A stretch of 64,000 nt of DNA from Phaeosaccion multiseriatum (taxonomy: Eukaryota; Protista; Ochrophyta, other classes). The translations under genes and the position numbers were made by a program. Positions 1 to 64,000 of the stretch are shown here, piece by piece (the first letter of the stretch is position 1; every line of letters starts with the position of its first letter). The stretch spans positions 2,418,001 through 2,482,000 of the forward strand of contig OZ218951.1 of assembly GCA_965112735.1 (NCBI GenBank). Direction: 5' to 3'. The notes below the pieces were generated by a model. That model did not search any database, was not told where the DNA came from, and saw only the letters and a program-made list of their open reading frames with translations.

Positions 1-1262
1 ATGTGAGGGAGGCACATGAGGGGGGAAGGAAGGGACGGAGCGGAGGCGGGCCAAGTGGTCCGAGGAGAGCAAGAGAAGCAAAAGTGAGGGAACACAGAGG
101 AGAAGCACAACGGCGGAACACAGCGGAGAAGCACAACGCCTTCGGTTTCTGATTGGCAGGGCGGCGTGGCGCGGATCGGGTTTGGGTCGGGTCGCGTGCC
201 CTGCAACCCAACCCGCAACACTTGGCCCCTTCGTTCCTCCGCATTTGGCGGGGGAGGCAGAGGAGATGAAGGTCGGCACGGGAGGGAGGGAGGGAGGGAG
301 GGCGGGTGACGCATGTTGAGGAGGCGCGGCTCTCCTCATGGCACCGCACAGGCACAGCCGTGTTGTTCTTGTTCTTGTTGCATGGAGGCCTCCTCTGCGG
401 CGTGTTACTCAGAGCTTTTTTGGTCGTTTCATTACGGTAACCGTCAGGCACAGAGGAAGGAAGGAAGGGAGGGAGGGAGGGAGGGAGGGAGGAAGGAAGG
501 CCTGAACACCGGGGGCGGGGGTGGCGTGATATGCGGAGTACCCACTCCGTTTCTTGCGCACATCTGTTTGGGTGTCCGATCATCCACCCAAACAGGAGGG
601 GCAGGACAAGATGCACAGCAACTGTAACTCCCAGAGCAGCTCCTACAGGACTATACGGAGACATGTTAATTGTTCAGCAAGAGAAGAGGTAAGGGGAGAA
701 GAGGGGGAGGTGGTGGAGGGTGAGCAGTATGACAACAGAGGAAGGCGAGATGAGAAGCGTCCGAACCATTTTTTGGCACAGACAGATGCAGATTCGATCG
801 CCTACTCACAGAATAATAAGCAAGCCCTCCCGGTGGCGCTTCTGTAGGGCTGTGGCACATCACACGAACCACCACACACACACACACACCACATGCATTG
901 TATTTGTTTCAGTTGAGCATCAGACGAGTGCAGAGCCATTAGTTCGAGGCACACAAAGATGAAGGAAGGAAGAATTATTATTCTTTTTGTAGTCATGTTT
1001 ATATTAGAAGGGGGGGAGGGGTGGTGGTGGTGGTGGTGGAGGAGGAGGAGGGGAAGCCAAGTGTATTTTGAGGATGGCAAGCGGGCTACAACTTCAGTTT
1101 GATTAATTCACTAATTATTATTATATGAAACGTGATTGCAGAAGGACTGTGGTGTACTTTGCCACTTTGCCAAATAAGTAACATAAGTACGAAGGGTCCC
1201 CCCCCCCCCCCAACATACACACACGTGCTCACACACGAGCCCACACACACTCCCACTCCCTC

Positions 1263-4200
1263 TCAGTGCGCGGAGCCTAGGAAGGATTGCCCTCCCTGCT
1301 TCTCTGCCCGCTGCCTCTGCTTCTGCTTCTGGTAATCCTCGTACTCCTCCTGCTGCTGCTTCTTCTGTCGCTGCTCCTGCTTTGCCAATCTCTTTCGCTT
1401 CATTTGCAGCACGATATCGTCCTTCTCCTGAAAGAGCACACCGTCGGGAAGCGTGGGGAGACGGTCTTGTGTCACCGCCGCTGCAAACTTCCTACAGTGA
1501 AGATAGCCCGTCTCTGCCTCATCCATCTCTTGCTTCATCTGAACAAAGTCTTGGTCCGTCAAGGGCTCGCCCTGGTTGCTCAGGAAGCGTTTGAGCTCGT
1601 CCAGAGGAAGCAACTCGCCATCTCCATCGCCTTTGATGATGCCTAGTGCAGCGTATACGTCCTTAAACTCGCTAAAGCTCACGAAGCGACTCTGGGAGGG
1701 AGGGGAGGGGAGGGGGAAGATAGGGGAGGAGAGGAGGAAGAGAGGGACGTACGGACGGAGAGAGGGAGGTAGAGTGGGAGAAGAAAGGATGGACGGAAGG
1801 AAGGAAGGACAGAGGAAAGGAAGGAAGGAAGGAAGGAGGCAAGCAAGCAAGCAAGGAGGAAGGAAGGAAGGAAGGAAGGAGGGAAGGAAGGAAGGAAGGA
1901 AGGAAGCAAGAGCTATCAGTCACTCAGGCACTCACTCTCTCACTCACTCGCTCACTCACCCACTCACTCACTCACCCACCCACTCACTCACTCACTCACT
2001 CACTCACTCACTCACTCACTCACTCACTCACTCACTCACTCACTCACTCACTCACTCACTCACTCACTCACTCACTCACTCACTCACTCACTCACTCACT
2101 CACTCACTCACTCACTCCACTGCATCCTACCTGCTCCGTCAACGAGCCCGCCACCTTGTTCGGCTGCCGTATCGCCTCATCCATATAATGTCGAATGATA
2201 CGCCTTGCTGTGGCGTCAGGCATGGAATGCTTCACACGTGTCGCTGTACCCAATGATCGCGTCGCACCCCCGGCGGGTGCCGTTCCCGCTCGGGTCATCA
2301 GTCTACGGCTGCCCCTGCTTACCCCGCGCTGGCCGCCGGAGGCACTCGCACTCGTACCAGGGCGAAGAGCTCTTTCTCTTCCTCCCCGCCTCGCCCCCCT
2401 GCAGCTTTCTTGCCCTCCTCCTCCGCCTCCTCCGCCTCCTCCTCCTCTTCCACTGCTTCTCGCCCCCACATTGACTCCGGAGGCACGACCTAGTCTATAG
2501 TCTGTAAACATCACACCTACTGCGGCACTCTCCCCTTTATTGCGACCTCCTCCCCCCCCTCCTCCTTCTCCCCTTCCTCCCCCCACTCCTTCTCGACTCG
2601 GAGAACCTCGCGCTTCCCCATGACGCTGTCGCTCTCGTCTGTGCCAGGTAGCGTGCTGTCCGTATGCAGCAGCTGCAGCAGGGGCAGTGCCCTTGACAGG
2701 ACGGCTATTGAACAGATTCACCCTCATCTGACTCGGCCTTGTTTGCAGCGTATCCTGGCCCCAATAAGATGAAACGGGCACTCCGTGGAACGTCTCGATG
2801 CTCGCCTCTTCATCATCACCACCACCACGACCACCACCACCACCACCACCCTTCCTAGCGTTCCCATTGGTCACGGCACTACTCTCCAATGGCTCTCTCC
2901 CTTGGTACATGGAATATCCGTACCCTCCGTGTCGCTTACTGCCTCCTGCCACGCCCGACACCCGAGCGGCGGCCGCACTCGTCCCTGGGCCGTCGTTGGG
3001 TGTGAAGGTGGTGCCTCTCCTTCTCGGGTCGGGCGAGGTGCTGTCCACCAGCTTCTGGGGTACGTTCGCCCAGCCTTCGAATCCCCCTTGTACCACTGTG
3101 GGTGGGTGGGTGAGTGTGTGTGTGTGTGTGCGTGTGTGTGCGTGTGTGTGCGTGTGTGTGAGTGTGAGTGTGTGTGTGTGCGTGTGAGTGCGTGTGTGTA
3201 TGTGTGTGTGTGGGCGGGTAACATAAGAGTTAAGTAAGACAAGCACTCTCACCACAAGAGAGGAGAGGAGAGAGGAGAAGCGCACCATGTTGTGCGTGAG
3301 ACTTGATTGAGACAGGGGGTGGACGTGGATGGAATATGGAAGTGGTCGACCAGCTCATCCTCTCCTCCTCCTCTTTCTCCCCTTCCTTCTCACTAACCCC
3401 TCTTTTCCAGCTTGTCGGTGTTGGGGATGATATACACAGCAGGGCCCTTCACCTCATACTCGCTCGTTTCCAACACCGTCAGCAGCAACTTGCTCGCCCG
3501 CGGAAAGCCCTTTGTGAGCCTCCTGGCCAAATCCGACGGCGTCTCCCGAGCCTCATCCCGCGCCCTTGAGTCCGCTCCGTTGGCCATGAGCATCACGACC
3601 AGGCGGAGGGCGGTTTGGGCGGATACGACGGGTCCTCCCTGATTCTCGGCCTGCTGTTGCTGAGTCAAGGAGCCCTGTGCGACTTGTACGGCCTCTCGGG
3701 CGGCGTGTTTGACGGCGTAGTGTAGCGGTGTACACCCGTACGTGTTGCGCTTGTTGATAAACACGCCCTTCTTCAGCAGGGCCTTGACGCGAGCAATGTC
3801 ACCCATTTGGCAGGCTTTGAATATCGTCGCCCCCCGGATTTGAGTTTGTGCTCCCGTCCGGAGTGAAGCTTGATGTGTGAGTGTGTAAGTTTGGCATGGT
3901 GGTGTGGTCCCCACAAACGGTCAATAGTTAGTGAAAGGAAGTTGGAGGAGGTGGCTGATCCATCTCGCTCCTCTCTCACCCGCACCCACACATCTACCCA
4001 CATCTACCTACCCACCCACCCACCCACCCACGCACCCACCCACCCACCCACCCACCCACCCACACCCACACTCAACCACCCACACACCCACATCCACACC
4101 CACACACCCACCTCTTTCGATGGCTTTCGTCCACTTCTGTAACGCCACACCATCGTCCATGGCCAGCAACATCTCCTTGCGAGGCTTCCCAATTGCCGTG

Positions 4201-5042
4201 ACGGCGCTTATGCAGAGGATAAACTCCCTCCCGAGACGATTGCACATGGGCTCCGAGGCCAACTGCACTCGCGTTTGCTGACAGGAGAGCGGGATGAAGA
4301 CGGCTATCGAGTCCTTCTCGTCAGGGGCGTGGGCGGTGTCGTAGGCACAGAGGCCTCCGTGCTGCACCATCACCCAACGTCTCTTCCACACGGCAGCAAA
4401 GCCGTGCAGCCCGCTCTGGAGCCGCTCTATGGGTGCCTGCAGGAAGATGCGAGCCTTGGGGTCGGATTCGGCATCGTCAGCTGTCAGTGCTGTTGGTGCT
4501 CCGCCGCCACTGCTGATGAATCTGGCGTCGTCGCCATCTAGGGTTGGGCGGGCTCTGTACTTGTCGTCGAGGTCAGCGAGAACGCCGTTTTGGAAGATGC
4601 GGAGATCCGCCAGGGGCACTCCGGCCTTTCCGAGGGCGGCGAGGATGCGGTCGAGGTTTCCGACCACCCCGTGCACCTCCAGAGAGGACACTGAGATGCT
4701 GTCATCGATGTCGTCTGCTTGACCCACACACGTAGAATACATGCACACACGACAAAACAGACGAGGTCGGGTGTGCTGGACGTAAGGTAAGGCGTTCTGC
4801 TGAGTCGCGAATACTCCCCGTGACAATGAGGCGTCGGTGATGATGCGTGAGGCAAAAGGGAAGAAAATAATGCAAGAAAGATGCGCAGAGTAGATGTGCC
4901 AAATGTCGACAAGAACCAACCCGAATCTAGTCTACTCACCTGCACCAGCTTGCGGAACCAGATTCAGCCGAGCATCTTTACTAAAAGTCGGGGTATGCAC
5001 CTCACACCCATCGGGTGGGCGTATACCCGTTCCTGGATTCAT
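1263..5042 (-). CDS. Multi-exon PH-domain / ankyrin-repeat / EF-hand-like protein
   Basis: Hand-spliced exons ~5042-4940, ~4718-4112, 3868-~3398, ~3095-2131 and 1691-1263, with consistent phases. PH-like segment: LQAPIERLQSGLHGFAAVWKRRWVMVQHGGLCAY...LQKWTKAIE. Ankyrin: IFKACQMGDIARVKALL...NTYGCTPLHYAVKH. EF-hand-like C-terminus: GDGDGELLPLDELKRFLSNQGEPLTDQDF...DEAETGYL. Confidence 0.72.
1921..2116. repeat. (CACT)n tetranucleotide microsatellite, intronic
   Basis: Near-perfect CACT array seen directly, inside the last intron of the PH/ankyrin gene. Confidence 0.95.
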
Positions 5043-6274
5043 CCTAGAGAACCCCTACTCTATTTTGGGCGAGGAGGGAGACGGAGGGGCAAATATGGCG
5101 CGAGAGGGGTTGATCTTGCTCAACCTCGCCCTCCTCTCGATAAATTCATGCCATGCAGCATGACCTCAGTTCAGTCGCCATGCAAGCGACCATGAGCAGA
5201 GCCCCGAGCGTCGATGCCGCGACAGCAGAGTAGATAGGGAAAGAATTTTCTGTAACTTTCTCCTAAGGCAATGAATTAGAAGCATACGAACACCCCGGGG
5301 GACGAATTATTCCCATGCTCAAATCTCCCTGAAAGCAAGCTGTGAGGTGGGCGTGAGGTAAGAGAAGAGGACGGCAGGGGAGGAGAGGAGTGTCCGTGGA
5401 GGACTTGGGATGTGTGGAAGCTGCGCTGGAAGCGAGGGGTGCAGAAACTGGCGCTATTTGGCTTCCGATGTGGAGGAGTGATTACCGCTTCTGAGAGAGC
5501 TTTTTCTTCAAGGGTGCGCTTGTGGCAGCTACCAGGAGCCAGCGACAGCAAGGAGAAGGACGAGGGACACCTGGTCGCTGTGGTGGCGTCAGATCCACGG
5601 CTGCCTTTGTGGCTTGGCTTTTTTTGAGAGACGTTAAATTGCGGGCCCCCTCTCCTGGCACTGTCCCACCCGGCCCACGTTACATTTGATCGCTGATGCG
5701 TAGTCGACGGGCGTTGCTGGAGGAGAAAGGCGCTGCTACTTCTCCCGTCGCTTCAGACGCCGCTTGGAAGAGAGGGTCTTACTCTGAGCAGCTCTTAAGT
5801 TTGCTTCGTTGGGGGCGTAGCGATGGTACTTTGAATCCCGCCTCGGATCTCGACTGCCGCTTCTCCTATTTCACTGATAGCAGTCTGGGCTTCAAGGAAG
5901 AGAACATAGAGCGACCTGAGCTGGAGCAATACACGTGCACAGCTCAACTACCGGAGGAGGAGAGCAGCGGCTATGGCGGAGGGTTTTGTTTTTTTTGTGT
6001 CGGATCAGCCCAGCTGCGGATGCGAAGCGCCTCAGGCACACCTGTCCTCTCCTTGCACCTCGCCCTGCTGCTCGGTACTTATCCCCCGCCTCCCCCATCT
6101 TTCCCCATCAACGCCCCTTCTTCGCTTCTCCCTTGTCTCTCTGCAGTCTGAACAAGAGGGACCACCCCCCCCCCTCCCACACAACTATCCAACTTTTCGG
6201 GCCAGGTTCTCTGCGCCTTTGGGTCTGTATGGGCATCTTTTCCTGCCCAGCCGCTGACGCAACTGTATTCATCC

Positions 6275-6817
6275 ATGAGCTCTCCGCCCACAAGCATCAC
6301 TTCAAAGCTTCCGGTGAGTAATTCATTTTGAGTGAGTATGTATTTGTAAACTCAACGCGCGTTCCATTCAGGCGCAAATGGAAAGGACGGGGCAGGGGGC
6401 TTAGCATCCTGATATCCGTGCCCTCTGCCGCGTACTTACCGTCCTCTCTCTCTCTCTCTTGTCTTACTTTTCCCTCATCCTCTCCCTCTCACCCACTTTG
6501 TTTCCGTGTCGTGTGTCTCGCAGGATGCTGCTGTAGAGGCAACAAGCGCTCCCAAATCACCACCTAAGGAGTCCTCTTCTTCCTCACCTTCTCCCTCCGC
6601 CATAGACCCTACCACCCCTTCCACCTCCACCACCACCACCACCACCACCACCTCTGCTTCTCCCAAGGCCTCCGCCAAAGGCCCATCCAAACTCTCACTT
6701 GACGAAGGCTCGCCGAACGGTTCACCGCCTCCGAAGGCGGACAAGGACGAGCCAGTTTCCGCTTCTTCTACCACTCCCTCGTCTGCATCTGCGTCTTCAT
6801 CTGCAGCACCAGCGGCG

Positions 6818-6848
<31 letters not shown>

Positions 6849-9800
6849 TCTCCTCCCCCAGGCTATCCTCTTCTTCCAAAACGAAGTTCACTTCGCGTAA
6901 CCTCAGCCAGCAGCTCAAGGCGCAAGGCGAGAAGTGAGTCCAAGGGGAGGGAGGGAGGGGAGGGGGGGGGGGGAGTGGACGGCGGCGGTGGTCTCTTCCC
7001 TCTTGTCTCACTCACTCCATTCCATGAATAATCTCTTCCCTCTTGCTTTACTCATTCCACACTCCTACCTACACCTCGTACATCTCACGTTTTTCGTCCC
7101 TTCTTTGCCCCTCCTCCTGCGCGCACACATGGCTCCCTCCCGCCAATTTTGCCCCCCTCCCCCCCCCGTCCCCTTCTGCCCCCCTTTTCCTCCCTCTTTC
7201 CGGCTCACTCTCTCACTCACTCACTTCACTTCACTCGCTCACTTCGCTTCACTCGCTCGAGCACAGGGATAGGAGCCGATTCACCCAAAAGTTTAATCAG
7301 ACTGGAGGCGGAGGGCTGGGTGGGCGGCTGCTGGTGCTCAATTCCACAAAGTCTTCGGCTTCTGCTGCCCCCCTTGTCTCCAACTCTTCCTCTGTTGCGG
7401 CGCTTTCATCTTCCTCCTCGTCCTTGGCAGCAAAGAGAGGAGATGGAGCAGTGGGTGCGTTGGCCTCGTCCTCAGGTAGCGGTTCAGCAGGAGGAGCAGG
7501 TGCGGCAATAGGAGGAGGAGGAGGAGTGGGAGCTGGGGGCTCAGCATCGGCAAGTGGTGACAGTAGGAGCGGCGCGCTCGGCACAGGCACTGGCAATAGT
7601 GGGGGGGCAGCAGAGCTATCCTCTGCCTCAGCAGCGGATCAACAACCCGCCAAGCCAGCGGTGTGGGGGGCCAAGGTAAAGGGCGTAGACGAAAAGGCCA
7701 ATGAAAAGAAGGAGACCAACACAGTGCCGGCGTGGGGCCAGCTGGTTACTCGCAGCGGGCATGGAGGATGGGGTAGCGATGACGACGACGCGGATGAATC
7801 CGACGGGAATGGGAGGAGTGGACCTGCCCAACAGCAGGAGCAGCAGCAGGAGCAGCAGCAGCAGCAACAGCAGCAGTCATATGGGCAGCAGCAGCATCAT
7901 CAGCAATCGTATGGGCACGAGAGTCAGGACTTTCGGGGTGGGCGTGACGGAGGCCCAGGGGGGCGCCATGGAGGATTCGGGCCAATGGGGTATGATCGAG
8001 GGGGAGGCCCAGGGGGGTTTGGCGGTGGCGGCGGTGGTGGCAGGGGGCATCTTCAACACGCGACGAATGGACCAATTGGGGCCGGCAGGGGAGGAGGGTA
8101 CGGCGGCCCTGGAGATGGAAGAGGGACGGCAGGAGATGGAAGAGGAGGAGATCGATTCGGGTTCGGGGCGCGACGGACAGTGGGAGGGGGCGACTCGTAC
8201 CAGCAGCAGCAGCAGCACCAGCAGGGGTCTGGTGGTTCCTTTCAGGGGCAGGGAGGGGGAGGCAGAGGAGGGGGTGCTAGAGACGGTTACGGGGGAGGAA
8301 TGGGCATGGACAACAGAGGAGGAATGGGTATGGACAACAGAGGAGGTGGAGGCTTGCGTGATCGAATGGATAGCGGAGGAGGAGGAGGGTTCGGCGGGAG
8401 GAGAGACTTTGGTGGGCTACCTGGGCCGGAGGGAAACTGGAGAAAGCGACCCACGCCCACGCCAACTACTCCTTCTTCTTTCTCCTCCGCGGACGGAGGA
8501 GGACAGTCGGGAGGAGGTGCGGGACCCTCAGGAGGAGGTGGTGGTGGTGGTGGTGGAGGAGGAGGAGGAGCGCAAGGACCTGGTACGGGTGCGGGTGCGG
8601 GACCCCCCGGCGGCTGGAACGGTCCAGGGCGGGGTGGGGGAGGTGGGATGGCAGGAGATGGCAAAGAAGGAGGAGAGGACCTGCCGCGAGTGTCGTCAGA
8701 CCCCTACGCTCGCCACGGAGCAGTGGGGGGTCATCGGGAGCGGGCCGCTGGCGAGAATTGGCGCGGAGGAGGGGGGGGGGGTGGAGGGATGGGAGGATCG
8801 GTTCTCGGTGGGAGCGCCGTCAGTAGAAGGGGGGGCAGCTTTGATGGTACTGCTGGTGGTGGGGGTGGCGGTGGTGGCAGGTCCTCTCGGGACCCGATTG
8901 CGTCGTACCGAGTACCGGCCCTGGGCGAGGAAGGGAAAGGAAGCGGAGAGGGGAGGGGAGGAGGTGAAGCAGCAGGAGGAGGAGAATCAGCACCACCACG
9001 AGCAGCAACAGCTGCAGAAGGATCCGCGGCACCTGGGGAAGGACGAGGAGCGAGAGACCCTTACAAGACTGATACTTTGGAGCAGCCTCAGCAGCAGCAG
9101 CGACATCAGCCACCTCGGGCGTTTGATCCGTACAGAGAGGCGTCACCAGAAGGAAGAGGAGGAGGAGGAGGAGGAGGAGGAGGAGAGAGCAGTGGTGAGG
9201 CGACCAAGTCGAGAATCGCCCCATTGCGGGATCCCTACGCGGAATCCCAATCTTCTTCATCAGCCCCTAAAGAGCAACCGGTGCGCCATCCTGTTGCGCG
9301 GGATCCCTATGCCGAAGCGGAAACAATCACAGCCTCCAAGGAGACAGCCCCTGGCCCCACACGAGATGAGGCAACGACATTAGGTCAACAGGACAGGGAC
9401 CCGTACTCGAGGGGCAGAGGCAGTGACCCGTATGAGCAACAGCAGCAGCATCATCAGCAGCAGCAGCATCAGCATCATCATCATCATCATCATCAGGCAC
9501 CGTCGCCTCAGCGTGTCGTGGATCCATACGCAGCAGTGGGTAGTCGGAGTGAGGGAGAAGACCACCAGCATCAGCAGCAGCAACGGCCATACTCCACCCA
9601 CGCTCCTCATGCGATAGACCCGTATGCCCCCCAGCAGCAGCAGCAGCAGCATAGCAGGGAGGGAGGAGGAGGAGGAGGAGGAGGAGGAGGAGGAGGAGGA
9701 GGAGGAGGAGGAGATTTCCGGGCGGGTGTGGATGGAAGGTACGGAGGTAGGGGCTTTGGGGGGTTCGGCAACACCGGTCAACAGCCACAACAGCGACAAC

Positions 9801-11850
9801 TTGGCTCCTTTGGAGGGGGTGGGAATGGCGTTGTATCCAGCGGCATGAGAGGTATGGCAGCAGTGGGGGGCGAGAGGGACAGGCCCAGAGGAGACAGGGA
9901 CCCAGCAGCAGCACCAGGAGCAGCGCCGCTCTTTCGAGGGGGGCGATCCGGGTCCGGTGCTAGTGGGGACTGGGAGCGAGGTCAGACGCTGCCACTTAAC
10001 AGTCACAGTCAAAAGCCGGTGGGGGCGAGGCAGCAGGACGGAGGAGGGGGCAGAGGAGGAGGAGGAGGAGGGGAGGTGGGAGGTGTGTATCCCGGTGGGC
10101 ACGACGGACGGGACTTTCATGGTGGCAGTGGCCATGGTGGGGGTCGCTTCGGGGGACAGGGGCCAGCGACGACGCACCACCAACCGCATCACCACCACGC
10201 CCACTTCTTGCAGGGAGGGGGTGGTCCTAACCACCACCAGCATCAGCAGCACCCACATCAGCTATACGACCACCGCAACAATGCCATGGTTACAGTGCAG
10301 CAGCAACAGCAGCAACAGCAGCAGCAGCAGCAGCAGCAGTTGGGAATGCAACAGCAGCAGCAAGGAGGAGGAGGTGCGAATAGCCCGGGCCCCTCCCCTC
10401 AGCTTCAACCTCATGCCCTCGCCCCGGGGGGGGTGCCTGTACCTCCGTCTCCCATCACATCCATGCTAAGGAGAGGAGACGTGAAGATCATGAAGAGGAG
10501 ACCCTTCACTGCGACTACCGAGGGCGAGGAGGGGGGTGAAGGTGACGCTCAGTGCGCCTCTCCGGAGGGCGGCGATGAAGGGGAGAATCAGGATGATGGC
10601 GGTGTTGGTGTGGCTGAGACTGGGGCGGTGGCAGTGGCGGGAGGTACCAACCAAGAGCAGCAGAAGCAGCAGCAGCAACAGCAACAGCAGCAGCAGCAGC
10701 AGCAGCAGCAACAGCAGTACCACCACCACCACCAGCAGCAGCAGCAGCAGCAGCAGCACCACCACCACCACCACCACAAGGCGGCCGTGGACAGGTCAAT
10801 GGAGGCACAAGGAGGAGGGCAGGAGGAGCCGCGCCATTACGCACAGCAGCAGCAGCAGCAGCAGTTGGTGATACAGCAGCAGCAGCACGCCCAAAAGCAA
10901 CGCCAGCAACAGTACGGTGACAATCAGCGTCAGCCGCTGGTGGTGCAGCAGCAGCAAGCGGCTTCTGGCAAGAAGACGAGACCCCGCCCCTCCAAACCTC
11001 GCACGCAGGGACTGCTCTTCGCCTTTGCCCCGGACGGGAGGATAATCGACGCGGACCGACCGAACTCGAGCGATGCGGAAATTGAAGCTCGCCTTGGTCT
11101 CCCAAGCCAACAACAGCAGTTGGTGGTACAGCAGCAGCAGCAGCAGCAGCACCAGCACCAGCACCAGCACCAGCACCAGCACCAGCGCTCATCCTCTCAC
11201 CATCCTCAGTCTGTTGGGGGCCCGGCTGCTCCGGGTGCCCAAGGAGGCATGGTTGGAGGTGGAGCTGGGCCTGGGAGAGGTGGCGGAGGGTCGAGGGGCG
11301 GGAGAGGAGGGAGCACCGCAAGGGGTGGGAGAGGGGGGCGGGGGGGAAGAGGAGAGGGAGGAGGAAGGGGGGGGCAAAGGCAGCAACAGCAGCAGCAGGG
11401 GGTGAGTGTGCAGGCCGAGCCTCAGCCCCAGCCACAAGCCCCGCCCCCAAGCCCACCAGCGAAGCCAAAGCCCAAGCCCACTAGTTGGAAGGCGGCTGTT
11501 ACAGGAGTGGCTCCTCCTCCTCCTCCTCCGGCGCCGGCTCCGACGCCGGCGGTGGCCACTCCACTCCATACTGCTACTGCTACTGCTGCTGCTGCCCCTA
11601 CTGGGCAAGGCCAAGGCCAAGGGCAAACAGGACAGTCTAGGATTAGACCTGTGACTACCTCCGCCGTTGGTGGGGGCCAGGCTGTGCCTGTCGGTGCTGC
11701 TCGGCCACTGGCCGCCGTCGGATTTCAAGGACATTCGCACCCTGTAAGCACAAGCACGAGCACCCCGCAGGCACCTCTCGGGGCAGGGGCCTTGCTGCAG
11801 CAGCAGCAGCAGCAGCAGCAGGGGCAGCAGCAGGAGAGACTGATTCAGGC

Positions 11851-11883
<33 letters not shown>

Positions 11884-12139
11884 CCTCGTGTATCAGCAAA
11901 ATCTCAAGTTGCAGCGGGAGAGGGCGTTGCAGCAGCAACAGCAGCAACAGCCGCAACAGCAGCCGCAGCAGCAGCAGCAGCAACAGCAGTTGGTGGTACA
12001 GCAGCAGCCACGGATGCAAGTGCAGGTGCCGAATGAAAAGCAGGTGCAGCAGCCGCTCCTGTCACCCACGCAGCAGCTACCCCCACAGCAGCAGGCTCAG
12101 CTCAGGCAGCTTAGAGAGCAGAGACAGCTTCAGTATCAG

Positions 12140-12173
<34 letters not shown>

Positions 12174-12307
12174 TGGTGGTACAGCAGCAGTTTCAGCAGC
12201 AGCAGCAACAGCAGCAACAGCAGCAGCAGCAACAGCCTCCACAGGCGAGATCGCAGCAACAGCAGATGCAGCAGATGCAGCAGATGCAGCAACAGCAGCT
12301 TCGGAAC

Positions 12308-12342
<35 letters not shown>

Positions 12343-13331
12343 GCCAAGGGGACCACCCCAGAGGAGGCCTCAGCCGCCGCTACAGCAGCAGCAGCCACAA
12401 CCACAGCAGCACAAGATGCAGCAAGCTCCGCAGCAGCAAGCTCCGCAGCAACAAGCTCAGCAGCATCAGCGCCCCCAACAGAGGCGGCCACAGCCACAGC
12501 AACGGCAGATGCAGCAGACTCGACAACAGCAACAGCAACAACCCCGACAGCTGCCGCAGGCGCCAGCAACGGCAACGGCAGCGGCTGCGGTCCCTTTCGG
12601 GGGTGCCTCACAGCCTTTACAGCCGTTACAGCCGTTACCAGCACAGCAGCAGGTGGTACAACAGCAGCAGCCGCAGCAGCAGCAGCCGCCGCCGCAACAG
12701 CAACAGGTGGTACAACAGCAGCAGCCACAGCAGCAGCAGCATGCAGCGAAGAAGGGCAAGAGGGCCACAGAGAAGCCGCGCCGAGGAGGCAAGGATGGAG
12801 CGCCCCTTGCGACGAGTGGCAGCGGCAATGGAGGAGGAGGCGTTAGTGGCAGCGGCAATGGAGGAGGAGGCGTTGCGACGAGTGGCAGCGGCAATGGAGG
12901 AGGAGGCGTTAGTGGCAGCGGCAATGGAGGAGGAGGCGTTAGTGGCAGCGGCAATGGAGGAGGAGGCGTTGCCCGTGGTGCCGTGGCTGCAGGGGCGCCC
13001 CTCCCGCCTTCTGTTGGCGAGGCAGGAGCATCCAAAACCGCCAATGGTAAGGGGGTTGCAGGAGGGAAGGGTCCCAAAAAGCAGCAAGTGCGGCAGCAGC
13101 AGCAGCAGCAGCAGCGGCAGCGGCAGTACACGGAAGGTGCGGCACCTGCCAGCGGCGGTCAAGTGAGGGAAGGAGTCGTCGACAACGACAAACGCCGACC
13201 TCACACTCCTCACACTGCCCCTTCAACGTCAGCCCCTCCGTCCTCACGCGGCGGCAAGGGAGGGGGAGGAGGAGGGGGGAGAGGGCCCAAGAAGGCCCAG
13301 CAGCAGGGGCAGCAGCAGGGGCAGCAGCAGG

Positions 13332-13378
<47 letters not shown>

Positions 13379-13627
13379 AAGCAACAGGGTAAGCAGCAAG
13401 AGGGTGTGCCTTCCGGACCAGTACAGCAACCGCCGAGACCAAATGGGACGGCGAATGGTGAAAAGACATCCCGTAGCTCGGTGGGGGGGGGCAGGGGTGG
13501 TGCCGGCAACAGCAGCAGCAGCAGCGGTGGCAGGGGGGGCAAGTCGAGTGGCAGCAGTAGGGGAAGAGGGGGGAAAGCGAGGCCTAGGCGGGCAGTGGTC
13601 GCAGCCGAGGGAGGGGCGGGCAAGTAG
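6275..13627 (+). CDS. Very large low-complexity RGG/polyQ protein with a BAT2/PRRC2(MOS1)-like N-terminal motif
   Basis: Exons 6275-6313, 6524-6933 and 7267-13627 join in frame at GT-AG sites, and the last exon is a 6.3-kb open frame. The N-terminal KFTSRNLSQQLK...GGRLLVL resembles the BAT2_N-type K(F/Y)xxxNL...GGxxVL pattern; this family call is tentative. RGG boxes, GNWR/GDWER motifs and long Q tracts follow. Confidence 0.7.
12811..12970 (+). repeat. Coding minisatellite, 5 copies of (AT)SGSGNGGGGV (30/36-nt units)
   Basis: AGTGGCAGCGGCAATGGAGGAGGAGGCGTT is repeated five times with identical nucleotides. Confidence 0.9.
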
Positions 13628-14553
13628 GGAGATGGGTGGCGGGGATGGGGGTGATGGGGGTGAAGGGAAGATAAGGCGACTGGGATAGAGAGTGGGAGGA
13701 AAGGAGGAAGGAGAGAGGGAGGGAGAGGGAGGGAGCCAAAGACAAGACAAAAGGAAGAGGCGAAACAAAACGTTTACTGACAGTTTTTTGCTGTTTGGGT
13801 GGGGGTGGGGTGGGGGGGGGGTGGCACGGGGGAATGTACACGCGCCTCTTTGGGGTCTTCCGGACGCGGCTTGGGAGACCCAAGCAGCGCTGGGACGGAA
13901 GGAGCACAGGGGAGGGGGGGAGGGGTTGGATACTTCTACAAAGCAACCTTATATAAATGTTTTATAAACAACAAATGAACGCACACATATTCGCTACCCT
14001 TGGCCTGTTTCCTTTATTCTCCTCTCGATAAGCAAAACAAAAAACAAAAGGATGGGGCGCAAACACCTAGGCCGTGAAAAGGGAGTTTTCGTACCCCGGT
14101 GGGAAAACGACTTTTCGCGGGCTGGCAAGGGAGGGCGGGTGGTTCAGAAACTTGAGGGTGTGGCATAAGAGGACTGTGGTGTGGTGTGGGTGGAGTGGAA
14201 GTGAGGATAGGAGTCGCTGCCCTGAAAGCAGCTAACGCGGTGAATCTTCTCCCACCCACCCGACCCGGGGGACTGGTGGACTCAGTGGGGAGATATTGGA
14301 GGGGTACCCATTGGTATCTACCGCGGGGAGATAGAGAATCGGGTGGGTTGGAGTGTGCGGGGCACCGTCAGAGGGGCGGTGCCGGGTGCGCAAAGACTCG
14401 TCCTCCTCTCTACTTCCGACTGGCTGGTGGGGGACATGTAAGTGCATTCATTTCCTTTCCATTGGGGTCCTTGACGGATGGATGGATGGACGGATGTGGC
14501 AGCGCTTCGTTACACACTGAGTGAAAATGTTCCATCAAATGCTTTGGTCGGAA

Positions 14554-16438
14554 CTAACCCGACCCAATTTCGATGGCCAGGAAGCGGAGCACGCCGTCCA
14601 CAAACAGCTGTGCCGCTGCCGTCCCCTCATCACGTGTTGCTGCTGTGCTTCCCTCCCCCTCCTTCTCCTCCCGCCCCCGCTCCTTGCCGTCGGTCAGCAT
14701 CGCCCCCGTCGAGCTGAGGGCGTGATTGCCCCCCTCCAGTGGCGGCTCCAACACTACTCCTCCAGGCATGGCGTTGGCCAATCGAGTCGCCATTTCATGT
14801 TTGTCTACCCAGGCGGGCACGTACTCATCCGCCATGGAATACGCTACCAGAGTGGGTACCGTAAGATGCCCCAGCTTGCTTACAAGCTCCGCGTCCGTTA
14901 AATCGGAGGAGAAGAGGTCGTCCGCGCCATCCTTGGCGTGGAGCGAGAGATAGCGCGATGCGGTCAGGGGGAGGCGATGGCCTTGCCAAGCCGCTGGAGG
15001 CATCAAAACACCCCCCCCCCCTCCTCGTCCCCCTCCTTCTCCTTCTTCTTCTCCCCCTCCTCCTTCTCCTCCTCCACCTCCTCCTCCTCGTCCCCCTCCT
15101 CTGTCCTCTCCCTCCTCACCCGATACCAATCGCTTTGCTAATGTCACAAACTCCTTCACCTTTTCCTCCTCCATATCGTTTGCCTCGCGGTCACTCACAG
15201 GCGCCTGCCACGTTGAATGGAATCGTGCGTGTGTGGGAGTATTCAGTGTGGATGACAGGACAGGAGGAGAGGGAGACAAGGCGGGTTGACGAGGGAAGGA
15301 GGGAGGGAGGCAGGAAATGGCTGTAGCGTAACCGCTCAACACACTCAGGCGGTGCGGCACGCCTTTCTCTTTCTCCCTCCCTCCCTCCCTCCCTCTGCCC
15401 CTCTTTCCCTCTTTCCCTCCCTCCTCTCTCTCTGTACCTCCCTCCCTCCCTCCCTCCCTCCTCCCTCCCTCCCTCCCCCTCCCCTCTCCCTTCTCTGACC
15501 TGAAGAATGACCCCCTTCACCAGCGACGAAGGTTGCGGCTTCCACCCCATGTACGTGACGCTGTCCTGACACCCCGTAGAATGCCCCAGCAGCACCGCCG
15601 CCCTGCTCCCATGGCTCCTCTCCAGACAGGTAAGGAGGTCGTGAAGCTCTTGACTGTCTTCTTCTAGGCTAGACATACCGTAGCCGCCTGTGTGTGTGTA
15701 TGGGGGGGGTGGGGGTGTGTTGGGTGGGATTCACACACACACACATATGCGCCCGCATAGACGTGCGCACACACTCCCCCTCTCTACACTCGCGTGTGGT
15801 GCGTGCGTACTTTCTTCAAAATACCCAAGCCACCTAAGCGCTCTCTTCGGTATGCGCCTTTTCTTAGCACCTCTTTCGCACTCCTCATTTGCACTTGAGT
15901 ACTCATCGTACTCACCGTAGGAGCTCGAGAGCAGTGGCTGAACGAGTGTCCAGCCTGCCGCATCCAGACGCTCCGCTAAGGGCCCGAGGTAGGGGACACT
16001 GCCGGCACGGTGGGAGGTGGGGAGGGCGGAGTTGGGTGAATGGAGGATAGAGCAAGGTGAAGGGTGGTTGGAGTTAGGTGCATGGAGGGTGGAGGTGGTG
16101 AAGGGCTCAATGGCTCTACAGCAGACGAGAAGCAAAAGGCCAAAGCCTCCACAGGATGAGGGCTGCGGTATAATATAGGCCAGACACAAAAGCATGACCG
16201 CTCTTGAGAGCATCCTCTGTATTGTACGTAGATGGTCGTATCAACGCAATCACAGTCAGCAGGTCTCCTGTCCTCACCAAAGGAAGCCGTCCGAGAGGCC
16301 GCCGATGAAGACAACGTGGCGAGGGTGGGTGTTATCATCGCTGCTGCTTGCACGTCCGAACTTGAAGGCCACAAGCTTCTTAGCCTCGTTGTACAGAAAG
16401 AGCTTTCCCAAAAATCCCGTGCTCTCGGATCCCTGCAT
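14554..16438 (-). CDS. DUF1749 / UPF0613 (SidJ-like) alpha/beta hydrolase
   Basis: Exons 16438-16278, 15998-15916, 15687-15500 and 15204-14554. Family motifs: VVFIGGLSDG, LVQPLLSSSYGGYG, nucleophile elbow LLGHSTGCQD, ILQAPVSDRE, DDLFSSDL, DEYV, GGNH. Confidence 0.9.
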
Positions 16439-16727
16439 CGCTGGCCTTGCAATGAGCCCGTAGCCCTTACGAATGCATTGGGATCGGCAGCGCTTTCCTA
16501 AGGTGCTCGGCTGGACGCTCCACGTTCGTGCCACATTAGCATAGAAGCAGAGGAGCAGAAAGGGAGGGAGCGCAAAAAAGAGCAGATGGGACATACATCA
16601 CGCGCATGGACTGGCCATCCTGCACTTGCACTCGTCGCGATGCGATGCGTCGCAGATAAGCGTGTTGGTGGTCCATCGCCAGCCTGTAATTCTCTTCTTT
16701 CTTCTCGCACCAGTTTGCTTGCTTGGA

Positions 16728-16839
16728 ATGTTTAGGCAGGTGGGTAGGCTGGCCTGCGTCGCAAGCAGAAGGGGTACAGTACTAGCGAGGCAGGGGAGCG
16801 GCGGTAGGAGCCGCAGCTGCGGAGAGGTCGCGAATGCCC

Positions 16840-16876
<37 letters not shown>

Positions 16877-17625
16877 GATCTCACATCTACGACGCTCGCT
16901 TTCATCATCAGCAACTAAGAAACCTTCAGACGCTTCTCGGCCACCGCTGCCACCACCACCACCAGCACCCCCCAAGGGACTTCCCCACAACCCTTTTGGC
17001 GACGGAGGGAGTCCAGCCTGGGCAACCGTCGCCCTCAGTGGACTTGCCCTGGTCATGTGCTGGCAGTACGCCGTAGAGTGCATAGAGACCAGACGCCTCC
17101 GTGCGGAGCTGGACATTGCAGAGACGAAGCTTTACATCCTCAAAGCAGAGCTCCTCGGCGAGGAGTGGTCAGAGCGCGCGGCTGCTCGGCTGCTCGAAGG
17201 CTATGGGTTGCCTCGTGTGGCGGCAATCGCTGCTGCCGTGGTGGCAGCCGAAGGTCCGTGATATTTTCATTCAGTGACTTACAAATCAAGAGGAGGCACC
17301 CTATCCTTGAGTTTGTACTTATGCAGCTGGATCCTCCCCTCCCCTCCCCTCCCCTCCCCTCCCCCACTTCAATACAGCGCTACGGGAGGAGCTCCATGCC
17401 CTCGTGGAGCGGGTTAGGAAGCACGTGGAGGGAGAAACCGAGGAGGAGAGGAGGGAAAGACTGCTCCTGGAACAGCAACAGCCGAGGAGTGGAGGGAATG
17501 CCACGGAGGAGGGAGAAAGGGGCCTAGTGGATCTGGGCGAGGGGCTCGCCGCCGCAGCAGCAGCAGAAGGAGGAGGAGAAAGGAATGAGGAGGGGGGGAG
17601 AGCAGAGAAGAAGGGGGTGGACGAG

Positions 17626-17656
<31 letters not shown>

Positions 17657-17742
17657 GGGTTGGTGATACATCAGCAGCAGCAGTAGGGAAAGGAGGGGGA
17701 GGAGGAGAAAGAGCCTCACCATCACCAGGGGGGATCATGTGA
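16728..17742 (+). CDS. Hypothetical single-pass membrane protein, probable mitochondrial presequence
   Basis: R/S-rich N-terminus (MFRQVGRLACVASRRG...RRSLSS), then a TM segment (WATVALSGLALVMCWQYAV) and a coiled-coil. One intron (~17254-17377) joins in frame to ALREELHALVERVRKH. Confidence 0.6.
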
Positions 17743-18171
17743 CCCCACGCGACAAGGACAAAATCGGACTACCCGACAACACAAAATCGGACTGTCCGAC
17801 AAGACTGTGTATCACTGCATACGTCCTGCGTAATCACTTGAAAGCCCTTTTGAATGTTTAATGGAAGTTGCAGAACAAAGGAACAAATGGCACCAAAGCC
17901 CAAGCCACATTCTCCCCTTTGTTTTGTCTATTACCTCTGGGCACACACACTCTCTCTCACATACACACACACCAACACGCACGCAAACGCACGCACACAC
18001 AGACACACTCACACACACACAAACACATATGCACAACCACACAACCACACACACGCACACACACGCACATATGCACACACGCACACATGCATACACACAT
18101 ACATACAGCTCGCCTCCTGCTCCTCTCGTCTCCTGTCCCCTCCCTATATATATGTATGCGTGTGTCTCTAT

Positions 18172-21100
18172 CTACACGGAGAAGAAGGACAGGCCTGCCA
18201 CAAGACCAAGCGAACTGAGGAGTGCGAGGCGAGCAGTGGGGCTGGCGGAGAGCCGCATGCCGCTGTCATCATCGTTATCACTAGGTCCCTGTCGAGGAGA
18301 GAGAGCGAGAGACAGAGAAGAGAGAGAGAGGCAGAGAGACACCCAGACAGACAGGCGTGTATGGGCACATAGACAGAGAGAGAGAGACAACATGCGTTAA
18401 TGAGCAGCGTCGAAGCGGCAAGAAGCAGTAGAGAGATGGCCAGTTTGAGGTCGAGTTTCAGTTTGTTAGACGCTGCCCACCGGGGTGTGTGGTCGCTCCT
18501 GAGCGACAGGTGTGGAAACTGGATATAGAACCCGAGCAGCTCAGAGTAGCACACAAACTGAAACCGAAACTCACCGCGGTACATTCTCCGTCGTCCACAT
18601 CAAGTCCGCTGGGGTACTGCACCGAGTCCGCCGCAGTATAGCTCGACGTGAAACCGTCAACTGTGTTACTGCCGGAGCATGTGTTGAGGATGTTATCGCC
18701 ACTAAAGGAGGAGGAGGAGGCGGAGGAGGGGATGCAGCCGTTGAAGCAGGCAGGGGAGAAGGGGTAATACTCGGCGCTCGCGATGTCTGGATGGATGGCA
18801 GTGGATGGAGGAGGGGAGGGGGGGAGGGGGGGAGGGAGGAGAATGACGGTGGGCAGAGGAGGAGGAGGAGGAGGAGGAGGAGGAGGAGGAGGAGGGGAGA
18901 TGTGAGAAGATTAAAGGGGGGGGAAAAAGAATTCGAAGGGGGGCCTTGGAGCATCCTCTCGAACAACCAACAGGTTGGGAGAGCGACCGGCGGGAGCGGG
19001 CTTGGGAAGCTTGGGTAGCTTGGATACCATAGCCCCAATACTCACCAGATGGGGCTCTGCAGTCCGCGGCAGACTCGGCGTCGTGATACGTGCCCAGCAC
19101 TGCGGTGGGTGGGCGAGAGGAGCAGTTGGTTATACAGGTGTTGGTTTAGTAGGAGTCATGCGCAGTTGTCGTCCCTCCTTCCTTCACCTCTCCTCTCCCC
19201 GTCCATTGCCATCCTACTGTAATCCCTCCCATCCAGCTCCCCTCCTCCTCCTCCTCCTCCTCCTCCTCCTCCTCCTCCTCCTCCTCCTCCTCCTCCTCCT
19301 CCTCCTCCTCCTCCTCCTCCTCCTCCTCCTCCTCCTCCTCCTCCTCCTCCTCCTCCTCCTCCTCCTCCTCCTCCTCCTCCTCCTCCTCCTCCTCCTCCTC
19401 CTCCTCCTCCTCCTCCTCCTCCTCCTCCTCCTCCTCCTCCTCCTCCTCCTCCTCCTCCTCCTCCTCCTCCTCCTCCTCCTCCTCCTCCTCCTCCTCCTCC
19501 TCCTCCTCCTCCTCCTCCTCCTCCTCCTCCTCCGCCTCCTCCTCCTCCTCCTTGTCGTCCTCCGGCACTTACTGTAGTAGCGGTAGGTGAAGTTATCAAT
19601 GCTCGAGTCCTCGAAGGCGTAGCCCGTGCTGTGGTGAGGGGGGGAGGGAGGGAGGGAGGGAGGGAGGGAGGGAGGGAGGGAGGGAGGGAGGGAGGGAGGG
19701 AGGGAGGGAGGGAGGGAGGGGGGAGGAGGGAGGATAGAGGTCGGCACGTCGGGTCACCACGGAACTTCCCTCCAGCCCCTCTCCCTTTTAGTGAGCTCTT
19801 ACGCAGCCTTACGTAGGACGTACGTACCAGTCGTCTGTGCACACGTCGGTCCCGTAGGTACCGCCCGTCTCAGTGCAGGTCTGCATCATCACCCCAGAGG
19901 GGCCTCTGGGCCCGTACACCGGGAAGCTGCGGGTGGGTGGGTGGGTGGGTGGGTTGTTGGTTCAGAGGAGGGGCGGGGGGGAAGCAGGTACCGCTGCGCG
20001 TGAAGGCGAAGGCGAGAGCAAGAGGACGGGAGAGGCGTGAGTGGATGCCTGCGTGCCTGCTACCATCATGGCAGTAGACGTCTTCTCGCCTTGCCTTATC
20101 AAGACAGCATGACAGCATGACAGCACGACAGCACGACAGCATGTAAAGCGTGCTATGCTTAATGAGGGCACGGAGCGAGGGAACCAGGGCACTTTCATCA
20201 CTCCCTTTCAATGCCCCCCTTCCCCCCCCCCCCCATGAAGGCTTCAGGTCACTTCGTCTCTCTCTTACCCGTCTGTGGTATGGGTAGACAAGAGAGGAGA
20301 GAGGCGCGCAGCGAGAGCAAGGAAATGGAGTTAGGGAAAGAAACTTGAACATGTGGTGTCGCATACCTACATCATGCTTGGGTCAACAAACTGAAACTGA
20401 AACTGAAACTCGAGCTTGCTCAACCTCCACCCCCCCCCCCCCCTTCCCTGGTTCTCTTATCGTAATAGTGGTGCTCCTTACGTAAGGAAGAGCCCTTCCC
20501 CAAACCGTTACGCACCATGAGCCCAGCCAAGCTGCGGGCTGTGTGTTGTGTCCGTCTGTCCCAGCTGAGCCAGGGTGCAGCTTGGCGGAATATGGGCGTG
20601 GTAGGAGGGCTGTGGTCGCCCAAAGAGGACGGTGTTTCGCAAGCCATCAATCAAAGCAACAATCCATCAATCCGTTAATGAACGAATCAATCAAAGCAAT
20701 CCATCAATCCGTTAAAGAATGAATCAATCAAGCAAACGAGCACGGTGTAAGGAGTCAGTGAGTCGAGGGGTCAGGAAGAAGGAGGTGGGGGTAGTGGATG
20801 CGAGGATCGAGCGGGTGTGCAAGGGAGCGGCGAAAGGGCTGTCGAGCCGCAGCAGTTGGTGATACACCCGCACAGGGACCGAGAGGCGTGGTCGATCTCT
20901 CACTCTGCACAAGATGCGACGCTGCCATCTGTGAGCCCCCCCAGTGCTACCCCAGTGACTCACACTTGTGCTAGAGGAGGCGTGGCAACCACACCTGGGT
21001 GATGGTATGATTGATCAAGTCAGCCATGAGGAGTAGGCAGTGTCGGGGGCGGAGGATGAGGCCAGAAGAAGCAGAAGGAGGAGGAGAAAGGGCGAGTGAG

Positions 21101-22514
21101 GACGATGTGCCCCATCAACACCACACTGTGAAAGAGAGCCTCAAGGCTCTGGCCCTCTGTTGAAGCAGGAGCACAACAGAAAAAAAACTCACTCCACACT
21201 CACTCGTCGAAAGTGTTTCCCTCGTTGAAGGCTGCAGAGCTCGCATAGTCCGTCATGATGCCGTAGGAGGGACCTCCGTAGCCAGAAAAGAGCATGGCTC
21301 CGTTGTACAGTACTCCGATAGTTCCCCCTTGCTGGTGGTTGGCGAGAGCGCCAAGGCAGAGCGTAAGAGTGTGGAGCACAGAGCAAGAGTAGAGAGAAGA
21401 GAAGAGGAGAGCGAGAACAGGGGAGAGAAAAATGAGGTCCTTTTCGTCAACCGAATTAATTAGTCCACTTCTTTCGCCCCCTTCAATGCACTCCTACACT
21501 CACTCACGCAGCACTTGCGCACTCACGCACTCACGCACTCATGCCCTCACACACCTCGGCAAGTGATACTTGCAGAGCCTCAGTGGGATCGTACTCGGGA
21601 TTGGCGGGAACCGTGTACGTCCTGCTGCCAGCTACCGGCTGTGTTGGTGGGGGAGAGGGAGGGGAGGGGGTGAGGGGCGGGGGTGGGGGGGTTTGGGGGG
21701 TGGATTGGAGGGGAAGAGGAGAGATAACGTCCGAAGGCCAGAGGAGGAAAGCACGACATGAGTTGCTGGAGGTTAACATCAGGTTGGGACGGAAGCAGGG
21801 CAACATAGGAAGTATACCCAAGAAGAGCCCACCAAGGAAAGCGAAGGAATCTTCTGCACCCCCCCCCCCCTTGAACAGCCCGTCCCTGGCATAGTGGCAC
21901 GCACGTCCTCACCATATTTGGATTGATGTTGGTGTAGGCGTGGTTCGGGCAGTGATTGGTTGTGATCGTGCGAACGTTCCTGTGAGAGGGATGGAGACAG
22001 GGAGGGTGGCGCGAGAGGCAGAATGAAGATGAGCGGCACCGCGGACGGATTCTTAAGAGGGAGCAAGCTTAATCGGTAGTAGAGCGACAGCAGGAACGCA
22101 AAATGAGGGAAGAAAGCAGCGGTAGAGCCGTTGCAGAGGCAGCGTGAGGACGGCACCAATTCCCACGCACCCGGAGACGGTCTCCGTGTAGGAATAGCTG
22201 GTGGGGGGAGGCAGAGGAAAGGGGCATCAAGCAGCACCGCAGAGTCAGATGGGGGCTTAGAAGGAGGGAGAGTGGCGGGGCGTAAGGGTCACGACAACTT
22301 CATGTGGGATGAGGGCAAGAGACGAGGAGGGCTGGACTGAGCCTCGAAGTTGTGCAAGGAGAACGAATAAACCTTCCTGGACCGTTCATACCAGCCGCTC
22401 TAATGAGGTAGCACGCAGCCACTGCACTTACTCTGTGCCATCGGCGCTGCAGTCGGCGGAGCTCGAACTAACGCAAGCTGACAGGAGCACCACCACGCCG
22501 ACACATTTTTTCAT
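18172..22514 (-). CDS. Secreted, probably GPI-anchored YHYH-family protein (YHAH variant)
   Basis: About 12 exons. They give a signal peptide (MKKCVGVVVLLSACVSS), TITTNHCPNH..NPN, YTVPANP, IGVLYNGAML, NTFDECGCHASS, SYHAHIPP, HSPQLGWAHDGFPVYGP, TYRYY, YYPFSPACFNG, and a hydrophobic tail (LALLSSLGLVAGLSFFSV*). Confidence 0.85.
19241..19551. repeat. (CCT)n/(GAG)n trinucleotide tract of ~100 units, intronic
   Basis: Directly visible. It lies just after a GTAAG donor in the YHYH gene. Confidence 0.95.
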
Positions 22515-22797
22515 CCTATTCGAGGAACTTTCCTTTTTGGGGGGGCTGAGTGAGAGGGAGGGCGAGAGAAGTTGAGGTGGCGAGCTAGAGAGAGGAAAGG
22601 GAGGGCGATAGATGTAGAGGTACGAGGCAGACGAAAATAGAGGGAGGGAGGGAGAGGTTATGAGGATATTGTTGCCCAAATGCCGAAACCCGAAACGGAA
22701 GTCCGAAGGCGGAGCCATCTGTGAATATTGGAGGTAGAGTGGAGGTAGAAGAAGCAAGTCAACGAGCTGAGCTTGATGGGAAAAAATGTTATGAGAG

Positions 22798-23448
22798 ATG
22801 GCCCTTAAAAGCCTGCTGCAGCGGCGGTCTCGGGTCCAATGCTACTCCGTCTTCTTCCCCACGGCCGCTTCTTGCGATTTTACCAACTTGGCCCCCACAG
22901 CTCGCTTCCTGCAACCCCTTCACCCGGAAGGAGGCCTACGCCCACGGAAGCAGCAGCAGCGCAGTACTAGATGGATGGTGCACTCCTCCGCAAGGGAAGG
23001 ATTTCTCGACGCCGCCTTTTACGAGCAGGCCAGATCGAGCTTCAAGCCCGACGCCATGGCGCTTGTCTCTGGGCTCCTTCACGTACAGCAGCGGACCTTG
23101 CAGCAGCAGAGTGGTCAGTTCAACAATGGGAGAAGTGGACACAGTGACCACCACAGCAGTGCCGGCAACAGCGAGGAGAAAGGTTGCCCTGCAAATATCG
23201 TCGTCGATGTCGGTGAGTCAGCTCGGGGAATCGGAGCGTGGGTGTTTTGTGTGTGTGGGTGGATCTGGACACGAGGGAGCAGTCTAGTCACCCGTCTCAT
23301 TTCTCCCCGTCATCTCTGTCGCGCATATCCTCATGCTCAAGCGCCAACGTGCACCTTCCTTCTCCCCATCTCCAGGCTGTGGAACGGGAAAGTTCACAAG
23401 GTAGGGAACTTCGTTTTTTTATTGTTCTGTTGTTGCTGCTGTGGCTGC

Positions 23449-23482
<34 letters not shown>

Positions 23483-24362
23483 GCTGCATCACTAACCCCT
23501 TCTTGTGGGCTGCCGGTATGCCGCCGGCGGTTTGCTCAGAGCAGGCTGTTGGCGCCCTTGACGGCTGAGCTGGGGCTGCGGCTGGTGGGGGTGGAGCCTG
23601 TGGAGAGCATGAGGAGTACGTTCGAGCAAGTCATGCAGCAACAGGTGCAGGGGCAGCAACACGGGCAAGGGAAGCAGCAGCAGGAGCAGCGCCAAGGGGA
23701 GATGCAGCAGGAGGGGCAGTACGAGGAGGGGAAGGGTGGCCACAGATGGCAGCAGGGCGGGCACCCCGACGTGGCCGTCCTGGAGGGTGAGTGCATGTGC
23801 TTGTAGTGTCGTCGTAAGTCGTCCTGGAGAGTGCCTGCCGCGCATGGAGTATGCACACTATAGTAAGCAGGCAAGGAGAGCGTTCATGAGCGCTTTGCCG
23901 CAGGGAGCGTATGGGGGCACAAGGCGAGCTTTGGGGCGGACCGGTTGTAACGTATGGTAGAATGGAAAAGTGATTCGCTGGTTGGTCGGTTTCAGTGCCT
24001 TTTTGCCTCTTCATTCTAACGACGCTCCCCCCCCCCCCCCAACGCCGCCTTTCCCCGATCCTTCACGACACTCCCGCTCCCCAGGTGCAGCGGATCGGTG
24101 CGTGAGAGGGAACAGGAGGGTTATGCCGACAGAGGAGGATAAGCGCTCAGCCCACGCGGTGTTCCAAAGCTTTGCCTCTTTCGCTGCATGTGATTTACTT
24201 TCTTTGCTTCGTCCGCTGCTTTGCTTTCTCCCCCATTGTGCTCTCTGTGCCTTGTCTCGTCCCCCTCTACCCCTCCCTCCTCGCTCACTTGTCTCTATGT
24301 TCGAGTGCTGTCGCTATGCCGATGGGTGGATGGGTGCTGATGCGCACCGTTGATGCATGGCT

Positions 24363-24400
<38 letters not shown>

Positions 24401-25151
24401 CGTGTCCTCCCACCCCGACTGGACGATCAGTCTCCCCTTCCCCGACGCTTCCTGCCGAGCGATTTTCTGTGCGCAGGCCTTCCACTGGTTCGCCACCGAG
24501 AACGTTCTCCGAGAATTTTCCCGAGTGCTGATTCCCGATGGGGGCCTCTTGGTGCTTCTGTGGAACACTCGGGACCGAGACGTGCCCTGGCAGCGGCGGC
24601 TTGACGATGACATTCTCGGCCCTCTCTACGCCGCCAGTGGCACCCCGAGACAGCAGAGCTACCAGTGGAAGCGCTGTTTGGACCAAGGCAGCCACGGGGA
24701 GAGCTGCGGCGGCAGCAGCCATGGTGGTGGCGGTGCCCGCGTTTCTTTTCTCCCTCTGAAGGTGGATAAACTGTACACCAATGTTGAGAGGTGCTCGGAG
24801 CAGCAGGTGAGCTAGTGGGGCAGTGAGGCAGTGAGAGGCAGCAAGGCAGTCAGAGCGTGAGATAGTGAAATGCAGTCAGGCTGTGAGACAGTGACGCAGC
24901 GGGGATGGCCTTCAGCAGCGGCGTCCCAGGCTCGAGGAGCTTCCTTTATTGACTGACTGCTTGCGTTGACAATGCCCTTTGTGGTTCCTCCCTTGCCCCA
25001 TATGCCTGTATGATGCAGGTGGTGGATGCTGTGCAGTCCATCAGTGTGGTGTCGGCCTTGCCCCAAGCGGAGAGGGCGCAAGTCTTGGACAGGTGAGGCA
25101 GGCTGCGGCTGTTGGGAACGGGGGGCTACTTGACTCCCCTTGAGTCCCCTC

Positions 25152-25182
<31 letters not shown>

Positions 25183-25568
25183 TCTCTCTCTCTCTCACAC
25201 ACACGCATTGAGTCTCCTCCTCTCTCTCTCGCTCTCGTTGAGTCCCCTCCTCTCTGTCACGGGCGGTGAAGGGCACTACTACTTCGTTGCACCATTGTGT
25301 TAACAGTGTGCAGCCTGCTCTCTCGACCCTTTGCGCCCTCCCGTGCTCATCACAATATTCAACATTCCGCTCTCGCTCTTTCCTCTTTCTTCTTCTACCG
25401 CCTTTAATACGGACAACCGCAAGCGTACGGCATCTGTTGAGGACCCATCCGGACTTGCAGCCCTTGAAGTCGGCCACGCCAGTCACACCAGCCACAACCG
25501 CTGCCCCGGTCTTGGAGATGCGCTACCTCACGGAGATATACAGCACCCACACACACGTACAGAGATAG
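22798..25568 (+). CDS. Class I SAM-dependent methyltransferase (Methyltransf_11-like)
   Basis: Spliced product: YEQARSSF, IVVDVGCGTGKFTR (motif I), VGVEPVESMR, LEGAADRLPFPDAS, IFCAQAFHWF, FSRVLIPDGGLLVLLWN. Seven exons. Confidence 0.88.
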
Positions 25569-26205
25569 AGAGATGTTCACCCTCTGTCATTGACAGACGA
25601 CCTTGTAAGTAAGGTAGTGGGGTTGGCCCGTAGAGAAAGAAGAAACGAAACCGCCTTGTTCTACTTGTTGGAGCGAGTATATTGTATATGTTGATGCACA
25701 AACAGGACCGGAAACCCTCTAGGTACATCCCCCCCCCCCCATCATAAACTTGTAATTATCAAAGAGTGTCAATAATCAAAAGTTATGTACGATGTAAGTT
25801 CCCAGCTTTGGAGCAAGCTCGCCACACCCGCCCCCTCCCTTCACGGAGGGCCATAACGGACCCCACCACGAGAGGGACGGCAGCGTCCTTCGTCCTCCTG
25901 CGATGCCAGAGTGCCAGTGCCTGAGTGCCAGTGTGAGTGCCAGTGCCTGAGTGCTTGGCGTCTAGTTGCACCACACGTGTACCCAAGGCCGGGCGGAGTG
26001 CATGCCGATAAGTATCTTGTTTCCATGAAGCATCATGTCTTTCATGACAGCCTTTCCTTCGCCTTCGCCTTCGCCTCTTTCTGGGGAGAGACATGTCCCC
26101 CAACCCCCTCTTGCCCATCCTCCCTCCCTTCCTCCCCTCCGTCTCTCCAGCAGCGACAAAGGAGGAGAGGGCTTCAATAAACGATAGTCACGTGCAGGAA
26201 TCTCC

Positions 26206-26356
26206 TCATCCCTCCATCATGTCGAAGACTGAGAAGCGTATCTCTTCGTCCGGGAGGCGCTTGTACACTGCCCAATGCTTAGACCCGCCCATCCTCGCCA
26301 CTTTCTTGCCCTCCTCGGTCTCGGAAACCATCGCCACCACGGCAGGATCCTTCTCC

Positions 26357-26387
<31 letters not shown>

Positions 26388-28792
26388 GCGCGTGTGTGCA
26401 GGACCGAGGCATACATGAGACAGCGGCAGCAGAAAGAGGAGGAAAGAGGAAGAGGAGGAGGAGGAGGAGCGTGGGACAGGGACATGAGAGGAGTGTGAAA
26501 GGCATCGCAGAGGATGCAGGGTCAGGGGGTGAGCACATACGGGGCTCTTTCAGCTGTGGATGTCAACAGGGACGAGGAGAGGGGTGCCAGAGGGCGTTAC
26601 AATGAAAGGAAGGGAAGAAACGACCGCCTATAGAACACGCCCTCTCCTCGTACATCCCGCTCCTTCGGTCTCTCCTCGCTCACCATCTCTTCGTTCGGTA
26701 TTCTGCTGAAGCAAGGGTGCGCATCCGTCTTGGCGACGTGCCATTTGTGAAGGTCCTCCACATCCGTGATGAGGTACAGAAGGCCACCGGGTCTGAGAGA
26801 GAGGAGAGAGAGAAAGAGGGAGAGAGCAGCGGCAAAAGAGAGAGTGAGGGTGAGAGAGAGCAAAACACACACACAGAGAGAAAAGAAACAGGCAGAGGCA
26901 CACATCGGCGTTGCCACACCACCAATCCATCGCCAACGAAGTAGCTAAGAGAAAGGATCTGAAAACCGTACCTGAGGAAGAAGGCGTACTCCGTCAGTAG
27001 TGTGTCGTTGATAATGCGACGGCGGTGGTTCTTCTCCTTGAAGTGCGGGTCGGGGAAGCAGAAGAACATCCGCTTGAACTGGGCCTTGTTGAAAAAGTTG
27101 GGCAGGTACACCATCGAGTTTGTCCTGCGTTGTGTAGGGTACACAGGGAGGGAGGGAGGGAGGAGGTGGAGGAGGAGCGGGGGGTTTAAGAATGATGTAC
27201 GGAGGCGGCACTTGAAAGGGGTGGGCTAAGGGCCAGGCAGAGAGCTACAGGATTCTCCATTTCCCTCACACCTCACCCCCCACACCCTTCTGATGACGTA
27301 AAACCAAGGTAGAAACTGCCCCTCACCCCTCACCCATCACCGCTCACCCCTCACTCCTCACCCCTCATACCTCACCCCTCACTCCCCACTCCTCACCCCT
27401 CACTCCCCACTCCTCACCCCTCACACCTGATCCCACACTTGTCGCGCCTCACGCTCACTCACCTGATGACAGACGCGTTTTGGTAATCACCGGGATTGTC
27501 CTTGCGCAGCGATGCGATCTTCAGTCGCACGAACTCCGTCACCTGCGCCACCGCCGTACAGTGCAGCACACATGGCACACATGGCGCGCGCACGCACACA
27601 CACATACACACAAACACAAACACAAGAGCGAGGGAGGGGAATGCTCATCATCTTTTGGTACATTCCCATTCTCTCTCTCGCTCACACACAAAGGGCCCCT
27701 TCTCTTCCTCCGCTCCGGCACATGTACACCATTCACCCATCCTCCTCCTCCTTCTCCTCCTCCTCCTCCTCCTCCTCCTCCTCCTCCTCCTCCTCCTCCT
27801 CCTCCTCCTCCTCCTCCTCCTCGTCGTCGTCGTCCGCGTCCGCCCCCCCCCCTCCTTACCCCCCCTCCTCGTCCTCCTCCACCCCACTCTTTCTCCTCCT
27901 AAGGCTCGTCATTTGCCACAGGAGCTGCTGCGACTGACTCTCACTTACCCGGATCCGAATCTCCATACCGAGGATGAGCTCATCAGGGAAAACCTTTGCC
28001 AGCGACACGGTGAGCCCTCCGAAACCGCAGCCCACGTCGAGAGTGGTGACGACGGGGTTCTCAATGTTAGGGTAGTGCTCCTTCCAGTCCAAGAGAGAAG
28101 GATCGGCGGGACTATCGATAGAGACGGAGTGGTCGTTGATTGTGTGTGCAGCAGAAGGAGAGAACGGAAGTACGGGGTGTGAGTTTAGGGCTTTAGGAAG
28201 TGTGGTGGGGGAGAGAACAGAAGGCCAAAGTGGGGGGGAGGGAGGCGGGGAGGGAAGATAGTACGAGCAAGTTCCCCACCATCCTCCTGTATGTTTGACT
28301 CACTAGGTGAAGGAGTGGTTGTTGGAGAGCGGATTGCAGTGCGCCCTTGACCGATAGAACCGCTTCTGCGGCATGTCTCCCTCTTCGGTATGGGGCGGCT
28401 CCTCATCATCACCCTCCTCGTCCTGTTCCGCCCCACCGGTTGGGTTCCATCTCGAGGACCTCCGGCGGCCACGTTTTCCCTTGTTTCTCGGCTTCTTCCT
28501 CTTTTTTTCACCCCCCTTCACATCTGTGGGGGCCTTGTCTCCACCTTCCGTCGTGGCTGCCGCTCCTGCTGCTGCTACTGCTGCTGATGATGATGCTGCT
28601 GTTTCTGTTTCTGCTGCTGCTGCTGCTGCTGGGACGGCTGGTGCTACTCCTTCTCCTTCTGGTCAGAGCAAATGGATCACAGACAAAGACGATAGATGAG
28701 TGAACATCTAATCCTACCCCGCCATCTCTCTTCCACTTCCCCAGTCTCTCAGCTCGCTCACCTGCTGGAGGGGAAGCCTCCTTCGTAGCCAT
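26206..28792 (-). CDS. TRM8: tRNA (guanine-N7)-methyltransferase catalytic subunit
   Basis: Diagnostic motifs [54 protein letters not shown] and TEEGKKVAR across 7 exons (METTL1/Trm8 family). Confidence 0.96.
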
Positions 28793-28949
28793 TCTTGCCT
28801 CCAGTTCAAGTTATAAGGGAGAGGGGAGGAGATGGTAGTGGATGGAGCATGAGCTTTTCACAGATGGCTGCAGTACTCGACTTCATATATTTTTCTTCTT
28901 GAAACTGTGAATTTCCTCGGGGGGGGGGGAACCTGAAGACTGCGTGGCG
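28793..28949. promoter_or_regulatory. Putative bidirectional promoter between TRM8 and LCIB
   Basis: Only ~157 bp separate the divergent predicted start codons. A TTATAA hexamer lies at ~28811. Promoter function is inferred from position only. Confidence 0.4.
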
Positions 28950-29661
28950 ATGCGCGATCGACGATCGACGAACGCCAATGATGAGGGATTTCTCCGCACT
29001 CTGTTGGAGAAGTTCCCCAATGCAGCTGAAGAGGGGGATTTCGTGGGGCGGATGACCAAGAGCTTGAACGACCTCGGCATGACCAAAGACAACTCCATCT
29101 CCTGCGTGGGGTGCTGCAGAGATGAGATCTGCACAAGCTTTGTCAACGAGATCAGCGCCAATTTCGGCCAGGTGGGTGGTGGTGGTGGATGGGTTCCACG
29201 AGAGCGAAGCAGCGGAGTCGGTACCCAATCTATTTCTCCTGTCCCTTGGCTTCTTCTCTAAGCTATGGCATTATTTCTCAAGAGGACGTGGTCTTTTGAA
29301 ACAACTCTGGGCGATTCGTACTGGAGCGGTTTGGTGGGCAGGCTCCTCAGTGCCCTGTCCTCCCTCTGTTACTGTGCGGTCCCGGTGCCCCTTTCGCAGC
29401 CCTTTGCGATGAGAGGCTTAGGTGGCTTCTGCTTCGCTGGCAAGACGGGATTCGGGGCGGCACACGCTCACGCACCCGATAATGAGGACGGGCGCAAGAG
29501 GTATATCTACTGGTTCGCTCCTCACGTGGGTAAGACAAGCCGGCCCCGGTGTAGCCCTGAGCAGCCTTTTCCAGTGAAACGACAATCCCCAAGGGGCCGC
29601 GCGATCTCCTCGTCACTCAGGCGCCCGCACTCCCGTGCGCTCACGCATGTACATCCCCTCT

Positions 29662-29698
<37 letters not shown>

Positions 29699-29894
29699 CT
29701 TCTTTCTTTCTCTCCTCATCTCTCTCCTTCTCTCTCTCTCTAACTCTCCCTCTCCTCTCATGCCCCTGCGCCACTCGTCTCGAGCACACGGCCTCCAAAG
29801 ACATGCCCCATTCTTTCCTTGTCTTGTGGCACCTCCCTTAGACTGGGCCCGACTCTGCCCACTTGCGCTACCCGAACACTCCCACAATCAAACC

Positions 29895-29978
<84 letters not shown>

Positions 29979-31450
29979 AACACGCGCGCGCACTCACAGG
30001 CATATACGAAGGCGGGCGACAGGGCGAGTGCGACCGGCCCGGTATGCAGTACGTCAGCAACGCCTGCGGAGCGCTCAACGCAGTGCTGAGTGAGCTGAAG
30101 TCGGGGAAGGAGCAAGATCTTACCCTAGACATGAGGTAGGTTGGGGAGGAGAAAGCAGTCCACACGATACAGAGTGCATCTGCGTCATGTCGTTTCGCTT
30201 TTCGAAGGAAGGGCAGTGCTTTCGCACTCCGAATCGCTCCACCCCCCCACTTTCGCTGTTGTTTGCAGCACGAACATACAAAACACTTGCAAAGCGCTCT
30301 GACTACCTTACAACACGCACCATTGTCGACCACTCGAGTCGGTCAGAGCATCACTTCGATCCTCTCCTCCCTTCCAGTGTCCTTAACCCCCGCTCTTCTT
30401 CCTCCTTCTCCTCTCCCCAATCCTCGTCTCCTGTCCTTCCCAGTGACCTGGAGATGAGCGCCATGCGTATGCGTCTCGTGCAATCCCTTGCACAAGAGAA
30501 GGAGCAGCAGCAGCATCAGCATCAGCATCAGCAGCAAGACCTTATTTCGCTCACCATCACCGCGAGAGGCCTAATCGCCACACAGCTGGAAGAGTACATT
30601 GCCGCGACAGTCGACCCGGAAACCGTGGACTATGCCGTGGTGATCGGTGTGCAGGTGCACGGCCCGGGCGAGAAGAACTACGTGGCGTTACATCCCGAGA
30701 GCAGCTATGCCGTCATCAGGGGGGAGAGGGTGGGGCTGTCCTTGGCATCATCGGTGCGTATGTGCGTGTTTGCGTGCGTCCGTGTGTGTGTGCGTGAGTG
30801 AGTTGAGCTGCTGCTGTTTCTTAGCATCGCTTTGCTTTGCCTTTGCGCTCCTCGTTGCTGTGCTGCTCGCTCGCTACTGAATGGTCCGCTCGGCGCCATT
30901 CTTATAACCTCTACCAAGAGAAGAGAGGGAGGGCTGAGCTCCTCCGCGACAGGGCGACTCAAGTCACGTCATTGTTTCGACTACGATCGCACCACCTCTT
31001 CTAAGTCACCCATCAACCCACCCACCGCCCTCGTCGCTCTGCCCTCGTCGCTCTGCCCTCACTCGCTCTCTTGTTTCAATTCAGCAGGTGCCTGCGGCGG
31101 TGAGCCATACTCAAAGCATGTTGAGGGAGTCCATCCGAGCACAGGATGCTGCAGGGGATTCAGGGGAGGTAGCCGGCACTCCCGCTGCCACCCCCACCAC
31201 TGGCAAGGGGCAAGCTTCTTCAGGGGGCAACCGCAAGGGCAGTCGTGATAGTGAGGGGGTTGAGGTGGCTCCTCAAGAAGGAGGTGATGGTGATGGTGGT
31301 GGGAAGGTGGCTCCTACAGAAGAAGGAGGAGGAGAGGAAGAGGAGGAGGCGCATATCGCTGCTAATGGGGGGGGGCTCAAAGAAGCGGCCTTGCTGCCTG
31401 ACATTGGGCTTCGGCCTGGGAGCTCGAGGGCTCGACCACAGGGGGGTTAA
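28950..31450 (+). CDS. LCIB: LCIB/LCIC-family (theta-class) carbonic anhydrase
   Basis: Motifs FPNA, CCRDE, GLGGFCFAGKTGFGAAHAHAP, FAPHVG, RPG...ACGAL and DYAVVIGVQVHGP. The Cys/His/Cys zinc ligands are present. Five exons; the last exon (31088-31450) is low-complexity and less certain. Confidence 0.9.
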
Positions 31451-31994
31451 GTTAATTCACTGACATATATGGTTGCCAAGGGTCTCCCACAAGGAAGAAA
31501 GGGAGCTTCCAATGGCCAAGCTTTGGCAGGCGAGGGTAGTGCCGTTTTCGGGGCAGCGCTTGCTAGTGTCTGGGGAGTGAGCAGCGACGCGAGTGACTAG
31601 CAAGGTTAGCGAGCGAGCGTGCAGAGAGACAGGCTTTCCGAACTGTGCGGTGCCTTCCAGGCTCTTGTAAGTAACTTGGGATTCTGCCTGCCTTTTGGCC
31701 TCTGCACAGAACCGCGACATTGTACCCCTGCTATATCTTCCTTCCTTCCTGGCCGATCCTGCCCTGCTCTGGAAGGCCTCTTGTGTGGGTGCGTGTTGCC
31801 CGCGGGAACAGAGCCCTTTTTCACAAAATATTCCATGATGCGTGTTTATCGCGTGTTGGACTGCGCAACAAGGGGCAAGGGTATGACATAGGTGGGCAGG
31901 GGACAAAGCTGGACCAAGGGACGAAAGCTTCTCGTCGAGAGCACTGAGCCGAGGCTCGGGTAGATGGATAGATAGATCGAGCCAGTCGCTTTTG

Positions 31995-33242
31995 ATGCTG
32001 TTCGTTCCCCTTGGAGTGGAGAGGGCTCATGAGCAAAGAATAAGAAAGGCTCTGGGGGATGGTACAGCGGATAACGGTGTATATACTGAGGAAGCCGCCC
32101 CCTGTCCTTTGTCTAGCGTCGGCACCATAGGCATCGCCTTCCTTTTGACGATGCTACGCGCGATAATGAGCATGGTTAAGGGCGCCCTGGGGCAAGTCTG
32201 TATAGGGCTGTACAGCGTTGTTGCTTCTCATGCCCTCCACGCCAACAGTGCCGACACCATGCGGGGCGCAACGCCACCCCTCACTGATCTGGACGCGGAC
32301 GAGGGGCAGGGGGAGGGGGAGGGGGAGGAGGAGGACGCTCCATTCCGTTCCAAGGTGTTGAACTTGGATGAGATGCTGCGGAAAGTAATGGACATTCTGG
32401 GGAAGGGGCACCACGTCCTAGTGGCTGGGGTGAGCAAAGACTGGAGGAGGCTGTATAGTACCGCTCATCCCGCCTTGGAGACCTTTGGAAGGAGCCTTTT
32501 TGGGACCGTGGAATGCGTCGAGTGGGCCATCAAACAGGGCTGTCCGCTGAGCGTCAACACATTCAGAGCCGCAGCCAGGTGGGGAGACACGAGCGTCTGC
32601 CAGGCCCTGCATCGCCACGGCTGTGCATGGAACGAGGACGTATGTGAAGCTACTGCCTGGAATGCCAGGCACGGCCTGAGCATTCTCAAATGGCTCCGCT
32701 CCGAAGACCTGCCGGACAAGAGACCGTGTCCATGGAACGAGGAAACTTGCTCTACCGCTGCGTGGAGAGGGGACATGGAGACGCTCACGTGGCTGCTGCC
32801 GGAGGAGGGGAACGCTCCATTCGACCACGAGGTTTGGTTATGGGCGGCGCACGAAGGACATATCAATGTGCTGGAGACGCTTCTGAACCACCCCAGGGTC
32901 CGGGCTAAGCTGACCGCGGCACAGGATGGCAGCAAGTGGCGATTGGGGGCTATATATGCGGCGTGGTATGGCCGCCTGGAGGTGCTGCGCTGGCTGCATG
33001 CACACGCTCGTGACCTGTGCAATTGGAACGACAGTGTGTGTTGCCTTGCTGTTTCGGAGGGCAAGAGCCTGGCTGCCTTACAATGGCTCCGATCCGAGAG
33101 GGTCCTGTGTGCATGGAATGGGGGTGCATGCCCAGAGGTGCTAATGCGCCTGGGTAGGTGGGATGGGGGGAGGAATGAGGCCTTTGAGGGGATCAAGCAG
33201 TGGGTCCACGCCAACGGACACCCTTGCGACTGCGAAGACTGA
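31995..33242 (+). CDS. Intronless F-box-like + divergent ankyrin-repeat protein (GCPW/LEVLRWL type)
   Basis: Repeated CxWNExxCxxAAxxGxxxxLxWL units and an N-terminal LVAGVSKDWRRL. It is a clear paralog of 62605-63744. The true start may be the ATG at 32259. Confidence 0.8.
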   Translation: MLFVPLGVERAHEQRIRKALGDGTADNGVYTEEAAPCPLSSVGTIGIAFLLTMLRAIMSMVKGALGQVCIGLYSVVASHALHANSADTMRGATPPLTDLDADEGQGEGEGEEEDAPFRSKVLNLDEMLRKVMDILGKGHHVLVAGVSKDWRRLYSTAHPALETFGRSLFGTVECVEWAIKQGCPLSVNTFRAAARWGDTSVCQALHRHGCAWNEDVCEATAWNARHGLSILKWLRSEDLPDKRPCPWNEETCSTAAWRGDMETLTWLLPEEGNAPFDHEVWLWAAHEGHINVLETLLNHPRVRAKLTAAQDGSKWRLGAIYAAWYGRLEVLRWLHAHARDLCNWNDSVCCLAVSEGKSLAALQWLRSERVLCAWNGGACPEVLMRLGRWDGGRNEAFEGIKQWVHANGHPCDCED

Positions 33243-34413
33243 CTCGGCTCACGTCTTTGCACCCTGAATGAATAGGGCGAGGGTATGCGGCAGGACCCAG
33301 GCACGCACTTGAGTGATTTTCTTGGTGGAGATACAAAAGAGTAATACATGTACGACACTTCTATCACACTGGGGGCTCCCATTATGGCGATGCAGCCTGT
33401 GTGTGTATTCCAATGTCGATACCACATGGACTCGATCCAATGTCACAGCAGTGTCACGCAAAGGCCGTTTGCCTCCTTGCGAAGTGCACGCACAGTGAGT
33501 GCCCTGCAAGTGCGGGCACCGGCGTCCGTGGGATGCCATCGCGCTGACTGACATGCCGCATGCATGCTGAGTGGCGGGCGAGCAAGGTGGGGTCCAGCCC
33601 TTCCACTCCACCCTCGCAGTTGTGGGCCGTTAACCCTGACCCGCTGCACACCCACCCGCATGCATCCATGTCCCCACGCGTTGAGTTGAGTGAGCCCCAG
33701 AGGTAGGGGAGAGAGGAGGGGAGGCCGAGGGTGGACACGCTCAGGACGGAGGGGGGTCCGGGGCTATCCTCCGTCTCAATGCCACTCTCCGACAGCTTGT
33801 GTGAGACCGGGTCGCACATCCGCCAGCTCCATACTTTTCCCTCGGGCACACTCAGCGCCGCAGACAGAAGCTCTTGAGAAAGCCTCTCCGCCACTGATGA
33901 CATGATTCGATTGGACGATGGAAGTCGAAGGAAAGCCCCTCATCTGCAGCTGCCTCCTGCAAGCTCCTCGAGTGGTGGAGCACCAACCGCTGCACACGCC
34001 CACCACCACCGCCATATGCAGCAGCGGGCGGAGCGGAGGTGAAGGTCGTATCAACGACAATGTCCTCGCTACTAAGCAACTCATCCAGCCCTGCAAGCAC
34101 GCCACTCAGCTCAGCCGAGCACTCGCCGAAGCCGTTTCCTTCCTCCGCCACTTCGCTGCACTCAAAGTCAGGCGCAAGCATCGTCCCACTCCGTTCTGGG
34201 ATGTGACCGGGGCGAGAGTCCAGGCGAGGGGATAAGCGTGCCCTCCACTCCGCGACGACCTAGTCTGTCGAGGCTATATGTGGTCCTTCTCTTCCCCATG
34301 CCGCAGCGGTGTGTCTATCATCCTCCTATTAGCTGTTGCTGCGCCTCTCCAGAGGCCCGAGCAGGCGGATCTGACTACATGAATCGGTTCTTCGTCCAGC
34401 GCCCGCCCCCTGC

Positions 34414-35892
34414 TCACCCTTCATCAGAGGCAAGAGGAGGAGCAGGCGTGGCAGCAGGATAAGGGACTTGCCCACCCAGACGCCGCAGAGGGACTCTCCC
34501 ATCCACGACGGGCATGCGTTTTCTCAACTCCTTCTCACTGATGTCTGCAATGCCCACGCGCAGCTCGTATATCGCCTCTGACGCCCCTTCTGCTGCTGCT
34601 ACTTGTCCTTGTTCTCCCCGGTTATGTACTCCAACGTAGAGAAGGTTGGAGTGTGCATCGTCGAAGCCTTCTAGGTAGGTGGGCAGGGACAGGGTGTCGT
34701 TCCCCTGGTGTGCGGAGATCCAATCACTCCTGTCATTGGAGAAACCAAACCGAAAACAAGGGCAGGCAAGAGAAGAAGGGGAGGAGCGGGATGAACACAT
34801 GGTCCTGCTTCCAACCCCCGTGCCTCACCTGCCGGTTCCAAACCAATTCTCTTCTGAATCTTCCACGCCATAGAAGACGCTGTACTCCCCTCCCTGCCTC
34901 TCTCCCTCCCTCAGTCGTCACTGCTTACGTCGAGGCTGTGGGCTGTATCTGATGGGTGGAGGCATATAGGTCTACCTCGCCCGTTAGCGCCCCTAAGTCC
35001 AAAGTGATGCGGTGGTGGTGGCCGTGCTTGGCCACGCAGATCTGTACCCACGGGACAGGGGGGGTGCGCAATATTTAGGGCGAACACGTTAGCATGTTGG
35101 CTGTTGGGGGGGTAGAAGGATGGGGAGGGACGGTCAGAGAAAGAGAGAGCAAAGAAGAAGGCGGTTCGTACAAGGAAGGTGGCCAGACTCTCCGTGGGAT
35201 GTATGGACAGAGAAGCGCAGGGGCGAGAAGACCTCCCCTCCCTCCCTCCCTCGCCCGCGCCTACCTGAAAGAAGTCGTATGCACCCCTCCCCACGCCTCC
35301 TCGCACCGTCACTGCCTCGTCAAGGTCGAGAGCGCGAGGACTGGCAAGTGCAGACCCTGGGACCTGCTCCCCATCGGGGCCCCATTCAGCCAGGGAGATG
35401 AAGTCATGGCAAGCGTTGCTCTTCCCCTGCAGCTGCTGCTGAGTCTCTTTATCGTGTCTTGCGGAACCATAGATGTCTGCCCCCCCCCCGCCTGCTGCTG
35501 CTGGTGGTGCTGCTCTTCCAAGGGCCTCTTTGCTGGTGGTGTCGCCGACAGAAGGTATAACGCTGATGCGCTTGCGCTGGGAGAGCAGCAATGGTAGTCC
35601 GTCCTTGCTGGTAGCAGCACCCCCTTGCTGGTCTTGGTCGACCTCGATGCTCGCTTCTGCGTCTCTCTGAAAGGCGAAGCGGTAGAGGGAGATGGCCCAC
35701 AGAAGGAGGAAGACGAGGGCCAGAGCTTTGACCCAGTAGCGCTTGCACACTTTATTTTGTAAGAGGGAGAGAAGAAAAGGAAAGCAAAGAGGCTGAGAGA
35801 GAGTCTATGTGTGAAAGAGGAAGAGAGGGAGAGAGGGCGTTAGAGAAGGAGACAGAGTGAGCGAGGAAGAGAGAGTGAGTGAGGGAGAGAGA

Positions 35893-35923
<31 letters not shown>

Positions 35924-36029
35924 GGCGTGAGAGAGAGATAAGCAGTTTCTCACCTCTGTTACCATGCACCTTGGTACGTGGATGTGATCTTACTGATGAG
36001 CCATGGATCTTGTAGGATGGCAGCAGCAT
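34414..36029 (-). CDS. Type II membrane protein with a lumenal PPC-like beta-sandwich segment
   Basis: Exons 36029-~35953, 35749-~35264, ~35041-34929 and ~34728-34414 join in frame. TM segment ALALVFLLLWAISLY; then YDFFQICV...ITLDLGALTGEVDLYAS...SDWISAHQGNDTL...LLYVGVH. The 3' end is uncertain because the TGA overlaps a donor-like GTGAGC. Confidence 0.6.
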
Positions 36030-36264
36030 AGAGAAAGGAGAACAGAGGGAAATAGAGGGAGGGAAAAGGGGAAAAAAAAAAAATGAAGGGCGGTCACAAC
36101 CGTTGGCGATGGAGCGTCGCGATCTGTTGATGCTGATACGTTCATCGGCCCCAGGAGGTCAGGCCAGGCGCCAGAGCGACGCCCCAGAGCGAGCGACTGG
36201 CCTAGAAGCCCCTAGAGACGATAGGCCTATTTTTGGCGCAGCCCCCCCGGCCTAGCTAGGCCTA

Positions 36265-37225
36265 TCGACCCGGGACAAGATTACGGTGCTGCGCCGGCCG
36301 TCCGTAATCAGAAATCAGATAATCTTGTCCAGGGTCGACTCCCTCCCTCCCTCCCTCCCTCCCTCCCTCCCTCCCTCCCTCCCTCCCTCCCTCCCTCCCT
36401 CCCTCCCTCCCTCCCTCCCTCCCTCCCTCCCTCCCTCCCTCCCTCCCTCCCTCCCTCCCTCCCTCCCTCCCTCCCTCCCTCCCTCCCTCCCTCCCTCCCT
36501 CCCTCCCTCCCTCCCTCCCTCCCTCCCTCCCTCCCTCCCTCCCTCCCTCCCTCCCTCCCTCCCTCCCTCCCTCCCTCCCTCCCTCCCTCCCTCCCTCCCT
36601 CCCTCCCTCCCTCCCTCCCTCCCTCCCTCCCTCCCTCCCTCCCTCCCTCCCTCCCTCCCTCCCTCCCTCCCTCCCTCCCTCCCTCCCTCCCTCCCTCCCT
36701 CCCTCCCTCCCTCCCTCCCTCCCTCCCTCCCTCCCTCCCTCCCTCCCTCCCTCCCTCCCTCCCTCCCTCCCTCCCTCCCTCCCTCCCTCCCTCCCTCCCT
36801 CCCTCCCTCCCTCCCTCCCTCCCTCCCTCCCTCCCTCCCTCCCTCCCTCCCTCCCTCCCTCCCTCCCTCCCTCCCTCCCTCCCTCCCTCCCTCCCTCCCT
36901 CCCTCCCTCCCTCCCTCCCTCCCTCCCTCCCTCCCTCCCTCCCTCCCTCCCTCCCTCTCTCTCTCTCTCTCTCCCTCCCTCCCTCCCTCCCTCCCTCCCT
37001 CCCTGAGATGGAGATCGACCCTGGACAAGATTACGGTGTGCGCCGGCCGTAATCAGTAATCAGCCCCCGGCTGGCGCATAATCAGTAATCAGGCCGGCTG
37101 GACCGGGCTGAAATCAGTAACCAGGCCGGCTGGCGCCGGCCATTTCCTCGGGCTGGCGCCATAATCAGTAATCAGGCCGGCTGCCGGGTGCGCCGGCCGT
37201 AATCAGTAATCATCAGATAGGTCGA
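36265..37225 (+). mobile_element. Composite non-autonomous TIR element: two MITE modules bracketing a (TCCC)n tract, with a 6-bp TSD (GGCCTA)
   Basis: Module 1 (36265-36338) is TCGACCCGGGACAAGATTA...TAATCTTGTCCAGGGTCGA, a 19-bp TIR with 1 mismatch. Module 2 (37015-37225) starts with the same TIR, carries AATCAGTAATCAG arrays and ends GGTCGA. GGCCTA flanks both outer ends (36259-36264 and 37226-37231). Confidence 0.8.
36339..37004. repeat. (TCCC)n tetranucleotide tract of ~665 bp
   Basis: Directly visible and almost perfect, with a short (TC)n interruption near 36955-36972. Confidence 0.97.
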
Positions 37226-37871
37226 GGCCTATTCTAGTCCAGTCTGGAGCCGACGTTCATGCCCCAGCCAATTGTGAACTCTGAATTTGCTCCACATCCA
37301 TACTACGTACGTACATACGTGCGCCATCACGGGCCTTCCCCCCCCCCCCAGGGTTACAGTGGCACCACCGGCGCACCTCCCTCGACTACATTGACTTGTG
37401 CCGGGGAGGGAGGGAGGGAGGGAGGGACGCAGCCACGAGTGGCAACAGGAAGGAGGGACGATCAAGCGTGCCTGAAAGAGTGGAAGGAACGTCGTTATAT
37501 TATTTTTCTCTCTTTTTTGTGTTGTTCTATCTAATCCATCCCAAGTACAAATTAACATCACCCATCGAGTTGACGCTTTTCTGGGCGTAAATAAATGCTA
37601 TGCTGCCGCTCCCTCCCTCTCCCCTCTGCCGTTCCTGTGAGCCCTTCCCCTCCTGCCCTTCCTGCGAGAGTGCCCACGTCCTGCAGCGCGACTTAAGGGG
37701 AGCCTTCCTCCCTCCTCCCTCTTGGATAGAATGGTGTGGAGGGAGGCCCGCCGCAGCCTACAGAACAAAGAGCACACAAGGCTCCTCTTCTGTTGCTCAG
37801 GCGTGGGTTGGGTGAATGTGCATACGCGTCAAGGCAAGCGTAAGCCTTCCCCTCCTGTCTGCTGCCCATCC

Positions 37872-40800
37872 TCAAGCCCCCCTCTTCCTCTTGGCGCTGG
37901 ACAGCACGTTGAAGGGGCTCCTGCACAGAGCATCATCCGCAGCCTGCGACCCAGATAAAGGGAGTGAGTGAGTGAGTCAGTGAGTGGGTGAAGGGGGGAG
38001 GGAGGGGGGTACATGGACAACCGAGGGCCCGTAAGAAAGCGTTCGCATCGCTCTACATAGACTGACACGCAAGGCGCAGCCTCAAAGTCAAACTCAAAGT
38101 GAGGACACTCCTCACCTCCCCTCACTCACCATGAGGTAGAGTCCCGAGAGAGTCACCGCTGCGAAGGGCGTGTTGCTCACCTTCCGGTAACAAAGGGGAA
38201 CGAGACACACACAGTTGTACACAGATAGAGAGAGAGCGCGAACGACAAAAGAGAGGGAGAGAGACAAAGAAGAGGGAGAAAAAACGCGTCAAACTTTCGG
38301 TTCTCGGGAAGCACAAATGTGTTTGACTCCCCTACTTCGGACACAGTAGCAAGCGATAGACCCTTGGACCTTCGACCCCCGAGCACCGCCCACCGCCCGC
38401 CAACCGACTAAGCACACACACATCCACACACACCTGCTCCAGCGTAGAGGAGCTGTGCACGAGGATGCTGCCAATCTGAATGAGCTCATTGGCGCCCTCC
38501 CCCATGATTTGCACGCCCAGGATGGTGTGCTCGCCCTTCAGCCCAGCGTGTGCGCGGGCCACAATCTGCGGCATGGATGTCAAAAGTGGTGCGATACAGC
38601 ACCCAAGATATGCAAAAGTGAGATTTGAGGCGATCAAAAGAGTTGGCAAGGCGGTTGGTTGTACACGTCTGCATCCAAACACCTCCTACAAATGAGCACA
38701 ACGCACACCTCACCACCCCACCACTCCACACCACACCCCACCACACCACATTACACCACACCCTCCACACCACACCCCACCACATCACACTACCCCACAT
38801 TACACCACACCCTACCCCACCACACCACACCCCACCACATCACACCACACACCACACCACGTCACACTACCCCACATTACACCACACCACACCACATTAC
38901 AACACACCGCACCACGTCACACCCCTTGCATCCCCTCACCTTGAGAAAGCCGTCCGGATCCCCGCTCAATCTTCCCCTGGCTAGGTCTCTAAAGTACGCG
39001 TACCCGGACACGATGGCATCGTCATCTCCGTACTCCTTCCGCGCGTCTTCCTCATACATCCCCACCGCTGCAATCTCAGGCACCGTCCACAGCGTCAAGG
39101 GCGCGTCCATTTCTCCCCACGACTTGGTAGTCATGCCATTACCGCCCTCTTGCTGCGCTTGTTCTGGCTCCTTGGGGGAGTCGAAACCGTCGTCGGGTTC
39201 CGAGAAAAAGTCGTCGTCCACGTAGTCCTCGATGCCGTCCATCTGTTGGTTTGGTTGGGAGCGTATGGGCGGCGGTACAAGTGTGATGGGTGGCAGCATA
39301 AAGGCACGGGACGAGGGGTGCAGGGGGAGGGGGGGGGGGCAGGGTAGGGGGGAGGGGATGAGTGAGAGTGAGGGTGGGAGAGGCGAAGCAGGGAAGAGCC
39401 GACGAGCAAGCGGTTGCTTTATGTATCTGGGGCGACCTTTAGTTTTGCTCTTGCTCTACGGAGCCACCGACGTGGACCAATGCGTTTCAATTTCTGGGTG
39501 AAACGCTTGCGAAGGGCAGCCAGTTTACCCTGGATGAAGGTGGATAGATATACAGATTCGATACATATATGGAAAGGTAGACAGATACATTGACAGATAG
39601 GTAAATGCACGAATGGAAAGGTAGATAGATGGAGAGATAGATAGACAGGTGGACAGATCGATGAAAACACACAGGCAATCGCTAGAGAAGATCTCCCTCG
39701 GCTAAAGTCCTTCTGGAGGGGGGCTGCACACTACGGGCCATCCTAAGCCAAGCCACTCGAGACTAGAGAACAATGCTAGACAACAAGAAAGACTAAACAA
39801 GACAAGGATCCCCTTCTGTAAGGGTGCTAAAGGTGCTCTTTCTGGCCAAACACGTGATATTCACGGGGTGGGAACATGCACGCACACACGCACGCACACA
39901 CACGCACACACGCACACACGCACGCACCTCCTCCAGAGCCTGATTCCTGAGCTCCTCAAGGCGGGACCTGAAGAGACCTGCAGCCACCTTGCGAGCCTGT
40001 TGTTGAGCAGACGAGGCTAGCCCAGGGGGGCCCAGCACGTCTCCGATGGCGAACACGGCCGGGTTGGTTGTACGGTAGACGTCGTCCACCTGTGAAGAGG
40101 GGGAGGGGGAAGAGGAGGGGAGGGAAGAGAAGGGGAGGAGAGGGGATGGAAGGCGGGGCTTAAGAGGACAGGCGGAGTTGCAGAGCAAAGAAGATGGCCA
40201 ACATGGGTTCAACACTTGCGCTCAAAAGGCCGTGACTGACTGACTGACTGACTGGTGTGTTTACTATTCGGCCACTTCCTTACCTTGATTCGGCCGTATT
40301 TTCCAATCTCCACTCCCGCGTGGTCGCAGCCAATGCCTGAGGGGAAGGGATGGGGGAGAGAAGGGGGGGGCAAAGGCCAAGGCAAGGGAAAGGGGGTCGA
40401 ATAATAAATAAAACAACGACGACGACAACAACAATACAACCAACAACAACCACAACCTTCCTTCCTCCTTCCCTCCCTTCCTCCTCCCTCCCCTCCCTTC
40501 GATCCTTCTTTGCCCACCTTGGCTGTTGGCGTCTCTGCCGCCGGAGTAGAGCACCAAGTCCACCGTGAAGAATCTCCTCTTGGCCTGCCTCAGCACAGAA
40601 TGGGGCCATGGGAGTAAGAATCAGAGTCAGAAGTGATCAAAATGAACGCTTCTCGCCCTTCAACCCCCCACCCTCGCTCACCCTAACCCTCCCTCAGTAC
40701 AGACGGTCTGTCTGTCTATCTGCTTGTCTGTCTGTGTACCTCTGCGTCTGTCTGTCTGTCCATCCGTCTATCCGTCTGTCTGTGTACCCCCTCTTTCCCT

Positions 40801-43306
40801 CACCCCTCACCCCTGACCCTCAGGACTGAATAACTGACTGATTGGCTGATTGACGGACTGACTGACTGACTGACTGACTGACTGACTGACTGACTGACTG
40901 ACTGACTGACTGACTGACTTACTGTCTGTGTACCCTCTGGACCCCCCACCCCTCATCCTCACCTTCGGTTGGTTCTCCGGGCGGTCCACATTGACTCTTG
41001 TGAGTCCGTCGACGCCGGTACTGATGCGGCGAATGTCCTCGTGTACCACCAACACGTGATCCTTCTTGAGGCGACGCAGGAGCTTCTCGCGAAACTCCGT
41101 CGAGAGGAAGGGCATGAATTGATCCTTGGGGCAAAGGAGAGTCACACCCACCTAATCGATCGGGTGTGGGTGGGTGGGGTGGGTGGGGTGAAGGGTGGTG
41201 TCGGAGGTGGCGGTGAGCGGCAGGGGAGGTGAGCGCACGCACGCACGCACGCACACACAGAGGGGAGAGTGGGGAACGCCAGCTTACCTTGAGCTTGGCA
41301 AAGACGGTGGCGTACTCGACTGCGATGACGCCCCCTCCGATGATGGCTACGGCGTTGGGGAGGTCCACAATCTTGGCGACCTCAGAGGCGTCAACGAGCT
41401 GCTCTCGAGCCACAGGCACACACAGGCAGAGTGAGAGAGCGAAAGGACGAAAGGAGAGAGAGAGAGAGCGAGCAAGAACGGAGAGGACTACGGACAAGGC
41501 ACATCCATCCCTCACAGCCATCCGCTCTGCTCCATACGCTTTTTCTTCCAGGAAGAGCCCTCGCCCCTAGCACTCCCTCACCTTGCCCTGCCCACCCCAT
41601 GCCCCACCCCATTCCTTCCTGCCCACCCCAGCCCCATCCTCCCTCACCTTGCCCTTCGCCCACGGAAGCTCCAACCCACTGCGAGTCTTGTCGGGTCTGT
41701 TGGGGCGACTCCCCGTAGCCACTACCACGTGCTTAGCGGCGAGCTCGATACACTCACGTGCCCGGCAGACGCGCACCACTGCCCCACCCGGGGGGGCTTT
41801 GACTGTGGCATCTGCGGGCTTCACCAATTCAGCTGCACCGATGTACAAGTCACATTGGTTCTGTGGACGTGCGGAACGACGTGTGTTGGGTGTTGAGTTG
41901 AGATACGTGCACAGGGGGGGGCGGACGTAGACCCAACTGACTGACAGCCCATCCGACAGACCGACTGACTGACCGACTGGCTGACTTACGGACCCAATCA
42001 ACTGCCTGACTGACCTTGGCGAGTCTTCCCCTGGTCTCTGCTGCTTGCATCACTTCCGCCTCTGTCCGCAGGGCCGGGAAGCGAAGCTTCCAGAGCCGGC
42101 GGATCTGCCTCCTCTCGTCGCCTCCCACCTGTGGCACAGAGGGACACACACACACGAGAGAGAGAGAGAGAGAGAGGAAGGAGAGGGTAAAATAATGGGC
42201 AAATGAAAGACAGGGAAAAATAGAGCGAGGGGGGAAAAACCCAACTCGTATCTCACAGAAATGCCCTGGAAGATAACCATCGCATCCTGTCCTTCTTGTC
42301 CATGTGGTGCAGGAGCGCTCCCCTCCCTCCCTCTCCAAGAGCACCAGCGCAGCCTCTCCGCACCCTTTCAATCAGCCAATGCGATGCCCCCAACCCACCC
42401 TATCCTCTGCCTGCACTGTGTTTTCTGTAACTGATCAATGGTCCCCCAATGCCCCCCAACTTATCTATCTGCCACCTTGACATCATGTGGCTGTACCTGA
42501 TCAATGGTCTTGGAGATAATCTTGGCGGCCTCTCGGACGGCCTTTGAGGTGAGCCCTGTAGGCCCTCCGAAGCTGCTCTTAATCTCCACCACCGCCACGC
42601 GGGCTCCGTAGTGCGAGGCGTGCACGGCTGCTGACTCTCTGAGACAGACGGCGAAAAGAGAGAGACGCGGCAGGTGGTTAGAGGGTTGCGGCCGGAGGAG
42701 GGTTGGTTAGAGGGTTGCGGGGGCCTCGTGTAGGGGGACGGGGGCACCCAGAGCCTAGGAAGAAAGAGAAGGGAGGCAGATACTGCCAGAACAATGGCTT
42801 GCAAGACTCAAACACACGCACTATCTCCCTCGTCCCCCCCTTTGCTCCTCCTCCCAGTCAAAGGGCCTGACTCACCCCCCAGGGCCCGAGCCCAGCACCA
42901 CAATGTCATAAGGCTCTTCGGGTGGCTCTGGGAACGCCCTCTGCGCAAGATCCGGCAGCTTGGCAGCCATCCTGTCCTTGTCCCGGACCTTGCCCTTGCC
43001 CTTTCGACTCGGCCTCTTTTCAGGGGCCGGGGCCATGACCAAGTCTCTCTCTGCTCGTCTCCGGTTCCTGCTGCTGCCACCTGCTGCTGCCACCCCCGTT
43101 GCTGCTGCTGCTGCTGTCGCTACACTTGGTCTTCTTCCCCCTCGGCTTCGCTGCGTCTGCTTCTGCTGCTCCATCTGCTGGTGGGTCGGCTGTTGAGGGA
43201 GCAGCGACGGCGTTGTTGTCGTGGAGATTGCAGGAGCTCTGTTGCTGCCCAATGGCTTCTTCGTGGCCAGCCATGATGTGACGGACGTCTTCCAGGGTAT
43301 TTTCAT
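37872..43306 (-). CDS. Soluble pyridine nucleotide transhydrogenase-like flavoprotein (SthA/UdhA-like)
   Basis: Motifs YDIVVLGSGPGGE, FGGPTGLTSKAVRE (no redox CxxxxC), VVVATGSRPNRP, IIGGGVIAVEYATVF, GRDANS, FAIGDVLGPPGLASSA, LWTVPEIAAVG, ARGRLSGDPDGFLK, LGVQIMGEGANELIQIG and NTPFAAVTLS. About 13-14 exons; the start is uncertain. Confidence 0.85.
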
Positions 43307-43645
43307 TTTTTTTTTTTCCCCTTCCCCCTTTTTTTTCTCTTCAAGTTGTCTTGCAGCCCAGCATTGCCTCCAAAGCTGCCGGAGAGCTGACGTGACAATT
43401 CGCTGAGCGAGAGGCGGGGTATCAGAGTAGAGACTGCTGCAAGCGGAAGGACAAGGAAGGCAAAGGGATGACGCAAACTGCGGCTAAACAAGACAGAACA
43501 TCCACATGAGCAGAGGGGAGAAAGAGGAAAAGGCCCGGGCCCATGCAATCTTTTCTTGACATACTTAAAACCCTGGGGTGGACGCAAAGCTCCTGTGTGG
43601 CCTGCCGGGTTCATTAGCTTTGTTTGCACTGAGCGCTTGGTAGTC

Positions 43646-46548
43646 ATGGTGAGTGGGCGAGGTAGGGCTGATTTGGATGAGCGTGCCATGGCAGATACTC
43701 AGTCGGCGAAGCGAATCGCAGGCGTGGCCGAGTGAGGCATGGCGAAATGCCTGCGTTGGATGGGCAGAAGAGAAGAGATGATGGAAATCAAAGAGGAGAA
43801 GGAAGGAATTAATATCTTGACACTCCTCTTCGTCTTTCTGATTCACCTATCTTTTCTTTTGTGCTCTTCACCGCTCCCCGCTCCCTCTCCCAAATACCCA
43901 AACAGGGTCCTCGTAAGGTTGTGACCAAGAAGCCGGCCAAGGCCAAGCGCGCCTCTGACCCCTTGTGCCCCTCCAAGCCCAAGTCCTTTAGGATTGGAGG
44001 AGCCATCCAGGTAGGCATTCACCGCTGAGTGATATGCAGTTAGTCCGTCAGCGTGACGATGCCCCCCCCTCGTTGATATGATGGGGAGGGGGGGGAGGAG
44101 AGGGAGGCAATGCTCTGGTTATCTCGTTTTCCGAGAGGTTGGGTCTTTGGTCTGCGACTGTGCTTGATTGAACGGTGGATGCGCATTAAACAGCACTGGT
44201 TGCTTCTTTACTTGAAGCCTGGAGCCTCTTTTGTTTTCTTTAATGGGTTGCGGGGAAGGAAGAGAAGAGAATGAGCGCCTCCTTAGCGGCCCGCCGCCTG
44301 TCTGCGCCGCGATGACACAAATACACGGCTTTCTGCGCGGTTGTACAAGCCCGATCCGTCTCCCTCCTTCTCCAGACGGAAAGGAAAGACGGATAGGGCG
44401 ACACCGCGACAGGAATGAAAGGAAAGAGGACACGTCAGGAAGGGAGGGCGGGTTCATCCCCCCCCCGTCTGACGTACGCAGTGAGTGGAGGGATCGTCGA
44501 AGTTGGAGCCTCGGCTCTTATTTCGGCGCCCTTCACCACGTCGGTTGAGAGCAGGGAGGCGGGGGGGGGAGGAAGAGGCTTGAGAGTGGACGGGAAGGCG
44601 TGGTGGCAATGGGGACGAATGTCCTTATGCTGCCCTGCCCCTCTCTGCCTATTCGACTCTCATACACACCCGCCGGGACCTGCTTCTCTTGCTCCTCTTT
44701 CTCTTCCCCTTGCTGAGCCTGACTCGGCTTGCGGTGGAGGAGGAGGAGGCCGACGCTGTCGGGAGGAATGGCATGTCAGAGCTTCTCGTCTCTTTCTCGC
44801 TCCTCTCTCACCCTTCTCCTCTTTCGAAAGGAAGTTGGGGGAGGAGGAGGAGAGGAGTGGGAAGAGGGAGAGGAGGTGCGACGTCCTTCGTCCCCGCACT
44901 GCGTTAGCGGCCGCTTGCTTCACCTCACCCCACGTCTTGCACCGCTCCGCTGTGTGCGAGACGTCTGTGGTCGAGTGTGCTCTGGAACAGCAAGACAAGC
45001 GTCGTGATGATATAAAAACCAAGTTAGCGGCCGTTGAAGGACGGACAAGTAGGGGGGGCAGCAGCAACAGCAGCAGCAGCAGCAGCCCTCCTCTTGCTCC
45101 CTACTGACACGTGTCGCAATGATACAAAACAGCCCACCCGAACGCAATGGCTCTGCAAGCGAATGACGTCCGAGCAGCCACCCCACCGCGGCTCTTTGCG
45201 CGGACTGACGCTTTGCATCCTGTGTCGGGCACTCAGCGGCCGCCCGATTAGCTTGGGCGCGTCAAGGTCAGGGTGCCACAGAGAACAGGGGGAGGGGGAG
45301 GAGGAGGAGGAGAAGGAGAGGGGCTTGAGGGTCTCTTCTTTCTCCGTTTCTTCTTTCTTTTCTTCCTAAGTATCTGTTGGTGCATGGGACGACACGCTTT
45401 GAGTCCGGACGAACGCCGCTGAGTTGGAAGGAAGGAACGGAAGGGAAGGGCGGTCACGGCACGGTCCGCCCTCCCTCATCCTCCGAGCCAAGAGAGTTAT
45501 CAGTATCGACTTCAAATCATCACACACACGTTCGTGCGGCCCCGTCGTCTCCGTCTCGTTGTGGATCATCCTCAGAGCAGTTTCAGTCTCAGTTTCTTTG
45601 GGGTCTCCTGCAGCAGCTCAAGAGAGGAATGTGTTTTTTGCCATGACCCTCTGGGTTTTTGAGAGAATGGGGGAGGGGGGGCGGGATGAGTCTGTTTCCT
45701 TGTCTTTCCATCTGTCTTTCTGCCCCCCCCCCCCTCTCTTCTAACCTGTCTTCTCTCTTCTCGCCTGGGTCGACTTTGCCGCTCGTCAGCCCAAGAGGGA
45801 TCTGTCCCGCTTCGTCAAGTGGCCCCGCTATGTGCGCATCCAGCGCCAGCGAAAGGTGAGGAGAGAAGAGGCGCTCTTTCCGTGTATGTGTTGTTGTGGA
45901 GAGGAGAGAAGAGGCGCTTGTGAGTGCGTGTTTGTGTGGGAGAGGAGAGAGTGGACAGGGATGGTGGAGATGCGCCCACCCACCCGTCCATCCGCAGACA
46001 CCTTGGGTGCAGGTGCGGAGGCGGAAGTGTCCCCCCCCCCCCACTGCCACCTACCTACCTGTCTTCCTCCACCCCACACCTACATCCACTCGTCTACTCC
46101 CCTCCACCCTTGCCTCTTGCTGCCCCATCCATCTAACGCCCTCCCCTCTCCACTGCCATCGCTTCCCACCCCTTCCCTCCACTGCCATTCGTTCGTTTGT
46201 TTGCCCCTGCGAGCAGATCCTGATGCAGCGCCTGAAGGTGCCCCCTGCCATCACTCAGTTCTCCAACACTCTTGACAAGAACCAGGCCACTGAGCTCTTC
46301 AAGCTGCTCATCAAGTACCAGCCCGAGACCAAGCAGGTGCGTCACACCGTCCCGTGCGTATATATATATGTGTGTGTGTGCGTGTGTGTGGATGTGTGAG
46401 TGTCTTTATAGCGTCGTGCACTCCACCACCCCTTCGCAAGGCACATCAGAGCTTCCGGCCGTACGACACGTGTACCACACCCTTCTTACGCATCCATCCT
46501 TTCACTTCTCTCTCTTCTCCTTCTTGTCCTCTCTCTCCCTCTCTCTCC

Positions 46549-46591
<43 letters not shown>

Positions 46592-47342
46592 ACACACATC
46601 AGGCCAAGAGCGAGCGCATCAAGGCCCTTGCGGGCGAGAAGGCCGCTGGAGGAAGCTCCTCCTCCTCCGCCCCCGTGGTGCTCAAGTACGGGCTCAAGCA
46701 CGTGACCACCCTCGTTGAGGAGAAGAAGGCCAAGATGGTCTGCATCGCCTCCGACGTGGTAAGTGGGTGGTGGCGTGTGCGGAGGGCGGGGGGGAGACTG
46801 AGGTGTGAAGGGGGAGAGTCAAATGGGAGGGAGAGTGAAGTGGAAGGGAAAGGGAGAGGGAGGGAGGGAGGGACGACAATGGATGTGGGCAGGTCAGAGG
46901 GAGTGAAATTAAGAGAACAGGACAGGTTTTGTTAACTGTTATCTCAAGTGCACAGTATAGTCAGGTGTGCCCTCTTTCTCACTATCTTCTCGCACCCCCC
47001 TCCCCACCTAATACCACCACCCCCCTTTAGGTCCCCCTCGAGCTCGTTGTGTGGCTGCCCGCCCTCTGCCGAAAGATGGAGGTGCCCTTTTGCATTGTCA
47101 AGAACAAGGCTCGCCTCGGTCAGCTCGTCCACAAGAAGACCGCCGCCGTCGTGTGCCTGACCGCCGTGAACAAGGAGGACTCTGGCAAGCTCAGCACTCT
47201 GTCCAACAACTTCACGGCCGCCTTCAACGACACCATCCCTCGCAAGTGGGGTGGAGGACTCATGGGCCTCAAGACGCAGAAGAAGCTCGAGAAGAGAGAG
47301 AAGGCTCTGCAGGCCGAGCTCGCCAAGAAGGCCCAGTTCTAA
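43646..47342 (+). CDS. RPL7A: 60S ribosomal protein L7a (eL8)
   Basis: ATG-only first coding exon (43646-43648|GTGAGT), then exons 43906-44010, 45790-45855, ~46217-46336, 46603-46758 and 47031-47342. Motifs [54 protein letters not shown] and RKWGGG. Confidence 0.97.
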
Positions 47343-47723
47343 GCGATTGCGAAAGAACGACCAACGAGGGTGTTATGTTTTTGTTTTCACAAATCAGACA
47401 CACGCGGTGGGAGGGAGAGGAGTGGGCGCTTGCTTTGCTTTGGTCGGCTTGCCTGTGCGCTTGCTGGCTTTGCTGCTTGAATCCCTTCCGACCACCCACA
47501 AACAAAGTGCAAGAAAGCTTTTAAATCAGAAAAAATACAAAAACTAGAAAAACCAAAACGGGGGAATGAATTGCCATTTTATCCATCGCTCTGAAGTCTT
47601 GTTACAACTCGTAACGTCAGGGCTGCAGATACGCTTTGTACTGAATGGCAAAGAGAGGGCCAACAGAGACTCCTCGGCGTGTTGTGCGTGGCTCCAGTCT
47701 CGGTCTCGCCCACCCGCCTACCC

Positions 47724-48420
47724 TCACGGGGCCACACCTTGCGAGGAAGAAGCAGCAGCAGCAGCGGGCTCCCCACCACCCCCACCTTGGTCGGCGGAGA
47801 GAAGCTGAGAGAACCTGGCCACATAGCGCTTGGCAGGGGCGCACGACTGCACAAAGAGAGATGCACCCTCTTCCGACAAGACGTCGGGCAGCAGGTGGCT
47901 GAGCCGCACTGCCCCTCCGCCGTCCGGCAGGGGAGGACGCAGGGAAGCCCCGCTCGGAGCAGGCTCTTCTTTCCCCTCCTCCTCCTCCTCCTCCTCCTCC
48001 TCCACCACCTGCTCCTCCTCCTCCTGCTCCTCCTTATCCTCCTCCCCCTGGTCGAGTCGGGACCCCACTGCCCCTGGCCAACTTTCCTCTTGCTGCTGAC
48101 GTATCACCCGCTGCTGTTGCTGCTGCTGCTGCCGCTGCTGCTGCTGTTGTTTTCCTTGACCCATACAACGCTGCTGCGTTGGTGCTTCGCTCTCGTCGGC
48201 GGCCGCGTCGTGCGTTCTCTGGTGCTCGTCCCACTCCGCCCCTTGCAGCAGCATGGCCTTGCACACCCTGCACTTGAGGCGCGGACGGACACCTCGACTC
48301 GGAAGCCTGCCGCCTCCTCCCCCCCCGCCCCCTCCTGCGGCCGCGCACCCGCTCCGTCGATTGGCACCAGCTGGAGGTGGAGGGGTTTCGAGTCGAGCGG
48401 GAGCTGCAGCAGTTGGTGAT

Positions 48421-48454
<34 letters not shown>

Positions 48455-50769
48455 CAGCGGGAGGGAGCGCCTCTGAAGCCTCGCCGTGTGACTTCTGCTT
48501 CGGGGTGGGGGTACCCTGTCGGGCGGAGACAGTGTCTTCCTCCCCCTCTTCCCCCTCCTCCTCCTCCTCCTCCTCCTCCTCCTCCTCCCGGCAGCTTCTA
48601 CGAAGATCCACCCGCTTCTTCACGCCATGCCCCACTCCTGTTCTTTCCTCCGGAAGCTCCTCTTCCTCCTCCTGCTCCCCCTTACCCATGCCACACTGCC
48701 TCTCGACTGCCTTCCTCTCCTGCAGCGCGAGGGAGAGCCCCACCAGAGGAGGCGGCAGAAGCGACGTCTTCCCCCCCTTCCTCGAAGCCGCGCTGCTACT
48801 GGCTGCCGCTGCTGTCTCTCCTTCCTCTCCTCCTTCAGCAGCAGCATCAGCAGCAGCAGCGGTAAGGGGCCATGGCGAGGGAAACAAAGCCGCCAGGGAG
48901 GCTCCTATCGCCGCATCCAGGAGCTCCTCCACAGTGCCCGACCCGGACAACGGGACCACCTTCGAGCTACCTCCCTTGACACATGCCATGCGGCCGCTGC
49001 CGCCCCTTCTTCTCCTACTGCCACTTCCGCTTCTGCTGCTAGTGGTGGTTGTCGTCTCATCGCCGCTCGCCTCCCGGCTTTCCTCACGCATTCTACCACT
49101 GTTGCGAGCCTTCGCATCTGCCCTCTTCCTCACCCCTCCATCCTCTTCCTCTTCCTCCTCTTCCGCGAAACGCAAATGCAAGGCCAAGCTGCTGCTCCCC
49201 TCTCTGTCTCTGCTGTCATCGTCCGGCCTCTTGCGCTTCCTCCCGCCGCTGCCGGAGGAGCAGGCACTGGTCCCTGCTGACTCTTCTTCTCCCTCGAGTA
49301 GAGGGCCAACATATGATTTCTGCTGCTGTATCACCAACTCCTGAGGCTTGTGAGGGTGAGCAAGCAGGAGAGACCGCCCCTCCCTTCGCACGTAAGACTG
49401 CACCACTGAGAGCTCTTCGCAGGGCCGGACAATCACAACTCGGTCTTGCTGCTGCTGCTGCTCCTGTCCCCGCTCCTGCTGCTGCTGTTGCCGCTCCTGC
49501 TGATGGGGGCTGCCGTGCCCACTGTGACTCTGAAGGGAGCGGCGGAGCTCGCACAAGTGGCGCTCAGAGGCCATTCTGACGGCAGCGCGCGAAGACATGA
49601 GGGTGGAGGTGAGGGTGAGGGGAAGTGAGGGTGAGGGAGAGGTGGGGTGAGAAGAGGCAGGGCTTCAGGCTGGAAGCATGAGCGGACAGAAGCAGGCATG
49701 AGGATGCCTACAAGGCTGGCAGAGAGGCGGAGACGCGGGGAGGGTGTGAAGCGCCGGTAGAGAGAGGGAAGAAGTGACGCGAAGGTCTGGTTGAGGAGGA
49801 GGGAAGAGGGGTAGAGAAAGAGAGGAATCGTACGTGTGTGTACATGTGCATGTATTGCCACCATACCAGCACCGACCTCGCCAGCAGCGGAGTCCTCGCC
49901 ACGACGACTCCGCAGTCGTATCCAAGGGTGTCGTTGAGAGTTGTCTGCATCACGCGAGCGAGGGAGGCGCCCCCTTCCATCAGGGCTTCTAGTCTCGCTA
50001 GACGCGCGCAGTGGCGGGGGGTCTCTTCCTCTTGCTTGCTTTTGTCCCCGTTGTCGAGGATGGGTTCCGTCCGGCGCCGACAGTTGGCGCCTCCGCTGTT
50101 GTGACTGCTGCTACTCCCGCCGCTGTTAGTATTGTTGTTGTTGTTGTTGCTATCGCTACTCGCACCACCGCCTCTACTACTCCTGGACGGTGCATCGCGA
50201 AGGCTGCCCGCCATCCGAAGCAGCCAGTCTTCCGGCGGCTGGAGGAAGACGTCACATCTCTCTGCCCCAGCCCCTGCTGCTGCTGGCTGTTCTCGTCCCG
50301 CCTCTCCCTCGTTCTCCACCCACAATTTCCCCGCAGGCGGGCAAAAGCCCCTCAATAGGGCACACACCGTGCTGCGAGCAGAGCTGATCGCCTGTGGCGT
50401 GATGTGCCACGACGTTGAGATGCTGTCTCTTCTGACGAGGCCAAGACCCGCAGCCTCCGCTTGGTCATGTGGTGGCTGCAGCAGCGTGTGTTTGTGTGAG
50501 TGTGTCTTCAACACCTTTACACAGGGAAATGCGTCGGTCAATGCTCTGATCGTTGTCCTCTCGCTCACCCCAATGGCCCGTGCCTCCTTGCTGACTCCCG
50601 TTATCAGGAGGTCACCGCCATCCCTGTCGGAGGTAAGAGAGCTCGGTGTGGACGAAGCCGTGACCAAGGGTAAGCCTCTGAGACTGGGGACAGCGTTGCG
50701 CAGGACCTGCACCCTGAAGGGCTCCAACCAATGCAGGGAGACAAGGAGGACGATGCTTCCATCATCCAT
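47724..50769 (-). CDS. Y-family DNA polymerase-like (IMS-fold) protein, apparently catalytically degenerate, with a C-terminal C2H2/UBZ-like finger
   Basis: Exon 1 (50769-49877) carries IVLLVSLHWLEPFRVQV...PSLRGLPLV...ITGVSKEARAIGV...AFPCVKVL and LGYDCGVVVARTPLLAR. It joins exon 2 (from 49575) to give LLARMASE, matching the LLAKxAS consensus. The finger is KCRVCK-x8-DEHQRTH. Confidence 0.7.
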
Positions 50770-51155
50770 CGCTCACCACTTCTCTTGCCCCCGCCTTCCT
50801 ACCTGCTGCTCAGCAGCTCCCCTTCTCATCTATAAGGAGAAGGTCAGCCTATCAACATGGAGAAGGATCCCAGATGGGAAGGATATAAAAAATGAGGAAG
50901 AAGAAGAAGGAAATTGAAAAATGAAACACATTCTAAGGAAACAAAAGATAGGAGATGCTTCACAAGTTGGTTCTTCAGGGGAGGCGGTTTTTGGTTTTTG
51001 GAGATGCGGCGCATTGGATTCCGTAACCGATCCAAAAGAAAATATCCCGAATTTTATTAAATTAGCGCCACCAGATAAAGATGGCTCGACTCAGCAGGCA
51101 GGGCCAAGACTGCAGTTTTTGCTTCTGGTGGTGCTGAAGGGAACGCAAAGTGAGG

Positions 51156-54100
51156 ATGGATCGTGGTGGACGAGGAGGGGACGATGCCCTGGGAGGAGTG
51201 ACGCCCGGGGAGACAGCAGCAGGCAGAGGAGGGGATGGCCGGAAGACGAAGCCCCTCCTCCTCCCCCGCCACGCCAAGAATGGAAATGAAGGTTCCAGGG
51301 CCGACGAAGGCTTAGTTCCAATGGGGGGGGTGACGCAAGTCTTGTGGGAGCGAGACTCTCCAGCAGGCGACGAAAAGGAAGAACAACGAGGAGGAATCGA
51401 CGAAGGAGTCGCGGCCTCTTCTTCTCTCGCTCCTCTACTGAGGAGGGCTCACGAGGCTGTTGCTGACCTCGGCGACAAGCCCTTTGCCTTTTGGTACGAT
51501 GGCAAAGGCAAAGAGGCGGAGAGGTACAGCTTCGGACGCATGTGGGATGAGGTAAGCAAAGCAACGAAGAAACATCATTCCGTGGAGGTGTTGATGCCCT
51601 TGCTTGCTCTCTCATGCCGTTTCAGCTGCTGCTGGTGGCGTGCTGTAGTCTTGCACATTACGCCCCAACGGCACTCCTAGACTCTGTGATAATTAGCCCA
51701 AGATGCAAACGTTGCTTCGCTCTTCCAACCCTTCTTCTTGCTTCCGCAGGCGGGCAAGATCTCCTACATGCTGCGCGAGGAGTGGGGCGTGCCCAAGGGA
51801 ACCATGGTGGTGCTGTGCTACGGGCCGGGGTTGCACTTCTTCGCCGCCTTCCTGGGCTGCTTGAGAGCGGGCGTGGTGGCGGTGATGGTGTACCCGCCTG
51901 CTCCTCCGCTGTCCAAGTCGCTCCCAAAGATGAGCAGGATCGTGGCGGACTGCAAGCCTATGCTGTGCCTCACCGACTCCATCATCGCAACTTTGCGCAA
52001 TATGGACAAGGTCAATCCACTCTCGGACTCCCGCAAGCTGTGGCCTGATGACCTCGACTTTAAGGCTACAGATGGGGGGCTGTTCCAGAGCTTCTTCTCC
52101 TCCTCATCGTCCTCCTCGTCAGCAAGGAGTTTCGATGAGCTGAGCATGGCCGAAGAGGACCTGGCCTTCCTCCAGTACACCAGCGGCTCCACCGGTGACC
52201 CCAAGGGCGTGATGGTGACCTTCGGTGCGCTCATGGCCAACGTGCACCTCCTGACCAGCCACCGAACAGGCATGATCAAGTGGGCCCGGCGAGAGAAGAA
52301 GGATAACCATTGGGCTGATTATGAGGCACCTGTTGACCATGCACCTCGAGGGGCTGGTCAGGGAGGGTCGAGCGTTGCCGGTCAGGAAGTGATCACCTTG
52401 CCGTTGACCGGCTTCTCGTGGCTGCCTCAATACCATGTGAGTGAGGGCGTTGACTGACCGACTGACTTGACTGAAGACGTGAGTAAGTGCGTGAGCGAGT
52501 GAGTGGGTAGGTGAATGAGTGCGTGAGGGAGTGTGTGAGTGCGTGAGGGAGGGAGAGAGGAAATCAGCGAGTGAGAGAGGGATTGAGTGACTCGGTGAGC
52601 GAGCGAGGGAGTGAGTGCGAGATGAGTGAGGCTGAGCACGGCCGAGAGAGAGAGACCAAGGGGGGGGGGGAAGGGTCCATCACTTGACTTTGGTTCGGCA
52701 ATGATGGAGCGGGGCGTCGTTCGTTTTCCTCGCATCTGAAGCAAGAGCATGATCTGACACCAGCCTCGCCGCTGTGATGCTCACTGACTGTCCCCACGCC
52801 TCTCTGTACCGCAGGATATGGGCCTTGTCGTGGGCCTTGTGGGCCCCTTCCTGACGGGTATGACTATGCATTATATGTCCCCCGTCAGCTTCATCAAGCG
52901 GCCCCTGCTCTGGCTGGAGCTCGTATCCAGGCACCGCGTGGACTGGTCCATTGCCCCCGACTTCGCCTACGCCCTCTGCGCCCGCTACATGGCGAAGGTG
53001 CGCGGTACTCGCAAGGAGCCCATGCTGGACTTGTCCAATGTGGTGTCCTTGTGCAGCTCAGCCGAGCCGATTCGGAGAGAGACCATTGAGAGGTTCGAAG
53101 AAGCGTTCCGTCCCCATGGCCTCCCAGACAGGTATGAGGGTGCAGAGCCTAGGCGGGCACTGTGTGACTCTTACCATGAGAACCCTTCCGTAGTACCTGG
53201 CTGCTCGTCAGTTCTATCTTCTTTCCCCACTCTCTGCTTGTCGCGGCTCGAGAGGGTGAAATTCTCTCTCCCTGGTTAAACTGCGCCCGACCTATGCTAT
53301 CCCTGACACTCCTGTCACCTCCTTCGCTCAGGTGGTTCTCGTCGGCCTACGGCTTAGCTGAGCATGTGGTTCTAGGTACGTAATCTGCCGGCCGATTCGG
53401 GGTGGCTGGCGAGGTGGCCACGACGCTCGACCCTCGCTTCCATAATTCTTCTTATTCTGTCTTACGTCCCTCGCTTCCTTGTTGGGTGGTGCACAGCTTG
53501 CTCGATCGACTCTATGCACAGATCCACGGCGAGACCAGAACTGACCAGCGTCGGCTCACCGAGCGAGAGGGCAGACTTTATGGACATTCGAATCGTCAAT
53601 CCCGGCACCATGGGCGAGGTCAGCGGAGCAGCAGCCACAGGAGAGATCTGGATCTCCTCCCCCTCTGTCGCCGCCGGGTACCGGGGCAAGCCCGAGCTGT
53701 CGGAGGAGACGTTCGGTGCCAGACTCACCCTCCCCGATGGTGATGGCATCTCGCGTCGCCGCCGGTACCTGCGGACGGGGGACCTTGGCTTTGCGGAGGA
53801 GGGGCTGCTGTACATCTGCGGCCGCATCAAGGACGTCATCATCCTCAACGGGGTCAACCACTACCCGCAGGACGTCGAGTTCACCGTGCAAGAGGCGTCT
53901 GACGCTGTTCGGCAGGGCTGCATTGCGGCCTTCTCCTCCGACGAGACGGGAGGGGACGGCGTGCTGGAGGTGGTGTTCGAGGTCCGGCAGGAGCGAGAGG
54001 GCGAGGCCCAGGCAGTGGTGGAGGCCGCTCAAGCCGCCATATCGTCTTCTTTTGGCCGTCGGGCGGCCAAGGTGGTGGCCATAAAACAGAAGACCGTCCC

Positions 54101-57100
54101 CAAGACCACGAGCGGCAAGATCCGACGGCGGGCAACACGGCAGGCCCTTCACGCTGGCGGCCTGCAAATTGTCCATGAGCTCTGTGAGGACATCGCAAGT
54201 ATGCACGACGGGGCGGCTGATGCCTCCGTTGGTAGCAATAGCACGCGAGCGCCGAGGACATCAAAAACGGTTGGCCGGAGCAGCAGCGACGGGGGCGAAG
54301 AGCAGCCGAGCCCAATACATGAAGAGAGTGGTGTGCCCGGGATGGCCGCCATGGAGGCGATGGGCAAGGCTGCTCGAGTGACGCTCATCCTCGAACGAGT
54401 TGTCGAGTCTGCCAGAGACGCGTCCGGCAACCCCGGCCTGCGGCCCACGGACCGCTTCATGGACGCAGGTCTCTCGTCCGTTGCGATGGCCGAGCTGGCG
54501 GTGACGCTGGAGGACTTTGTGGATAGCAGCATGGGGGGGGAAGGGGGCTTTGAGATGGAGACCACAACCTTCTTTGATTTCCCCACACCTGCGCTGCTGG
54601 CAGCACATCTCGAGGAAGCGCTCTTTGGGCGTGGAGAGAGAAGCGCGCGGGGCTCTGCGTCTTCGCTTCCCGTCCCTCCGCTGCCTGAGCCTGCAGCTGC
54701 CGACGGGGACATTGTGATAGTTGCAATGTCGTGCCGCTTCCCAGGGGGCTGCAACAGCCCGGAAGAGCTCTGGGCCACGCTGTGCGCCGAGCAGGACTGC
54801 GTCTCTGAAGCGCCGGTCGAGCGAGGGTTGGGGCCCGGCATCCAAGGTGAGAGAGGGGCTTTTGCTTTCCCACCTGCCTGCCCACCACCGCTCGGCGCTC
54901 CTCCTCGACACTGAAGGGGCGTGATTCTTCTCCCCCTCTCATCTCCATCACCTTCTCCATGTCCCTCTCTTTTTCCCTCTCCTTCTCTTCTTGAAAAGGT
55001 GGCTTTATCGATGGGGTTGACATGTTCGACAACGCCCTCTTCGGCATCTCTGAGGCGGAAGCGGAAGCACTCGACCCCAGTCAGCGCATCATGCTGGAGA
55101 CTGCCTACGAGGCCCTTTACAGGGCGGGCTTCGACCAAGGGCTGGAGAGTCTGCATGGCCTGGATATCGGGGTATTCATTGGCAAGTCCGGAGCAGGAGA
55201 GTGGAGCATGCTTCAGCAGGAGAGGGGCGCAAAGCAAAGCGCATACTCCCTCGTCGGGGCAAGCACCGCGTGCGTGGCGGGGCGCGTATCGCACACCTTG
55301 GGCCTCACGGGCACTTGTTTCACCATAGACGCGGGATGCCCTTCCGCCATTGTCGCACTTGACACAGCTTGCAACACTCTCATGTTGGGTAAATGCAGCA
55401 TGGCTGTGGTCGGGGGCGTGAACCTTCTGCAGCACCGCCAGACTTTCGGAGCACTCGACAAGGCAGGATTTCTGTCGAAGTACGGGTGAGTTTGACCTTC
55501 ACCTTGCCACAATTTTCAAACAAAAAGGCGCTTTCCCCTTACCTGAGTACCTCACCTCACTCGACCCCGTCCCGATCTCCCGTCAGACGCTGCAAATCCT
55601 TCGATGTCAATGCGGACGGATACGTCCGAGCCGAGGGTTGCGGAGCGGTGGTGCTGAAGCGCTCGGTGGATGCGAAGCGCGATGGCGACCGCATCCTTGC
55701 CACCATCAAGGCGGCAGCGGTGAACCACAATGGGGTCAGCAGCTCCCTGTCCGCCCCGAAAGGCGTGGCGCAGCAGAGCGTGGCTGCTGCGGCTCTCTCA
55801 CGCGCAGGCTACAGGGGCAGCGACGTGTCCTACGTAGAGGCGCACGCTACGGCCACCCCCACGGGAGACGCCATCGAGATGGGTAAGGAGTCAGGGATAC
55901 AGCTTGTGATACGGCTTCCTGGAGGGCCTGCTGCATTGCCGGCCCTTGCGATCCTCTTTGCTCGTTGTCGTGGAGTAAGCTACGTAACGGAGCTGTTGCC
56001 ACTGAAATAGGTACTAAAGAGCGCCCCCCTCCCACCTCCTCTCCCCTCCCATCCGCTGCGTTGCACAGGCGCTCTGAAGGCCGTGTATGCAGGCGGTCGC
56101 CCCCCTCAGTCTCCTCTGGTGGTGGGCACCGTCAAGACAACCCTGGGCCACATGGAGGGAGCCTCGGGTATGGCGCAGCTCATCAAGGCCATCTTGGTGC
56201 TCCAGCATGGGGCAGCGCCTCCCAACCTTCACCTCAAGGAGGTCAATCCAATGCTGAAGCTCGAGGGGCTGCCCGTCGTTCTTCCCACGCAGATGACTGC
56301 GTTGGCGGCATGCTGCGGTGACGGGGGGGAGAGCTTGCTGGTTGTGGGCGTCCACTCCTTTGGGTTGGGTGGATTCAACGGCCACATCATTTTAGAGGGG
56401 CGACAGCAGAACCCCTCCACGGCTTCCATCACGCGGCAGGAAAAGGCCTGGGGAGGATTTCAGACGCAGCAATCTTTCCCGCTCCCCCATCATGCTCTGG
56501 GCGCTGCTGGTGCGGCTGCTACGAAGCGTCTCGGCGCACCGGGGCAACTAAACGAGCTGCAAGCAATGACACCCTCGGAGAGAGAGGCGTCCGTGAGGCA
56601 AATCGTGAGGGCTGCCGTAGAGAGCATCTGCAGCGCCCCAGAGGTTGCCACAGACCCAAATGTGAACGTTCTTGAGGCGCTGGGACACGACTCCATCGCA
56701 ATCGCAGAGGTGGTGACGCGAGTGATCGACGCTATTGAGGGAGACCAAGACGATGAGGAGCATGCGGCTGGTGAGGGCGAGAGCCTTCGATCCGTCATCA
56801 CTCCTGCAACCCTCTTTGACATGCCAACCGTGGATGCATTTTCGAGCTTCGTCAGCGAGGCGTGCCTGACGCACGGGGACACTGCTGGCGCGGATCATGC
56901 ACATGAGACGCGTTCCTCGAGCTGGGCAGTGAGGAATTCTGATCGGGAGTGGCAGGCCTCCGACGCACACATGCCCGCGGAGTGCAAGGCCGAATTGGGC
57001 TACACAGCTCTCAAGCTGGTGACTGTGGCAGCGGCTCAGATACTGGGCCTACTCGCTGTTGTGTTTGTCGCTTCTGTGCTGCTGAGCAAGGTCCCCTTGA

Positions 57101-60100
57101 GCGTCTCGAGCCTTGTCTCTGGCTTTCCGGTGCTGAACGCCTTCCAGGTACGGCAATACTCTGCAGTGTTGGTGGCGGAAAGGGGGAGTTGGAGGCAGAC
57201 TGGAGCAAGGGATCACCGCGCACATGCGATCTGGCCGTCTCTGGCGAGGCTCTCATACGCTTCCGTCGCCCCTCTTTTTGCCTGCTCGGGGCGATGAAGT
57301 TTTGCCGACGATAACACTCCTTGCTCCTCCCGCCCTCGCTGTCGCGCTCTCTCTCTCTCTCTCTCTCTCTTATGTACCACTGTAGACGTTGAAGCTACTC
57401 GAGTTCCAAGAAGATTTGACGCGAGCGGCGACTGCGGAGATCCTCGGACGAAACCCTCTCTTCCAGAACGAGTATCTTAACATTGTGCTCAGCGGCGTGC
57501 TCGGTGCAGCAGGCTTCTTGCTCGTCGCAATGCTCTCCGCACCTCTGGTCAAGTGGGGGGTGGTGGGCCGCTACAAAGCAGGGGTGGTCAAGGTGTACAG
57601 TTTGTACCATTTGCGCTGGTAAGCATGCGTGCTGTGGTCATCCATCATCACATTTGGCTGTGTCCTTCCCCTGGTAGTATGGTGTGAGCTTCGCAGGGGC
57701 GTGGCCATAATGTCAAGCCTCGACACCTGACAGTGCTCTTCTATGTTCCGCCCCATTCATTTTGATCACAGCTGGCTGGTGGACCTCTACCTTGACTACT
57801 TCTTCTACCCCGTAGTCTCCTTGCTCGTCCGGGATTCCGTCGTGCTGGTCCCACTCTATCGTCTCATGGGAGCGCAGATCGGCCGCGGAACGGACTTGAC
57901 AGGGGTGAGTTCTGGGCTTAGACGACATTCTTTCCTTCTCCGCTTTCTTGCTCGTTTCAAGTCCGCACTCACCAGCCACCACACCTCCTGATGCTCTCCT
58001 TTGCCACCCCACAGGTGCGCCTGAGTGAGTTTGATCTCGTCAGTATCGGCGAGAACTGCTCTATTGACCGCCGGGCCATCATCACTCCCAAGTCCCACAT
58101 CGGAGGCATGAGGCTTCAGTACGAAAAGGTGCAGTTAACTTCATTTTGTGTTGGTGTGTGTGCGCTCCTGAACATGGAACGAGGCCCGCTGTTCAAGAAA
58201 CCTGTTGCACTGCCAATCACCAACATCAGTCGTCTGTGCCATTCTCGTTCTTGCTTAATACCGCAGGTCGTCATCGGCTCAAACTGCGAACTGGGAATGG
58301 GAAGTGTCGTGCACGGGGGAAGCGAGCTTGAGGATGGCGTGCGTCTTCACGTGAGAGCAACTGTGCCTCCCGGTACCCGACTCGCAGGCCCTCGAGCGTA
58401 CCAAGGCAGCCCGGCGACGGTGGTGCCAAGAAGGAGTATGCCCGCGCCTGTTGTGCCGGTGGACCAGTGGATGTCGCTGAAGAAAGGTGCCTTCTTCTCA
58501 TTCTTTGCCGGGCTCGCGGTGCTTCCAGGAGCGGTAGCTTCAATCGCGATTCACCTCAACGCTTCCAACGGAATCAGCGCAGGTGCGTGCATCTGCTTGC
58601 ACGATTTTTCTGTTCTTTTTGTCAGTACCAGCCACCGCCGGTATTGCTCCCCCCCCGCCCCCCTTCTGATGCGCGCTTTCCCTCTCCGCATGCTTTTCTC
58701 CTCTTCAGGGCGATACACCGGGATTTTGCTGCTCTTCCTTTATGTGTCGCTGATTAATGTGAGTACAAAAAGAGGGGAGATGCGAACTATACGCGACAAA
58801 CCACGCACGCGCCCTTCACTTACTACTACCTGCCTCCCTTTCTCTCCTTCCTCTTTGCTCGCACAAGGTCGTAACCGTTTGCTCCACCATTTTGCTGAAA
58901 TGGGTGCTTGTGGGGAAGCTGAGGCGAGGCGTTATCGTGGCAGACATGGGAGACTGGGCGGTCCTCTGCAGGGAGACTGCCAATCGCCTCAACGGACTGG
59001 CCGAGCTGATTCTTGTCCGCTTCTTTCATTTTGCAGAGGGTGCTGTGATGTACTACAGACTGCTCGGAGCATCCATTCACCACACCGCCATACTCGGAGG
59101 CGCTGTTGTCTTGTCTGACCCAGACACGATTGACATGAAGGCGTTGTCTTTCATAGGCGGGGCCGGGGCTCTCTTGACAGAAACCTCCGATGGTGTGCTT
59201 GAAGGATGCACGCTTGAACGAGGAGCTACCGTCGGTGACATGGGCATTGTAGGCGCGGGGAGTCGCCTGGAGCCGCTGGCGTTGTTAACGTCCAGATCTT
59301 GGCTCGGCGAACGAACGGTGATGCCGACGAATTCCACCGCGACGGGAATTCCCGCCGGGATTGTTGTTGCACCCTCCTCCACTGGGGGGAAGAAGGCTGG
59401 AGACGGCGCCAACAGGCTTCAGAAGGCCCCGAGAGGCCGTGCATTGAACCTCGTTCCAGGCACCAAGTTTCTTGTCCAGATCGTGGTCATGTTTGCGCAT
59501 TTGCTTCGCCTTTTCGGAGGCGCTGTTCTTGCCTATGAGTTCCTCGACCTCTTCCAAGAGCCAATCGATGAATGGTACGGCGCGAGGGGCCTTGGAAGCA
59601 GCATTGCCACCACACTGCGGGACGTGTGGACGAGATTCGACACGCAGACGCTCCTTCTCCCCGTGGCCTACCTCCTCTACCTAGCGGGAGGCCTCCTGCC
59701 GTCGCTTGTTGTGAAGGTCAGTGCGATGCTGCAGTGGCTCTGCCGGTCTACCCTTTGTTGTTATGTATGTACTATCTCTCTCTCTCTCGTGAAAAGAGTT
59801 GCCTGGTGGGGCCTGTACTTCGGCCCCTGTACTTCACCCCCTACCCACTCGCCCGTCAAACCCTCCCTCTCTTCTGCCCACGGCGTCATATGCAGAGGCT
59901 CTTTGGAATGTTTCCAGAAGGATCCATGAATTCGTCAGGCAGGGAGGGTCTGTGCTACATTGCAACATTAGTGTTCGACATCATGGGGAGGTCGCTAACC
60001 TCCTGGATGTGGGGAACTCCTCTCTGGCCGGCCTATCTGAACCTCCAGGGGGCGAAAGTGAGCACTTCAAGCTATATCGAGACACATGCCATGTTTGACC

Positions 60101-60420
60101 CCAGCTTCCTCACCGTAGGGGATGGGGTCACTATTGCCAAAGGAGCGTGTCTCTGTCCTCACACAGTTCAGCGTAACGAGACCGAATTGCTGCCCATCCG
60201 CGTTGGCCATTCTGTTGTTCTGGGCGTAATGGTGGGGAGTAGTGTTGTGAAGCCTGAGACCATTGTTGGTGACAACTCGCGTCCAGGCAGGGGTCAGGTT
60301 CTTCGCCCCCCCCGCTCGTCTGGTGGTTCCGTGGGCCATGCTGAAAAAAGGGAGGGCACATGGCACTTCGCGGGGGTGCCCGTGAAGCCCTTCAAGGCGA
60401 CGCCTTACGGAGATTGCTGA
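51156..60420 (+). CDS. Megasynthase: fatty acyl-AMP ligase - ACP - ketosynthase - ACP - Pls/PosA-type membrane/left-handed beta-helix terminal region
   Basis: Fifteen in-frame exons. FAAL: AFLQYTSGSTGDPKGVMV, SWLPQYHDMGLV, APDFAY, AYGLAE, YLRTGDLG, GRIKDVII, VPKTTSGKIRR. ACP1: FMDAGLSS. KS: MSCRFPGG, LDPSQR, DAGCPS, GYVRAEG, EAHAT, KTTLGHMEGASG, HSFGLGGFNGH. ACP2: LGHDSI. Three TM + hexapeptide repeats: KWGVVGRY...YRLMGAQIG, KWVLVGK...YRLLGASI, GTPLWPAYLNLQGAKV. Confidence 0.92.
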
Positions 60421-61320
60421 GGAAGGAGCGACGCGGCCGACACAGTCAGGCCAGCAATGCTAATGAACCCTTGATGGTACGATAGCAAAGCTGATAGGGC
60501 GGATCCGACTGAAAAGGGCTTCTCGAGGAGAACAACGTTCTGTGAGCCTTCCTTCCTTCTCAGTTCCCTTCTCTCTTTATACCAAGGAACTTGGTGTCCC
60601 TTGCTTCTCTCTACCTAGAGTAGAGTAAGACGAGATAAGCATAGGAGTCACAGCAGATAGCGACGGGAACAAAAATTGACCTGCTACGACAGTGGCGAAA
60701 AGGGTTCTCTCATCTCCCATAATGCCAAATTTAGTAACTGATATTCTTATTCGCAGGATGGTGAGGATTATGGAGCCTTTGCTTGTGCGGATGGATGGAT
60801 GTCCGCATCTGACGTACCGTCCGCTGCATGCCCCTCGACGCCTTCGCTTGCTGCCTTCGTCGCTTGTGATGTGACTGCCCTGTGACATTCTCAGGCCGTG
60901 GCCGTCGCCCCCCCACGTTCGTCGGTGAAGGAGAAGGAGACTTCAACTTCCGCAACGAATGTAAAGACAGTACTTTGCTTGGCCTTTCTCGCGGCTATGC
61001 AGGAGGGGAGGTACTAGTCCCGTCGCGGTGATGGAGCAAAAGGCAGAGCTTGAGTGAGTGATGCGGTAGTAGCTGCTAGATGGCTGCATGAGTCGCGAGC
61101 CTCGCACAAAACACACACGACACGCGCGCCATACACACACGTAGTCCTTCACCAGAGTGACTTGTTTTCTATTCATCCCCGCCCAGAAAGCGACAAGGGC
61201 GGCCCATCGACGGCTGTGGCCAGCCAATGGTGGCTTATGAATACCCCACGCATACAATAAGGAGGAGGGGCTTCCTCTTTCGGCCGGCACAGCAGGCAGT
61301 ATATTCGGGCAAGGACGCAG

Positions 61321-61607
61321 TCGGCCCTGGAAGAGGTTACAGTGTGCGCCGGTCATAATCAGTAATCAGGCCGGCTGGCGCCAATAATCAGTAATCAGGC
61401 CGGCTAGCGCCCGTCATAATCAGTAATCAGGCCGGCTGGCGCCGGTCATAATCAGTAATCAGACCCGGCTGGCGCCGGCCATAATCAGTAATCAGGCCCG
61501 GCTGGCGCCATAATCAGTAATCAGGCCGGCTGGCGCCGGCAGTAATCAGTAATCAGGCCGGCTGCGCCGGCCGTAATCAGTAATCTGATAACCTCTTCCA
61601 GGGCCGA
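61321..61607 (+). mobile_element. MITE, 287 bp, perfect 19-bp TIR, 6-bp TSD (ACGCAG)
   Basis: Ends are TCGGCCCTGGAAGAGGTTA and TAACCTCTTCCAGGGCCGA. ACGCAG is duplicated at 61315-61320 and 61608-61613. The interior holds ~8 tandem TAATCAGTAATCAG-GCCGGCTGGCGCC units. Confidence 0.93.
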
Positions 61608-62400
61608 ACGCAGGGCGTATGTGAGACATTGACTAATAAAACTACGACATGGTAGCCATACAGTACAGACGGAAGCAAGAGCGTTTATATGACTGGAGTA
61701 GAGCTTCATCTGCTTTCGTTAAGCGAGGGGTTGTGTAGAGCCTCCGTCGCTTCACCAGCGAGTCACTCCTTCAGAGGCAGGGAGGCATATCAGTCAGCCT
61801 GTCAGTAGCAGTCAGTCAGTCGCTGACAGTATCAGCCGCCCGTAGCTACTGCAGATAAGAGGCAGGAGGCCTCATAGGTCGTCCTTACAAAGGCGTGGCT
61901 GAGTCGTCCATATAGAGACAGCGTCGCACGAAGAGGTGCCTCCCGAGCTTTCCCTTGGTGAGCATCTGCCACAAGATGGCCTGGGGGGGGGGAGGCATAA
62001 GCCCAAGCAAGACAAAAACAAAAAGCACATAAGCAAGCAAGCAAGCCAGCAAATAAGCAGAGGGGGAGGTGGAGGTGGAGGACTTTCGGGTCGATATTGC
62101 TGATCGATATTGCGGATGGTCGGATCGAAACATTGGTTAGAACAGAACAAAAACTAATAATGAAGCTGGAGAGTGATAAAGCTATAAAACCAAGGACTAT
62201 GCCTATGGGGTGATGGTGCAGGCAGCAGCTGTCTCGTCCCTTGCCCCATGATGGGGTATGGGGTTATCCTCCCCTTCTGCGCCACTACACACACCGCACA
62301 GCCCACTTGCTCGGAGAAGAGAGAAGCGGCGCACAAAAGGATAAAGCTATACACTTCACATGTGTAGCAAGGCCTAGTCTGTTGCCATGACGGGGAGGAA

Positions 62401-62445
<45 letters not shown>

Positions 62446-62604
62446 GCTCATGACTTACTGCAATTAAGTAGGGCATTAATAATATCTCTCAGTAGAAATC
62501 ATCCCCCCTCTCTTCCACTTTGACCTAAGTCACATCACCTCAACCAAAACTCTCGTCTCCTTTAGAGTTGCTACAGCTGCGCTACTTTTGAGGCCGGGCC
62601 GCTC

Positions 62605-63744
62605 TCAATCTTCGCAGTCGCAGGGGTGGCCATTGGCGTGCACCCACCGCTTAATCTCCTCGAACGTATCATCTCTCCCGCCATCCCAACAACCAAGGCA
62701 TAGTAGCTCCTCCGGGCATGACACCGCGCTCCAAGGACACATGACGCTCTCGGATCGCAGCCACTGCAAAGTCGGTAGGCTCTTTCCCTTCATGACAGCA
62801 CCGCCGCAAACAAGGCTTGTCCACTCACAGAGATGGCGAGCGTTTGCATGCAGCCAGCGCAGCACCTCCAGCTGTCCCCGTCCCGCAGCATGAAAAGCCC
62901 CCAATCGCCACCTGCCGCCTTCCCCTGCCGCTTCCATCTCTGGCCTAACCCTGGGATGATTCACGACCATTTCCAGCACATTGATTTGTCCCATAAGCGC
63001 AGCCGCCGTCCAGACATTCGGGCAAAACGGGGCGTTGGCCTCATCCGACAGCAGCCACGTTAGCATATCCACATCCCCTCTCCTTGCAGCTGCAGCACAG
63101 ATTCCCTCGGCCCACGGACACGGTCTCTTCTTGTCAGACCCTTCGGAGCGAAGCCACTTGAGAATGCCCAGACCGTGCTTCTTGGTATTCTGAGCAGCAG
63201 CTTCACACACTGTCTCATCCCATGGACAGCCGTAGTGATGGAGGGCCTTGCACATGCTCACATCTCCCCACCTCGCCGCATCTACAAACGTTTCCATGCG
63301 CAGCTCTATGTAGCTATGCACGATGGCCCAGTTGAGGCACTCCACAGAATTGAAGACGCTGTGGGGAAGAGAGGTTTTCAACCCGGGATGGGCAATGCTG
63401 TACAGCCTCCTCCAATCCTTGCTCACCCCCGCGACGAAGAGGTGCTTCCCCCCACCCACAATGCCCATGACCTTCAGCATCGTGTCCTTCAGACCCAGCA
63501 CCTTGGCATGGGGTGAAGGCTCATCCTCGTTTGGGCCATCCTGAGCAGCAGCACCACCAGCAGCAGCAGCAGCAGCAGCAGAGGATGCAGAGGGGGCACC
63601 TGATGGAGAGGCAGACGCAGCAGCTGCCGGTCCTTGACGTCGGGCACGTTTGGTGGCCATGGGCTCTTCTACTCGCCGCCGCTTGATGCTTCCTGGCACC
63701 ATGATGTCCCTCTTCACAAGTTGGTTCTCGAGAGTCGTCGACAA
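62605..63744 (-). CDS. Intronless F-box-like + divergent ankyrin-repeat protein, paralog of 31995-33242
   Basis: Shares VAGVSKDWRRLYS, AARWGDxSxC, KRPCPW, NHPRVR, WRLGA, LEVLRWLHA and WVHANGHPCDCED* with the other copy. The ORF track start is TTG; the first ATG is at 63702. Confidence 0.82.
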   Translation of the reverse strand: MSTTLENQLVKRDIMVPGSIKRRRVEEPMATKRARRQGPAAAASASPSGAPSASSAAAAAAAGGAAAQDGPNEDEPSPHAKVLGLKDTMLKVMGIVGGGKHLFVAGVSKDWRRLYSIAHPGLKTSLPHSVFNSVECLNWAIVHSYIELRMETFVDAARWGDVSMCKALHHYGCPWDETVCEAAAQNTKKHGLGILKWLRSEGSDKKRPCPWAEGICAAAARRGDVDMLTWLLSDEANAPFCPNVWTAAALMGQINVLEMVVNHPRVRPEMEAAGEGGRWRLGAFHAAGRGQLEVLRWLHANARHLCEWTSLVCGGAVMKGKSLPTLQWLRSESVMCPWSAVSCPEELLCLGCWDGGRDDTFEEIKRWVHANGHPCDCED

Positions 63745-64000
63745 TCAAGGGGGGACAGGGGGGGTGATCTGGAAAGGAAAAAATAAAAATATTCCTTGTT
63801 CCATTACCAGGGAGCAGTAAGCTGTGCCGCGAAGCTTCCAGGGCCTCGTGTAGAGAGAGAAGTGAAGCCATGGCCGAGGAGAGCACTAAGCGGCGACGAG
63901 GAGCTTCCAGGGCCTCTTCTGTGCGGGGGGGGAACAGTGCACCCTCTAACGCGGAGGAGCCGCGTGCCAAGGTATTGGCTCTGGAGGTCACGATGCTGAA

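Follow-up and report, generated by a model that had tools for sequence, protein, structure and literature searches.

A predicted FAAL-ACP-KS-ACP protein with a Pls-type membrane end encoded in the genome of the alga Phaeosaccion multiseriatum

Gene model and reads at the locus

The DNA analysed here (called the window) is a 64-kb stretch of the Phaeosaccion multiseriatum genome. On its + strand, positions 51156-60420 can be joined via 14 canonical GT..AG introns of 101-378 nt each into one frame of 2,280 codons without internal stops, whose ATG at 51156 and stop codon at 60418-60420 coincide exactly with the limits given by the initial annotation. The exons of this gene model (called here model A) and two features that bear on its reading are listed below.

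51156-60420, + strand: whole gene in model A, 15 exons, 2,280 codons plus stop, obtained by splice reading with all introns GT..AG
51156-51551, 51750-52436, 52815-53131, 53332-53375 and 53497-54846, + strand: exons 1-5
54999-55485, 55587-55882, 56069-57147, 57467-57618 and 57772-57904, + strand: exons 6-10
58015-58128, 58267-58582, 58709-58758, 58868-59764 and 59896-60420, + strand: exons 11-15
56069-57147, + strand: exon 8, encoding the C-terminal part of the KS, ACP2 and the first helix (TM1) of the membrane end, inside a stop-free stretch (56011-57294); the HMM alignment begins at residue 1506
55511-55570, no strand assigned: 58-bp presence/absence polymorphism inside intron 6 (55486-55586), the joint being found in all four DNA runs at ~35-50% of the local depth

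The exons encoding the KS were confirmed by tblastn with the KS protein P0105. Two junctions of model A are ambiguous, namely the acceptor at 57385 or 57466 and the donor/acceptor pair 59721/59917 or 59765/59895, all of which stay in frame; the junctions retained are those giving the top score against a local Pls-type HMM. This HMM was made from 75 retrieved Pls-type terminal regions, five of which were checked and all found above the TIGR02353 cut-off. Model A contains two AAG acceptors. An extra intron within a 45-aa insertion of the FAAL domain (52270-52400) was ruled out, as no credible in-frame GT..AG pair is found there. It should be noted that the end of the KS, ACP2 and TM1 share the exon 56069-57147, so that the fusion of the PKS part to the membrane domain is independent of splicing.

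Four sequencing runs hold the locus. They were discarded as RNA evidence, since an even depth across introns and variants at ~50% identify them as DNA, and a run query limited to RNA libraries gave an empty list. The 58-bp polymorphism of intron 6 is consistent with a non-coding status of 55511-55570. Within the coding sequence, the DNA runs revealed 16 synonymous and 18 non-synonymous variants (pN/pS roughly 0.37), a weak sign of constraint on the gene because the variants are clustered and oddly rare in introns. As read from the sequence, positions 51156-60420 are predicted to be a single nuclear gene with a 2,280-aa product in which FAAL, ACP, KS and ACP are followed by a Pls-type membrane end.

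Domains of the predicted protein

The domain order first proposed, that is FAAL, ACP, KS and ACP followed by three units of two TM helices and a left-handed beta-helix (LbH), is recovered in the spliced frame as follows.

51441-54182, + strand: FAAL-type adenylation domain, residues ~96-710, with 4 introns within (Pfam, NCBIfam and PDB matches)
52179, 53348 and 54102, + strand: FAAL motifs TSGSTGDPKG, YGLAE and KTTSGK, respectively
54396-54611, + strand: ACP1, with attachment Ser809 (GLSS) at 54477-54479 (PP-binding, 28.7 bits, E 1.6e-6)
54705-56397, + strand: type I PKS-like KS, residues 885-1302, with 3 introns (Pfam, NCBIfam, tblastn)
56602-56901, + strand: ACP2, a divergent carrier with an acidic insertion and Ser1401 (GHDS) at 56692-56694 (PP-binding, 20.4 bits)
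57004-58446, + strand: terminal repeat 1, TM1, TM2 and LbH1 (123 bits at positions 16-331 of the local Pls-type HMM; Hexapep E 2.7e-8)
58486-59371, + strand: terminal repeat 2, TM3, TM4 and LbH2 (TIGR02353 match, local HMM, TM prediction, AlphaFold)
59450-60417, + strand: terminal repeat 3, TM5, TM6 and LbH3 (TIGR02353 E 3.7e-10, profile positions 579-671)

The adenylation domain matches the Pfam families AMP-binding and AMP-dom_DIP2-like, and in NCBIfam it fits best the FAAL families PRK05850, PRK12476 and FadD32. Its C-terminal piece scored 140-141 bits with NCBIfam FAAL families as against ~65 bits with FACL models; likewise, the top PDB matches of the domain were FAALs at 95-127 bits, as against 33 bits for the FACL FadD13. 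The loader is thus predicted to be of FAAL type and not an amino-acid A domain with AMP-binding_C. The spacing between YGLAE and IRIV, where a FAAL-specific insertion blocking CoA use would be expected, is ~33-35 residues and equals that of the plant relatives described below, whereas this segment is longer in mycobacterial FAALs. ACP1 is fused directly downstream, an arrangement that fits a hand-off of the acyl chain from the putative FAAL to the carrier.

The KS matches ketoacyl-synt (E 4.8e-43) as well as Ketoacyl-synt_C and retains the three catalytic residues attributed to it, Cys1045 in DAGC (55337-55339), His1180 in EAH (55843-55845) and His1220 in GH (56149-56151), together with the Lys preceding the second catalytic His. 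The motif after His1180 is atypical and reads HATAT where HGTGT is expected. The best NCBIfam model of the domain is type I PKS (NF045894), then Pks13; the Pks13 model matched the three KS pieces with E values of 1.7e-35, 3.5e-30 and 5.3e-18 and was outscored on each of them by the generic type I PKS model. Both carrier motifs lie in the spliced frame with their serines, Ser809 and Ser1401, intact as annotated, and the assignment of ACP2 is borderline because its PP-binding score of 20.4 bits compares with a gathering cut-off of 20.8. The stretch between the KS and ACP2 spans only ~70 aa. In agreement with the initial annotation, the protein gave no match to AT, KR, DH, TE or C domains, and tblastn with three AT-bearing proteins detected no AT across the 64 kb of the window.

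The C-terminal region begins immediately downstream of a carrier, with ~35 residues between the end of ACP2 and TM1, both of which exon 8 encodes. Six hydrophobic helices arranged as three pairs, each pair followed by an LbH, account for the three repeats that had been noticed, and the homology claimed to the terminal domain of Pls/PosA proved colinear over all of them; BLASTP aligned the region with TIGR02353 proteins over 660-720 aa at an identity of 22-28%. The three terminal pieces each matched TIGR02353, with 19.9, 17.9 and 38.8 bits for unspliced pieces where the cut-off of the full model is 423.1. On the local HMM, the spliced protein scored 196 bits in three domains, as compared to 810-1076 for four members checked with TIGR02353, and it probably falls below the curated TIGR02353 cut-off of 423.1 bits. 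Repeat 1 is the best conserved and carries the family motifs KWxxxGRxKxG, RxW, LMGAQIG and QGSPA. Among the 99 columns conserved at >=85% in the bacterial Pls-type domains, 43 are identical here and 56 are changed: the F.GN of repeat 2 reads T.GD, and the QTHLFEDR of repeat 3 reads CPHTVQRN, where only the His is kept. This residue, His2195 (60160-60162), occupies the position of the invariant His of the Pls family. Pls-type terminal domains are not represented among the solved structures of the PDB. An AlphaFold model of the exon 58868-59764 reached a mean pLDDT of 82, with values >90 over the helix and the beta-helix, and Foldseek matched it to hexapeptide acyltransferases, i.e. serine, maltose and perosamine acetyltransferases.

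Relatives of the architecture

In a tree of terminal domains, the gene lies outside the bacterial clade on a very long isolated branch. Its nearest neighbour there, P0011, was considered as a KS relative and rejected, being an NRPS of C-A-T-Pls-type order on a eukaryote-like contig. None of the ~215 relatives retrieved contains a KS. An exhaustive HMMER search for orthologs with the repeat-2 piece gave 15 distant matches and no self-match (repeat 1 would be more suitable as a query), the exon encoding KS, ACP2 and TM1 matched a single, unrelated KS in a word-index search, and a metagenome scan for relatives of the gene returned nothing. Searches with single exon pieces found neither the protein nor close orthologs in the two large protein libraries, and an ortholog of the same architecture was not found outside this genome in the libraries and metagenomes searched with partial sequences.

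The initial annotation knew of no characterised enzyme with the order FAAL-ACP-KS-ACP-Pls-type, and our literature search on TIGR02353, FAAL and PKS fusions found none either. The apparent isolation of the architecture holds for the KS-containing order, which no retrieved relative shares, but not for the pairing of a FAAL with a Pls-type end, since FAAL-ACP-ACP-Pls-type proteins occur across land plants. These uncharacterised proteins of ~2,300 aa consist of an amine-oxidase-like domain, FAAL, ACP, ACP and a Pls-type end, with a catalase-like insert, and examples are found in Marchantia (P0022), Selaginella (P0108), Adiantum (P0012), Cryptomeria (P0005), rice, tomato and poplar. They share with the algal gene the type of FAAL (33-36% identity over ~600 aa), two carriers and a three-repeat Pls-type end, which scores 185-297 bits on the local HMM as compared to 196 for the algal gene. 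By contrast, they contain no KS, their amine-oxidase-like flavoenzyme and catalase-like domains are absent from the algal gene, and their terminal domains form a clade of their own that excludes it (100/100). Starting from the fern protein, profile and region searches retrieved only plants and bacteria, without a KS in any, and a characterisation of the plant proteins was not found in the searchable literature. As these relatives have no KS, extension by a KS would be dispensable for the FAAL/Pls-type pairing to function.

Possible reaction and comparison with characterised systems

We propose, as a reading evenly poised between right and wrong, that the protein is a membrane-anchored hybrid, a lipid synthase of the trans-AT kind that performs one extension step and, at the membrane, passes the resulting 3-oxoacyl chain to an acceptor. 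The FAAL would adenylate a free fatty acid and load it onto ACP1, from which the acyl chain would move to Cys1045 of the KS. ACP2 would be malonylated by a free-standing acyltransferase encoded elsewhere; this extender supply is assumed because an AT was not seen in the 64-kb window, and AT-less PKSs served in trans are the rule in algae (PMC4661987; PKZILLA preprint). A single decarboxylative Claisen condensation would lengthen the chain by two carbons and leave it on ACP2 as a 3-oxoacyl thioester. The six helices would keep the LbH domains at the membrane, where the three of them probably form a pseudo-trimer within the molecule and may use this thioester as acyl donor towards a free amine or hydroxyl acceptor, in analogy to the reaction of Pls between the lysyl-S-T and free lysine or an oligomer, and the 3-oxoacyl conjugate would be released and possibly exported.

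The initial annotation further suggested that the acyl chain could be polymerised. This is unsupported. By itself a 3-oxoacyl chain offers no nucleophile, and of the residues that bacterial polyamino-acid synthetases hold invariant, over half are replaced here. A true polymerase would need a bifunctional starter, such as an omega- or mid-chain hydroxy or amino fatty acid, the Pls-type end repeatedly adding ACP2-bound units to a free growing chain and yielding, at the cell surface, a lipid polymer of polyester or polyamide type. The gene has lost none of the three repeats or six TM helices, the plant relatives carry domains of fatty-acid-modifying type (amine-oxidase/PAI-like flavoenzyme, catalase-like), and the characterised Pls family members are iterative polymerases whose growing chain is never enzyme-bound (PMC9205021). 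However, the gene includes neither a hydroxylase nor an aminotransferase, we saw no sign of a bifunctional substrate, and the replaced polymerase-invariant residues include the E, D and R of QTHLFEDR; we consider polymerisation of this kind unlikely.

A KS that is inactive, or that does not elongate and serves just as a shuttle or gate for the chain on its way from ACP1 to ACP2, the enzyme then transferring an unextended fatty acyl group, appears decidedly improbable. The plant relatives, with two ACPs and no KS, presumably transfer an unextended chain, and both the lack of an AT in cis or in the window and the HATAT motif would agree with such a role. Nevertheless, the KS keeps the two histidines on which decarboxylative condensation depends as well as the Lys preceding the second of them, and the non-elongating KS0 domains of trans-AT PKSs usually lack the first His. 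KS0 modules are mentioned in the PKZILLA preprint.

It is very doubtful that the locus represents an artefact or a dead gene, either as two transcripts or as an unexpressed or decaying paralog. The DNA nature of the runs, the two AAG acceptors and two ambiguous junctions of model A, the missing protein and close orthologs in both large libraries and the very long branch of the terminal domain would be compatible with it, but 6.8 kb of exons contain no stop or frameshift, KS, ACP2 and TM1 are contiguous in one exon, the catalytic residues are all intact and the variants are biased to synonymous sites. Finally, a Pks13-like head-to-head condensase, in which a carboxylated long acyl chain on ACP2 would be joined by the KS to a second chain and the branched 3-oxo acid passed by the membrane domain to a carrier molecule, in the way that the TE of Pks13 transfers mycolate to trehalose, is hardly credible: the parallel logic (FAAL, then ACP-KS-ACP, then a transferase), the second rank of Pks13 among the NCBIfam KS matches and the presence of FadD32-type FAALs among the best structural matches are offset by the lack of an AT and of an acyl-CoA carboxylase context, and by the generic type I PKS model scoring above Pks13 on all pieces.

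What is new here, as predicted from the domain order, is a Pls-type membrane module placed behind a fatty-acid loader and a ketosynthase. To our knowledge, the only role assigned so far to membrane domains of this type is the polymerisation of basic amino acids that an A-T pair supplies. Similar modules follow FAALs in nearly all land plants. If these proteins are active, the Pls-type module would be a general membrane device for off-loading acyl thioesters, and a whole class of eukaryotic lipid/polyketide conjugates or polymers would exist without known chemistry yet, to which the small size of the gene (2,280 aa, one module) suits it as an experimental entry point. A broader and improbable reading is that the alga has made the Pls-type module a general device for the release and export of fatty-acid-primed polyketide chains, KS-less in land plants, and that the present enzyme would form 3-oxo fatty acyl units at the membrane and either join them or attach them to an acceptor of the wall or surface; if true, extracellular lipid polymers or conjugates of the algaenan or cutin kind would have a route of synthesis that is so far undescribed. 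The earlier idea of a wall or surface polymer is pure speculation. A link to haptophyte alkenones through conversion of a 3-oxoacyl chain to a methyl ketone was also considered, and nothing supports it.

Overall, the proposed synthase would correspond to an iturin-type AL-ACP-KS initiation module, or to FadD32/Pks13, with a Pls-type off-loading module in place of the TE. In the iturin family, MycA comprises an acyl ligase, an ACP and an AT-less KS, its second carrier is malonylated by the trans-AT FenF, and a 3-oxoacyl thioester is formed. MycA continues to an aminotransferase and NRPS modules, whereas here the 3-oxoacyl thioester would meet a Pls-type membrane module. In the FadD32 and Pks13 system, the FAAL loads the N-terminal ACP, the KS condenses this chain with the unit on the second ACP, and the product goes to an acceptor instead of being hydrolysed. 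The likeness extends to the series FAAL, ACP, KS and ACP and to the Pks13 and FadD32 models found among the best matches here, but FadD32 is a separate protein and Pks13 has an AT and a TE transferase, whereas the algal protein lacks an AT and carries a membrane LbH module where Pks13 has its TE. With the single-module NRPSs Pls and PosA (TIGR02353), the gene has in common a carrier followed by three LbH domains and six TM helices, without C or TE, as well as the motifs RxW, GAxIG and W/YxGSPA and the His of repeat 3. Their tandem acetyltransferase-like LbH domains, separated by six TM helices, use a thioester donor and a freely diffusible acceptor (PMC8117764, PMC9205021). The donor of Pls and PosA comes from an amino-acid A-T pair, whereas in the algal protein it would be made by FAAL-ACP-KS-ACP.

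A predicted spliced gene with the fusion inside one exon

The initial annotation had read, from the sequence alone, a FAAL-ACP-KS-ACP protein fused to a Pls-type membrane region. The feature exists and the description was correct; the spliced frame, the domain order and the catalytic residues were all borne out. The window is eukaryotic DNA of ~58% GC with numerous short introns, and the following features were considered.

51156-60420, + strand: gene under study, recognisable coding sequence in 13 stop-free stretches
start at 50769, divergent to the gene under study: upstream neighbour, IMS gene (impB/mucB/samB Pfam match)
57331-57378: CT-rich simple repeat within intron 8
7043-13627, + strand: open frame of 2,194 codons

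The predicted gene model comprises 15 exons and 2,280 codons, joined via 14 introns of 101-378 nt, and both the ATG and the stop originally proposed coincide with the ends of this spliced frame. All 14 predicted introns are bounded by GT..AG, with donors mainly GTAAG, GTGAG or GTACG. At two of the 14 acceptors (54998 and 58867) AAG stands in place of CAG or TAG, which means that the organism tolerates AAG or that both junctions need cDNA confirmation. The KS exon borders agreed independently with those obtained by tblastn with an unrelated KS protein. Colinear alignments were obtained between the FAAL part and plant FAAL domains, and between the terminal part and bacterial Pls-type proteins. 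At two junctions another in-frame splice is possible, and the one adopted scores slightly higher on the Pls-type HMM. As the IMS gene starts at 50769, no space is left for extra 5' exons. The open frame at 7043-13627, situated where GC rises to 0.63-0.64 with strong positive GC and AT skew, gave no Pfam match and probably encodes a protein of low complexity or of repeats.

The stop-free stretch 56011-57294 carries the last part of Ketoacyl-synt_C, ACP2 (its attachment residue, Ser1401, is at 56692-56694) and membrane helix 1, at which the Pls-type HMM alignment begins (residue 1506). Since the KS end, ACP2 and this helix all lie inside exon 56069-57147, the PKS/membrane-domain fusion is not produced by splicing choices.

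The sequencing runs found to contain the locus are DNA, and a query restricted to RNA libraries listed none. The gene carries 16 synonymous and 18 non-synonymous variants, and predicted intron 6 contains a 58-bp presence/absence polymorphism, the introns (1.55 kb) holding just 2 of the 36 listed variants. At 55161-55241 and 59519-59620, contigs of two of these runs (X3 and X4) show clusters of 8 variants per ~100 bp. This pattern suggests a divergent haplotype, or a paralog mapped onto the exons, instead of ordinary heterozygosity, and the use of the variant counts as a hint of constraint is therefore compromised.

Domains of the predicted protein

The FAAL domain matched Pfam AMP-binding and AMP-dom_DIP2-like, and its highest NCBIfam models are FAAL families. 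Against solved structures, a PKS loading FAAL scored best (127 bits), followed by FadD32, FadD23 and others, whereas acyl-CoA ligase structures scored far below. ACP1 is above the Pfam cut-off; ACP2, 0.4 bit under it, has the GHDS motif and is separated from the KS by a linker of ~70 aa. The KS was best matched by type I PKS models and second by Pks13; it possesses Cys1045, His1180 and His1220, though the motif following the first His is HATAT. No AT, KR, DH, ER, TE or C domain was detected in the predicted protein, and tblastn with three AT-bearing proteins revealed no AT anywhere in the 64-kb window.

All three terminal pieces, taken unspliced, gave a weak match to TIGR02353, the model of the Pls/PosA terminal region. 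A local HMM was built from 75 retrieved Pls-type terminal regions, on which the spliced predicted protein scored 196 bits and repeat 1 by itself 123 bits. Five retrieved proteins (P0006, P0007, P0008, P0014 and P0001) were tested against TIGR02353; all matched and four exceeded the cut-off, while P0001, at 201 bits, fell below it and was not part of the local set. By BLASTP, residues ~1570-2250 are colinear with the entire terminal domain of Pls-type proteins at 22-28% identity, and hydropathy revealed three pairs of helices (six in total), each pair followed by a beta-helix. When exon 58868-59764 was modelled with AlphaFold (mean pLDDT 82, >90 across the first 170 residues), long helices were seen to flank a short beta-helix, and the model resembles serine, maltose and perosamine acetyltransferases and gamma-carbonic anhydrases; no solved structure of any Pls-type terminal domain was found.

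Judged by its sequence, the algal terminal domain is highly divergent. It is identical to the bacterial family at only 43 of 99 conserved columns; His2195 is the sole residue kept from the bacterial repeat-3 motif QTHLFEDR, and the repeat-2 F.GN has become T.GD. In the tree it forms a very long branch of unsure placement, belonging neither to the bacterial core clade nor to that of the land plants. Its nearest neighbour, P0011 (2872-8340 of contig L001, which is eukaryote-like and has HSP90 and bestrophin genes), seems to represent the 3' portion of an NRPS of C-A-T-Pls type that is divided by an intron or by a wrongly called gene border.

Proposed reaction

From the domain inventory and homologies, which are established, we infer all of the chemical steps. 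In the most likely route, FAAL would put a fatty acid on ACP1, the KS would perform a single extension with malonyl-ACP2, and the membrane LbH module would pass the resulting 3-oxoacyl group on to a free nucleophile. For the malonyl unit, supply in trans is assumed, the usual arrangement in algal PKSs (PMC4661987). In Pls, lysine is activated and tethered to the T domain, and is then coupled by the three tandem domains to a lysine or oligomer that diffuses freely and is at no stage enzyme-bound (PMC9205021; PMC8117764). The polymerisation raised initially is a rival reading, with a polymerase acting on a bifunctional fatty acid. Single transfer is rated above it, because the 3-oxoacyl chain has no nucleophile and most residues conserved in polymerases are replaced. 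Other rivals are a non-elongating KS, a condensation of two chains in the manner of Pks13, and a dead or mis-modelled gene.

Relatives and comparison with known systems

An exhaustive protein library search with the repeat-2 piece as query retrieved no close relative. As the database queries taken from this gene were unspliced pieces, an absence of orthologs is weakly established. The distant matches of the repeat-2 piece include proteins of ferns and conifers that combine a FAAL and two carrier domains with a Pls-type end. These belong to a ~2,300-aa land-plant family (P0012 from Adiantum, P0005 from Cryptomeria, P0017-P0024, including P0022 from Marchantia, and P0106-P0215, including P0108 from Selaginella) present in bryophytes, lycophytes, ferns, gymnosperms and angiosperms, from liverworts to grasses and eudicots. 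The order is amine-oxidase-like domain, FAAL, two carriers and three-repeat Pls-type membrane end with a catalase-like insert, the N-terminal domain and the insert being usual in the family. Its members, all uncharacterised, bear no annotation beyond hypothetical, 'Carrier domain-containing' or mis-named 4CL, and no paper on the family was found in the literature.

Further contexts of the terminal domain are A-T, A-T-C-A-T, C-A-T and T-terminal-AT. The last, seen in metagenome proteins P0075, P0053 and P0091, where an Acyl_transf_1 domain follows the Pls-type region, is one more unreported context for the module.

None of the ~215 retrieved proteins has a KS domain, and the land-plant FAAL is 33-36% identical to the algal one. 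The algal gene is, on the evidence of its predicted domains, a new combination of already known modules that has KS-less, uncharacterised cousins in land plants.
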